Source: Myxococcota bacterium
Lineage (GTDB): Bacteria; Myxococcota_C; UBA6777
Reading direction: 5' to 3'
NCBI GenBank assembly: GCA_023150835.1
Contig: JAKLKB010000055.1
Span: 1-54,619, forward strand
Length of the DNA: 54,619 nt
Positions 1 through 54,619 of this stretch are shown in pieces. Position numbers and translations under genes: made by a program. How positions within the stretch are numbered: position 1 is the first letter of the stretch; the number at the start of each line of letters is the position of its first letter. The notes below the pieces were generated by a model. It saw only the letters and a list, made by a program, of their open reading frames with translations. It searched no databases and was not told the origin of the DNA.

Positions 1-192
1 GGGTGGAGGGGGGGGTTCGGCTTCTTCTTTGGCCTTTGCAGGGGCAGGGGCTGCGGGGGGAGGAGTTTTCTCGGGAACGACTTGGGGAGGTTTTGGGGGG
101 GTCGGTGGATGCGCAAAATTCGGTGCGACGAAGGTCACAGAAAGTACACACACCGAGAGGCAAGAGAACAGCACTGTCGCAAGACGCGTCAT
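1..192 (-). CDS. Partial (runs off the left edge) secreted/membrane protein with Pro-rich linker
   Basis: Not in the ORF track because it has no stop in the window. ATG at 192 preceded by AAAGGAG; reads MTRLATVLFSCLSVCVLSVTFVAPNFAHPPTPPKPPQVVPEKTPPPAAPAPAKAKEEAEPPLHP (signal-peptide-like start, then Pro/Ala linker). Confidence 0.7.
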   Translation of the reverse strand, partial: MTRLATVLFSCLSVCVLSVTFVAPNFAHPPTPPKPPQVVPEKTPPPAAPAPAKAKEEAEPPPPP

Positions 193-413
193 GGAATCGC
201 TCCTTTTTGTGCAGGGATGAGGAACAGCAGAACGGGAAAAGGCCCGACCCAACAAGGTGTGGCAGAGTTTCAGCCTGCTTTTTGGGACGGCGGGTGTTAG
301 CTTAATGTTTCACGCCCTGTTATGCAAGAAAGCGTTGACTTTCGCGCAAACAGCGATAAGGTGAGCGAAGCGATGGATGACCTGCGGGACTAGAACATAA
401 CTAAGGTGGAATT

Positions 414-1274
414 ATGACGAAAGCGCTCGTGTTGTTTTCAGGCGGACAAGATAGTACCACTTGCTTGTATTGGGCTTTGCAAAACTTCGATGATGTGGCC
501 GCTTTGGGCTTTGATTACGGGCAAAAACATCGTGTCGAACTCGAACAAGCCACCAAGATCGCGGAGATGGCGGGAGTTCCCTTTGAGATCTTAACCCTCG
601 ATCATCTGTTGGGAAACTCTGCTCTCCTCCAACATGACCGCGATATCAACGCGCCTCATCCCCAAGCTGCCGGACTTCCCGGGGCGTTTGTGCCCGGTCG
701 CAACCTGATCTTCCTTTCGATCGCTGCAAGCTACGCTTTCAATCGCGGTATCTTTGATATCGTCGGTGGGATGTGCCAAACCGATTATTCGGGGTATCCA
801 GATTGCCGCCGCGTCTTCATCGAAAGCTTTGAAACCACGATCTCTTTGGCGACCATGCAAGACTTTCGTGTCCACACGCCGCTGATGTACATGAATAAAG
901 CCGATACCTTCAAATTGGCCGAAGATTTAGGCGTTTTGGAGGTGATCTTGGAACACACACACACCGACTACAACGGCGATCGCAGTGAACGCCATCCGTG
1001 GGGATATGGAAAACTCGACAACGAAGCCAGCCGCCTTCGCGCCCGTGGTTACGAAGAATTTCGACGCCGCTATCATCCCGCCGAAGACCTCTCCACAGGA
1101 ACAGATATCCCCACCATTGGTGGCCCCGCAACTATCGAGATGATGGCCTTTGATGTCGGGAGCCTTGCCGCCGCTGCCGCCGCAAGAGAGTCTTCTCCCT
1201 CGGTCTCCCCCGAACTCACGGGTGCCGCAACCGACGAACACGAAGCCGTCCCCGACCCCGATAAAAGCAATTGA
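414..1274 (+). CDS. queC: 7-cyano-7-deazaguanine synthase QueC (Cys-less C-terminal motif, low-complexity tail)
   Basis: PP-loop SGGQDSTT, FDYGQKH, FVPGRNLIF, DYSGYPDCR, TPLM motifs; upstream AAGGTGG SD-like sequence. Confidence 0.93.
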   Translation: MTKALVLFSGGQDSTTCLYWALQNFDDVAALGFDYGQKHRVELEQATKIAEMAGVPFEILTLDHLLGNSALLQHDRDINAPHPQAAGLPGAFVPGRNLIFLSIAASYAFNRGIFDIVGGMCQTDYSGYPDCRRVFIESFETTISLATMQDFRVHTPLMYMNKADTFKLAEDLGVLEVILEHTHTDYNGDRSERHPWGYGKLDNEASRLRARGYEEFRRRYHPAEDLSTGTDIPTIGGPATIEMMAFDVGSLAAAAAARESSPSVSPELTGAATDEHEAVPDPDKSN

Positions 1275-1333
1275 TATCCTGTTTACAGGTGAGTCCTCGT
1301 TGAAAACCATAAGAGAGTTTTGGGGGAATGGCT

Positions 1334-2596
1334 TTATGCTTTGTCCGCTTTTAGCACCGCATTGAGCAATACGGTCGCTGCGGAAGTACAATGTTCGGGG
1401 GAGGAGTATTCTTGTTCGCAGTGGGACAATCCATCTTTGGATTGTACGAAGATCATCGTGCTGGGCATCATATAGGCAACAAACTGCGCGTCATGCCCGG
1501 CACCAGAGTGGATCATCTGATGGGACACTCCGCTTTCTTCGGCTGCTTTCTTTACATAGCCCACCAATTCGGGATCCCAGTAGACGGTGTCGCGATTCCA
1601 CATCTTCTCGACTTCACAGCGACATCCTGCCCAATCTTTCTTCGCACATTCTTTTACGATAGAAAGAACCTTCTCCAGAACTTCAGCGCTTTCATGCCTC
1701 ACATCGATAGAAAAATCCACGTAATCCGGAACGCAAGTATGGATGCAGGGGTGGCAAACGATCTCGCCAGTGGTGTAGACCAACTCAGGGTGACCCAGTT
1801 TGTCAATCTCTTCATGGAGATAGCAGATCACCTGAGAGGCCGCAAACAGAGCATCTTTTCGTTTGGTCATCGGAAAAGTTCCAGCATGAACCGCTTGACC
1901 ACGAAAACGAAAACGATAATTAAACATCCCCAACACACAGCGCACGACCCCGATGTCCTTGTCGGCATCTTCGAGGATCGGCCCCTGTTCGATGTGGATC
2001 TCAAACATACACTTGTACCGCTCGGGATCGAGGCGGTATGTTCGATCGCCTTGGTAACCAGAACGCTCCAAGGCTTCACCAAAGGTCTCAGAAGGGTTCA
2101 GGCGGCTTTTGGATCTCATCATATCGTCGTATTTGAATTTTTCTTTGACTGTTGCGGGAAGTTTATCCCAACAGACAATCCCAGAAGCCATCATCGCCGG
2201 AGGATAAAGAGAACCTTCTTCGTTTGTCCAGATCATGGCGGTCAGAGGGTGTTTGTGAGGGATCTTCTGAGCGGCGACAGTTTCGAGCACCTCCATCGCA
2301 GAGATAACGCCAAGGATCCCATCGTAGTTTCCGCCATTTTTGACAGAGTCTGTATGGGAACCCATCACGATGCGTTTTGCCTCGGGATTACTGCCGGAAA
2401 GAGTGGCGTACATATTTGCGATATCATCGACTTCAATGATCGCTCCGATGGCTTCCATCCTTTTGGTGAATTCTTTTCGGGCTTGGATATCTTCGGCAGA
2501 GAGGGCATAGCGAGTGACCCCACCGCGACCCGTGTCACCAAACTTGCTAAACGCTTGAATCTTTTCGGTCATACTTTGCAAACTGCACTTGTACAT
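1334..2596 (-). CDS. M20 Zn-dependent amidohydrolase (N-carbamoyl-L-amino acid / allantoate amidohydrolase family)
   Basis: GSHTDSV, GGNYDGILGV, NEEG, EIHIEQGP, HAGT, SGAGHDAQ, GLSH motifs. Confidence 0.9.
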   Translation of the reverse strand: MYKCSLQSMTEKIQAFSKFGDTGRGGVTRYALSAEDIQARKEFTKRMEAIGAIIEVDDIANMYATLSGSNPEAKRIVMGSHTDSVKNGGNYDGILGVISAMEVLETVAAQKIPHKHPLTAMIWTNEEGSLYPPAMMASGIVCWDKLPATVKEKFKYDDMMRSKSRLNPSETFGEALERSGYQGDRTYRLDPERYKCMFEIHIEQGPILEDADKDIGVVRCVLGMFNYRFRFRGQAVHAGTFPMTKRKDALFAASQVICYLHEEIDKLGHPELVYTTGEIVCHPCIHTCVPDYVDFSIDVRHESAEVLEKVLSIVKECAKKDWAGCRCEVEKMWNRDTVYWDPELVGYVKKAAEESGVSHQMIHSGAGHDAQFVAYMMPSTMIFVQSKDGLSHCEQEYSSPEHCTSAATVLLNAVLKADKA

Positions 2597-2627
2597 GACG
2601 ATCCCCTTGGCTTTTGAGACAACTTCT

Positions 2628-2745
2628 ATAGGACTTACGCAGTTCGATACGAAAAAGGCCCATGTTCGGGCGCGGGCGGTTCGCGAACCGCCCCTACAAC
2701 GGGTTGATTCTTCACGGTTTCCCTCTTCAACTGCGTAACTCCTAT
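2628..2745 (+). mobile_element. MITE-like repeat family A, copy 1 (17-bp TIR, internal REP-like hairpin)
   Basis: Ends ataggacttacgcagtt / aactgcgtaactcctat (1 mismatch); internal gggcggttcgcgaaccgcccctac hairpin; near-identical inverted copy at 19479-19594. Confidence 0.8.
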
Positions 2746-3106
2746 TCTATTCCAGAACGCTTGCTGCATCCAAGACACTATACACAACAGAAAACCACTC
2801 GGCTAGATGACCGCAACGCTAAGGGAACTCACCCCGAGGCCCTCTCCACCGCTTCCTGCTTGGAGAATGCAGCAGCATCTCCTTTGTCGAATCACAGGGT
2901 TCATCGGTTGATTTGCCGCTGGTGGGTTACAGTACCCGCCCACATTCTTTTGGGGGCGAGAAAAAAGTTGAAAGATACGCGGCTTCGGGGCACATTGCGT
3001 TTCCAGTACGGAGGGAAAGATCGGAGCCTTGGAGCGGCTTTGATCGTACCTCCGCATCGGTCCCTCTCTTTTGGCATATCAAGTCGGCAACCACGGAGAT
3101 TTGTTC

Positions 3107-4324
3107 ATGAATGTGCTGTTTTTGAGTCCATCTTATCCGCGTGAGATGCCCCATTTCACACGAGGGCTTGCAGAAGTCGGAGTCCGTGTGTGGGGGGTGG
3201 GGGATCAGCCTGCCCATGCCTTGCCCGAAGAGGTTCGGCGCTATCTATCGGATTATTTACAGGTTCCGCGTTTGCTAGACGAAGACGATCTTGTGGAGCG
3301 CACGCTGCGTTGGTTGAGAGGTCGTTCTGTCGATCACGTCGAGTCGTTGTGGGAACCCTTGATGGTGGCTGCTGCCCGTATACGCCAGCAGATCCAGCTT
3401 CCCGGGATGACGCCCGAACACGTCACGGATTTTCGCGACAAACAGCGGATGAAAGAACGCGTTGCTTCTGTAGGCATCCGTGTGCCTTATGCATTCCGAG
3501 CCCGTTCCATCAGCGAAATCCGCGAGGCCGTGGAGAAGATCGGGTATCCTCTGATCCTCAAACCCATCGCAGGAGCGGGCAGCGCTGACACCTACCGTAT
3601 CAATTCCCCCCAAGAACTCGAACAGATCTTGCCTCGCTTGCAGCACGTCCCGGAGCTCAGTTGCGAAGAATTTATCGATGGCCGTGAATTCACCTTTGAT
3701 GCTCTCTGCTTGGAAGGCAGGCCGCTCTTTGTCAGCGTCACAGAGTACCTACCACGGCCCTTGATCATGCGAACCAACGAATGGATCAGCCCTGTGCAGA
3801 TCACGATCCGCGACCTTCAACAACCTCACCTCGCACCCGGCCTACAGATGGGGCACGAAGTCCTCGAAGCCATGCAGATGCAAACAGGCTTTGTCCACAT
3901 GGAATGGTATCTTACTTCCAAAGGAGAAGCCGTCTTTGGTGAGATCGCGTGTCGTCCCGGAGGAGCTTATATCGTCGATCAGATGAATTTTTCCAATGAT
4001 ATCGATCTCTTTCGGGAGTGGGCGCGTGTACGCTGCCACCAAACCTTTCATTCTCCAACTGCGCGGCCTTATAACGTCGCGGCGATCTTCAAGCGCGCAC
4101 AAGGACAAGGACATATCCGATCCATCCACGGGCTACAGCACTTTCGTGAACAATGTGGGCGTTGGCTTTGCGCCGAACACCTGCTCCCCATCGGTGCGCT
4201 GCGTCGAGATTGGAAACAAACGTTGCTCAGCGACGGTGTGCTGATCGTTCGCCACCCCGATTGGGACACCACCGTTCAGATGGCTCGGATGGCTGCCACA
4301 CAGATTCAATTGTTCGCCGCCTAA
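3107..4324 (+). CDS. ATP-grasp domain protein (carboxylate-amine ligase-like, unknown substrate)
   Basis: Start MNVLFLSP after GGAG; FRDKQRMK, GYPLILKPIAGAGS, EEFIDGREF, HMEW, GEIACRPGG; paralogous to 49878-51041. Confidence 0.85.
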   Translation: MNVLFLSPSYPREMPHFTRGLAEVGVRVWGVGDQPAHALPEEVRRYLSDYLQVPRLLDEDDLVERTLRWLRGRSVDHVESLWEPLMVAAARIRQQIQLPGMTPEHVTDFRDKQRMKERVASVGIRVPYAFRARSISEIREAVEKIGYPLILKPIAGAGSADTYRINSPQELEQILPRLQHVPELSCEEFIDGREFTFDALCLEGRPLFVSVTEYLPRPLIMRTNEWISPVQITIRDLQQPHLAPGLQMGHEVLEAMQMQTGFVHMEWYLTSKGEAVFGEIACRPGGAYIVDQMNFSNDIDLFREWARVRCHQTFHSPTARPYNVAAIFKRAQGQGHIRSIHGLQHFREQCGRWLCAEHLLPIGALRRDWKQTLLSDGVLIVRHPDWDTTVQMARMAATQIQLFAA

Positions 4325-4358
4325 CAGAGGTCGATCGACGGATGTCGCCGAAGCCCTC

Positions 4359-6206
4359 TTATTGATAGCCCGCTGCTTGGATCGAGAACAGATGGGCATA
4401 ACGCCCCTGTTTCTCCATCAATTCTTCATGCGTGCCTTGTTCGACGACTTGCCCTTTGTCGAGAACGACGATCTGATCGGCCATTCGGACGGTAGAAAAG
4501 CGATGCGAGATCAAGATCGCCATCTGCGCTTCGGTGACTTCGCGGAAGTGATCAAAGATCCGTGCTTCTGCATCCGCATCCATCGCAGAAGTCGGTTCAT
4601 CAAGCACAAGGATATCCGCATCTCGGCGCATAAACGCCCGTGAAAGGGCGATCTTTTGCCACTGCCCGATCGATAGCTCGCGCCCGTCTTGAAACCATCG
4701 CCCCAACTGCGTATCGTAGCCCGCGTCCATCTCCGCAATAAACGGATGTGCCATGCCTTTTTCTGCAGAAGTCCGCCATAGCTCGCGATCTTCAAAGGCA
4801 TGCACATCACCGATGCCGATATTCTCGCCGACTTTGAACTGATAACGCACAAAGTCTTGAAAGATGACGCCGATACGTTGGCGCAGCGCGTCAAGATCCC
4901 ACGCTTGGATATCCAATCCGTCTAAGGTGATCCGTCCGCTCGTCGGTGTATAAAGCTGTGTCAGCAGCTTGATCAGCGTGGTCTTTCCTGAGCCGTTTTC
5001 CCCGACCAAGGCCAGTTTTTGCCCCGGCTTGAGGTGGAAAGAGACCCCCGACAATGCCGCTTGCTTTGCGCTCGGGTAGCAGAACGAAACCGATTCAAAT
5101 CGCACACCATCCCCGATCATCGGCCCTTTGGTCGCACCGTTGGTCTGCGTCTGGATCGGCGTGTCAAGGTATTCGTACAGATTGAACAGATACAAGTTGT
5201 CTTCGTACATCGCCCCGATCGAGGCCAGACTTGCGGTGATCGCCGACTGGCCTTGTTTGAAGACCAACAGGTACATCGTCATCTCGCCAAGCGTGATCTT
5301 TCCTTTCGCAGCGTCCCAAGCAATCCAACCGTAGGCACCATAAAAGATCACGCTACTAAAGACGCCCAACACAAATCCCCACATCCCACGACGCAAGATC
5401 AGCGACCGATCTTCGGAGAATATCTTGTTGAAGATCGCATCGTAGCGATCCAACAACAACGCACCGCTTTGAAATAACTGGACTTCTTTGACGTAATCTT
5501 CGCGGGCGATCACCATCTCCAAATAACTTTGTTGCCGCGTTTCAGGTACACGCCAGCGATTCAGTCGAAAAGCTTCGCGTGAAAAATAGGTCTCCGCAAA
5601 AAACGCCGGCAGGGCCGCACAGATCAAGACGAGAACCACCCAGCCCGAGAATTGAAACAGCAACCAACCGTACACACACAACGAGATCCCGTGTTGGATC
5701 AATCCGAATACCCGCTGAAATAGACCGATGGGGCGGCTAGAGGCTTCTCGTCTTGCGCGGGTCATCTTGTCGTAGAACTCGGCATCTTCAAAGTGTTTGA
5801 GTTCTAGATGGATCGCTTTTTCAAGGATCAAGTGGTTGATCTTGTGCCCAATCAAGGCTCGTAACAGCGACTGCAAGACGTTGATCGCACGTTGTATGCC
5901 CAATAGAGCCGTCACAAGGGCCACTTCGATACCCAAGTAATACACGGCTTGCCAACGCCCCGTATGATCGGGAGAACGCGAAGCCATCACCACAGCGTCG
6001 ACGATCAGTTTGCCGACATACGCCACGGCCCCCGGCAACAGCCCTGCGATCAATGTACACAGCGCAAACAGCAACGTCAGACGCGGCTGTTCTCGCCAGA
6101 TCTGCGCAACGGTGCGCGGCCCATAGTGAAAGGTTTCCCAAAACCGTTTGAGCTTTTCTTTGAGAAATGCCCCGATCGGTCGCTCTTGTGTCGAAGATTC
6201 AGACAT
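4359..6206 (-). CDS. ABC exporter, fused permease/ATPase
   Basis: N-terminal TM helices; Walker A GENGSGKT; signature LSIGQWQK; Walker B ILVLDEPT; H-loop SHR. Start at MSESS chosen over the longer ORF-track start. Confidence 0.9.
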   Translation of the reverse strand: MSESSTQERPIGAFLKEKLKRFWETFHYGPRTVAQIWREQPRLTLLFALCTLIAGLLPGAVAYVGKLIVDAVVMASRSPDHTGRWQAVYYLGIEVALVTALLGIQRAINVLQSLLRALIGHKINHLILEKAIHLELKHFEDAEFYDKMTRARREASSRPIGLFQRVFGLIQHGISLCVYGWLLFQFSGWVVLVLICAALPAFFAETYFSREAFRLNRWRVPETRQQSYLEMVIAREDYVKEVQLFQSGALLLDRYDAIFNKIFSEDRSLILRRGMWGFVLGVFSSVIFYGAYGWIAWDAAKGKITLGEMTMYLLVFKQGQSAITASLASIGAMYEDNLYLFNLYEYLDTPIQTQTNGATKGPMIGDGVRFESVSFCYPSAKQAALSGVSFHLKPGQKLALVGENGSGKTTLIKLLTQLYTPTSGRITLDGLDIQAWDLDALRQRIGVIFQDFVRYQFKVGENIGIGDVHAFEDRELWRTSAEKGMAHPFIAEMDAGYDTQLGRWFQDGRELSIGQWQKIALSRAFMRRDADILVLDEPTSAMDADAEARIFDHFREVTEAQMAILISHRFSTVRMADQIVVLDKGQVVEQGTHEELMEKQGRYAHLFSIQAAGYQ

Positions 6207-6265
6207 CGGTGGTTCACCCCAAGACTTTCCACTGCGACTTCCACGATCTGAGAAAAGCCCCATCG

Positions 6266-7321
6266 TTAGATACTTGACGGCGCTTCGGTGAGCGCATGGG
6301 CTTGTTTGGAGGCAAAACAGAACAGCTCTTGGCGATTGTAAACAAGCTGCTCGACAAACAGGTGCGGAAAGCCCGATGCACGGATCTTTTTGAGCATCCA
6401 TTTGAGATCGCCAAGCAGCGAGGGTTGGTTGAGCTTTAAGGTGAAGAATCCCCATTGCAGCGAAGGGATGGCACTCAACAGCGCAGAGAGATGGCCGAGC
6501 ATCAACTTGGGTGAGAGATTCACGTCATACACTACGCCTGATATCCCCGTCGGTAGGGTCTTTGGGTCCACATTCTCCATCACAAGAGGCAGAAGGTGGA
6601 AGCGTTTGTTGGCGAGGATCGAGGGGTGCATCTGTGCGGCATCGACACCGACGACTTGCGCGCCAAAGTCCAATAGGACGCGTGTTCCGCCACCCGGCGC
6701 GCAGCCGATATCGAGCAATATATCTCGTGCGTTGGGCTTGATCTTGGTGCGCCAAAAAGCTTCCGAGACTTTCCCCCACACGCGGCTTGGCGCCTCTTCG
6801 GGGATGGACAAAAACGGCGGACGGCCCGCGACGGAGGAACGATGCGGAGGGGATTGCAGACTGGCTCCGATCGCGATGCGCTCGGGATCGATCTCGATCA
6901 GATGTAGCACCACTTGGCCTTGCAGAGCCTCCCGATTGATCGGCGTAGAGGTCGATTTGGTGATCTCGGCGAGCAGTGAGGCTTCGCGTGCTTGGATCTC
7001 GGGAGGGAGGGCGTCGTTGGCTTCGGACTCTCGCGCCCAAAGGTGGACGATATCAGGGAGCCGTTGTAGGTGGGTTTGCGCAAGATCCCACGCTTGCGCG
7101 ATGTCGGGTTTCCATCCAAAGGAAAGCCCCCATCTTCGGGCAAAAACGCTTGGGCGTGGTACATCCAAACCCAACAGCGTCTCGCTTTTGTAGGTGAGAT
7201 ATCCCGGGCGCGAAAAGGCGAACCGCAGCGCAGGATAGCGCGCTTGGATATCGGCCTTGACGAGCGGTTCTGCCCCGGGCTGGCAGGTCAAAAACAAAAA
7301 AGGGCTTTGTGTATCGAGCAT
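6266..7321 (-). CDS. RlmM/FtsJ-like SAM-dependent RNA methyltransferase
   Basis: APSRxxxK motif, SAM-binding DIGCAPGGG, VGVD, DVN, TLKL, NRQE. Start MLDTQ assumed. Confidence 0.75.
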   Translation of the reverse strand: MLDTQSPFLFLTCQPGAEPLVKADIQARYPALRFAFSRPGYLTYKSETLLGLDVPRPSVFARRWGLSFGWKPDIAQAWDLAQTHLQRLPDIVHLWARESEANDALPPEIQAREASLLAEITKSTSTPINREALQGQVVLHLIEIDPERIAIGASLQSPPHRSSVAGRPPFLSIPEEAPSRVWGKVSEAFWRTKIKPNARDILLDIGCAPGGGTRVLLDFGAQVVGVDAAQMHPSILANKRFHLLPLVMENVDPKTLPTGISGVVYDVNLSPKLMLGHLSALLSAIPSLQWGFFTLKLNQPSLLGDLKWMLKKIRASGFPHLFVEQLVYNRQELFCFASKQAHALTEAPSSI

Positions 7322-7415
7322 GGCCACAGGCGAAGTGTTCCTTGTTGCGGAGGGTTGTGGTAGGGTGCGGTGCTTTTGCCGAAGCGCAGAAGAACACACA
7401 GACAGAGAGGACACA

Positions 7416-7985
7416 ATGTTGGTGTATACCATGCGTTTGGCAAGCCACTTTCTCTGGTATGCCAAAAAGCCCAAGATCCAAGCCTTTGACTCGATATCGC
7501 AAAACTATCGCGCATGGCCTTGGATCTGTGACAACAACCTTCATGTCAACAATGCCCAGTACTTGCGCTTGATGGAGTTTGGGCGCGTTGAATGGATCGC
7601 TCGGATGAAACTTTTGCGACCGATACTCCGAGGAGAAGTCTCTTTTGTGGTGGCGGGGATGTCGATGCTTTTTCGTCGAGAAATTCGGTGGATGCGGCGT
7701 TTTCGGATCGAAACGCGATTGGTCGCTTTTGATCAAAAATGGTTGTTTCTCCAACAAGACTTTGTTTTCGACAACGCGGGATCTTCCGTGATCGCTGCGC
7801 GTGGCTTGTTGCGCATCCAACCCCGAGCCCAAAAAGCCGCCATGCCGGTCGATGATTTTTTCGCGATGGTGGGACTTTCCGAACTGGTGTCCCCGCCTCT
7901 GCCCGAAGAATTCGCCCATTGGCAAGCCTCCAGCGATGCGTCCCTTGCCCAACTGCGCACCAACGCGGAGATCCCGAATCGATAA
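7416..7985 (+). CDS. Hotdog-fold acyl-CoA thioesterase (4HBT-like)
   Basis: CDNNLHVNNAQYLRLMEFGR motif; GAGAGG SD before ATG at 7416. Confidence 0.8.
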   Translation: MLVYTMRLASHFLWYAKKPKIQAFDSISQNYRAWPWICDNNLHVNNAQYLRLMEFGRVEWIARMKLLRPILRGEVSFVVAGMSMLFRREIRWMRRFRIETRLVAFDQKWLFLQQDFVFDNAGSSVIAARGLLRIQPRAQKAAMPVDDFFAMVGLSELVSPPLPEEFAHWQASSDASLAQLRTNAEIPNR

Positions 7986-7987
7986 GT

Positions 7988-10900
7988 CTAGTGTGGTTTG
8001 GTGTAGCGCTGTTGAAGCAGCAAGAGGTCGTCTCGATGATCTGGAGAGGCGGATATGGCTTGTTGGATCGCAGCGGAACGTGCTTTGGGGTTGCGAAGGA
8101 GATCGAGGATCGAAAGCGCATCGCGTCGGACGATCGGGTCAAGCCAACGCACGGCTTCTAAGACCAGCGGAAGCACGAAGGTATCTTGGGGGGCTACCTC
8201 TTGAAGCAGGGTACGCCACGTCAAAATGCGGTCTATCGGGGAGGCAACACTGCACTCGCGGCGTAATAGGCGCAGCGCACGTTTGGTTTCGCCAAGCCGC
8301 GCCATGATCAGGATATCGGCGATCCGCGCAGAGATATCGGTGGTTTGTCGGTAATGAGAAGAGATCAGCCCCCGCAGCGGCGAGGCTTCCTTTTGAAGGG
8401 TCGGGAAAAAATCGGCCAGAGCGAAACGAAGGTAGGATTGTTTCGGCGTGTGGGGGCGCGCAAGCAAACGTCGAAGCACAGGCAGGGCAGGAGCGGCGTG
8501 CGGGCCAAGACGCCCAATCAAGCGCAATAAAAAGAGGTGTGTATGTTTGCGGCGATGATCCAACGTCAGCAACGGCGGATAAAGCGCAGGCAACGCATGG
8601 ATCGCGATCTGAACGGGCGGCCAACCTTTCGGCGAAAACAGTTCCCACAACGTGATTCGTGCCTTGTAATGGGCGAGTACACCTTCTTTTTCAAGAAGCG
8701 CAGCAAGGGCTTGTTCAAAAGCGAGGTGAGTCTGCATTGGCTTGGGAGAAGGGCGGGAGGTGGGCTGTGTCGCACTCCCTCGCAGGGATGCGGGGTGGGA
8801 GGTGGGTTGTGTCGCGCTCGATGGAGAGGGGGGCGGGTGGGAGGTCGGGAGAGAGGCGCTTGGGGCGGGGCGGCGTGCAGACAGGATCTGTTTCAAAAAG
8901 GCCGAATCCAGAGGCTGAGCGGTGTGTGCTGTTGTGGGCGGAGATTGGGACAAAAGCCAAGCGGTGAAAGAGGGCCGTTGTTGGAGACGTTGCTTAAAGG
9001 ACGCCCATCGCTGCGCGGATTCCGCCTCAGACGGTGCGGGAGGTATGGATCTCAACAGCACCGATGGATCAGCATCCACGCATTCGATCGCATCGAGTAC
9101 TGCTTGTTGAAACAGCGGGTGTGGCGTGTGTTGCAGCATACGAAGCAACGGAGACAGCGCTTCTTTGGGAAGAGATGGAAACCTCAGAAGCAGCGGGATC
9201 ACCCACCATGCAGCTTCTCTTTTGGAGCCGTCTGCTAGGGACGCAAGCATCTGCGGGAGAAGCCCCCGAAGATCTTCGGCGCTGAGGCGATAAAGAAACC
9301 GACGCGCCTCTTTTTGGACTTCGGATGAGGCATCTTGTCGCGCTCTCACAAAAAGAGTGTGTAGAAGCTGTGGAGAAGACATCACAAGGGCCTCTGTAAA
9401 AGCCGGATGCAAGGGATGTTTTGTAGAGGCGTTGCATTGCGCATCGCCTGATCGCTGCAAGGCTCGTAATGCCGCCAAACGCAGCGGATCTTCCGAGGAA
9501 AGCAGCAAAGAACGCAACGGTGCAAAAAAGGCAGGCGCAAACAAGCATTGGTCGCGCAAGACAAGCAAGGCGGCGTGCTGTAGGGCGGTGTGATCCCGTT
9601 GTAGAGCGTCGCGTAAAAGCGGAGCAAGTCTCGCGGAAAGAGCACGATCTGGGGGGACAGCGGCCCGTGCGATCGCTGCGAAGAGATACGCAAGCAGCGC
9701 GGGCTTCGGACGCTTCGGTAAGTACAAGGAGATCTGTTCATAAGCTTCTCGTGGAGAAGGCGGCGTTTGCAACGAAAGAGCCTTTTGGGCGGCCTGTACG
9801 ACATCGGAGGATCGGGAAGGATCGAGAAAAAGCGTCCACAAGATCGAAAGATCAGGACGTTGGTGGGGGGGCAAGCACGTGTGAAACAACACCAACAACG
9901 CGATCTGCGTCGCCGTCATCGGCGCATAGCGCGGTGCTTCTTGCGCGAGAGAAGGCTTGACGAAGGGTCTCGGTGTCAGGAACAAGCCCACAAGCCGTCG
10001 TTGCGCTCGGATCGTTCTCTTCGGATCACGTTTGCACAGCGCGAGCATCGGATCGGAGGCGCTGTCTGCAAAGCGAGGCAGCGAGGCCATCAGAATACGG
10101 CTGCTTTCTAAGCTCTGCGGTGTGGAGGATTGAGCAGAAAGGATGCGGATCAAGGTCGCCGAAGCGTCACCATCCAACGTGGGATGAAGCTGTTGGAGTC
10201 CGTGAAAGGTCTTGCTTTGGCTTCTGTGAAGGCTGCGCGGCCACCGATGCAGATCGCGCAGAAAGAGGATTCGAGCCTTGGCGAGCGCGGGGGTTCCTTG
10301 CGTGTCGCGCACATAAGAGAAGACGCGAAGGCTTTGCAGCGCATCCGACGCGAAATACGCAGGAAAAAACAACGCGGAAAACAGCACACCCATACCGAAC
10401 AAGCGAGACACGGACAGCGAATGCGACCCTCCCTTGAGCGGGAGATATCGAGAGAAAACAAAAGGAAAGATCAGAAGAAGAAAAAGCAGATAAGCCCACC
10501 GCAGCATATCCCATAGCGAAGGGGCAAGAACAGAAAATCCTCCCCAAGCCGCCAACACCACAGCCCAAGGCGCAACCCACCTCACAGAAAGAGCGGATAC
10601 ACCGCTAGAAGGGTTGGAAGCGGGAGAAGGAGAGGTGTTGGGCGCGGGAGAAGGAGAGGTGTTGGGCGCGGGAGAAGGAGAGGTGTTGGGCGCGGGAGAA
10701 GGGGAGGTGTTGGGAGCGGGAGAAAGGGAGGCTTGGGCGGGCGTCCACAAAAGCAGCAACGTCCCTGTCGCAAACAAGGCCAACATCGTAGAAGAGTTGA
10801 GTGGAAGCCCCCAAGCCACCCACCCCACAGCGTACAACCCGATGGCTGCGCACTGCCAACCTTCTATGGGCAAGGCGTGCGGTCTTTTCTGCGAAGATAG

Positions 10901-11173
10901 CGAATGCAGCGTGATGATTGCGACGGCCAAGAACACAAGATGCGATGCTTGGCTGTAAAACAAAAGAGGAAGCCAAGCGCCATTATCTGCATCGAGATAT
11001 GGGAAAGACAAGAGGATGCTCGAAGCCACCGCATAAACAAGGAAGAACGTAAAAAGCCACAGCGGGAAAACAGACGGATAAACCCGAAGGGCGGGAGTTT
11101 TGTCGTGTGAGTTGCGTTGGATGGAAGACGTCCGAGTGATGGGAGGTTTGTGGTGTGGTTGTGGGGATCGCAT
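7988..11173 (-). CDS. Large hypothetical membrane protein with C-terminal HEAT/ARM-like helical repeats
   Basis: 1061-aa ORF with several N-terminal hydrophobic segments, Pro/Ser linkers and HEAT-like segments (LRLAALRALQR, LIGRLGPHAAPALPVL, IVRRDALSIL). Confidence 0.6.
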   Translation of the reverse strand: MRSPQPHHKPPITRTSSIQRNSHDKTPALRVYPSVFPLWLFTFFLVYAVASSILLSFPYLDADNGAWLPLLFYSQASHLVFLAVAIITLHSLSSQKRPHALPIEGWQCAAIGLYAVGWVAWGLPLNSSTMLALFATGTLLLLWTPAQASLSPAPNTSPSPAPNTSPSPAPNTSPSPAPNTSPSPASNPSSGVSALSVRWVAPWAVVLAAWGGFSVLAPSLWDMLRWAYLLFLLLIFPFVFSRYLPLKGGSHSLSVSRLFGMGVLFSALFFPAYFASDALQSLRVFSYVRDTQGTPALAKARILFLRDLHRWPRSLHRSQSKTFHGLQQLHPTLDGDASATLIRILSAQSSTPQSLESSRILMASLPRFADSASDPMLALCKRDPKRTIRAQRRLVGLFLTPRPFVKPSLAQEAPRYAPMTATQIALLVLFHTCLPPHQRPDLSILWTLFLDPSRSSDVVQAAQKALSLQTPPSPREAYEQISLYLPKRPKPALLAYLFAAIARAAVPPDRALSARLAPLLRDALQRDHTALQHAALLVLRDQCLFAPAFFAPLRSLLLSSEDPLRLAALRALQRSGDAQCNASTKHPLHPAFTEALVMSSPQLLHTLFVRARQDASSEVQKEARRFLYRLSAEDLRGLLPQMLASLADGSKREAAWWVIPLLLRFPSLPKEALSPLLRMLQHTPHPLFQQAVLDAIECVDADPSVLLRSIPPAPSEAESAQRWASFKQRLQQRPSFTAWLLSQSPPTTAHTAQPLDSAFLKQILSARRPAPSASLPTSHPPPSPSSATQPTSHPASLRGSATQPTSRPSPKPMQTHLAFEQALAALLEKEGVLAHYKARITLWELFSPKGWPPVQIAIHALPALYPPLLTLDHRRKHTHLFLLRLIGRLGPHAAPALPVLRRLLARPHTPKQSYLRFALADFFPTLQKEASPLRGLISSHYRQTTDISARIADILIMARLGETKRALRLLRRECSVASPIDRILTWRTLLQEVAPQDTFVLPLVLEAVRWLDPIVRRDALSILDLLRNPKARSAAIQQAISASPDHRDDLLLLQQRYTKPH
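10621..10730. repeat. Intragenic 24-bp tandem repeat x4 plus partial (encodes SPAPNTSP)
   Basis: cgggagaaggagaggtgttgggcg units start at 10621, 10645, 10669, 10693. Confidence 0.95.
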
Positions 11174-11322
11174 GGGGGAAATACTCCGCTATCTCGATCT
11201 ATCTGTTTTCTTTCCCCTTGCTTCCAAGGCGCAGGAAGGATCAAGGGGGGGAGGATCTGCGCAAGGTTCCGCCCTTACAGCCTATAAAGCCGCCAGCCTT
11301 GGGTGGTTTTGATGGACGGAAC

Positions 11323-11985
11323 CTAGGATGAAAGAAGGATAGAAGCGCCAAGGGTTTGAAGGATGCGCAACGTGAGTCCCCAGATCAGGCGGCTTTGGTA
11401 GCGGATGCAAGGAAAGGGCAGAGAAAGGCCACGCCAAGGATAACGCATCCATCCGCGTGCTGTCGGGTCGTACAGTTGCGCAAGAGGAACCCACAAAGCG
11501 TCGGCGACTTCGCGGTTGGGCCGGAGTTCGGGCTTGTGAGAAAGGCCGAACAGAAAGGGATGAACCCAGAGCAATTTTCGCAGGTTGCCCCCCGCGAAGT
11601 GGGCGGGGAGTGCCGCAAAGGCTTGATGCGGTGCAAGAGATATCCCGATCTCTTCGCCCGTTTCGCGGATTGCGGTGTCGAGTAGGGAGGCATCTTCTGG
11701 GTCGCTACGCCCGCCGGGAAGGCCCATGTGTCCCGACCACGGATCGCCTTTTCGGGCAGCGCGTTGGATGACCAACAACTCGATCGGTGCGTCGTCTTGC
11801 GTTTGCGCAAAGATCAGCGAGACTGCCGCAGAGCGTAGGCGCTTGTGGGCGGGAGGCAGGCGCGGAGGGTTGGGGGCAACGCCTTGAAAAAGGCGGAGGG
11901 TTTCTCGGAAAGAGGAAAGCTGCGGGGCGGAGTGGACGCGCTGCTGAAGTTGCGCCAGAGAGCGCGGCAAGCGGTCAGTAATCAT
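11323..11985 (-). CDS. Nudix hydrolase, CoA pyrophosphatase type
   Basis: RAARKGDPWSGHMGLPGG followed by Nudix box ..AIRETGEEIG; IWGLT; start MITDR overlaps the kinase stop. Confidence 0.85.
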   Translation of the reverse strand: MITDRLPRSLAQLQQRVHSAPQLSSFRETLRLFQGVAPNPPRLPPAHKRLRSAAVSLIFAQTQDDAPIELLVIQRAARKGDPWSGHMGLPGGRSDPEDASLLDTAIRETGEEIGISLAPHQAFAALPAHFAGGNLRKLLWVHPFLFGLSHKPELRPNREVADALWVPLAQLYDPTARGWMRYPWRGLSLPFPCIRYQSRLIWGLTLRILQTLGASILLSS

Positions 11986-14203
11986 CTCGGAAATTTTTCT
12001 GTACAGGGCCTTGGTGGCGATGGGATGGGATTTTGTGCTGCATCTCCGCAGACCACGCACAACGAAAACCGATATCGACTTGGCGGCTTTGGATGGGTTC
12101 ACCATAACGTCGATACGTGCGGATAGAGTGCAAGGTGCGGAATGAGCCCCCACGGATCACGCGCTCTTTGCAATCCGCTTTTTCCAACACAGGATCTTTG
12201 GTTGGCAACATTGTGTAGGCTTTGGGATCGTAACAATCTTGCACCCACTCAAACACGTTTCCTGCCATATCGTACACCCCATAGGGGCTTTTTCCTGTGA
12301 TGCGCAGACGAGGGCTGACTTCGTAGGGAAGTTCCTCATAGCCATGAAGATCGTTTTGACAGCCCAAAAACTTGGCCTGTTCGCAGAGTTTGGGTTCTTC
12401 TGATCCCCAAGGATAAGAGCGCTTGTCTGTGCCACGTGCTGCCTTTTCCCACTCGGCTTCGGAGGGAAGGCGCTTTCCTGCCCAAATGCAATAATCTACA
12501 GCATCCTTCCATTCGACCCAACGGACGGGTTCTTTGGGGGGGCGGTTACGCAAAAGATCAACGCGGCGGCCTTGGACAAAAAGAAACCCTTGCTTTCGTT
12601 TCTGGAGGCGCTGACAACTTTTTGCTTCGATGCAGTCGTTGTACTGCTGCACCGTCACTTCAAAACGATCGATCCAAAAGTTTCGAATGTCCGATATTCG
12701 TGTAGGGTGATCGTTGTTTGCCCTTTGTTTTTTGCGTTCGGCCTTGTCAAGCGGATGCCCTTGTGTGTAGGGGCCTGCGGGGATCAACACCATCTCTCCG
12801 TGCGCCATTACGGAGGGCGGAGGGGGTGTCTGCTTGGGTTGTGCGAGTGGAGGGATTTGGGCGCGGGCGGTGGGAGGAGTGCGATCCTGCGAAGGGAAGG
12901 GTGGGCCTGTGGGGGGCGGTGGGGGATTGTCGCCGGACGGAAGGGGATTTTCGGGGGGCTGCGTAGGCTGTTGGCGCGTGGCGGGCGTGGTACGTCGCGA
13001 GGGCGCCAACGGAGCGGTCTGGCGGGGTTCTTTGGGGGAGAGGGTGGTTTTGGAGGGGGAGAGGGTTGGGTGTGTTCCGATCGCAAGTGTTGGAGAGAGC
13101 GGTTGTTGCGGTGTATCTTTGGGGCGTTGCAAGAACAAGATCGCAGCGACCAACAACAGCAGCAACGCGGCGATCCCTGCGAACAAAGCCGTTCGTGACG
13201 AAGAAGGGGTGGGAGCATCCGCCGAAAGGGTTTGTTGAGCCTCTAGGGCCGACAGGGGTTTTTGCTTCTTGGGGAGCGGAGGCTCTTGGCGGGACGGTGG
13301 GATCGGCGTGGGCAGAGGCTTGGGTAAGACCGCAGGCAGCATATCGCTGGAGGCGGTGGGCGCAGAAGGAAGAACCGAGAGCAAGATGCGCCGAAGTTCT
13401 TTGCAGTTGGCGGGCCTTTCTTCGGGGGTTTTGGTGAGGCATTGTTGGATGATCAAGTCGAGTGCTTCGGGGATATCGGCCCCCAAGGCGCGCAAAGAGG
13501 GGGGAGGGCTAAACAGGTGATCTTTGAGGATTTGATGGATGGTGCGATCTTCGTCGAGGCTTTCAAAGGGCGTGCGTCCCATGACGCTTTCAAACAGCGC
13601 GGCACCGATGCTGTAGATATCGGAGCGATGGTCGAGCGGCTTGCCGTGGAGTTGTTCGGGCGGGAGATAGGCGGGAGTGCCGATCAAGACACCTGTTTTG
13701 GTGAGCTTTTCTTCATGTTCAGATCGAGCGATGCCAAAGTCGGCCAATTTGACCTTTCCGTCGCGTGTGAGCATGACGTTGGCGGGCTTGATATCGCGGT
13801 GGATGACGCCTTCTTTGTGGGCGTAATAAAGGGCGTCTAAAAGCTGCCCAAAGATCTCGCCGATCTGTTCGAGCGGGAGGCGGGGGAGGGTTTTGGAGTC
13901 GCGGATCAGATGTTCGAGATCGGTTCCATCGACGTACTCCATCACAATGAAGTAGCCGTCTTCGTTCTCAAATACGGCCTTGATTGCGACGATATGTGGA
14001 TGGGTCAGTCTGGCTTGGGTGCGGGCTTCGCGCAAAAAGCGGTCTGCTTTGAGCAGTTGGTTGCCGTCGTCTTGCTTGAGTTGTTTGATCGCCACAGGCA
14101 AACCAAGAAGCAGATCGGTTCCTTTGTAAACGACCGAAGGCCCGCCTTCGCCAAGAAACTGGTCGACACGATAGATCTGATGGAGTACTTTTCCAATCTG
14201 CAT
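11975..14203 (-). CDS. Membrane Ser/Thr protein kinase fused to an FGE-sulfatase (SUMF1) domain
   Basis: VAIK, HRDIKPAN, DFG, GTPAYLPPE, DIYS; one TM segment; Pro-rich stalk; IDRFEVT, RLPSEAEWEKAARG, DMAGNVFEW, RVIRGGSF, IGFRC. Confidence 0.92.
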   Translation of the reverse strand: MQIGKVLHQIYRVDQFLGEGGPSVVYKGTDLLLGLPVAIKQLKQDDGNQLLKADRFLREARTQARLTHPHIVAIKAVFENEDGYFIVMEYVDGTDLEHLIRDSKTLPRLPLEQIGEIFGQLLDALYYAHKEGVIHRDIKPANVMLTRDGKVKLADFGIARSEHEEKLTKTGVLIGTPAYLPPEQLHGKPLDHRSDIYSIGAALFESVMGRTPFESLDEDRTIHQILKDHLFSPPPSLRALGADIPEALDLIIQQCLTKTPEERPANCKELRRILLSVLPSAPTASSDMLPAVLPKPLPTPIPPSRQEPPLPKKQKPLSALEAQQTLSADAPTPSSSRTALFAGIAALLLLLVAAILFLQRPKDTPQQPLSPTLAIGTHPTLSPSKTTLSPKEPRQTAPLAPSRRTTPATRQQPTQPPENPLPSGDNPPPPPTGPPFPSQDRTPPTARAQIPPLAQPKQTPPPPSVMAHGEMVLIPAGPYTQGHPLDKAERKKQRANNDHPTRISDIRNFWIDRFEVTVQQYNDCIEAKSCQRLQKRKQGFLFVQGRRVDLLRNRPPKEPVRWVEWKDAVDYCIWAGKRLPSEAEWEKAARGTDKRSYPWGSEEPKLCEQAKFLGCQNDLHGYEELPYEVSPRLRITGKSPYGVYDMAGNVFEWVQDCYDPKAYTMLPTKDPVLEKADCKERVIRGGSFRTLHSIRTYRRYGEPIQSRQVDIGFRCAWSAEMQHKIPSHRHQGPVQKNFRDDY

Positions 14204-14220
14204 ATCTCGAAATCCCTAAT

Positions 14221-15318
14221 TTAGCCCGCGCTTTGTTCCGAAAACTTGATGCCGACCGCGCTCAGCCATTTGCGCATCTCGTCTTTGTCGATGGCTTTTT
14301 CAAGTGCGGCTTCGGGTGTCACGAGGTCTTTTTCCACAAGGGCTTTGAGGCTATCGTCCATCGCGATCATCCCTTGGGCTTTTCCGGCTTTGATCATTCC
14401 AAGGATCTGGTGAGTTTTGCCTTCTCGGATCTGCGAAGTCAAGGCAGGCGAGCCAAAAAGGATCTCGATGGCAGCGACACGACCGCCTTGTTTGCGGCGC
14501 AAGAGTTGTTGGGACAAGACACCTTTGACGACGCTCGCCAACACGCTGCGCACGCCGTCTTGTTGATCGTTTGGAAAGACGTTGATGATGCGGTCCATCG
14601 TTTTGGCGGCGGAGTTGGTGTGCAAGGTTCCAAAGACCAAAAGGCCGGTCTCTGCGGCGTTGAGGGCCATGCGGATGGTTTCGAGGTCGCGCATCTCGCC
14701 CACGAGGATGCAATCGGGATCTTCGCGAACCGCCGAACGAAGGGCGTTAAAGAAGCTGTGTGAGTGTTGTCCGACTTCGCGCTGGCTGACCAAGGCTTGT
14801 TGGTTTTCGTGGACGAATTCGATCGGATCTTCGATGGTAATAAAGTGCATCTTGCGCGTCATGTTCATCTCGTGGATAAGGGCGGCAAGGGTGGTGGATT
14901 TCCCTGAGCCTGTCGGCCCTGTGACCAGCACAAGGCCCGAACGCAAGCGCGTCAGTTTGTGGACCGCTTTGGGAAGTCCGAGCTGTTCGACGGTCATGAT
15001 CTTGGTGGGGATGATCCGAAAAACGGCCCCATATCCGCGCTCTTGCTTGAAGAAGTTGACCCGAAATCGCGCAACTTCGGGGACTTCGTACGCAAAGTCT
15101 GTATCGCCTGTTTCCACGAATCGCTCCCAAAGGTGAGGCGGAGCGATCGGGCGCATCAGATCCACGTAGTCGTGATTTTCGATCACGCGATAGCGGATGG
15201 GTTCGATCCTTCCGCCATTTCGGAGGATGGGGGGGCGTCCGACAGAAATATGGAGATCCGACGCGCCTCGTTCTCTCATCAAACGAAGAAAGCGGTCAAT
15301 GCGGTTGTTGCTGGCCAT
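14221..15318 (-). CDS. pilT: PilT-family type IV pilus retraction-like ATPase
   Basis: ASDLHI, RFRVN, GPTGSGKSTT, ITIEDPIEF, DPDCILVGEMRD, GTLHT; CAGGAG SD before MASNN. Confidence 0.9.
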   Translation of the reverse strand: MASNNRIDRFLRLMRERGASDLHISVGRPPILRNGGRIEPIRYRVIENHDYVDLMRPIAPPHLWERFVETGDTDFAYEVPEVARFRVNFFKQERGYGAVFRIIPTKIMTVEQLGLPKAVHKLTRLRSGLVLVTGPTGSGKSTTLAALIHEMNMTRKMHFITIEDPIEFVHENQQALVSQREVGQHSHSFFNALRSAVREDPDCILVGEMRDLETIRMALNAAETGLLVFGTLHTNSAAKTMDRIINVFPNDQQDGVRSVLASVVKGVLSQQLLRRKQGGRVAAIEILFGSPALTSQIREGKTHQILGMIKAGKAQGMIAMDDSLKALVEKDLVTPEAALEKAIDKDEMRKWLSAVGIKFSEQSAG

Positions 15319-15394
15319 AACGGGCTCCTGTGCGAGTGGTCTCAGGCAAAGACAGTGCTTTGTGTTGGATGGGTGCGTTTGACGTTCGGATCGA

Positions 15395-17869
15395 TCATTC
15401 GGCTGTAAGGGATTTTTCGCGCAAGAATTGTGGGCTGCACATCGGCTCAAACGTTTCAGGTTTTTCTGCGCGCAGCCATGCTTCTTCGGGGGCGATCAGA
15501 TCGGATTGAACGAGCGCCATCAAGGCTTGGTCGACGGTTTGCATCCCGGCATTGCGCCCGATCTGCATCATGCTGGGGAGTTGGTAAGTCTTGTCTTCGC
15601 GGATCAAGTTGCTGACGCCCAAGGTGTTTTTTAGGATCTCGAAGACTGCAACGCGGCCCGATCCGTCTTTGCGTGGAAGCAAGGATTGGCAAAGTACATA
15701 CTTCAAGGATTCGGACAGAGACATACGGATCTGGCCTTGCTCTGCGGGGGGAAAGGACCCGATGATCCGATCGACGGTCTGGATGGCGCTGGTGGTATGA
15801 AGGGTTGCGATCACCACGTGGCCGGTTTCTGCGGCTTCAAGGGACATACGGATGGTTTCGGGATCGCGCATCTCGCCGACCATGATCACATCGGGGTCTT
15901 CGCGCAATGCGCCACGCAACGCCCGTCCAAAGGACTCGGTATGTTTGCCGACTTCGCGTTGATTGACGAGGGCGATCTTGGGCGGATGAACGAACTCGAT
16001 CGGATCTTCGAGGGTGATCACGTGCGTGGGCTTGGACTCGTTGATCAGGTTGATGATGGCGGCGAGGGTGGTGGATTTTCCCGAACTGCTCGGGCCGGAC
16101 ACGACAATGATCCCTTGGTGGTAATCCAAAAGCTCGGTGATATGGGCAGGGATCCGCAGATCATCAAAGGTCGGTGGGATGTTGGGGATCGTGCGAAAGG
16201 TGATCGACACACCGCGACGTTGTACATAGGCGTTGGCGCGGTAACGCCCGACCTCGGGGATGGCGTAGCAAAAGTCGATCTCTCCCTTTTCTTCAAAGAT
16301 CTTTTTTTGACGCTCATCAAGGACGGACATCAAGGTGTCGCGGGTGGTTTCGGCGGAATAGACATCTCCATCTTCCATCCGTGCCAATTCACCGCGATGA
16401 CGGGCAAAGGGCGGCTCGTCGATCGTGATGTGCAGATCGGAAGCACCCTTGTTTCGGATCTCTGCAAGCAGTTCGTCGATAGGTTTATCGAACTTTTGGG
16501 TGGTTTGGGCTTGGACATCTTCTTCTTCGACTTTGAGGCGGGCGGCCATATTGCGCGAGACTTCGGTGGCTCGGGTGCGGACCTCGACGGCAGGATCGCG
16601 CTCTCTCACCGAACGCAACAGCGGCAAAAGAGAGGCGTGCGTAAAGCGGTCAAATGCGCTAATGACCTCAAGACGGACTTCTTGGCGGTTGTCGCGCAAC
16701 AGCTGTGCCAGTGGCTTGAGCGCGTTTTGGGAGCCGATCTGTGCAAGCGCGTCAATGGCCGCCCAGCGGGATTCTTCGTCTTGGAGAGCTTGTACAAGAT
16801 AAGGAACTGCACGTTCGTCTTTGAGGCGACCGAGGCTATCGCAGGCGTTGACGCGCAACCACCAATCCGAGTCGTTGAGCATATTGCAGATCGGACCGAG
16901 AATCCGAGGATCTTGGAAGTTTTCGACAAGGATCAACGCTGCTGTTCGGACATCTTCTTTGGGATGTTGCAACAAAGCGACCGCAGGACGAAGCACTTCG
17001 TCGCCAAAGTTGCGCAGCATCTCAAGGATGCGATCGCGCAACCACCCTGCAAGTTCTTGGAGATACAACAACAACTCGGTGAGGATCTCTTGGGTTTCAC
17101 CTGTGCGCATGATGATCTCAAGTGCCTGACGGCGGCTGGCGTCCTCGCCTTGGTTGAGCAGATCGTACATCCGTTTGCGCATCCCCGCAGGATCGGTCTG
17201 TGCGTTTTGTTGGAGGTACTGGCTTGCAAGCTGCCGTCTCGCAGGGTCCGCTCCTGACAAACAACTCAACATCACCTGCATCACTTTTGGCCCACCCACC
17301 GGGCTTTTGGCCAACGCTTCAAGAGCTACCGTTGCGATCCGCGCATCTTTGTCGCTCGCAAGCTCTACAAGAAGCTGCACCATGTGTCGAGGCTGGCGTT
17401 CTTGCAAGAGTTTTTGTAAAGCGATCGAGCGCAATGCGGAGGGGCCCTCCATCACCGCTCGTTCTAAATAGATCAACCCCAATCGCCCCGTGAGGGCAAC
17501 GGCGATCTCCCATCCCATCCGCTGTTTTGCGGGGGCTTTGTCGCTTAACAATGAATCCAACACTCGCTGCACGGTCTCGGGCTGCATCTTGCTAAGCAAC
17601 TGCGCTCCAAAACTGCGCGCTTGGGGAGGGGCGTTTTCCAATGAATCCAACAGCGCCTTGGCTCCGCCGATATCGGGCCGTGCCAAAAAGATCTCTGCAC
17701 TCATCCGACGGACATCGGCGTCCCGATGCAACAACAGCGGAACAACCTCAGCAGACCGAGGATTGGAGTCGCGCAACTTGAGCAACAACTGCTCTTTTTC
17801 TTGAGGGGTTTGCCAACCGCTTTCTTGGATCTGCTGGAGAATACTCTTTTTTCCCGTGAAGATTGCCAT
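15395..17869 (-). CDS. HEAT-repeat-PilT/PilU ATPase fusion
   Basis: About 440 aa of HEAT-like repeats (DVRTAAL, WWLRVNACDSLG, SRWAAIDAL, EVRLEVI, EVRTRA), then a full PilT domain (ASDLHI, GPSSSGKSTT, EDPIEF, VGEMRD, TGH..TLHT, SNLIRE). Confidence 0.88.
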   Translation of the reverse strand: MAIFTGKKSILQQIQESGWQTPQEKEQLLLKLRDSNPRSAEVVPLLLHRDADVRRMSAEIFLARPDIGGAKALLDSLENAPPQARSFGAQLLSKMQPETVQRVLDSLLSDKAPAKQRMGWEIAVALTGRLGLIYLERAVMEGPSALRSIALQKLLQERQPRHMVQLLVELASDKDARIATVALEALAKSPVGGPKVMQVMLSCLSGADPARRQLASQYLQQNAQTDPAGMRKRMYDLLNQGEDASRRQALEIIMRTGETQEILTELLLYLQELAGWLRDRILEMLRNFGDEVLRPAVALLQHPKEDVRTAALILVENFQDPRILGPICNMLNDSDWWLRVNACDSLGRLKDERAVPYLVQALQDEESRWAAIDALAQIGSQNALKPLAQLLRDNRQEVRLEVISAFDRFTHASLLPLLRSVRERDPAVEVRTRATEVSRNMAARLKVEEEDVQAQTTQKFDKPIDELLAEIRNKGASDLHITIDEPPFARHRGELARMEDGDVYSAETTRDTLMSVLDERQKKIFEEKGEIDFCYAIPEVGRYRANAYVQRRGVSITFRTIPNIPPTFDDLRIPAHITELLDYHQGIIVVSGPSSSGKSTTLAAIINLINESKPTHVITLEDPIEFVHPPKIALVNQREVGKHTESFGRALRGALREDPDVIMVGEMRDPETIRMSLEAAETGHVVIATLHTTSAIQTVDRIIGSFPPAEQGQIRMSLSESLKYVLCQSLLPRKDGSGRVAVFEILKNTLGVSNLIREDKTYQLPSMMQIGRNAGMQTVDQALMALVQSDLIAPEEAWLRAEKPETFEPMCSPQFLREKSLTAE

Positions 17870-18100
17870 AATGACCACCGTTCCTGCACTGTCGAAGGGG
17901 GAAAATCGAAGCGATGCTTCTGGCCTCTGTACAACGAAACGTCCCACACAACGCGCCCGTCAAGCGCGTGTTGCCTTCCCACCGCTACCAAGAATCCACC
18001 CTCAGGTCAAGCAGGAGCGCGCACATATTGTCCCCCATTTTGTCCTGTTATCGGCTTTTTTTTGCTGCGCCTCTTCTCCTCGGGATCTTTTTTTAATAAG

Positions 18101-18270
18101 AGGATTTACGCAGTTGGATGGTTTTTGTGGGGTTTCACCCCACACCCCACAAGGGAGCTTTGCCCCCTTGACCCCGTATTGGCGAACAGATCACTGTTTT
18201 TCACGCAGACGGCTCTGTCGCTTGAATGGGTGTGAACACGGGGGTCTTGGGGCTGACTTCGTCAGTCTCA
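18101..18270 (-). repeat. Repeat family C copy with degenerate family-A terminal repeats
   Basis: Begins aggatttacgcagttg (family-A TIR) and ends acttcgtcagtct; body is the reverse complement of the ccgtgttc...ggggtcaagggg-N-cccttg-ggggtgtgggg-N-cccca unit. Confidence 0.75.
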
Positions 18271-18317
18271 TCTACAATTCACCCTGATACCGTTGTCGAT
18301 GCAGGAGAGTCCGCACG

Positions 18318-19472
18318 ATGCACTCAGAAGATCAGACGCTTCATTCAGCAGACCACGCAGAGACCACAAAGCCTCCGCGCCGTCGGATCGTGATCAAACT
18401 TGGAACCAGCGTTTTGACAGCGGGTAGCCCTCGATTGGATCTGCCGAGAATGGTCGATATCGCCCGACAATGCGCCGCGTTGATGCGTGATGGGTGCGAG
18501 GTGTTGGTGTGTTCGTCGGGAGCTATCGCCGCTGGGCGCGAGCGATTGGGCTTTCCTGCGCCTTCTTCTTCGATCGCGCACAAACAAATGCTGGCTGCCG
18601 TTGGGCAAAGTCGGCTGATGCGTGTGTGGGACAACCTTTTCGAGATCTACAGCGTCCGTGTCGGCCAAGTCCTGTTAACACGGGCAGACGTGGAAAGCCG
18701 CGACCGTTTTCTCAACGCACGCGACACTTTACTGATGCTGCTTCGCGAAGGCATCTTGCCGATCATCAACGAAAACGATGCCGTTGCGACCGAAGAGATC
18801 AAGGTGGGCGACAACGACAATCTCTCGGCCTTGGTGGCGACTCTTTGCGGGGCGGATCTGTTGATCTTGTTGACGGATATCGAAGGGCTGTACACAAGCA
18901 ACCCGCACCGCGATCCCGAGGCGCGCTTTATTCCCGAAGTCCGCGAGATCGACGAAGCGATCAAGCAGATGGCAGGTGGAAGCGTAGGTGGCCTTGGGAC
19001 GGGCGGGATGGCGACCAAGATCCAAGCTGCCGAGATCGCCCAACGCATGGGAACCGAAGTCGTGATCGCAGCAGGCAGATATCCCGATGTGATTCGCCGC
19101 GTTGTGGCGGGAGAATCGATCGGGACGCGGTTTTTGGCGCGGAGCTCTCCGCTTGAACAGCGCAAGCGTTGGTTGCTTGCGGGGCCGCGTCCGCAAGTGG
19201 CGTTGTTGGTGGACGCGGGGGCAGCAGAAGCTTTGCGCACACAAGGTCGGAGCCTGCTGGCTTCGGGCGTTGTGGGTGTCGAGGGCGAGTTTCGGCGCGG
19301 TGATATGGTTCAAATCCGTTGCGCTGAACAAGCGGCTTTTGCGCGTGGGATCGTGCGCTACGATAGCACAACAGCCCGACAGATCGCAGGTTTGCGCTCC
19401 GAAGAGATCGCCGAGCGTTTGGGGTATTCGTGGGGGCCGCTGGTACATCGCAACGATCTGATCTTGGTTTGA
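18318..19472 (+). CDS. proB: Glutamate 5-kinase (with PUA domain)
   Basis: IKLGTSVLT, SSGAIAAG, AAVGQSRL, INENDAV, GDNDNLSA, GTGGMATK; C-terminal PUA domain. Confidence 0.96.
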   Translation: MHSEDQTLHSADHAETTKPPRRRIVIKLGTSVLTAGSPRLDLPRMVDIARQCAALMRDGCEVLVCSSGAIAAGRERLGFPAPSSSIAHKQMLAAVGQSRLMRVWDNLFEIYSVRVGQVLLTRADVESRDRFLNARDTLLMLLREGILPIINENDAVATEEIKVGDNDNLSALVATLCGADLLILLTDIEGLYTSNPHRDPEARFIPEVREIDEAIKQMAGGSVGGLGTGGMATKIQAAEIAQRMGTEVVIAAGRYPDVIRRVVAGESIGTRFLARSSPLEQRKRWLLAGPRPQVALLVDAGAAEALRTQGRSLLASGVVGVEGEFRRGDMVQIRCAEQAAFARGIVRYDSTTARQIAGLRSEEIAERLGYSWGPLVHRNDLILV

Positions 19473-19478
19473 ATTTTC

Positions 19479-19594
19479 ATAGGAGTTACGCAGTTGGAGA
19501 GGGAAACCGTGAAGAATCAACCCTTTGCAGGGGCGGTTCGTGAACCGCTCGCGCCCGAACATGGGCCTTTTTCGTATCGAACTGCGTAAGTCCT
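19479..19594 (-). mobile_element. MITE-like repeat family A, copy 2 (between proB and proA)
   Basis: Reverse-complement near-copy of 2628-2745; ends ataggagttacgcagtt / aactgcgtaagtcct. Confidence 0.8.
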
Positions 19595-19625
19595 CTTTTC
19601 ATCAAAGAGCAAGGAAGGTAGCCAC

Positions 19626-20894
19626 ATGACCCGTTTGGAATCCATCGGACACGCAGCCCGTCAAGCCAGCCGCACATTGGGGATCTTGCCTCGTTTGGCC
19701 AAAGATCGCGCATTATCGGCGATCGCGGAGGCCCTCGAAACGCACACTGACACCTTGCTTGCTGCCAATCAAAGAGATGTAGCTGCGGGTCGCGAAAAAG
19801 GTTTGTCAGCGGCGATGTTGGATCGTTTGTTGTTGACGGAGGCGCGGATCGCGGGGCTTGCGAGGGACACCCGCAGCGTGATGGCGTTGCCTGATCCTGT
19901 GGGGACAGATATCGAAGGGCGGATCTTGCCGAACGGTTTGCGCTTGATGCGCAGGCGCATACCCATCGGGGTTTTGGGCGTGATCTATGAAGCGCGCCCG
20001 AATGTGACGGTGGATGTCGCGGTGTTGGCTGTTAAAACAGGCAATGCTGTGATCTTGCGCGGTGGTAGCGAAACGTTGCATAGCAATCTTGCGCTGGTCT
20101 CTGTGATCCGCGATGCGATCGAGAGCGCAGGCTTGCCGAAGAATGCTGTTCAAGCCATCGAAGATCCCGATCGTTCCCTTGTTTCCGAGCTCTTGCAGCT
20201 AGACCAGTACGTCGACATGATCATCCCACGCGGTGGAGCAGCGCTACACGCTCTTTGTCGAAAACAAAGCACCATCCCCGTTATTACGGGCGGGATCGGC
20301 ATCTGTCATGTCTTTGTGGACGAACACGCAGACCTCGAACGGGCCGTCGATATCGTCGAAAATGCCAAAGTGCAGCGCCCTTCCGTATGCAACGCCCTTG
20401 ACACGTTGCTTGTGCATCGCAACGTCGCGCAGGGCTTCCTACCCGCAGTAGCGGAGCGCCTGCAAAAAAGCGATGTCTTGCTCAAAGTCACGTCCGAAGT
20501 GGAGACCACCCTTCACCGCGCAGGCTCCACCATCCGACGCGATCTCGCTGGTCCCGAAGACTTCGACCAAGAGTGGCTGTCTTTGATCTTAGGCGTTCGT
20601 CTCGTGGACGATATCAACGAAGCCATCGCACACATCCACCAACATAGCTCCGAACACTCCGACGCGATCTTGACCCAACATCTCGGCCACGCCAACCAAT
20701 TCATCAACGAAGTCCATTCTGCTGCTGTGTACGTCAACGCAAGCACCCGCTTCACCGATGGCGGCCAGTTTGGACTGGGAGCCGAGGTCGCCATCAGCAC
20801 GCAAAAGCTCCATGCACGCGGACCGATGGGACTCGAAGAACTCACGACCTACAAGTGGATCGGCATCGGGGACGGACATATCCGAGCCTCTTAA
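19626..20894 (+). CDS. proA: Gamma-glutamyl phosphate reductase
   Basis: [69 protein letters not shown]. Confidence 0.97.
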
Positions 20895-21059
20895 ACGCAG
20901 GCGCATCTTTTTTCCGACCGTGGCATCTTTTGAGAGCGTGAGGACTCCTGCTGTTTTTTGACAAAAGGCTTCCGCGATATCGATGCGAGTGGCTTGTTCC
21001 CAAAAGGACGGACAGGAGGGGCTTGTTGACGAAACGATGGATAGGAGTCGCTTGTTGGC

Positions 21060-21200
21060 AAAAACCCGTGTTCGCGCTCCTTTAAGCGACAGAGCCGTTG
21101 GTTTGAAAAAATGCTGATTGTTTCGCCAACACGGGGTCAAGGGGCCATCGGTCCCTTGCGGGGCGTGGTACCTCGCCCCACGAAAACCATCCAACGAGTG
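21060..21200 (+). repeat. Repeat family C copy
   Basis: aaaacccgtgttcg...aagcgacagagccg...acggggtcaaggggccatcggtcccttgcgggg...ccccacgaaaaccatccaac. Confidence 0.75.
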
Positions 21201-21216
21201 ATGATTTTGGAAAGGA

Positions 21217-21799
21217 TTGTGTCGGATGATCGGGCGTGTTGTGTTTTGCTGTTGGCTTTGTGGGATGTTGGTGGTTGGAGGGGTTGCGTGTGGTCCGCCC
21301 GCTCCGCCCGAAGTGAAGGGCTGTGCAAGCACCAAGCTGTATCAAAAAGACTCGGATTATGCCAAAGCAGGGCCTTGGGCGGTGGGGGCGAAGACTTTTT
21401 CGCTAGGCAAATCAAGACGCGATCGTCCCACCCAAGCGCCAACAAGACGGCTACACCAGCAGCCCCAAGACCAAGCGCCTCGTGTTGTTAGAAAAGGCCG
21501 GTCATCTGGCTTTTTCCGACCTTTGCGAAGTCGGAAAAGAGCAGGGTGGATTGATCAAGCTGGCGCGAGAGTACAAGGTCAAGATCCCCGAGGGCTTCGA
21601 TCAACTGATCGAAACACTCGCAACAGACGGATGCAAAGAAGGGCAATTACCCGCAGCGCAAGGATGGCCGATCATTCACTTCGCATCTTCGGCTGTGCTA
21701 GAAGAAACGTTGCACTGCGACTCCAACGCATCCGCCGCCCTACAGGGCCTTCAAACCCGTTATCCGACCGTCAAAGAATACAAGGAAGAACGCCTTTGA
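21217..21799 (+). pseudogene. Lipoprotein alpha/beta-hydrolase remnant with internal deletion and frameshift near 21406
   Basis: First frame gives a lipoprotein-like signal (..GGVAC) and GPWAVG. From 21407 another frame gives ANQDAIVP..AGHLAFSDLC.. to TGA at 21799. The GxSxG-bearing middle is absent. Confidence 0.65.
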
Positions 21800-22335
21800 G
21801 TTACCATGATCACAGCCACCGTCTCGATCACAACAAGCCCTTTCATCCTCTCCAGATCGCCGTGTTGACGATCTCAGATACGCGAACCAACGACACCGAT
21901 CGCTCTGGCCCCCGTCTGATCAGCCTTTTGCAACGTGATGGGCATACGCTTGCTGCGTATGTGATCGTCCCTGACGAAAAAGAGCGCATCGAAGCGCAGT
22001 TGCGCGCATGGATCGCCGACCCATCGATCCAGATCGTCCTTGCGACGGGAGGAACAGGTATCACGAAACGCGATGTCACTCCCGAAGCCTTCCATGCCGT
22101 GTATGAAAAAGAGATCCCGGGCTTTGGCGAGCTGTTTCGCTTTTTAAGCTACGAAAAGATCGGCACCTCGACCATCCAATCCCGCGCAACAGCGGGGCTT
22201 GCAAATCGCACCTTGCTATTTGCTTTGCCGGGATCGACGGGCGCTTGTAGCGACGCATGGGAGGGGATCTTGCGTTGGCAACTCGATAGTCGCCACCAGC
22301 CTTGCAACTTTGTGGAGATGTTTGATCGTTTGTGA
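21796..22335 (+). CDS. moaB: Molybdenum cofactor biosynthesis protein B
   Basis: IAVLTISDTRT, DRSG, TGGTGITKRDVTPEA, GFGELFR, IQSRA, FALPGSTGAC, PCNF. TTG start overlaps the upstream TGA; the ORF track extends this frame upstream to 21217. Confidence 0.92.
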   Translation: MSYHDHSHRLDHNKPFHPLQIAVLTISDTRTNDTDRSGPRLISLLQRDGHTLAAYVIVPDEKERIEAQLRAWIADPSIQIVLATGGTGITKRDVTPEAFHAVYEKEIPGFGELFRFLSYEKIGTSTIQSRATAGLANRTLLFALPGSTGACSDAWEGILRWQLDSRHQPCNFVEMFDRL

Positions 22336-22375
22336 GGCGACAAGTCTCCGTTTGGGGGATCGGATATCTCGGAGA

Positions 22376-23422
22376 TTAGGGCGTCGAGAGCGTGAGCGGG
22401 GTGTGTGAGGTGGCGCGTTGGAAGCGTTGTGGGTTGTGGGGATGGCCGATGTATTCGGCGATCTTTTGGAAGCTATCGCGTGAAAAGAAAAAGGTGACGT
22501 GGCCGTGAGACTCTCGAAACAGAGTGGGTTGACCCCATCGATGCCAAAGCTCTTGGACTTTGTGGGGATAGACGACTTGATCGTGCATGGAATTGATCAG
22601 CAAGATGCGGTCGCGCTCAAGGCGTGGGGTGTAGCGGGTGAGGCGAAGCGGATCGAGCAGCGGAAGCAGCGCCTCTTGGGGGATATGCGCGATCATCTGT
22701 CGTCCTGCTTTGATCATGGGCGAGTTCATTAGCGTATATCCGAGATCCACGAGGGGAGCGGCCAAACTCAACGATTCGAGGGAGTCTTCGAGGGAGGCAA
22801 CCAGACCTGCGGTGTATCCGCCAAGACTGATCCCCAACAAGCCGATCCGAGCGTATCCTTCGGCACGCAGACCCGCGATCAGCTTGCGTGTGTCTGCGAC
22901 GCCTTGACGCAAGGCATCCAATAGAATCGAGAGATCCGCATCGATGACGCGAGTTCCAGAGAAGTAACCGCGTGGTGATCGGCGCATGTGGTAGGGCAGT
23001 TCGATCATGTGTGTTGAGATCCCGTAGCGCAGCAGTTCGCGGGCAACCCACATCGATTGTTGGTGGCCGGGGGTAATCCAACCGTGCAAAAGGATGATAT
23101 GCGATCCACGCCGATGGTCGGGATGGAGTAGGCTTACACCGCGCACGCGGTCGTTGGTAAAGTCTCCGCTGGGGCGTCCCGAAAGAAAAGAAAATTCAGC
23201 TTCGATACTCTCGCGGCGACGGGCTTTTTGGGTGAACCAACCTTTTTCGGGAGGCGTGGTGTCGCCGTCTGCAAAAAAGCTTTCGGGGGCGTGAGCAGGG
23301 AATTCATGAAAGTAGCGCTGAAGGGTTTCAAGTTCGATGCGGTGGTTGGCTTGTTTGATCAACACGTTGTTCACAAACCAAGAGGTCACTTGCTCCACAC
23401 TTGTCGCAAAAGGACGCCACAT
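22376..23422 (-). CDS. Alpha/beta hydrolase (ABHD18-like)
   Basis: LLHGW, ELPYHMRR, GISLGG nucleophile, HDQVV, HGH; GAAGGAG SD before MWRPF. Confidence 0.8.
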   Translation of the reverse strand: MWRPFATSVEQVTSWFVNNVLIKQANHRIELETLQRYFHEFPAHAPESFFADGDTTPPEKGWFTQKARRRESIEAEFSFLSGRPSGDFTNDRVRGVSLLHPDHRRGSHIILLHGWITPGHQQSMWVARELLRYGISTHMIELPYHMRRSPRGYFSGTRVIDADLSILLDALRQGVADTRKLIAGLRAEGYARIGLLGISLGGYTAGLVASLEDSLESLSLAAPLVDLGYTLMNSPMIKAGRQMIAHIPQEALLPLLDPLRLTRYTPRLERDRILLINSMHDQVVYPHKVQELWHRWGQPTLFRESHGHVTFFFSRDSFQKIAEYIGHPHNPQRFQRATSHTPLTLSTP

Positions 23423-23627
23423 GTCTCTCTCCTTCACACTGATGCATCTTGTTTGTCTTGTCTGTGCCTGCCTTCGCTTTGGGCGGCGGATGCTTCGTTT
23501 TGGCACCCTTTCCCACAAAAGGCCAAAAAGCAGTACAAACGACCTTTTTTTTGACAAAGCATGATGCGTGCCTCTTTGGGCCTGTGATCGTTTCGTATCA
23601 TTATGGGTGTTTTTCGTGTGACGTATG

Positions 23628-23754
23628 AAAAAATCCCCGTGTTCGTGGGCTTTCAAGCGACAGAGTCGTCTGTTTGAAAAACGTGTGATCTTTTCGCCCA
23701 ACATGGGGTCAAGGGGACGGAGTTCCCTTGCGGGGTATGGGGTGGAACCCCATA
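23628..23754 (+). repeat. Repeat family C copy
   Basis: aaaatccccgtgttcg...aagcgacagagtcg...ggggtcaaggggacggagttcccttgcggggtatggggtggaacccca. Confidence 0.75.
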
Positions 23755-23849
23755 AAAAAACAGAATATGCGGGAGGATGGTGCGCGAAAAAACAGAATAT
23801 GCGGGAGGATGGTGCGCGAAAAAACAGAATATGCGGGAGGATGGTGCGC
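23755..23849. repeat. Intergenic 32-bp tandem repeat x3
   Basis: aaaaaacagaatatgcgggaggatggtgcgcg at 23755, 23787, 23819 with no spacers. Confidence 0.95.
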
Positions 23850-23867
23850 AGATACAGCAGAGAAAGA

Positions 23868-25700
23868 TTAATAAGCGGCGGGTGTTCCGAACTTTCGGGG
23901 ATCGGATGCGGCGATGCGTTGGTGGTGGGCGTTGACAAAGACGGCTTGGACGGCGGTGTAGCCTTGGGGCCAGAGATGGATGGTGTGCTGTCGTGCGCGC
24001 AGCGCGCCGATGAGATCGTCGGAAAAGGATTTTTCCATAAAGAGCAGGGGAGGGAACCATTGGTGGTGGATGCGTGGGGCAGAGACGGCGTAGGCGGGAT
24101 CTTTGCGAGCGAGGAGGATGTGTAGGAGGGCTTGCAGAGTGCCTGTGATGATCGTGGGGCCGCCTGAGGCCCCGATGCTGAGGACGGGTTGGCCGTTTTG
24201 TGCGACAAGAGTGGGGGACATGCTCGATAGTGGGCGTTTGTGGGGGGATACGGCGTTGGCAGCGCCTTGGATCAGGCCGAAGGCATTGGGTTTTCCGGGA
24301 TGTGTCGAAAAGTCATCCATCTGGTTGTTGAGTAAGATACCGGATCGCTCGGTGACGACTTGGGAACCGAAGCTGGTGTTGATGGTGGTGGTGAGAGCGA
24401 CAGCGTTTCCGTGTGCGTCGATGACGCTGATATGGGAGGTTCCGCCGTCACGGTGGGCGGCGGAGGGCGGGAGCTTTGGGCTACCATAATCGCGCCAAGG
24501 CAAGACGGCGTGTTTTTGAATGCGTGCGGCGAGGGACTTGGCGTAGGTGGGGGAGCGGAGGTAGGCCAACGGAACTCGAACGAAGTCTGTATCGCCCAAG
24601 TATCGGGCGCGATCCGCGAATGAATGTTTGAGGGCTTCGGTCAGCGTGTGATAATCACCCGCAGGATCGGCGAGCCATGTTTTGATCGGAAACTGTTGAA
24701 GGATCTGGAGGGTTTGGAGCATGGTGATCCCACCCGAAGAAGGCGGTGGCATCAAGAAGATATCGTAGCCTTGCCAACGGGTGTGGAGGGCGGTGCGTTG
24801 TTTGGGTCGGTAGTTTGCGAGGTCTTGGAGTGTCAAGATCCCGCCGTTGCGACGAACGGTTTCTACGATATCTTGAGCGATCCATCCTCGATAAAACACG
24901 TCGGGTCCGTGTTGTGCGATCGCTTCGAGAGTTTTGGCGAGGCGGGGCCGCCTGAGGCGGGTGCCTTGTTGGAGCGGCTCTCCGCCAGCGGCGTAGATCA
25001 AGTTGAGTCTCGGCCAGCGGCGAAGTTGTGTGCGATGAGCTGCCAGTCCGCGTGCGAGGTGAGGGCCGATCGGAAAGCCCTGTTTGGCGAGGTGGATGGC
25101 GGGCGTCAGGACTTGCGCGAGAGAGAGCTTGCCCCACGATCGGACGGCGTGGGCGCAGCCAGCGACTTCGCCCGGTACTCCGACGGCAAGGCCGCCTTCG
25201 CGACTGGCGTTTTTGGGCAGGCCGACTTGTGTGTACGTCTTGGCATGAGCGGAAGCAGGGGCTGTTTCACGAAAGTCCAAAACATCGGCTTTTTGGCCTT
25301 TTCCGTGTCGGAGGTACATCAAAAATCCCCCGCCGCCGATGCCGGAACCTGCGGGGCTGACGACACCTAACGCAAATGCCGCAGCGCAGGCCGCATCGAT
25401 CGCGTTGCCTCCCGCTTTTAAGATCGCCACTCCCGCACGTGATGCGAGTTCATGATCGGCAGCCACCGCGCCATGTTGCCCTGCGGCTCGGTACACCGCG
25501 TGTCCTTTGTTTTTTTCGTGTGGGAGATTTGCTGTTGGACGGGAAGAACCGACAGGGGAAGGCAACGTCGGGGGGGCTGCGTGAGCAACGGAGGCAAGCC
25601 ATAAGCCCCCCACAAGTCCAACGAACAATTCGCGAAAACGGCGAGTCTTCCGAGAGTATTGTTCTCTTCGCGAGGAGCAAAAGAAAGCGTCCACTAACAT
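23868..25700 (-). CDS. ggt: Gamma-glutamyltransferase (secreted)
   Basis: GGNAIDAA, SGIGGGGF, DFRETAP, PPPSSGG, autocleavage GTSHISVID, LNNQMDDF, KRPLSSMSP, PRIHHQW, SDPRK; N-terminal signal-like segment. Confidence 0.95.
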   Translation of the reverse strand: MLVDAFFCSSRREQYSRKTRRFRELFVGLVGGLWLASVAHAAPPTLPSPVGSSRPTANLPHEKNKGHAVYRAAGQHGAVAADHELASRAGVAILKAGGNAIDAACAAAFALGVVSPAGSGIGGGGFLMYLRHGKGQKADVLDFRETAPASAHAKTYTQVGLPKNASREGGLAVGVPGEVAGCAHAVRSWGKLSLAQVLTPAIHLAKQGFPIGPHLARGLAAHRTQLRRWPRLNLIYAAGGEPLQQGTRLRRPRLAKTLEAIAQHGPDVFYRGWIAQDIVETVRRNGGILTLQDLANYRPKQRTALHTRWQGYDIFLMPPPSSGGITMLQTLQILQQFPIKTWLADPAGDYHTLTEALKHSFADRARYLGDTDFVRVPLAYLRSPTYAKSLAARIQKHAVLPWRDYGSPKLPPSAAHRDGGTSHISVIDAHGNAVALTTTINTSFGSQVVTERSGILLNNQMDDFSTHPGKPNAFGLIQGAANAVSPHKRPLSSMSPTLVAQNGQPVLSIGASGGPTIITGTLQALLHILLARKDPAYAVSAPRIHHQWFPPLLFMEKSFSDDLIGALRARQHTIHLWPQGYTAVQAVFVNAHHQRIAASDPRKFGTPAAY

Positions 25701-25916
25701 CCGCGACTCCTAATCTTTTGTGGTGTGAAAGTCGGTGAGGCGACGTTGTGTACACAAGCGCAAAGTGTGGCTTTTCACAAGAGGGTTGCGCCCGTTTGTG
25801 TGGGGGGTCGTGGACCAGAGCCTCGAATGCTTCGAGTCGGTCGCCGTTGCGCCCGTTTGTGTGGGGGTTCGTGAGATCGCAAAGGATACGGTGCGAAATG
25901 ACCGAACAAAGGGTGT

Positions 25917-26033
25917 TTATACGAGATCCGCAGGGCGCGTGATCGCAAAACGTAGGGGCAGACAGGTGTGGCTGCCCAACAATCGGGCGTCTACACACTA
26001 TCCTACGGGAACGCTTCACTCGGATATCGTATG
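25917..26033 (+). repeat. MITE/REP-like family B copy
   Basis: Ends ttatacgagatccg / cggatatcgtat; core gtaggggcagacaggtgtggctgcccaacaatcgggcgtctac. Confidence 0.8.
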
Positions 26034-26135
26034 ATTGATTCGCATCACGATGAGAGAGTGGATGGTTGGGGTGGAATCAAGCGTGGGTGGGGAGATGGAA
26101 TGAAGAAAAGAAAGAGGAGGGGGGTTTGTTGGAGA

Positions 26136-26741
26136 CTAGCGGGAGGTTGTTTTCCATGTGGTGTGGCACTTGACGTATTGAGCAGGAACTTTCGTGCATT
26201 CGGTGCGGAAAACGGGGCGTTTGTTGCAGACGGTGCTCCACGTGGGTTTGCGCGAGCATTGGGTGTGATTGGTGGGTTTGCGGACGCATTGGGTGTATTG
26301 GGAGGGGACGCGATGGCAATTTTGATAGACTTGCCAGTAGCTACGGCATTGGGGGATATAACGGCACTTGAGCTGGCCGTAGCACTTGGTGTATTCACGT
26401 TCGTTGTTGATGAAACGCACACAACGTTGATAACATTGTTTGTTTTGGCTACAGGTGGTGTTCAAGCGCTTAAACGGTGCGCACTTGGTGGCCCATGTGG
26501 TGTAGGTTTTACACTGGTTGGCCCATGTGGTGTAGGTTTTACATTGGTTGTGCCATTGAAGTTGGCGGCTGCATTTGGTGGTGAGGAAGGACTTGCAGGT
26601 TTGGTGGCAGTGGTTGGAGCATTGGGTGGTGGAGGTGGGCTTGTATTGAAAGCCCAGACCGTAGGTTTCTGCCTTGGCAGAGGTTGTGTAGAGGGACAAG
26701 AAAGGAAGCACGGCGAGCAGGGTCTTGAACATTTTTCTCAT
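26136..26741 (-). CDS. Secreted Cys-rich protein with 10-residue cysteine periodicity
   Basis: AAGGAG SD; signal peptide ending AKA|E; 19 Cys in the mature part; internal 30-nt repeat (NQCKTYTTWA x2). Confidence 0.8.
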   Translation of the reverse strand: MRKMFKTLLAVLPFLSLYTTSAKAETYGLGFQYKPTSTTQCSNHCHQTCKSFLTTKCSRQLQWHNQCKTYTTWANQCKTYTTWATKCAPFKRLNTTCSQNKQCYQRCVRFINNEREYTKCYGQLKCRYIPQCRSYWQVYQNCHRVPSQYTQCVRKPTNHTQCSRKPTWSTVCNKRPVFRTECTKVPAQYVKCHTTWKTTSR

Positions 26742-27036
26742 CGAAAACTCCTTGGTCGATGATTAGAGGAAAAGAGGTCGGTTCGAGCGCAAAGATCCGT
26801 CTCCTGCGTTGAGGTGGACGAGCACTTGCGATCACAGAACCGACAAAAACAGCGATGCTGTTAAGTGGGGGTAAGACCCGCTTCCGATCGCATTATTCAT
26901 TTTTTTTGAAAAAATTTGATCTTGCGAAGATCACCGCACAGGCCCCTTGCGAAATCGGCTGATTTTGCTACAAACCAAAAAGCCAAAGGGCGCGAGAACA
27001 GCGGGTGAAACGACGACTTAGAAAGAAAGGCCAAGC

Positions 27037-28854
27037 ATGACACAGACGCTCCATTATCACAGTAACCTCCGCGATATCTTGTTTAATTTGTTTGAAGTCT
27101 TTCGCGTGCAAGACACCAGTTTGGGGAAGGGTCCATACAGCCATCTCGATGCAGAGACGGTGCAGGAGATATTGACGACTTTTGAAGAGGTGGCGCGCAA
27201 AGAACTGGCGTTGAGCTTCGCAGAGTCCGATCGTGTACCGTTGCGTCTTGATGCGGAAGGCAACGTGTTTCTACCCGAAGGGCTGAAAGGGGCCTTGAAA
27301 ACGTACTACGATGGAGACTGGCACAAGCTGGAATTGCCCGAACATCTAGGTGGATCAGCGGCTCCTCCGTCAGTGGTGTGGGCGGCTTTTGAGATGTTGA
27401 TCGGTGCAAACCCGGGTGTGGCTTTTTATGTGTTTGGCACCTTTATGGCCCGAATCATCGACCGCTTGGCCACCGAAGCTCAAAAGAAGCGGTTTCTTGG
27501 GGGGCTGGTAGAGCGACGCTGGGGCGGAACGATGGTCTTGACCGAACCTGACGCAGGAAGCGATGTGGGCGCAGGAACCACAAAAGCCCGCTGCCTCGAC
27601 GGGGATATCTGGGAGATCGAAGGCGTTAAGCGCTTTATCACCAACGGCGACTACGACGCGACAGAAAATATCATCCACATGGTGCTTGCGCGGCCCGAAG
27701 GTGCTGCCGCAGGAACCAAGGGACTGTCGTTGTTTATCGTCCCGAAGTTTTGGGTCCACGAAGACGGCACGTTGGGCGAACGCAACGGCGTGTACTGTAG
27801 CAACCTCGAAAAGAAGATGGGGATCAAAGGCTCGGCGACGTGCGAGTTGACCTTTGGTGATCGCCATCCTGCGCGGGGTTTGCTGCTTGGCAACGTCCAC
27901 AACGGTATCCGTCAGATGTTTCATATCATCGAACAGGCGCGGATGGCTGTGGGGATGAAGTCGATGTCTACGCTGTCTACGGGCTATCTGAATGCTTTGG
28001 CTTACACCAAAGAGCGCATCCAAGGCCCTGATCTTCTCGCGATCATGGACAAATCTTCGCCACGTGTGCCGATTATCCGGCATCCTGACGTGCGCAGGAT
28101 GTTGATGAGCCAAAAAGCCCATGCCGAGGGCATGCGCGCACTTTGTTTGTATACTTCAACTCTTCAAGATCAAGTCGAGATCGCAGGCGGACACGGAGCC
28201 GAAGCCGCGCAGCGCTTCGATCAACGCAACGACTTGCTCTTGCCATTGGTCAAGGGATACTGCTCTGAAAAAGCCTACGAACAACTGAACTTGTCGTTGC
28301 AATGCTTCGGTGGTTCGGGCTATTTGCAAGATTACCCCATCGAACAATACATCCGCGATCAAAAGATCGACACCCTTTACGAAGGCACCACCCACATCCA
28401 AGCGCTGGATCTGTTCTTTCGCAAAGTCGCACGCGATGGCGGCGAAACCTTGCGGGAACTCTTGGGTGATATCCGCCAAACCCTCCAAGAGACCGCAGGT
28501 ATCGCAGATCTCGCGGTGAGCCACCAACACCTCACGACGGCTCTCGGTCATTTCGAAGCCATCATGATGAATATGCTTGATAAAGTCGGCGAATCTTTCT
28601 ACCACGTCGGACTCCAAGGAAATCGCTTGCTCTTTGGGCTGGCCGAACTGGTGATCGGCTGGCTGCTTTTGCGCCAAGCTGCTGTCGCTCACACCAAACT
28701 CCAACACGCTCCCCATGAGTCAAACTTTTATTCCGCCAAGCTCGCCACCGCACGCTTCTTTTGCTCACAAGTCCTCCCACAAATGGGACTTGTGCGCGAT
28801 CTCATCCGCTCTGGTGATCTCGCCCTCATGGAACTCGACGAGCAATGCTTCTAA
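27037..28854 (+). CDS. Acyl-CoA dehydrogenase (long, about 600-aa FadE5-like type)
   Basis: GTMVLTEPDAGSDVG, GVKRFIT, GTKGLSLFIVPK, EKKMGIKGSATC, HPDVRRML, CFGGSGY, LYEGTTHIQALD. Confidence 0.93.
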   Translation: MTQTLHYHSNLRDILFNLFEVFRVQDTSLGKGPYSHLDAETVQEILTTFEEVARKELALSFAESDRVPLRLDAEGNVFLPEGLKGALKTYYDGDWHKLELPEHLGGSAAPPSVVWAAFEMLIGANPGVAFYVFGTFMARIIDRLATEAQKKRFLGGLVERRWGGTMVLTEPDAGSDVGAGTTKARCLDGDIWEIEGVKRFITNGDYDATENIIHMVLARPEGAAAGTKGLSLFIVPKFWVHEDGTLGERNGVYCSNLEKKMGIKGSATCELTFGDRHPARGLLLGNVHNGIRQMFHIIEQARMAVGMKSMSTLSTGYLNALAYTKERIQGPDLLAIMDKSSPRVPIIRHPDVRRMLMSQKAHAEGMRALCLYTSTLQDQVEIAGGHGAEAAQRFDQRNDLLLPLVKGYCSEKAYEQLNLSLQCFGGSGYLQDYPIEQYIRDQKIDTLYEGTTHIQALDLFFRKVARDGGETLRELLGDIRQTLQETAGIADLAVSHQHLTTALGHFEAIMMNMLDKVGESFYHVGLQGNRLLFGLAELVIGWLLLRQAAVAHTKLQHAPHESNFYSAKLATARFFCSQVLPQMGLVRDLIRSGDLALMELDEQCF

Positions 28855-29616
28855 TCTTGATCCTGCCCCCGCCCTCGGCCCTGTTTGCTTCATCGCAACC
28901 CCCAAGCCACCGATGCTTTTCGCTTCTCAAAAATTTTTCTTGCTTTGCGCTTGCCAAGCCAAATGAATTATGATATCCCTCTGCCCTCTCCGAGAATGGA
29001 GGTTTTTGGGCTATCCAAAAAGACAGCCTTTTCAAAAACAACCTGCCCAAGCGACTTCTGCGCCGCACTATACCACACAACTTGAACCTCTTTGCGTGCG
29101 CTCTCGTCTTCTTTGCGTTTTGTTTTTGCTTGCTTCTGTCTCCAACACGGTAAGGCGCACAGTTCAACGTTGAGCAGCCTGCGCTGAGATGGGCCGAACC
29201 TCTCTTCTCTTTCGGGACCATCCTTTTTGCCCAAAAGGATGCAACAAACACCTTGCTCTTTTTCAATCCTATCCTTCCTGACAAGCCTTTGTATCGGTTG
29301 CTTTTTTGTCAGATCTCGCTTTTGCGCGTTCCCATCCACAAAAGCATACGTTCTGCGATGGCTCCTTGTCAGTGTTGATCAACCAAGTTATGATCCGAGG
29401 GCCTTTGTTGGGAGTCGGGTGACCGGCTGCTCTTTGCTTCGTCCCTTACCAAGTCTCTCTTGTTTTTTTTTGCTCTCAGTTTGATGGGGTTATCGCGCAC
29501 AAAATGCACGTCGTGACACATCCATCTCTTTGTCAAACCACACCATCAAACCCCTACAGGCGAGGGAGATATCCCCGCTTCTTCAAAGGCACACAGCTAG
29601 TTAAGGTGATACGGAA

Positions 29617-31560
29617 ATGGCACAATACATCCTCCGACGCCCAAGCCGCGAATCGAACCCTCTTGCAGCGAGTACACCGACCATGACCGATGAACGTTCA
29701 TCCAAAGTGTCCGCTGCAAAAAAGGAAACGCGCCAAGCAGAGAGGAAGATCCCACAGCACAACGCTCCCGAAAGCACGGAAAGCAAGGCCCCTGAAAAGC
29801 GCCGCAGAATCATCGTTGAGACTCCGATCTCTCAAAGTCTCAAACGGGCCGAAGAGCGCAATGCCGAGCCACGAGCAGAGCGAGACAGTCCGCAATACGC
29901 AGAGAGCAACACCGAAACAAAAACGCGACAGCCCTCCGCCCAAAAAACAGAACCCAAAACGGAGCGCACTCTTGCACAAAAAGTCGAGCAAAAGGCTCCT
30001 GCACAAAAAGTCGAGCAAAAGGCTCCTGCACAAAAAGTCGAGCAAAAAGCTCCTACACAAAAAGTCGAGCAAAAAGCTCCTACACAAAAAGTCGAGCAAA
30101 AAGCTCCTACACAAAAAGTCGAGCAAAAAGCTCCTACACAAAAAGTCGAGCAAAAAGCTCCTACACAAAAAGTAGCCGTGCCCAAGGCCGAGCCAAAGGC
30201 TTCTGCGCAAAAAGTCGTAAAAACCGAGCAAAAAGCAGCCGCGCCCAAGACCGAGCGAAAGGCTTCTGTGCAAAAAGCGGAGCGTAAAACCAAGCACGAA
30301 GACGAAGCCGTACTGGGTTCTTCGGAAGAAGACGAAGAGCTTGAGGGTGTGTTGCTTGGAGAAGACGAAGAAGAACTTGCGTTGGATGAGGACGCACATC
30401 CTTCGGAAAATCTTGATGAACCCGAAGAAGAGTTTGAACCGCCTCTCAGCGACGAGGCGATCTTGATGGGTCGCCCCGGGGCCGATATCGACGAAGAGTT
30501 GGAGCGCGAACTCGAAGAAGAGAAAAATCTACCGAGCGAAAAACTGCTCAAAAATATCTCGGCAACGCGCCAAGATCTGGATATCGTTCGGATGTATCTG
30601 CGCGATATCAGCAAACATCCTCCAATTACCCGCGAGGATGAGATCTCGCTTGGAAAGCGCATCTCCGAAGGGCAAGCCGCTGAGCGCGAGAGGAAGACCT
30701 GCGAAGGAGTCGAGCGTGTTGATTTGGCTCGGCTGATCAACATCGGTGAACTCGCCCGAAAAAAACTTGTCCGCAGCAATCTTCGCCTCGTTGTGAGCGT
30801 CGCCAAGCGTTATCTTGGTCGTGGTCTGAACTTCCTTGACTTGATCCAAGAAGGAAACGTCGGCCTTTTGCGCGCTGTTGAAAAGTTCGATCACGCTTTG
30901 GGCTACCGCTTCAGCACTTACGCGATCTGGTGGATTCGTCAGGCGATCAGTCGTGCATTGGCCGGCCAAACCCGCACGATCCGTCTTCCGATGCACATGG
31001 TCGAAGTGAGCAAAAAGCATCGACGTATCCGCAACGCACTCTTTCAAAAACTCGGACGTGAGCCGAGTTCCGAAGAGTTGGCGATCGAGCTTGGCTTGCT
31101 TGATCCCGTAGATGCCGAGCAGATCGAATCCCATTGGGAATCGGGAACCCCGTTGCCTCGGGTCTTGAGTTTACGGCTCGAACAAGCCGTCCTCAAGGTC
31201 TCCGATATCCAACGCTTGAATCAGGAGCCTTTGAGCCTCGAAGCACCTCTTGCACACGAAGACAGCACGTCGCTTGCGGACTTTATCAAAGACGAAAGTG
31301 TCCCAGCCCCAATGGAACACGCTCGTCAACAATCTCTCAAGGAACAAATGGGTAAATATCTCGAAGAACTCGATGATCGCGAACGACGTGTATTGACCAT
31401 GCGTTTCGGACTCGAAGATGGTATCCCCCATACGCTCGAAGAGATCGGCAAGATCTTGAACGTCACCCGCGAGCGTGTCCGACAGCTTGAAATGAAAGCC
31501 TTGCGGAAACTGCGCCATCCTCGCCGAAGCAGCGAACTCCACAAACATCTCGAATACTAG
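29617..31560 (+). CDS. RpoD/SigA-family sigma70 factor with long repeat-rich and acidic N-terminus
   Basis: Region 1.2 DIVRMYLRDI; region 2 NLRLVVSVAKRY..DLIQEGN..YRFSTYAIWWIRQA; region 4 TLEEIG..VTRERVRQLEMKALRKLRHP. Start uncertain (29617 or 29683). Confidence 0.92.
   Translation: MAQYILRRPSRESNPLAASTPTMTDERSSKVSAAKKETRQAERKIPQHNAPESTESKAPEKRRRIIVETPISQSLKRAEERNAEPRAERDSPQYAESNTETKTRQPSAQKTEPKTERTLAQKVEQKAPAQKVEQKAPAQKVEQKAPTQKVEQKAPTQKVEQKAPTQKVEQKAPTQKVEQKAPTQKVAVPKAEPKASAQKVVKTEQKAAAPKTERKASVQKAERKTKHEDEAVLGSSEEDEELEGVLLGEDEEELALDEDAHPSENLDEPEEEFEPPLSDEAILMGRPGADIDEELERELEEEKNLPSEKLLKNISATRQDLDIVRMYLRDISKHPPITREDEISLGKRISEGQAAERERKTCEGVERVDLARLINIGELARKKLVRSNLRLVVSVAKRYLGRGLNFLDLIQEGNVGLLRAVEKFDHALGYRFSTYAIWWIRQAISRALAGQTRTIRLPMHMVEVSKKHRRIRNALFQKLGREPSSEELAIELGLLDPVDAEQIESHWESGTPLPRVLSLRLEQAVLKVSDIQRLNQEPLSLEAPLAHEDSTSLADFIKDESVPAPMEHARQQSLKEQMGKYLEELDDRERRVLTMRFGLEDGIPHTLEEIGKILNVTRERVRQLEMKALRKLRHPRRSSELHKHLEY
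29974..30174 (+). repeat. Intragenic 27-bp tandem repeat x7 plus partial (encodes [A/T]QKVEQKAP)
   Basis: Units start at 29974, 30001, 30028, 30055, 30082, 30109, 30136. Confidence 0.97.
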
Positions 31561-31660
31561 CGCCCAACACCTCCGCGAATACCAGCACCCCCACAAAGCC
31601 GAGATCCCGACACCCCCACGAAGCCGAGATCCCAAAATCCCTCTACCACCGAGTTTTCAG

Positions 31661-32356
31661 ATGATGAAATCTTTGCCTTTTCTCCTGTTGTTTGGAGCAC
31701 TTTTGCTTCTTGTTGCTTGTCAACAACAAGACAACGCTGGACCTCGTATCCCCATCCCGATCCCTCCACATGGTATCAGCGATGTTGTTGCAGAAGGCCG
31801 CCAACCCAAACAAAACAACGCACCTGCCCCACAAACAACGATGGGAACGCCATACTCTGCGCCTACCTCAGCCTCACCAAGCGATGCCGAGCTTTTTGCG
31901 ATCGCTGGCATCCAATGGAAAACCCCCAAGGGATGGCGTCTTCAGCGATCACCAAGCCCCATGCGCCTTGCGACTTATTTCTTACCGAACCACGCCGCAG
32001 GGACCGCAACCTGTGCGCTGTTTTATTTTGGTCGTGGTCAAGGCGGAAGCATCCAAGCCAATCTCGACCGATGGGTCGGGCAGTTTGCCAAAGACCCCGC
32101 AACACAACGCACCAAAAAGATCGAAAAGTCCCTTTACAACGGGCTTTCCGTACACATCGTCGAGATCTCAGGGCCTTATTCCGATGGCATGGGGCCGATG
32201 GCGTCCGCTTCGCCTCGCCCAAACCAACGGATGCTCGGGGCGATCGTCGAAGCTCCCGAAGGCCCTGTCTTTTTCAAATGTGTCGGACCAGACGCCTCGA
32301 TCCAACAGGCTCGCGGTGGTTTCTCTGTGCTTCTACAGTCCGTCCAACGCAAGTGA
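31661..32356 (+). CDS. Hypothetical lipoprotein
   Basis: Lipobox LLVAC; globular segment WKTPKGW..MRLAT..GGSIQANLDRWVGQF..MLGAIV..FFKCVGP. Confidence 0.75.
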   Translation: MMKSLPFLLLFGALLLLVACQQQDNAGPRIPIPIPPHGISDVVAEGRQPKQNNAPAPQTTMGTPYSAPTSASPSDAELFAIAGIQWKTPKGWRLQRSPSPMRLATYFLPNHAAGTATCALFYFGRGQGGSIQANLDRWVGQFAKDPATQRTKKIEKSLYNGLSVHIVEISGPYSDGMGPMASASPRPNQRMLGAIVEAPEGPVFFKCVGPDASIQQARGGFSVLLQSVQRK

Positions 32357-32402
32357 TCCATCGCGCACCACTTTCTTCCCCGCCTATCCGCATCCATCCC
32401 GC

Positions 32403-32587
32403 TTATACGATATCCGAGCCACGTGTACACAAAGGAAAGTGCGTAGACGCCCGATTGTTGGGCACGCGGGGCTGCCCCTACATCTTGCGATCACGCCAAA
32501 GGAGAGTGCGTAGACGCCCGATTGTTGGGCATCCACGCGGGGCTGCCCCTACATCTTGCGATCACGCTATGGGCGGATTTCGTATAA
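32403..32587 (-). repeat. MITE/REP-like family B copy with duplicated core
   Basis: Ends ttatacgatatccg / cggatttcgtataa; two gtagacgcccgattgttgggc...gctgcccctac cores near 32443 and 32510. Confidence 0.82.
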
Positions 32588-32592
32588 CGCCT

Positions 32593-32664
32593 CTCTCAGC
32601 CCCACTTCGGGCGTTATCGCAAACGCCGCTCTCAGCCCCACTTCGGGCGTTATCGCAAACGCCG
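32593..32664. repeat. 36-bp tandem duplication
   Basis: ctctcagccccacttcgggcgttatcgcaaacgccg x2, directly after the family B element. Confidence 0.9.
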
Positions 32665-32891
32665 CACTTCTTCTCTCTCGGCCCCGCACATCCTTGTCTT
32701 TTTCTTAGAAAATACGTAGGTTAAAACCCTCTTTCCGCTTGGGGCGAACGCAAACCAACACGGATCTGCACTTTGTTGATCGGCCCGTTGGTTCGGTCGT
32801 TTGGGCGGTACGCTCGTTGCTCACAAGCAAATTTTTTGCCTACACCCACCGTCTTTTGGTGGCTCCCTTGTCCACAAAGGAGACGCATCGT

Positions 32892-33506
32892 ATGTGCCGT
32901 CGTCTGTTTGTTTTTTGCGTCGGTTGGTTGGTCGGATACAGCGCGTTTGCCGCACACGCCAAGCCTTCCTTTTCTTTTCCTTTCCCCACAGCCCTCACGC
33001 TCCACAGCAAAACCGAGATCCCTCGCTTGACGCTCGCTTATCACGGATCTCTCGGCACCGCACAACAAGCGCAGACCGTCCCAACACCTCCTCAAACCCC
33101 CATGCCTGCCTTCGATCAGACTTATCTGTATTTTACCATCGGGTTGTTGGCGGGTTCCCTTGTGGTGGGTATCGGTGAGACCATCACCCGCCAAGTCGGG
33201 GGTGATCCGCTTGGATGGCAGATCGCAGGTGTGCTGTTGAACGGTGCTGGAACCGTATACAACGCCGTGATCATGTCGCAGATGCTTTCGCAGATCCAAG
33301 AACCCATGATCCAAGCGCTGTTTTGGGCCAGCCTGATCGCAAGCGGTATCGGCTTTCTCGTCTCTGTCGTCCAACTCATCATCCAGATCCACCGCCGCAT
33401 GAACAAGCCCAAAGAGATCCCAAAACCTGTGGCTCTCGTCCCTTGGGGAGATATCGACGAACGCGGAAACCCCCGCGCAGGACTCGCACTCGTCGGCCAC
33501 TTCTGA
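32892..33506 (+). CDS. Hypothetical signal-peptide/membrane protein ending GLALVGHF
   Basis: AAAGGAG SD before MCRRL; signal-like N-terminus (AHA|K); three hydrophobic segments. Confidence 0.7.
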   Translation: MCRRLFVFCVGWLVGYSAFAAHAKPSFSFPFPTALTLHSKTEIPRLTLAYHGSLGTAQQAQTVPTPPQTPMPAFDQTYLYFTIGLLAGSLVVGIGETITRQVGGDPLGWQIAGVLLNGAGTVYNAVIMSQMLSQIQEPMIQALFWASLIASGIGFLVSVVQLIIQIHRRMNKPKEIPKPVALVPWGDIDERGNPRAGLALVGHF

Positions 33507-33584
33507 GCCAACGGCATCGTCTTGCAAGAGCGAGAGGGGGTTGGTCTCGCGCAGGACGCGCACTCGTCGGCCACTTCTGAGCCA
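33474..33584 (+). repeat. 37-bp direct repeat pair separated by 37 bp
   Basis: cgcgcaggac(t/g)cgcactcgtcggccacttctgagcca at 33474-33510 and 33548-33584. Confidence 0.9.
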
Positions 33585-33586
33585 CT

Positions 33587-34573
33587 TCACTCACGCGGAA
33601 GCTGATCAGGACACATCCGTAACGTCCCATACCCCGCAAAAAGCTCGCCTGTCGTGTGACGCCAACGCTTTGAATAACGGCGGCTCGGTTTTCTTAATTG
33701 ACTCACAAGATACGAATTGAATGTGCGTTGTTTTCCCCCATCCATCCGCTTATAAAGCGATGGCTCGGCGCGGTACATAAAGATCTCGTGAACGGTGGGG
33801 CGTGGGCTGTACCCCGTATGAAGTATCCTTACCCGACCATCCGCATCCAGCCCATCGACGATCCCGACGTGCGTCAGCGGGTCGTCTTCAAGATCGCGAT
33901 TGCGATTGCGATCCACCGTCGCATGCCAGAACACAACATCACCTTGCTTGGGTTCGCCTCGGTGGATGTACCCGTACTTTTGGAAAAAGTGGAACAGTGC
34001 AAACGTACCGCTTGAACCCCGATACCCCGAAGATGCGAACGCATCGATCCCAAACCGCGAAAACACACAACGCAGCCAACCCGCGCAATTGCTCCGATAC
34101 GAGGCGTTCTGTGCTGCGCTTGTGCAGCGCGCCCACAAACGACCTCGATCCCGTCGAGCCATGCGCACGATCCGTTGCCTACATCCTCCTAGCGGCGGAG
34201 AAGACACCACAGGCAACGCTGCTTCCCACATCCGCAAGGGCATCCATGCCCGTATCTGGGGGGGCAATTGGTCTGCGCCCGGCCCATCATACAGGCGCGA
34301 TCGCAACGCTGGTGGAGCCAAGACGGAAGCCGATGCTTCGAGAAAAGGCGGGTGTTCGTCGATATCATCAAGGCTTGGTGGAAGGACGTGGATCGGCGGG
34401 CGGGTGGGAGGAGGGGTGTGTCGTGTGAGGGTGCGCTGTTGTGTACATCCGATCTCCAAGATCGAGGCCACAAGGATCAAACCGAAGAAGCCGACCACAC
34501 CCCACGAAAGAGAAGGGGGCCATGTTCTTTTTGCGTTCGCTTGCTTGTTGTTTGGTTGTTCCCATCGCAGCAT
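33587..34573 (-). CDS. CHAP/NlpC-P60-like cysteine amidase (exported)
   Basis: NCAGW (catalytic Cys), GDVVFWH, THVGIV (His); N-terminal hydrophobic segment with possible lipid-Cys; GGAGG before MLRWE. Confidence 0.78.
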   Translation of the reverse strand: MLRWEQPNNKQANAKRTWPPSLSWGVVGFFGLILVASILEIGCTQQRTLTRHTPPPTRPPIHVLPPSLDDIDEHPPFLEASASVLAPPALRSRLYDGPGADQLPPQIRAWMPLRMWEAALPVVSSPPLGGCRQRIVRMARRDRGRLWARCTSAAQNASYRSNCAGWLRCVFSRFGIDAFASSGYRGSSGTFALFHFFQKYGYIHRGEPKQGDVVFWHATVDRNRNRDLEDDPLTHVGIVDGLDADGRVRILHTGYSPRPTVHEIFMYRAEPSLYKRMDGGKQRTFNSYLVSQLRKPSRRYSKRWRHTTGELFAGYGTLRMCPDQLPRE

Positions 34574-34676
34574 CTTGCCTCCTTGCACGTTGTTTCTGCG
34601 GTTTTTTCTGCAAAACCACACCACATACCCACAAAAAGGCTACCACAACCCTCCGCAAAAAACAAAAAGCGATGGC

Positions 34677-34793
34677 TTATACGAAATCCGCCCATCGTGT
34701 GACCCTAACGGTGTAGGGGCAGACAGGTGTGACTGCCCAAGAATCGGGCGTCTACGCGATATCTTACGATCACACTTCACTCGGATATCGCAT
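34677..34793 (+). repeat. MITE/REP-like family B copy abutting the argG stop
   Basis: ttatacgaaatccg ... gtaggggcagacaggtgtgactgcccaagaatcgggcgtctac ... cggatatcgcat. Confidence 0.8.
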
Positions 34794-36016
34794 CATTCGC
34801 CGAGGATGACTTTGTGAGCGCGCAAACGCAACGCGTTGAGTTGGATGAAGCCCGCTGCATCCTTCTGATCGTAGCCGCCCTCCACATCCATCGAAGACAA
34901 CTCTTGATTGTACAACGAACTCGGCGAGAAACGGCCTTGGATCATCACGTTTCCTCTGTACAATTCAAGATTCACATAACCATCGATCAAACTTTCCGCT
35001 TGGGTGAATGCCGCTCGCAAAAAGTCCATCTCCGGGCTAAACCAAAAACCGTTGTAGATCAACTCTGCAAACTTGGGGGCCAAGCTGTTTCGCAGGCGCA
35101 TGACTTCGCGATCCATCGCGATGCCTTCGAGGTCGCGCAAGGCGTGGTGCAAGATCGTTCCGCCCGGTGTTTCGTACACACCACGCGACTTGATCCCAAC
35201 AAAGCGGTTCTCCACGATATCGATCCGACCGACACCATGAAGGCTTCCAAGATCGTTGAGGTAAGAAAACAACGCCCAAGGCTCTTCTTTTCGTGTCCCA
35301 TCGTCCAAATTTTCCACCGCGACAGGTAACGCATCTTTGAACTCCACCTTCAAACGGCATCCTTCTTCAGGAGCGTTGCGCGGTGAACGTGTCAGCCGAT
35401 AGATATCTTCGGGCGGCGTCAACAGCGGATCTTCGAGCATCCCAGCCTCATAGCTTTTGTGCATCAAGTTTTCGTCCGTACTATAGGGCTTTTCTGCGGT
35501 GGCTTCGACAGGAATCGCATTCTCTTTGGCATAACGGATCAGATCCTGGCGACCTTTGAAACGCTCCAAAAACGAAGACTCTTTCCAAGGAGCGATCACT
35601 TTCAACTGCGGAGCAAGCGCTGCATACGCCAACTCGAAACGCACTTGATCGTTGCCTTTGCCCGTCGAACCGTGAGAAACATATCTCGCGTTTTCTTTTA
35701 ACGCGATCTCCACTTGGCGACGCGCAATCAACGGGCGCGCCAACGATGTCCCCAACAGATAACGACCTTCATACACCGCATTTCCCGCAATCGCCGGAAA
35801 AATGAAATCCGTCACGAACTCTCTTTGCAAGTCTTCGACGTACACCTTCGATGCACCCGTCTCCAACGCACGCAACTTCAAACTCTCAAAGTTTTCCTTT
35901 TGACCCACATCCGCAACGTAAGCGATCACATCATAGCCACGCTCTTGCAAGATCTTCAAAATACATGAGGTGTCCAATCCACCACTGTAGGCCAATACAA
36001 CTTTTTCTCGACTCAT
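34793..36016 (-). CDS. argG: Argininosuccinate synthase
   Basis: [72 protein letters not shown]. Confidence 0.97.
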
Positions 36017-36102
36017 CTTTTGTTTCTCCTTCGCGCCTCTTGCGCTCCAATCCTCGCCTTCTCTCTGCGAACATCGCGCACTTCTCGGCAAACGGTCGCG
36101 TG

Positions 36103-36131
36103 TGCTAACACACCCTACTATCCCCTGTCAA
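36103..36131 (-). promoter_or_regulatory. Candidate sigma70 promoter for argG
   Basis: Perfect TTGACA (36131-36126) followed after 17-18 nt by a weak TG-preceded TTAGCA/TAGCAC. Confidence 0.35.
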
Positions 36132-36265
36132 CTCCTGATCCTTTTCTCTCCACGTGACTCCGCGCTTCAACCCAAATCCCCCGCACAACCGAAGAAAAAA
36201 CATCACTTCTTTCTCCTCACACATCCCCGCGCTTTTTTTGAGATGAAAAAAATACGAAAAAATCC

Positions 36266-36293
36266 TTGAAAAAAACAAAACACCCTTTATTAT
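36266..36293 (+). promoter_or_regulatory. Candidate sigma70 promoter for the AT-hook gene
   Basis: TTGAAA-16 nt-TATTAT with upstream A-tracts (UP-element-like). Confidence 0.45.
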
Positions 36294-36449
36294 CGTTTCA
36301 CATGATCTGCAATACGTTTTGCGTTTGCTTGCGTCTCTCGTTGTTCCTCTACCTTACTTTGCCGAAAAAGCCTTGTCTTTTCAATCCGTAAAAACACGCC
36401 GCCCCCGTTGACTACTGTTTGATTCGACGAAAAAACATACTTTTGATAC

Positions 36450-38342
36450 TTGATGACGGACACTCTCATGGATAAAAAACCAAGTTCTACCGACAAAAAA
36501 AACGATCCAAAGAAGATCCTTCGACGACGTGGTAACGAAGAGGTCGTCTTCGATCCTTCCCAAGAATCCCTCAGCCACGAAAAACTCGACGCCGCCCAAA
36601 ATCCCGAATCCTCCGCACCAAACACTTCTTCCAAATTGCGCCTCCCCCGAAGAAAACTCAACAAACGCGCCCGAAAAGTCCGACCTGCTGAACTTCCCGA
36701 AGAGATCCAAAAAAAAATACAAGACGGCGAAAGCCCCTCCATCCCCCTCCATCCACTCCTTGCGAAGGATTCCCCCATGACCACAAAAAAACGCACCCCC
36801 ACCCCCGACCCGGCCCAAACATCAACCACCCCCAAACGACGCGGACGACCACCCAAACCAAAAAGCGCTACCGATATCCGTTCTCTTCTCAATAATCCCG
36901 AAAAGCTCAAACAAGATAGCAATGCCCTCGTCGATCTCGTCCGCAAAATCGATCAAACTCCCTCTCACGCTGGACCTCGAAAGCGCGGACGTCCCTCCAA
37001 ACACGCGACCCATCTTCGCGGTCTTTTTACCAGCGAAACCCCTCTTTCCGAACGCCCCTCTTCTGATCGGTCTCTCCCCCCATCGACAACTTCTTCGGCC
37101 TTCCCATCCAGCGAATCCGCTACCACTCCCACCACTCCTACCGCTCCTACCACCGACGCAAAACTCGCCGCTTCGCTTGCACAAGCCGCCACTCAGCCTC
37201 CCGCTCCCAAAAAACGCGGGCGACCGAAAAAACAAGTGGACTCCCCCCTCCTTTCGACCGCTGTCACTTTCTCTGATGCAACATCTGAACACCCCACCAC
37301 ACCTTCTTCTCCCCAATTACCACAAGCACCGAGTTCTATACTTTCTTCTCCGTCTTTTCCTGAAACTTCAAACGTTGCTCTTCCTTTGCCGTTGCCCGAA
37401 GCTCCGAAAAAACGCGGACGACCGAAAAAGTCAGAATCCATCGCTTTGATCGCTCCTTCTATACCTCTCCAAAAGCGCGGTCGTGGCCGACCTCGCAAGT
37501 CAGAATCCCTCTCCTCTCTCCACTCTGTTTCTGTTGCGCCCATCCAAACACCGCCATCTCCCGTTGAGCATGATATCCTCCAACCTACCGCTCCATCCGT
37601 CGAGCACGATACCCTCCAACCCAACGCGACAACCGAAACAACAACTGAAACGCCGAAAAAACGCGGCCCGGGTCGCCCCAAAAAATCAGAATCCCCCGTA
37701 CAAAGCACCCCCGTCCTCGCTCTCCAAAAGCGTGGACGTGGGCGACCCCGCAAAAGCCAAAGCCTTGTCTCCCTCCCTGCCCTTGCAAATACAACCAACC
37801 CGACGATCTCTTCGGCTGTTGCAGAATCATCCTCTTCGGCCAACCACTCCCCTCGTCCCGATACCTTGGCCCAAACCCACTCAGTCGCAAACAACACGAC
37901 TGCTGTTGTTGCAGACACGCCTCCAAAGCGCGGGCGTGGGCGACCCCGCAAAAATCCAATCCCCCAACCTTCTCAACACACCAGTCCCCCGATCAAACGA
38001 GGCCCCGGGCGACCCCGTAAAATCGAAAACATTGTCGCGGCTGCTTTCAAAGAGCCACCCAAAAAGCGCGGCCCCGGGCGACCCCGAAAAGCCGATATCC
38101 TTCAACGTCAACGCAAAAAATCCTTGCAAGGCGTTGGACCCGGACAAGCCATCACTTTCCGCGCCTTACAAACTCAACTCGAAGCCCTCCAAGCGTGGCG
38201 TAATAAAGACGAAACTGTCCGCCTGCGCGTCCGCAAAGCCCTTGAAGGCAGCGCAAAACGCACCGACGATAGCGATTATCGCGAAGTGATCGAAACCTTG
38301 ATCTTTAAAATGCTCTATCCCGAAGATCACCAAGGCGAATAA
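36450..38342 (+). CDS. Multi-AT-hook, largely disordered putative DNA-binding protein
   Basis: Ten R/P-GRP motifs flanked by K/R in Ser/Pro/Thr-rich linkers; short helical-looking C-terminus. Start uncertain (TTG 36450, ATG 36453 or 36468). Confidence 0.82.
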   Translation: MMTDTLMDKKPSSTDKKNDPKKILRRRGNEEVVFDPSQESLSHEKLDAAQNPESSAPNTSSKLRLPRRKLNKRARKVRPAELPEEIQKKIQDGESPSIPLHPLLAKDSPMTTKKRTPTPDPAQTSTTPKRRGRPPKPKSATDIRSLLNNPEKLKQDSNALVDLVRKIDQTPSHAGPRKRGRPSKHATHLRGLFTSETPLSERPSSDRSLPPSTTSSAFPSSESATTPTTPTAPTTDAKLAASLAQAATQPPAPKKRGRPKKQVDSPLLSTAVTFSDATSEHPTTPSSPQLPQAPSSILSSPSFPETSNVALPLPLPEAPKKRGRPKKSESIALIAPSIPLQKRGRGRPRKSESLSSLHSVSVAPIQTPPSPVEHDILQPTAPSVEHDTLQPNATTETTTETPKKRGPGRPKKSESPVQSTPVLALQKRGRGRPRKSQSLVSLPALANTTNPTISSAVAESSSSANHSPRPDTLAQTHSVANNTTAVVADTPPKRGRGRPRKNPIPQPSQHTSPPIKRGPGRPRKIENIVAAAFKEPPKKRGPGRPRKADILQRQRKKSLQGVGPGQAITFRALQTQLEALQAWRNKDETVRLRVRKALEGSAKRTDDSDYREVIETLIFKMLYPEDHQGE

Positions 38343-38384
38343 TCCGAATAATCCGAATCCCACTCATGGTGTGATCGAACAATC

Positions 38385-38515
38385 ATACGAAATCCGCCCG
38401 CTGCGTTATCGTAAAGAGGTCGGGGCACACAGGCGCGGCTGCCCAACCGTAGGGCATCTACGCACGATCCTTCGCTCACACATCTTGCGGATCTCGTATC
38501 ACTCGGATCTCGTAT
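38385..38515 (+). repeat. MITE/REP-like family B copy (right end duplicated)
   Basis: atacgaaatccg ... ggggcacacaggcgcggctgcccaaccgtagggcatctac ... cggatctcgtatc twice. Confidence 0.75.
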
Positions 38516-38621
38516 CAGAACAGTCCACAGCGCACTTGGACCAACTCATTCCATTCGTTTGCGATCATCATTCCTACAATATCCGTCAAAAGCGTATCCA
38601 TAAGCGTCGATGCGGTTTGTT

Positions 38622-38664
38622 GTAAACGCCCTGTGATTGGGCAGCCACACCTGTCTGCCCCTAC
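38622..38664 (-). repeat. Isolated family B REP core
   Basis: gtaaacgccctgtgattgggcagccacacctgtctgcccctac; a further degenerate core ends gctgccctac near 38831. Confidence 0.7.
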
Positions 38665-38936
38665 TTTTTCACGTACTTCACGGACGGAACAGAAACTGTT
38701 TGCTTTGAAAAAAGCAGCCGTCAAAGCGAACAGTCCGGAGCAGAAACCTCGTTACGCAGGGAAAAAACAGTCGTGTTGTCAGCGAAACGAATCGATTGAG
38801 TTGGTCCAAGTGGTCCACAGCGGCTGCCCTACAACAGGGCTACGAGAGCGGATCGCATCGACCGTGCGATCGCACTTCTCTCGGGTGTCGTCTCCTCCGC
38901 CGATCTGCGAAGCAAAAAAGTAAGGTCTGTTCGTGG

Positions 38937-39875
38937 TTATGAGTGGAAACTTTCTTCTAATTGCGACGCCAAAGCCTGAAGGGCTTGTCTGTCAAAGTGA
39001 TAAGGTTCGCGGCAAAAATCGCAGGCGATCTCGGCTTGCCCTTGCTCGTCTGCGATCGCTCGCAATTCTTCTGCCCCCAAGCTCAACAGCGCTCGCTCGA
39101 CTCGCCGCAGGCTGCACGTACAACGAAACGACAAGGGCCGTTCTTCGACGATGTGGTAAGTCTCTCCGAGCAATGCGTGCATGATCGTCGCAAGCGGGAC
39201 ACCTGCTTCGATCTGCTTGACCACTGAATCCATCCGTTCGATCTGCGCTTCCAACTTGTCGATCACCGCCTCCTCTGCCCCCGGCATCAATTGCAAGATA
39301 AATCCTCCTGCCGACAAGATGCTCCCATCCTCGCCCAACAACACCCCCACCCCCACCGAAGAAGGCGTTTGCTCAGATTGTAAGAAATAGTATGTAATGT
39401 CGCTTCCGACCTCACCATTGATCAACGGCACCGTCCCACGATACGCCTCGTCTTCTCCTGTGTCGCGTAATACGTGCAAAAATCCCTCTTTCCCTATCGT
39501 TGCGCCCACATCGATCGTTCCCGGCTCGCCGTTGGGATGCCCGACCTGCGGCTCTCCCACGTAGCCGCGCACGCTGCCGTCCGCCCGTGCATCCACCACG
39601 ATCCGTCCGATCGGACCGTCCCCTCGGAATTCCAGAGCCAATTGATGTTGCTCTTCTTTCAACATCCCCGCCATCATCACACCTGCCGAAAGCACCCGAC
39701 CCAACGCAACGCTGGCATTCGGCCACGTCTCATGGCGGCGACACAAACGGCGCACCAGTTTCGTCGTCTGGCACATATACGCACGCACTTGTCCGTTATA
39801 CGCAAGCGCTTTGATCAACACATCTTGATTCGTCACAGCTTTCTCCGCTCTTTGTTCTTTGTGGTTTTTGTGCAT
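38937..39875 (-). CDS. hslO: Hsp33 redox-regulated chaperone
   Basis: GDGPIG, VRGYV, YFLQSEQTPS, AGGFILQLMPGA, Zn motif CTCS...CDFC. Confidence 0.95.
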   Translation of the reverse strand: MHKNHKEQRAEKAVTNQDVLIKALAYNGQVRAYMCQTTKLVRRLCRRHETWPNASVALGRVLSAGVMMAGMLKEEQHQLALEFRGDGPIGRIVVDARADGSVRGYVGEPQVGHPNGEPGTIDVGATIGKEGFLHVLRDTGEDEAYRGTVPLINGEVGSDITYYFLQSEQTPSSVGVGVLLGEDGSILSAGGFILQLMPGAEEAVIDKLEAQIERMDSVVKQIEAGVPLATIMHALLGETYHIVEERPLSFRCTCSLRRVERALLSLGAEELRAIADEQGQAEIACDFCREPYHFDRQALQALASQLEESFHS

Positions 39876-40003
39876 CGCTCACCTACCCACGCCTCCTTGC
39901 GCTGGCAGAGATTGACGCCACGCTGACTTCGTTCTACAACGTACGCGCAAGGTGACGTGTTTGCATCTTGCGGTACGTTCTTTTTATTTTGTAGGAAAAG
40001 AGA

Positions 40004-40978
40004 ATGTCTGCTCTGCGTTTTGTTTTTCGTCTCCTGCCTCTGGCTTTGTTCGGGGGAGGCTGTCTTACGATCTCCTTTTGGTTTCTGCAAGGGTGCGATC
40101 TGGGGCCTCCATCAGAAGCTGCCATCGAGTCCACACCCCGTTTGGAGATCGTGCAAGGTACTGAAAAAGAAGCGGAGCCTGTTGCTGAGCCTTTCGCCGA
40201 GCCGCTTCCCCTCGAACCTTCGCCCGAAACCAGCGTTCCCGAAGAATTCGCATCCGAAACCCAATCATCCGATGCCACCGAACCTTTCGCACCTGAACTC
40301 GAACCGATACCCGAACCGATACCCGAGCCGATCCCTGAACCCGTTCCTGAACCCGCCACCGAGCCGACTCCTGAGAAAGATCCCGGACAAGGCACTTCGA
40401 TCGGCCCGTATTGGATCACCTACTACTACCTCGCACAAGAACAGCAGTACACAGGCACACCAGACACCGATCTCTATGATGCCAACTGTAAAAAGATCGC
40501 GACGGTTTCAAGCACTTATTCGGATGCTGTTTGCATCGAAGGCAGCGGAAAACTCAAAGATGGTCGTGTGATCAACTACGCAAAAACCTGTAGCTGCGGG
40601 CGTTCCTGTCGTGGCGGGAGCATCATCTGCTACAGCGTCTTGGACCCCGCACGCTTTCCTTGGGGCCTTGGTTCGCGCAGCAACGCCCTTGTTCCGCTGC
40701 GATCTCTTGCGACCGACCCATCCCTGCTGCCTTACGGAACCCTCGTGTATATCCCCCAATGGGACGGCGTTTTGATCCCTGCTCTCGATGGCTTGGGCGG
40801 CTGGACGCATGACGGGTGTTTTCGCGCTGACGACGTCGGCGGAGCCATCAAAGGACAGCACTATGATTTTTTTGCCGGAACATCGGCCATGTGGAAGGCT
40901 CTTGAAAAGATCCATCCCACGCGCACCAACCTCCAACTCTTCAAAAACCCACCGCGCTGTGCGCATCTCAAACCTTAA
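40004..40978 (+). CDS. 3D-domain (MltA-like) lipoprotein with Pro/Glu linker
   Basis: Hydrophobic N-terminus with LQGC; PEPIPEP linker; ITYYY, EGSG, SLATDP, ADDVGGAIKGQHYDFFAG. Confidence 0.8.
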   Translation: MSALRFVFRLLPLALFGGGCLTISFWFLQGCDLGPPSEAAIESTPRLEIVQGTEKEAEPVAEPFAEPLPLEPSPETSVPEEFASETQSSDATEPFAPELEPIPEPIPEPIPEPVPEPATEPTPEKDPGQGTSIGPYWITYYYLAQEQQYTGTPDTDLYDANCKKIATVSSTYSDAVCIEGSGKLKDGRVINYAKTCSCGRSCRGGSIICYSVLDPARFPWGLGSRSNALVPLRSLATDPSLLPYGTLVYIPQWDGVLIPALDGLGGWTHDGCFRADDVGGAIKGQHYDFFAGTSAMWKALEKIHPTRTNLQLFKNPPRCAHLKP

Positions 40979-41033
40979 AAAAAGAGACCTTTCTCGCTCA
41001 AAACCATGATTCCCTTTGTAGGTCTTCATCGCA

Positions 41034-41684
41034 ATGTCACTCGATACTTCTCGCAAACGCGCCTTGTTGCGCAATCTGCTGTTTAACCTGATCGGTGTCT
41101 TCTTTGGAATCGGGTTGTTTGGATATGGCGTTTGGCAACTCAACGCCATGATCCGCAGCCGTTGGCTTTCTCCCCTAGAACAAGGGTATGCACGCTTGCT
41201 TTCCCAAGAGAGCCTACCCTACGAACGCGAAGATTCGCGCTACAAGCTCTCTTTCTTGCTCACCAACTCGCAGCAAAAAACAAGACCCTTGACGATCTTT
41301 GACCCAGATCTTTTTCATCACATGGAGAAGACGGCAGATGCTCGATCTCGTGAATTCTCTTATGCTTTGGCTGCACATCCTACAAAAACATGGGTGTTTC
41401 TTCGGTTGGGAGCGTATCGCCACAAACCCAAGCCCTTGCCTGCCTCGGCGTGGATCTTGATGATCGGTGTGATCCTTTGCGGTGTGGCCTTGTGGATAGC
41501 GGCCTTTCGCAGCGTCAAAGAACGCAGAAGACAGCTTGTTTTCGAGCAAGTTCTCGCAGACAACGAAGCCCGCAAAAAGACCCGCACAGCCGAGCCGTTG
41601 TCAAAGGTGGCGGCTGTGTCTCCTCTTTATCGAACGGGTGCCGTATGCCCAAACCTCCGTGTTTGCAGCAGGAAACTACGATAG
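41034..41684 (+). CDS. Hypothetical two-TM membrane protein
   Basis: Two hydrophobic helices; the last ~15 codons overlap repeat DNA. Confidence 0.6.
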   Translation: MSLDTSRKRALLRNLLFNLIGVFFGIGLFGYGVWQLNAMIRSRWLSPLEQGYARLLSQESLPYEREDSRYKLSFLLTNSQQKTRPLTIFDPDLFHHMEKTADARSREFSYALAAHPTKTWVFLRLGAYRHKPKPLPASAWILMIGVILCGVALWIAAFRSVKERRRQLVFEQVLADNEARKKTRTAEPLSKVAAVSPLYRTGAVCPNLRVCSRKLR

Positions 41685-41685
41685 C

Positions 41686-41803
41686 TTAGACGAAATCCGA
41701 GTGATCTGTGATCGAAGGATAGCGCCCAGACGTCCTGTGCTCGGGCAGCCACAGGGGGCTGCCCCTACATTTTACGACAACACAACGGACGGATTTCGTC
41801 TTA
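41686..41803 (-). repeat. MITE/REP-like family B copy
   Basis: Ends agacgaaatccg / cggatttcgtct; core agacgtcctgtgctcgggcagccacagggggctgcccctac. Confidence 0.78.
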
Positions 41804-41825
41804 CCCGCTGCGATCACCGGGGGCC

Positions 41826-41913
41826 GTATGCCCAAACCTCCGTGTTTGAGACGTTCGAGCGGCAGAGTGTATGCCCAAACCTCCGTGTTTGAGACGTTCG
41901 AGCGGCAGAGTGT
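41826..41913. repeat. 43-bp tandem repeat x2 (a partial third copy lies at 41640-41665)
   Basis: gtatgcccaaacctccgtgtttgagacgttcgagcggcagagt x2. Confidence 0.9.
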
Positions 41914-41935
41914 TTGGTGTGAAAAAAACTCTGTT

Positions 41936-42070
41936 CAAAACCCCGTGTTCGCGAGGCTCCAAGCGGAGCCGTTGTGGGTGGAAAAAGCTCTGATCTCTCC
42001 GCCAAAACGGGGTCAAGGGGGCTAAGACCCCTTGCGGGGTGTGGGGCCGCGCCCCACAAATACCCATCCT
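41936..42070 (+). repeat. Repeat family C copy
   Basis: aaaaccccgtgttcg...acggggtcaagggggctaagaccccttgcggggtgtggggccgcgccccac. Confidence 0.75.
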
Positions 42071-42106
42071 ACAAACCCGTCTTTTCTTTCAACACAAGAG
42101 GTGGTT

Positions 42107-42913
42107 ATGTTTCGTGCGGTGTTGTGTTTGCTGTCGATCAGACTGTTGCTTTCGGGCCTTGTTTGGGCCCAAAAGCCAGCCACAAAACATTATTCTGCCG
42201 ATCAATGGAGGTTTTCCGAGCCTTCGCCTGATCATCTTCATCCGTTGCGCCGCTTTCTCCGCCGTCCGCCCAAGGGATTTGTCGATCTCAAAGAACGAAT
42301 CCCCGATATCCATCTCCAGATCCGTTATCATACTCCGCACAACTTTACGGGAGCTCCGCTGCTCGGTTATGGAGCGCCCGGGGCGTGGATGCGAGAAAAA
42401 GCCGCCGATGCGCTCGCCCAAGTCCAAGACTCCTTACGCAAACAAGGGCTGAGTTTGCTTGTCTATGATGCTTATCGCCCGATACGCGGGACGCTGGCGA
42501 TGGTCGCTTGGGCCAAACGTACGCAACAAACCCATCTGCTCAAAGGCTACATCGCCACGCGATCAGGCCACAATCGCGGCCACACCATCGATCTGACGAT
42601 CTGTGAGGCCAAAACAGGCAAGGCGCTCGATATGGGCAACGCTTACGATACCCTCAACGAGACCAGCCACACCCGCAACGCTCGGGGTTATGCTCTCCAA
42701 AATCGCTTGTTGCTATTGCGGGTGATGCGCAGCGCAGGATTCCGACCCTACAATAAGGAATGGTGGCACTTTAGCTTTCGTATGCCCGCCAAAGCCCGCG
42801 ATGTCCCGTACGGATGTTATGAACCCAACGAAAAAAGATGGCGGCCCCCCAAAGGGTGGGAACAACCGGGCTTTCAGATGCCCAATGCATGGACACCCCG
42901 GCCTTGTCGCTAA
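42107..42913 (+). CDS. D-Ala-D-Ala dipeptidase (VanX/DdpX, peptidase M15D), signal-peptide-bearing
   Basis: IRYHTPHNFTG, YDAYRP, SGHNRGHTIDL, LDMG, EWWHF; GAGGTG SD. Confidence 0.9.
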   Translation: MFRAVLCLLSIRLLLSGLVWAQKPATKHYSADQWRFSEPSPDHLHPLRRFLRRPPKGFVDLKERIPDIHLQIRYHTPHNFTGAPLLGYGAPGAWMREKAADALAQVQDSLRKQGLSLLVYDAYRPIRGTLAMVAWAKRTQQTHLLKGYIATRSGHNRGHTIDLTICEAKTGKALDMGNAYDTLNETSHTRNARGYALQNRLLLLRVMRSAGFRPYNKEWWHFSFRMPAKARDVPYGCYEPNEKRWRPPKGWEQPGFQMPNAWTPRPCR

Positions 42914-43124
42914 TATCGCCGCTTCGACAGGTACACTGACGCGGTCTTCTTTCGTCTGGAAACTTCGATCTTGCCGATACGCTCGCTGCTTCGACACAAA
43001 CACCGATGCGGTCTTCTTTCGCGTGCGCGAGCGCAACATGGAGTACCGAAACATGCAACCTTTTGTTTCTTGGTTTTTGGGCTACGACTTTTTCTCTGTT
43101 AGGAATCCCACACTACGGCTCTTT

Positions 43125-43892
43125 TTGAACAAGGCATCGATCTCACGGGTTCGATGGTTCGGGTGGATGCTGTTGTTCTTGGCCTCTGCTTCTTTCTTGC
43201 GCGCCGATACACCGAACGTTTCGTGGTTTGTTGGGCCGTTTGAACAAGCCTTGCAGATCGCAAAGCAACAAAAGAAACAAGTGTTTCTCGATATGTACGC
43301 AGACTGGTGTCACCCCTGCAAACGGATGGAACGCGAAGTCTTTCCCAAGCCCGAAGTGCGCACTTTTCTCGATAAGCATTTTGTCTCGCTCAAAAGAGAC
43401 GGTATGCGCGCAGAAGGGGCGTTTTTGGCCAAACGCTACAACTGCGTGACCTACCCTTGTATGTTGGTGATCGACGAACAAGGCCAAGAAGTCGGTCGAT
43501 TGACGCGCTTTACACTTCCCCAACCTTTTGTGCAACAGCTAACCGAACTGCGCGATGGAAAAAATACGCTCCCCGCTCTCTTGACCCAACTCCAGCAACA
43601 GCCACGTGATCCTGTCCTCCATTTTCGCGTCGGTTTTCGTTATGCTTATCGGGGTGACGCACGCTGTATCCAACACCTCCAATTCACCGCGCAAAATCCT
43701 CCACCCCAGTTCCCACACCTCGCAGCCAAGGCCCTTTACACGCTTGGACGGATCTATTACCGCAATACCTTGCGCGATTGCGCCTCGGCCAACCGCACTT
43801 TTCTCGACTACATCAAACGCTTTCCAAACGGTGCCGATATCCAGCGTGTTCGCAACCTCTACAACGGTTGCCTTCGACGCCTTCGCCGCTAA
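43125..43892 (+). CDS. Exported thioredoxin-family protein with TPR-like C-terminus
   Basis: YADWCHPCKRM, YP cis-Pro loop, TPR-like helices (AKALYTLGRIYY, YIKRFPNG). Start uncertain (43125 or 43167). Confidence 0.8.
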   Translation: MNKASISRVRWFGWMLLFLASASFLRADTPNVSWFVGPFEQALQIAKQQKKQVFLDMYADWCHPCKRMEREVFPKPEVRTFLDKHFVSLKRDGMRAEGAFLAKRYNCVTYPCMLVIDEQGQEVGRLTRFTLPQPFVQQLTELRDGKNTLPALLTQLQQQPRDPVLHFRVGFRYAYRGDARCIQHLQFTAQNPPPQFPHLAAKALYTLGRIYYRNTLRDCASANRTFLDYIKRFPNGADIQRVRNLYNGCLRRLRR

Positions 43893-43948
43893 TCTCACCG
43901 CTCGTCTCACCGTTCAACTCACTGCATCTCAACGGCATCACAAGCGCC

Positions 43949-44074
43949 TTATATGGTATCCGAGAGACGCGCACACGAAGGGAGAGGGCGAACTGTTGTA
44001 GACGCCCTGTTCTTGGGCTGCCACGGGGGGCTGCCCCTACATCTTCCGTGTACACGATGAGCGGATTTCGTATA
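43949..44074 (-). repeat. MITE/REP-like family B copy
   Basis: ttatatggtatccg ... gtagacgccctgttcttgggctgccacggggggctgcccctac ... cggatttcgtata. Confidence 0.75.
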
Positions 44075-44224
44075 CGGCAGATCCGCACCTTGCCAAGTCG
44101 CTCACCAAATGCCTATAACGATCAATCGCCTAGCGTATTTCTGCGCAGGTTCTGTTTCGTTGGGTCACAACACGGCGGAGCGCGGGGGGAACACGTGGCA
44201 TCGTTTTTTCTCAAAGGAGGTCGT

Positions 44225-47173
44225 ATGCGTCGTCTCGTCAGAGCGGGCTGGTGTGTGGGTTGGTTTGGATGGCTGGTGATGGCTTTGGTGTTTCTGGGGG
44301 CTGATCGCGCAAACGCCCAAACCATCGGCCAATGGTATATGCACGAAGGCAGCGGAATCGCGAACTTTGCTTGTCAAAGCCAACATGGAGCCGTCTTCGC
44401 TTATCAATACGCCTCGATCCCACCGTGGCCTGATGCGGGTTGGAAGTTGGCCCCCGATCCCACGATCATCAATCTAAACCGTCGTTCGTCGCTTTGTGAT
44501 GCAGGAACGCCGTGTCGTTGTGGAGGGGACTTCACCTATTTTCGCAACGAAGTCTCGATCCCTGCCAACTACAGCCTGACCAGCTTTGTGGTCGAACTCA
44601 ACGGCATGGACGACGGCACACGCATCACCCTCTACAATTCCCGCTACCCCAACGGCGTCACACCGCCTAACGGCTATGTCTTCCTCGGGCAAAGCCTTTC
44701 CCAAGACCTCCAATCTTACGCAGCCATCGGCGAAGTCAACGTCATCCTCTTGACGCATATCGACGACTGCTGCCAAGACTCCAACCTCCGCGAAGCCTAC
44801 ATCCGACTCAATGGCCAACGCGTACCCACCTGCCAACCCACCAACGAGATCTGCGACAACCTTGACAACGATTGTGACGGACAGATCGACGAAACCTTCT
44901 TGAACAAAGGCCAACCCTGCAATGTCGGCGTGGGAGAATGCCGACGCAGCGGGACTTTTGTGTGCAACGCCGCCAAGACAGGAACCACTTGTTCCGTCCA
45001 ACCCGGAAGTCCGCAGCCCGAGATCTGCGACGGCAAAGACAACGACTGTAACGGTCTCACAGACGAAACCTTCCCCACCAAAGGAGCCGTCTGTGAAGTC
45101 GGCGTCGGGGCTTGCAAACGCACCGGACAATTGATCTGTGCCGTTGATGGTTCGGGTCTGATATGCTCTGCTCAGCCCGCATCTGCGCAGTCCGAGATCT
45201 GCGACGGCATCGACAACAACTGCAACGGCCAGATCGATGAGAATTTCCCTGATAAAGGGGCTGTATGCGAAGTCGGTGTTGGAGCTTGTAAGAGCAGCGG
45301 AACGTGGGGCTGCAAAGCCGATGGATCGGGCCTTTCTTGCTCGGCCACTCCACGCGCCCCACAATCCGAACGCTGCGATGGCATCGACAACAACTGCAAC
45401 GGTCAGATCGATGAGGACTTTGCGACACTCGGTCAAAGCTGTACCGTCGGCGTGGGTGGATGCCAAAAGACCGCGAAGTTTGTTTGTAAGGCCGATGGTT
45501 CGGGCGTGGAGTGCCCTGTGAGCGCAGATCCTCCCTCTCCCGAGATCTGCGACGGCAAAGACAACGACTGCAACGGCCAGATCGACGATGGTCTTGTGCG
45601 CGCTTGCCAAAGTGCCTGTGGTGCAGGTGTTGAAACGTGCAAGGCCGGTGCATGGGACGCTTGCAGCGCACGTACTCCCAAGCCCGAAGAGTGCAACGGT
45701 CTAGACGATGACTGCGATGGACAAGTCGATAATGCCGTCAATCGGGCTTGTTCGACAACTTGCGGCAACGGCACAGAGACCTGCCTCAATGGCCGTTGGG
45801 GCGTTTGCAGCGCTCAACAACCCAAGCCCGAAGAATGCAACGGCAAAGACGATGATTGCGATGGTTCGGTCGATAACGGACTTGCTCCTCGCGATTGCCA
45901 AGCCGCTTGTGGAAAAGGCACAGCCACTTGTCAAAACGGCCAATGGACGGGATGTTCAGGGCCTCCGCCTGAAACGGAAACCTGCAACGGCAAAGACGAC
46001 GATTGCGACGGAGTGATCGACAACGGAGTCACGCGAAGCTGTCAAAGTGCCTGTGGTCCGGGCCTTGAGACCTGCCGCAACGGTCAGTGGATGGTCTGTA
46101 GCGCTCCGCGCCCACAGCCCGAGATCTGCGATGGCCGTGACGATGATTGCGACGGTCGCATCGACAACAACGCAGCTTGCCCGACAGGACTTCAATGCAA
46201 GGAAGGCCGTTGTGTCGCGGCTTGTCGAGGCGGCGAATGTCCCCAAGGTCAAACCTGCCAAGAGGGCGTCTGTATCGGTTCGGATGCTTGCGCAAATGTC
46301 CGATGCCAAGGGGACCAGCGTTGTTTGGGCGGGCGGTGTGTGGATCTGTGTACGTTGGTGCAATGCCCTGCTGGGGATATCTGCTCGGGTGGAAAGTGTG
46401 TCCCCAACGATTGTTATATGACGGGCTGCCCGTCTGGATCGCGTTGCGTGGGCGGGCAATGCGAAGCCGATCCCTGTCGTGGTGTCCAATGCGCCGCCAA
46501 CGCATTCTGCCGCGATGGCAAGTGCATTTCTTCTTGCGCGGGTGTCACTTGCGCACGAGGCGAGATCTGCATCGACGGTCAATGCAAGCCCGATCCGCGC
46601 CAACAAGGCCCTTGTGCAGGTGTCACTTGCGCGCAAGGTGAGATCTGCATCAACGGCCAGTGCAAAGGTGATCCATGCGCCTCGGTGTCTTGCCCCAAAG
46701 GACGGGCTTGTGTGGATGGTTTGTGCGAACATGATCCATGTCTTTCGATCCAATGCCCCAAAGATCAACGCTGTGTACAAGGCCAATGTATCGAGGACAA
46801 AGCACAAAACGAACCCGGAAACCCCGATGGCAACGTGCCTGATGGCAGTTCCGAGGAGTCTCCGACAACTCCCGACACAAACACCGAAGCTACCGCCGAT
46901 ACAACTGCAACACCTGACATCCCCCAAGGTACGGAAGATCCAACGAATACAACCGAACAAGACAACACCACCGAAAAAAAGATCGGCGGTGCAGGTGCGG
47001 ATGAAACGGGAAGCGAAGGGCGTTATCAATCACCGGGATGTGCTTGTGATGCGGCTGCGCCTGTGGCTTCTTGGTGGCTGGGCTTGTGTCTGCTTGCGTT
47101 TGTGCTGTTGCGTCGCCAACGCATCCGCCTTGTTGCGATGCGGCGATCGCAAGGAGAGGAGCGAGGTTTTTGA
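44225..47173 (+). CDS. Cys-rich cell-surface protein with MopE-like ExCxGxDxxCxG repeats and MYXO-CTERM-like tail
   Basis: AAAGGAGG SD; signal peptide (ANA|Q); nine ExC(D/N)xxD(N/D)xC(N/D)G repeats; CxxxxCxxGxxCxxGxC repeats; acidic stalk; GCAC..WWLGLCLLAFVLLRRQR. Confidence 0.88.
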   Translation: MRRLVRAGWCVGWFGWLVMALVFLGADRANAQTIGQWYMHEGSGIANFACQSQHGAVFAYQYASIPPWPDAGWKLAPDPTIINLNRRSSLCDAGTPCRCGGDFTYFRNEVSIPANYSLTSFVVELNGMDDGTRITLYNSRYPNGVTPPNGYVFLGQSLSQDLQSYAAIGEVNVILLTHIDDCCQDSNLREAYIRLNGQRVPTCQPTNEICDNLDNDCDGQIDETFLNKGQPCNVGVGECRRSGTFVCNAAKTGTTCSVQPGSPQPEICDGKDNDCNGLTDETFPTKGAVCEVGVGACKRTGQLICAVDGSGLICSAQPASAQSEICDGIDNNCNGQIDENFPDKGAVCEVGVGACKSSGTWGCKADGSGLSCSATPRAPQSERCDGIDNNCNGQIDEDFATLGQSCTVGVGGCQKTAKFVCKADGSGVECPVSADPPSPEICDGKDNDCNGQIDDGLVRACQSACGAGVETCKAGAWDACSARTPKPEECNGLDDDCDGQVDNAVNRACSTTCGNGTETCLNGRWGVCSAQQPKPEECNGKDDDCDGSVDNGLAPRDCQAACGKGTATCQNGQWTGCSGPPPETETCNGKDDDCDGVIDNGVTRSCQSACGPGLETCRNGQWMVCSAPRPQPEICDGRDDDCDGRIDNNAACPTGLQCKEGRCVAACRGGECPQGQTCQEGVCIGSDACANVRCQGDQRCLGGRCVDLCTLVQCPAGDICSGGKCVPNDCYMTGCPSGSRCVGGQCEADPCRGVQCAANAFCRDGKCISSCAGVTCARGEICIDGQCKPDPRQQGPCAGVTCAQGEICINGQCKGDPCASVSCPKGRACVDGLCEHDPCLSIQCPKDQRCVQGQCIEDKAQNEPGNPDGNVPDGSSEESPTTPDTNTEATADTTATPDIPQGTEDPTNTTEQDNTTEKKIGGAGADETGSEGRYQSPGCACDAAAPVASWWLGLCLLAFVLLRRQRIRLVAMRRSQGEERGF

Positions 47174-47835
47174 TGTTGGACCTTTATTTGATTCGTCACG
47201 CAGAGAGCGAAGCCAACGTAGAGATCGAACACCGCGTGGGCGGTAGCTGCCCGACATCGCCTTTGACGGCGCGTGGCGAAAAACAAGCGCGCCGTGTTGG
47301 ACATCGCCTTGTCTCCGAAGGGATCGGCTTCGATCAGATCTACTGTTCGTCGGCGGTTCGGGCTGTGGAGACGGCTCGCTTGATCGCGCATGAGTTGGAT
47401 TATCCGTTTGAACAAGTCGGTGTGATCGAGGCATTGGGCGAGATCAAGATGGGAGCGTGGGAAGGCCAGCCCCGCGAACAAGTCTATCAACCCCATATCA
47501 TGGCGCAGATCAAAGAAGATCCATGGGGCTTCACCCCTCCGGGCGGAGAGTCACAACGCGATGTCGAAAAACGGATGCTTTCTTGGGTGGAAGAAACGCT
47601 GATCCCGGGATGGCAAGATGCGGACCGTCGTGTCTTGATTGTGGGGCATGGCTTGGCGATCCGCTGTTTGTTGCGCGGGATACTCGATTTTTCTCCCGCC
47701 CACACTTACAAGGCTGTTCTCGATAACACAGGCATCTGTCAACTCAAATATACGCCACGTGGTTGGCAATTCTTGCGCTTTAACGACAGCGCGCATCTTC
47801 TCGCCCAAGAAAAACTCAGCGTCAAGATCCGTTGA
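47173..47835 (+). CDS. Histidine phosphatase (phosphoglycerate mutase family)
   Basis: LYLIRHAES, RAVETA, GAWEG, GGES, VGHG, FND; ATG overlaps the upstream TGA. Confidence 0.92.
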   Translation: MLDLYLIRHAESEANVEIEHRVGGSCPTSPLTARGEKQARRVGHRLVSEGIGFDQIYCSSAVRAVETARLIAHELDYPFEQVGVIEALGEIKMGAWEGQPREQVYQPHIMAQIKEDPWGFTPPGGESQRDVEKRMLSWVEETLIPGWQDADRRVLIVGHGLAIRCLLRGILDFSPAHTYKAVLDNTGICQLKYTPRGWQFLRFNDSAHLLAQEKLSVKIR

Positions 47836-47876
47836 TCGAAGGCAATCCCCAACCAGCTACTTCTATGGGAAGACGG

Positions 47877-49076
47877 ATGATCCAAAACAAGCCTTTTTTG
47901 TTTTCGGCTGTGTTTGTCGTCGTGATCGGCTTTTCGTTCGCTCCACGCGGCGAGGTTTGGGCGATATCCCGCAAGCCTTTGTTGTCTTCGCGCCCTTCTT
48001 TTTTGGGGAGCCTGCGCGAGTCGATCCGTGCGATGAGGGCGGGGGATCTTGTGCGGTGGAAGCAAGCCTTGGAACGCGCAGAAGCCTACAAAGATGTTTT
48101 TGTGAACGAATCGCCAATGGACTGGTCCTCTGATCGGGAGATCTGGCTGCGTTTGGTGCGCTATCACTATCATCGCGCCAAAGTCGACTGCCCTGATCCG
48201 ACAAAGCCGCATGAGCCTTCCAAACAACAGCTTCAGCAGATGTATAAAAAGGCTGAACGCTGCCTCAAAGAATTCCAACAAGCTGTTTCCTATTTTCAAC
48301 GTTATTTTCGCGGGCTTTGCGGCCACCGTTGCCTTGCCGAAGACAAAAAACGCGATCTGTACACGCAACAAGGAGTGTTGCGGATGGAAGCCTTGCAGTT
48401 TCAGCTTTATCTGCTTCGTGATTATGAGCGATTTTTGTTCAAAACCTTGTGGTTTCGGCCCCTCTCGATCTGGCGTACAGCAGCGTGGAAAAAGAAGGTC
48501 GAGACATGGCGTTCGATGCTGACTTACGCAGGGATCTTGTCGCCGTGGGTCAAACGAAAGCAACTGCGCAAGCAAAAAGCGGAGTTATTGGCCTCGACCT
48601 TGCGGACTTTCCGACGCCGAACGCTTGGGCTGCGCAAGAGCCACGGCCCGATGATGCAGATGGCGACCATCGGCCTGTTGTTCACACTTTCAGGGGCGAC
48701 TGGGCTTTTGATGTATGTCTCGATCCTCGAACTTCAACAGGCGAATTTTCAAAGCCCCTATGCTGAGGCGGGGCTTGCGGTGATCGCGTCGGTGACGACG
48801 GCGGGGATGATCTTGGGGGTGATCGCGCTGTTTGCCTTGCCTGATCCGCAGCTATTTCGCGAGCTGCAACACGCGCACGCACGATATCTGAGTGGCAATC
48901 CCCCCTTACCTTCGAGGCTTCGGCGGGTAGGGAGCGCGTCTGCTCATCCTCCCTTACCTTCGGCGCTTCCGCGTGTGGGGCGTGCCGCCCGTGTGCGTTT
49001 GAGCCCAAAAGTCTCTGTTCAAAACGCACCGATCCTGATGAATACTCGTGCTGAGATCTTGTGGCGTGCTTGGTGA
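47877..49076 (+). CDS. Hypothetical membrane protein
   Basis: About 400-aa ORF with signal-like N-terminus, helical middle and two C-terminal TM segments. Start uncertain (47832-47877). Confidence 0.6.
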   Translation: MIQNKPFLFSAVFVVVIGFSFAPRGEVWAISRKPLLSSRPSFLGSLRESIRAMRAGDLVRWKQALERAEAYKDVFVNESPMDWSSDREIWLRLVRYHYHRAKVDCPDPTKPHEPSKQQLQQMYKKAERCLKEFQQAVSYFQRYFRGLCGHRCLAEDKKRDLYTQQGVLRMEALQFQLYLLRDYERFLFKTLWFRPLSIWRTAAWKKKVETWRSMLTYAGILSPWVKRKQLRKQKAELLASTLRTFRRRTLGLRKSHGPMMQMATIGLLFTLSGATGLLMYVSILELQQANFQSPYAEAGLAVIASVTTAGMILGVIALFALPDPQLFRELQHAHARYLSGNPPLPSRLRRVGSASAHPPLPSALPRVGRAARVRLSPKVSVQNAPILMNTRAEILWRAW

Positions 49077-49117
49077 GGAGAGGAGCGGGGCGGGGGGGCT
49101 TGTGGCGTATCGGGTGA

Positions 49118-49852
49118 TTAGAGGATCTTCTCAAGGAAGTAGGGCATCTGTTGTCGCCACCAAAACCAGTGGTGTTCGACGTCATGGCCCCAATAATCGA
49201 CGATGGCGGGGATGTTTTTTTGTTGGAGGATATCGTGCAACAGGCGGGTGTCGTGGATCATGCGTTCTTCCCATGCACCGAGACCCACGCACAAGACGAT
49301 CTTGGCGTGTCGATAAGGTTCGAGATAGTTGGGGTCGTGGAGACGGGGAAGATAGTCGATCGGGGAGTGAAAGTAGACGTTGCTGTCCATGTAATCGCCC
49401 ACCGAAAAAGCAGCGCGATACACTCCTGAAAGAGCGATGGTTCCGCTGAATAGGCGGGGATAGCGGAAGAAAAAGTTGGCTGCATGAAAAGCCCCAAGGC
49501 TGCATCCTGTGGTCAAGATCGGCTGTGGACCCCGACAATGCGCGTGAATGAAGGGCACGACTTCTTTGGCGATGTACTGATCATACAACTCATGACGCCG
49601 GGCGCGCTCGACGGGGGGAAGTCTGCGATCCAGCCAGCTTTGACGGTCTACGCTATCGACGGCGAAGACCTTGACCCGCCCTTGCTCAATAAAAGGGCGG
49701 ATCGACTCGATCATCCCGAAGTCTTCGTACTCATAATAACGCCCGCCCGAGGTGGGAAAAACCAAGACAGGTCGGCCATAATGACCATAGACGCGCATGG
49801 CCATCTTTTGATCAAGGCGGGGAGACCGCCAGAGGTGTTCTTCGGTGTACAT
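49118..49852 (-). CDS. Esterase (alpha/beta hydrolase)
   Basis: YGHYGRPVLVFPTSGG, GCSLGA nucleophile, SGVY, GAWE, WGHDVEHHWFWW. Confidence 0.9.
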   Translation of the reverse strand: MYTEEHLWRSPRLDQKMAMRVYGHYGRPVLVFPTSGGRYYEYEDFGMIESIRPFIEQGRVKVFAVDSVDRQSWLDRRLPPVERARRHELYDQYIAKEVVPFIHAHCRGPQPILTTGCSLGAFHAANFFFRYPRLFSGTIALSGVYRAAFSVGDYMDSNVYFHSPIDYLPRLHDPNYLEPYRHAKIVLCVGLGAWEERMIHDTRLLHDILQQKNIPAIVDYWGHDVEHHWFWWRQQMPYFLEKIL

Positions 49853-49877
49853 CTGTGTTGTCTGTCGTCCTTTTGCT

Positions 49878-51041
49878 TCAGGGTTCTGCGTGGACAAAGG
49901 CGATGGCTTCTTGGATCTCTTCGATGTAGGGGGTGGCGACGATGTAGGCATAATTCCCCATGCCGCGAATGAACAGCTTGTGGATCGGGCCTTCGTAGCG
50001 CATGATCATGCGGAACTTCTTCAAGATCTCATCGTGTGTGTGGCGGTATGCGATACGGTTTTTGCGGCTGATGTAAGCGCAATGGTAGGGGCGGCTGTAT
50101 GAAAAATCGGCTTTTCCCGTCAACACCAGATCCGCATAGATATCGTAGATATCGATGTCGTTGGCAAAGTTGAACATATCGAGCGTCATCCCACCGGGAG
50201 GACGGATGTTGATCTCCAACACGATCAGGGCTTGATCGCTGTGGCGTCGAAAGAACTCAAAATGGAAGAAGCGCTCGCGAACTCGGAAGGCTTTGAGCAG
50301 TTTTCGCCCCGCTTCTTCGAGATCTTTGGGGATCTCTCGATAAGAATAATAAGCGACGTGACCGTCGCTATTGACGACCTCCATGACGCCGTGTGTGTAT
50401 TGGTGACCTGTGTAAAAGATCGGCTCCCCCGAAGCGTTGGTCAGGCCATCGAAGGTGCAGATGGTCCCGTCCACAAACTCTTCGATGAAATAAGAAGAGA
50501 TCTCTTCTTCTTCAAGGAAGCGTTCTAGGTGGCTTTCGTTGTCGAGGCGGAAGGTGCCGTTGGCACCGACACCTTGGTCGGGTTTGACCACCACAGGGTA
50601 GCCCACGCGCTCAATAAAGGTGCGGCAATGGGCTTCATCGATCACGCGCTCACCTTGGACAACGTGTAGGCCGGCTTCCATAAACTTTCGCTTCATTCGC
50701 GATTTGAGCTTCATCTCAGGAAGATCGCTGCGATGGGGGCCTTCGACGTTAAAGTCGGTGCGTAGGTTGCTTTCGAGTTCGAGCCAATGTTCGTTGTGTG
50801 ACTCGATGCGGTCGATCTTGCCGTATTGGTGGGTCAAATAGCCGACACCGCGCAATACCTGATCGTAGTCTCCCATGTCGCTCACGGGATAGTACTCGGT
50901 CAGAGCGCTGCGCAGGTCGCTTGGAAGGGTGTTTTGGGCGGTATCACCGATCCCCAAGACTTGCGCGCCTCGGCGGCGTAGCGAACGGCAAAAGAGGCGA
51001 TAGTTGCTCGGAAAATGAGGGGACAAAAACAGGAAGTTCAT
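49878..51041 (-). CDS. ATP-grasp domain protein
   Basis: MNFLFLSPHFP, ESHNEHWL, KSRMK, GYPVVVKPDQGVGA, EEFVDG, FFHFEFF, LEINIRPPGG; GGAGG SD. Confidence 0.9.
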   Translation of the reverse strand: MNFLFLSPHFPSNYRLFCRSLRRRGAQVLGIGDTAQNTLPSDLRSALTEYYPVSDMGDYDQVLRGVGYLTHQYGKIDRIESHNEHWLELESNLRTDFNVEGPHRSDLPEMKLKSRMKRKFMEAGLHVVQGERVIDEAHCRTFIERVGYPVVVKPDQGVGANGTFRLDNESHLERFLEEEEISSYFIEEFVDGTICTFDGLTNASGEPIFYTGHQYTHGVMEVVNSDGHVAYYSYREIPKDLEEAGRKLLKAFRVRERFFHFEFFRRHSDQALIVLEINIRPPGGMTLDMFNFANDIDIYDIYADLVLTGKADFSYSRPYHCAYISRKNRIAYRHTHDEILKKFRMIMRYEGPIHKLFIRGMGNYAYIVATPYIEEIQEAIAFVHAEP

Positions 51042-51282
51042 CAAAAAAGCCTCCGCAAGGTTGGGTGGTCTGCGGCCTTTTTTTAACCCTGTCTCAGGCT
51101 GGTGGCAAGCCTTTTTTGTGCGCTGCAACAAGGGGGCATACGGATCGCGCAAAGGCAACATGATTTCGTTTGACTTTTTGTGCGTGATCCATACTCTCAC
51201 GCCCTGACAACGCCTTGCGCGATGGGCGTTTTGCTTGTGATTCGAGAAGAAGAGACAGAGAAGAAGCAGAGAGGGAGTCGGC

Positions 51283-52605
51283 ATGAAGCGAGTGGAAGCG
51301 TTGATCGGGATGCTCGATCTCAATAATTATTCGTTTGTTGCGTCGTTGCAGGGGCTGATCAAGCACCTTGGGTTGCAGATCGAGTGGGAAGGGGAACAAG
51401 TGGAAGTGCGCCTTGATCGGATGCACACGCGGCCTTATCGCGTCCAAGACGAAGAATGCCCGTATCGTGTGATCGTCAACCGCAACATCCACTGGAATAC
51501 TTATGCCACAAGCTACTTTGCGAGCTTTGCGCAGCGCGTTTATATGCTCAACGATGTGGCCTCGTTTTTGTCGATGAACAAAAACACCACCTATGGCCAC
51601 ATGTCGCATCTTGGGCTGAATATCCCCAAGACATGGGCGCTTCCGATCCGTTCTTACCAAGGCCTCGTCGATGTGCCGATCCAAGACTTGTTGTATATGG
51701 ATCATGACGCCTTCGATCTGCGTGAGATCGGTCGAGATGTCGGTTATCCCGCCTTTTTGAAACCCCAATCGGGCGGCGGTTGGAAAGGCGTTGTGCGCGT
51801 CAACAACGAGCGCGAACTACTCGAAGGATTCGAGGCTTCGGGCAATGTCCCGCTGAATCTTCAAGCCGCCATCGACTTCCAAGAATTCGTGCGCGTCGTC
51901 GGTATCGGGCCGCAGATGTTGGTGATGCACTTTAACCCCAACGCCAAGTATTCGCACGATCGCTACCTGCGCAACGAGCGCCAAGCCGTCGAATTCAACT
52001 TTATCTCGCCCGAACACCACCTCGAAACCAGCCGCATCACCCGCATGATCAACGGCTTCTACAAGTGGGATCACAACTCTTGTGAGATGCTGATCGACAA
52101 ACAAGGAAAAGTCCATCCCATCGACTTTGCCAACGCTTGCCCCGACAGCAGCTTGGTCTCCTTGCACTTTTATTTCCCGACCTTGGTCAAGTACATGACG
52201 CAATGGTTGATCTATTGCGCCGTCACGCGCCGCGACAAAGGCCCGGGGTACGCGATGGATTGGCAACGCTACTTCGAGATCGCCGAACGCTCCGATCTGT
52301 CGTACACACAGCGTCTCGAAGCCTACAACGCCGTCGCGCACGATTATTTCAACACCCAACACTTCGTCGATTTTTGCGCCAAACATCTTCCTGAATTTGA
52401 TCAGCAAGCCCAAGACTTCTTCTCGTCCGAAGAATTCAACACCATCCTCGAAAAAGAGATCAAATACTACTTTACCCTCCGCCACGAATGGCCGCAAAAG
52501 ATCGCCCATTATCGGGGTATTCACGAATTCTATCTGTCCTGCGAGCGCGAAAAGCTTCAACAAGGTACCGCGCCTGCCACGGTGGTTTCCGCGACTCGTG
52601 TTTGA
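51283..52605 (+). CDS. ATP-grasp domain protein (RimK/glutathione synthetase-like)
   Basis: LNIPKTWALP, GYPAFLKPQSGGGWKGV, NSCEM, IDFANACPD; GGGAG SD. Confidence 0.85.
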   Translation: MKRVEALIGMLDLNNYSFVASLQGLIKHLGLQIEWEGEQVEVRLDRMHTRPYRVQDEECPYRVIVNRNIHWNTYATSYFASFAQRVYMLNDVASFLSMNKNTTYGHMSHLGLNIPKTWALPIRSYQGLVDVPIQDLLYMDHDAFDLREIGRDVGYPAFLKPQSGGGWKGVVRVNNERELLEGFEASGNVPLNLQAAIDFQEFVRVVGIGPQMLVMHFNPNAKYSHDRYLRNERQAVEFNFISPEHHLETSRITRMINGFYKWDHNSCEMLIDKQGKVHPIDFANACPDSSLVSLHFYFPTLVKYMTQWLIYCAVTRRDKGPGYAMDWQRYFEIAERSDLSYTQRLEAYNAVAHDYFNTQHFVDFCAKHLPEFDQQAQDFFSSEEFNTILEKEIKYYFTLRHEWPQKIAHYRGIHEFYLSCEREKLQQGTAPATVVSATRV

Positions 52606-52682
52606 GCAAGGGCTTTTGAAGGTTTGAAGGGCGTGAGTTGTGGTTGTGGGCGGGGGTTTGTGGGCGTGTTGTGTTTGGGGGT

Positions 52683-54119
52683 TTAAGAGAGCGTGTTGTG
52701 CTTGTGGGTGGGGTGAGTGAGCGGGGGGTGGGGAGCGTAGGAGCCAAATAAAAAGGTCAAAGGTCGCCACAAACGGGCAGCCCACGCGCTTTCGGTATGG
52801 TGGGCGTCTGCGTCCAGAAACCAAGCCAGATCTTTGCCGTGTCGATAACCGCTGTGTTCGAGCAGTTCGACCATGCGATGACAACCCGGCATCAACTGGG
52901 TTTCTAGGCCAAGACCGCCGTTGTCGATGTAAAGGCGGATCTCTTTTTTGGGGCCTTTGTAGTGTTCGACCCAAGCGCAAACATCGACATCGAGTTCTTT
53001 TTTGTTGAGAAATACAGGGGAGAGGCATCCCGCTTTGGAAAAGATCTCGGGATGGGACCATGCAAACAAAAAGGAAGCGAGGCCCCCCATCGAAGATCCC
53101 ATCACTGCGGTATCTTCGGGGGTTGGGCGAGTGCGATAACGCGCATCGATCATGGGTTTGATGACCTCGATCACAAAGCGCATATAGGCGTGGCCTTTTG
53201 GCGTGGGTGCGTATTCCTCCAGCCGATCGGGTGTGTTTTTGAGACCGACAACGATCGGAGCATCGATCTTCCCTGATTTGTCGAGGTGTTCGATATTTTC
53301 ATCGACGGACCACTCCACTCCGATATACGAAGTGGCAGGATCGAAGAGATTTTGACCGTCGTGCATATAGAGGACAGGATAGCGGCGTGTCGGATGTTGG
53401 TCGTAAGAAGAAGGCAGCCAAACCAAGACATCGCGTGGGCGCAGGTGCGGGAAAGACATCTTGCGATAGATGTCAAGCCGCCCTTGAATCGAGGGTTTGG
53501 GGCGATAGTCGTGATCCAGCCAGCCCTCAAACGCGATCCCAAAGCTGCCGCTTTTCTTTGAGGCGACATGGACATCGAGAGGGCGTCCGTTGGCATCGAC
53601 GGCAAGCGTCTCGCTATCACCGCGATGGATCTTGAAATGCAGCTTTTCTCCTGCTTTGAGTCGAAGCGTGTTTCTCCAGATCCCATCGGGGTGTCGGTGC
53701 AGGCGCAGTCCATGTTCTGTGTTTTTGAGTTGAGGGTGATCGCCTTGCAAGTAGATCTGATCCAACTCGCTCGGAAGATAGCGCGGTCGGACTTCGATCT
53801 GTAGCGCGATCTCACGTTCTCCCATCGGCCAATCAGCGAGGGTTTGCGGCAAGGGATGTTCTTCGAGCTGTTCTCGCAAATGGACAGGGTGGTGCTTGGT
53901 GTGTTGCGGTGGGAAGGCTGTTTCGGAGGGATGTTCTGAAACCTCGAAACCATCGGTGGGTGCGATGCCTTGCACATCCGAAGCATGGGGCCTGTCTGCG
54001 CGTGCGGTGGTCTTGTCTTTGTGTATCGGCTTCGAGGGAGATCGAAAGGCTGCGTCTGTGCGTGGGGCGGTTTCGTGGGTTGGCGTTTTGGCTGGCGGAC
54101 GTTGCTTGGGGGGTTTCAT
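52683..54119 (-). CDS. Esterase (IroE/Fes-like alpha/beta hydrolase) with N-terminal CBM20-like module
   Basis: IYLQGDHPQL..DGIW..HFKIHRG module; VWLPSSY, YPVLYMHDGQNLFD, GSSMGG, HTESAW. Start uncertain. Confidence 0.85.
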   Translation of the reverse strand: MKPPKQRPPAKTPTHETAPRTDAAFRSPSKPIHKDKTTARADRPHASDVQGIAPTDGFEVSEHPSETAFPPQHTKHHPVHLREQLEEHPLPQTLADWPMGEREIALQIEVRPRYLPSELDQIYLQGDHPQLKNTEHGLRLHRHPDGIWRNTLRLKAGEKLHFKIHRGDSETLAVDANGRPLDVHVASKKSGSFGIAFEGWLDHDYRPKPSIQGRLDIYRKMSFPHLRPRDVLVWLPSSYDQHPTRRYPVLYMHDGQNLFDPATSYIGVEWSVDENIEHLDKSGKIDAPIVVGLKNTPDRLEEYAPTPKGHAYMRFVIEVIKPMIDARYRTRPTPEDTAVMGSSMGGLASFLFAWSHPEIFSKAGCLSPVFLNKKELDVDVCAWVEHYKGPKKEIRLYIDNGGLGLETQLMPGCHRMVELLEHSGYRHGKDLAWFLDADAHHTESAWAARLWRPLTFLFGSYAPHPPLTHPTHKHNTLS

Positions 54120-54481
54120 CGTCAAACTCGATACGGCAAAGGGGAGAGCAAACGAGACACCAAGAGGGCCGAAGGTGCGCTCGGGTGGACGGTTTGCCTT
54201 TTTCGGAGGTTGTGGGGACTTTGTCAAGAGGGGCGGTGTTGAGCGGAGTTTGCTGTTATCCCTAACGAAGTCAACGCGAACATCTTGGGGCTTCTGTCAT
54301 TTTTTTGTCAAAGCGTGTGGGGGGGGGGCTTTGATCTTGACAGGGGTGGGGGAGTTGGCTTCTATTGGCGGGCGTGCAGACGAGATGGCACGTTTTGGGG
54401 GAAAAACGGGTCATGGAGACCCGAAGCACCAGTCGTAGAGTTTGCTGGTATCTGAAACGAAGATGTTGTGAGGAAAAATAG

Positions 54482-54619
54482 GTCAATGACCCACCCCTAA
54501 AGGGGCGGGCTTGTTTCGGCAAGTCCGGTTGACCAGACGACAACAGAGGAAGTGGCGCAAGCCAAGTTGTTAGTAAACGATAGAGAGCATGTAGAGACCC
54601 TCGAATGCCGCCTCAGTTC
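54482..54619 (+). ncRNA. 5' part of a HEARO / IscB-type omegaRNA scaffold (truncated by the window edge)
   Basis: GTCAA..CCCACCCC-TAAA-GGGGCGGG-CTTG..GTTGACCAG..ACCCTCGAATGCCGCCTCAGTTC matches the layout I recognise for IscB-associated RNAs; nested stems are visible directly. Confidence 0.78.
54482..54619 (+). mobile_element. End of a putative IS200/IS605-superfamily (IscB/IsrB-type) element
   Basis: Subterminal hairpin cccaccccTAAAggggcggg just inside GTCAA, typical of Y1 transposase-recognised ends; no protein gene inside the window. Confidence 0.65.

Follow-up and report, generated by a model that had tools for sequence, protein, structure and literature searches.

Weinberg in 2009 and Altae-Tran in 2021 reportedly described the HEARO RNA and the omegaRNA of IscB. 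The Rfam family HEARO, RF02033, is the IscB omegaRNA according to Goltsman (2022, PMC9755519). Kapitonov, Makarova and Koonin (2016, PMC4810608) described ISC transposons of 1.3-1.7 kb from Cyanobacteria and Proteobacteria, including families with GTCA...CG termini that insert at N|ATGA, with CGATGA ends. In the preprint of Meers et al. (10.1101/2023.03.14.532601), the omegaRNA of a Geobacillus stearothermophilus IscB element abuts the transposon right end, the TAM of the Geobacillus IscB is TTCAT, and IscB cleaves the donor joints left by TnpA excision.

We analyzed a window of 54,619 nt, which is the whole of contig C220 (C220:1-54619) of a Myxococcota MAG from activated sludge (239 contigs, 7.56 Mb, 93% complete; G000). 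The window end is also the contig end. A first-pass annotation, made from the letters of the window, had placed the start of an omegaRNA (HEARO) there. Our analysis indicates that positions 54482-54619 are very probably the 5' part of the omegaRNA of a non-autonomous ISC2-type IscB transposon (IS200/IS605 superfamily) of about 1.55 kb, with an N|ATGA target, lying in front of a host ORF. As a transposon the element is of an ordinary, already described kind, found here in a lineage from which it had not been described by name. Because the element class, the RNA, the target and the homing logic are all published, the finding itself will be unsurprising to a specialist.

The likeness to the described systems is close. 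As reported in the main text of PMC4810608 for ISC1-1_MA, ISC2-1_MS and ISC2-2_MS, the termini here are 5'-GTCA...CG-3', the element stands directly upstream of ATGA, and there is no target duplication. As in the N|ATGA ISCs published there, a single gene, iscB, is contained in about 1.55 kb, the element is non-autonomous, and hairpins are subterminal. Unlike the ISCs of that article, the host is a member of the Myxococcota from activated sludge. The Geobacillus stearothermophilus element, as presented in the preprint, shares with ours an omegaRNA that abuts the transposon end, a guide taken from the flank, a non-autonomous lifestyle with TnpA in trans, and a bias to the orientation of the upstream gene; its TAM, TTCAT, is the reverse complement of ATGAA, the motif found 3' of the element here. 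In the Geobacillus system activity, TAM and homing were shown by experiment, whereas here they are inferred, and no TnpA was found in the assembly. The present locus adds to activated-sludge Myxococcota a recently mobile, multi-copy IscB family that is polymorphic within the genus and present in RNA libraries.

Results

The covariance model for HEARO (RF02033) matched 54482-54619 on the plus strand with 34.7 bits (E 1.7e-5) when 54000-54619 was scanned in E-value mode, which bears out the omegaRNA start proposed for the window edge. The match covers positions 1-117 of the 211 in the model and carries a flag for truncation at its 3' side. With default gathering thresholds, Rfam gave no match anywhere in the window; the score of the match is below the 83-bit gathering cut-off because 94 of the 211 model positions lie beyond the contig end. 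One other Rfam family was matched in 54000-54619 up to E 10, upstream and on the other strand (15.4 bits, E 9.2), and was taken as chance. From the RF02033 match, the other copies and covariation, 54482-54619 (plus strand) was assigned as the first 138 nt of the omegaRNA scaffold and as the transposon 5' terminus (GTCA...). Like HEARO, the window RNA matches from model position 1 and its helices covary; unlike the HEARO consensus, the hairpin after the first pseudoknot arm has a longer insert (GUGGCGCAAGCCA).

The helices that had been read from the window were present in it. GGTCAA at 54481-86 faces TTGACC at 54529-34, followed in the description by the hairpins CCCACCCC-TAAA-GGGGCGGG and CTTG-TTTCGG-CAAG, a GACAAC/GTTGTT helix around TGGC-GCAA-GCCA, and a stem, CCCTCGAA...TTC, that is cut by the window edge. 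These helices were projected onto an alignment of 16 omegaRNA 5' halves, 11 of them from other genomes and the rest from this one (the window and 4 further loci). Standard pairs occupied 83.4% of 536 cells compared to 74.4% in shuffles, both-sided changes were seen in 16 of 36 pairs, and none of 500 shuffles attained any of five covariation measures. When the 3' partner was slid by 1-3 columns, pairing fell to 26-48%. The best supported helix was the stem cut by the edge (96.7% paired, double changes at 5 of 8 pairs). The weakest was GACAAC/GTTGTT (67% of cells paired), which overlaps the pseudoknot arm of the Rfam model as well as a shifted hairpin, and competes with that arm.

The low support for GACAAC/GTTGTT is one correction to the first-pass annotation. 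A second concerns its GGTCAA/TTGACC helix, which exists as claimed except that the outermost pair, G54481-C54534, is unconserved (GC in 5 of 16 sequences); base 54481 therefore belongs to the flank, and both scaffold and element start at 54482. The cut stem had been expected to close downstream with roughly GAGG, and sibling copies do complete it: a copy on contig C52 shares the left arm, reaches 25 nt beyond the point where the window ends, and closes the stem with GTTCGGGG, one G-U wobble from GAGG. The minimum-energy fold of 54465-54619 was -50 kcal/mol (z = -2.93), and 1 of 200 shuffles folded as well.

C145 and C106 each carry the last 138-140 nt of the window at one end with 100% identity, C218 and C166 do so with 98%, and copies of 93% identity stand at the C52 end and inside C193. 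The C166 copy begins (C166:6876-6884) with GTCAGTCAA in place of GTCAA, a 4-nt tandem duplication at the element 5' terminus. Right ends matching the element on C193 over 140 nt (98.6-99.3%) were found at the ends of C238, C212, C198, C100 and C171, and C87 begins with 661 nt of the right part of the element. All seven right junctions examined read ...AAAAACG|ATGA. This pattern of five left and five right ends, each including about 140 nt of the repeat, is characteristic of a multi-copy repeat that collapsed in assembly. The genome holds about five near-identical copies of the element, each broken about 140 nt inside the repeat, and the assembly breaks at the C220 end because the element is such a repeat. 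The shortest contig that was kept has 2,391 nt; the interior of the repeat, at about 1.5 kb, falls below this and is therefore absent from the assembly. The repeat accounts for the end positions of C220 and about ten other contigs. Across its 1.55 kb it links C220 with C212, C145 with C100, C166 with C238 and C218 with C87, and probably C106 with C171.

The evidence for these links comes from G001, a genome of the same genus, in which the region upstream of the element in the window is found at 88% identity. There the left flank of the window runs straight on, ...GCGAGGAAAAAAAAG|ATGACACCTGCGG..., into a 334-aa ORF that begins ATGACACC... and that in this genome follows the element right end on C212; C220 and C212 are therefore neighbors across the element. 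Empty sites in G001 also establish the C145-C100, C166-C238 and C218-C87 pairs, and the pairing of C106 with C171 is graded as probable, the start of the ORF in G001 being only similar to that of the ORF on C171. The left flank of C52 had no counterpart in G001 or in G002 (same genus). C52 is therefore paired with C198, which carries metK, by elimination only; the right junction at metK on C198 is read directly. In the reading frame of the C218|C87 pair (GAA G|AT GAC) there is exactly one G between the flank and ATGA. The copy at the C218 end and C87:1-661 sits inside a response-regulator gene, and has the look of an inactive copy that disrupted its host gene.

Taken together, the empty sites in G001 and the right junctions define the element as GTCA...CG, inserted at N|ATGA without target duplication. 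The search for other copies and empty sites that the first-pass annotation had suggested yielded both, and the motif 3' of the element is ATGA(A/C). Hairpins were predicted at both element ends on both strands, and were statistically weak (z -1.6 to -2.0). Reads showed no empty allele; at this site a DNA contig, X9, spans the occupied junction (54322-54502). X9 also shows one further flank that is absent from this genome. In a second Myxococcota MAG, KLAP109, an insertion (L058) and the one in this genome next to C193:33940-33981 are independent events that hit one small region at two points about 45 nt apart. The KLAP109 insertion is at ATGAACGCC and that of this genome at ATGAAGATC, where KLAP109 reads ACGAAGATC.

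The copy inside C193 (33982-35530, 1,549 nt) is a complete sibling, 93% identical to the part in the window. Its HEARO RNA is full length and scored 91 bits, above the 83-bit cut-off that the truncated match in the window does not reach. As is typical of HEARO, in the sibling copies the RNA stands directly upstream of iscB, with its 3' end overlapping the iscB ribosome-binding site and start: on C193 a 432-aa ORF starts inside the last HEARO model positions, behind a GAGAGG ribosome-binding site. This ORF has Pfam RRXRR (201 bits) and HNH (38.5 bits) domains, and IscB chains of solved structure match it with E values of 6e-31 to 1e-28. The resemblance to OgeuIscB and the other solved IscB proteins (PDB 7xht, 7utn, 11hr; E 6e-31 to 7e-29) is best over the N-terminal part, query residues 23-135; in contrast to those chains, which have 495-496 aa, the C193 protein is shorter. 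C193, C226 and C172 each carry HEARO together with an RRXRR frame of 459-541 aa, C226 and C172 being further IscB loci with more distant omegaRNAs, and C135 has a degenerate IscB locus. The first-pass annotation had listed what would count against it, namely no model match, an open stem and no IscB-associated copy in the genome; what we found was a model match, a closed stem, and three loci with HEARO and an RRXRR frame. The window copy would likewise carry iscB, and an intact one, judging from its siblings and from the lengths of RNA- and DNA-library contigs.

Among these contigs, X15 (RNA library, 627 nt) starts near 54438, bridges 54440-54619 without mismatch, and runs 445 nt past the edge. 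It thereby reaches 584 nt into the element, beyond an omegaRNA of about 230 nt. X16 (RNA library, 1,544 nt) starts exactly at 54482, and X18 (small-RNA library, 307 nt) runs from the C106 flank into the element for 238 nt. The library contigs show presence and bridging, and their ends or uncovered parts carry no meaning for transcript ends; since RNA libraries can contain DNA, the contigs from them are not proof of transcription. Downstream of the window edge, where the contig itself ends inside the RNA, the locus would continue in the 445 nt of X15 and in the paired right end on C212.

It is improbable that the window copy is a relic without RNA-guided activity, meaning an omegaRNA that stands alone or has decayed (as a solo end, as a PATE-like remnant or with a dead iscB). 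Such a relic would have company in this genome, where some omegaRNA fragments have no clear IscB with them. Seven of its 11 HEARO matches fall below 40 bits (C37, C68, C180, C179 twice, C169 and C56), and low-scoring fragments of 17-37 bits without a nearby RRXRR lie at C37:582-659, C180:33652-33758, C179:34-180, C169:56157-56285, C56:23677-23744 and C68:19596-19712; these short fragments are probably remnants of older IscB elements. The locus on C135 has a degenerate frame only, the C218|C87 copy, which belongs to the same subfamily as that in the window, has an iscB frameshifted by a 61-nt deletion, and the interior of the window copy is among the parts missing from the assembly. However, the right junction on C212 has the last 140 nt of an iscB-bearing element at 99% identity, and the stretch of X15 inside the element is specific to this locus. 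The 98-100% identity among the five left ends and the insertion polymorphism relative to G001 also point to recent mobility. The alternatives that the structured stretch is an assembly artefact at the contig end, or a cis-regulatory leader (riboswitch or attenuator) of the downstream host gene, can be dismissed almost entirely. The stretch does lie in a 5'UTR, is rich in hairpins and touches the contig end, but it recurs behind unrelated flanks in six further places, the orthologous 5'UTR in G001 lacks it, it matches HEARO, and contigs of independent runs bridge the junction.

As an IscB transposon, the element would take its guide from the flank. The first-pass annotation had proposed that the guide is the sequence just upstream of the scaffold, and this fits the seven copies, whose flanks are unrelated up to the base before GTCAA. 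With an IscB guide length that we take to be 16 nt, the guide here would be TTGTGAGGAAAAATAG (54466-54481, plus strand), which is the end of the host 5'UTR and includes its GAGG ribosome-binding site. Assignment of the guide to the 5' flank at about these positions agrees with the copy-specific flanks and with the account given in the preprint of Meers et al. Upstream, a divergent gene on the minus strand (52683-54227) encodes an ORF with a Pfam Esterase domain. The rest of the intergenic region between the esterase gene and the interrupted host gene (54228-54465, plus strand), also 88% conserved in G001, presumably holds the host promoter and the 5'UTR that would have to drive the omegaRNA. 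A scan of 54150-54619 gave no sigma-70 consensus promoter; TTGACA at about 54339 had no acceptable -10 box. A terminator-like hairpin (CGGGTC...GACCCG, then TTTTT) is present on the minus strand of this intergenic region at 54407-54423.

The window copy sits, as the two sides of the insertion read, between the ribosome-binding site and the ATG of the 334-aa host ORF on C212. The term 'start codon' is absent from the main text of PMC4810608, whereas in this genome the target ATG is a host start codon, opening a frame of at least 180 aa, at 6 of the 8 resolved right junctions. The same was seen at 5 of 6 in the Myxococcales MAG HK-STAS-MYXO-32, at 5 of 8 in KLAP109, and at 3 of 4 in records from Methylococcaceae, Psychromonas, Vibrio and Glaciecola, for a total of 19 of 26 related insertions. 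Five loci whose right end was unlocated were left out of the counts (L050, L053, L061, C226 and C135). By comparison, 19.9% of the 36,735 ATGA sites in this genome open a frame of at least 180 aa. The binomial tail for 19 of 26 was 7e-9, with a background taken from this genome only and with copies in the same genome that are not fully independent.

The interrupted host genes are of several kinds. A Pfam search found no family for the 334-aa ORF on C212; the other ORFs have metal-binding repeats (C100, 975 aa), fibronectin type III (C171, 341 aa), ActD of alternative complex III (C238, 183 aa) and MetK (C198, 385 aa; C198:136-1293, L074), and that on C172 has 323 aa. A Shine-Dalgarno-like motif lies at most 18 nt from the junction in the left flanks paired with five of these ORFs and in the C172 flank; among the five pairings, C106-C171 is probable and C52-C198 is by elimination only. 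On C198 the element right end abuts the ATG of metK, the one gene for S-adenosylmethionine synthetase that the assembly was found to contain. A normally essential gene is therefore separated from its original ribosome-binding site.

Discussion

In the mechanism that we propose, a host promoter would transcribe through the 5'UTR into the element, and the last 16 or so nucleotides of the UTR (54466-54481) would become the guide, fused to the scaffold. IscB, made from the same transcript, would bind this RNA and cut alleles in which the 16-mer stands directly before the TAM ATGA(A/C) (ATGA(C) at the window site), that is, a site that is empty or has just lost the element. Recombination with a sister copy that still carries the element would then restore it. 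Native guides and the ATGA(A/C) motif are readable from the genome, which is useful for prospecting compact RNA-guided nucleases.

Transposition itself would need a Y1 TnpA in trans. No clear full Y1 TnpA was found in this genome, which is 93% complete; there were two marginal partial matches (23.8 and 22.9 bits), the second of which was rescored at 28.9 bits as a 254-aa ORF on C113. Full-length Y1_Tnp frames were present in G002 (125.6 and 123.8 bits) and also in three other genomes of the family, and none was found in G001 (86% complete). Mobilization in trans would be a plausible arrangement.

The frequency with which the element precedes host start codons suggests more than one possible scenario. 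Landing on the start codon could be a working arrangement that holds generally for N|ATGA IscB elements in different phyla, in which the host promoter is borrowed, the end of the 5'UTR serves as the guide, the host ORF is left whole, and the A-rich 3' end (...AAAAACG) lets the host gene be translated from a long co-transcript. We put this forward tentatively, with belief and doubt nearly in balance and doubt slightly ahead. A plainer reading accounts for much of the pattern: insertions within genes are lost, transcription from upstream is needed, and start codons make up a large share of the harmless transcribed ATGA sites. The pattern is compatible with either targeting or selection and cannot separate the two. 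If the start-codon arrangement is true, the element is tolerated even before the only metK copy. Start-codon landing raises the question of how host genes such as metK and the alternative-complex-III gene are translated with 1.55 kb between them and their ribosome-binding site. Full-text literature searches, whose matches were in part represented by the title and the beginning of the abstract, found no paper stating a start-codon rule.

A separate repeat was also observed in this genome. It is an interspersed, structured repeat of about 130-140 nt, with 619 BLAST matches, 534 of them at least 100 nt long, on 194 of the 239 contigs. Copies lie in the window at 18123-18242, 21054-21168, 23629-23796 and 41937-42060, and on C193 at 35897-36035 and 36354-36491. 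The repeat looks REP- or MITE-like, and the partial Y1_Tnp-like ORF on C113 (254 aa, 28.9 bits) might be a transposase related to it.
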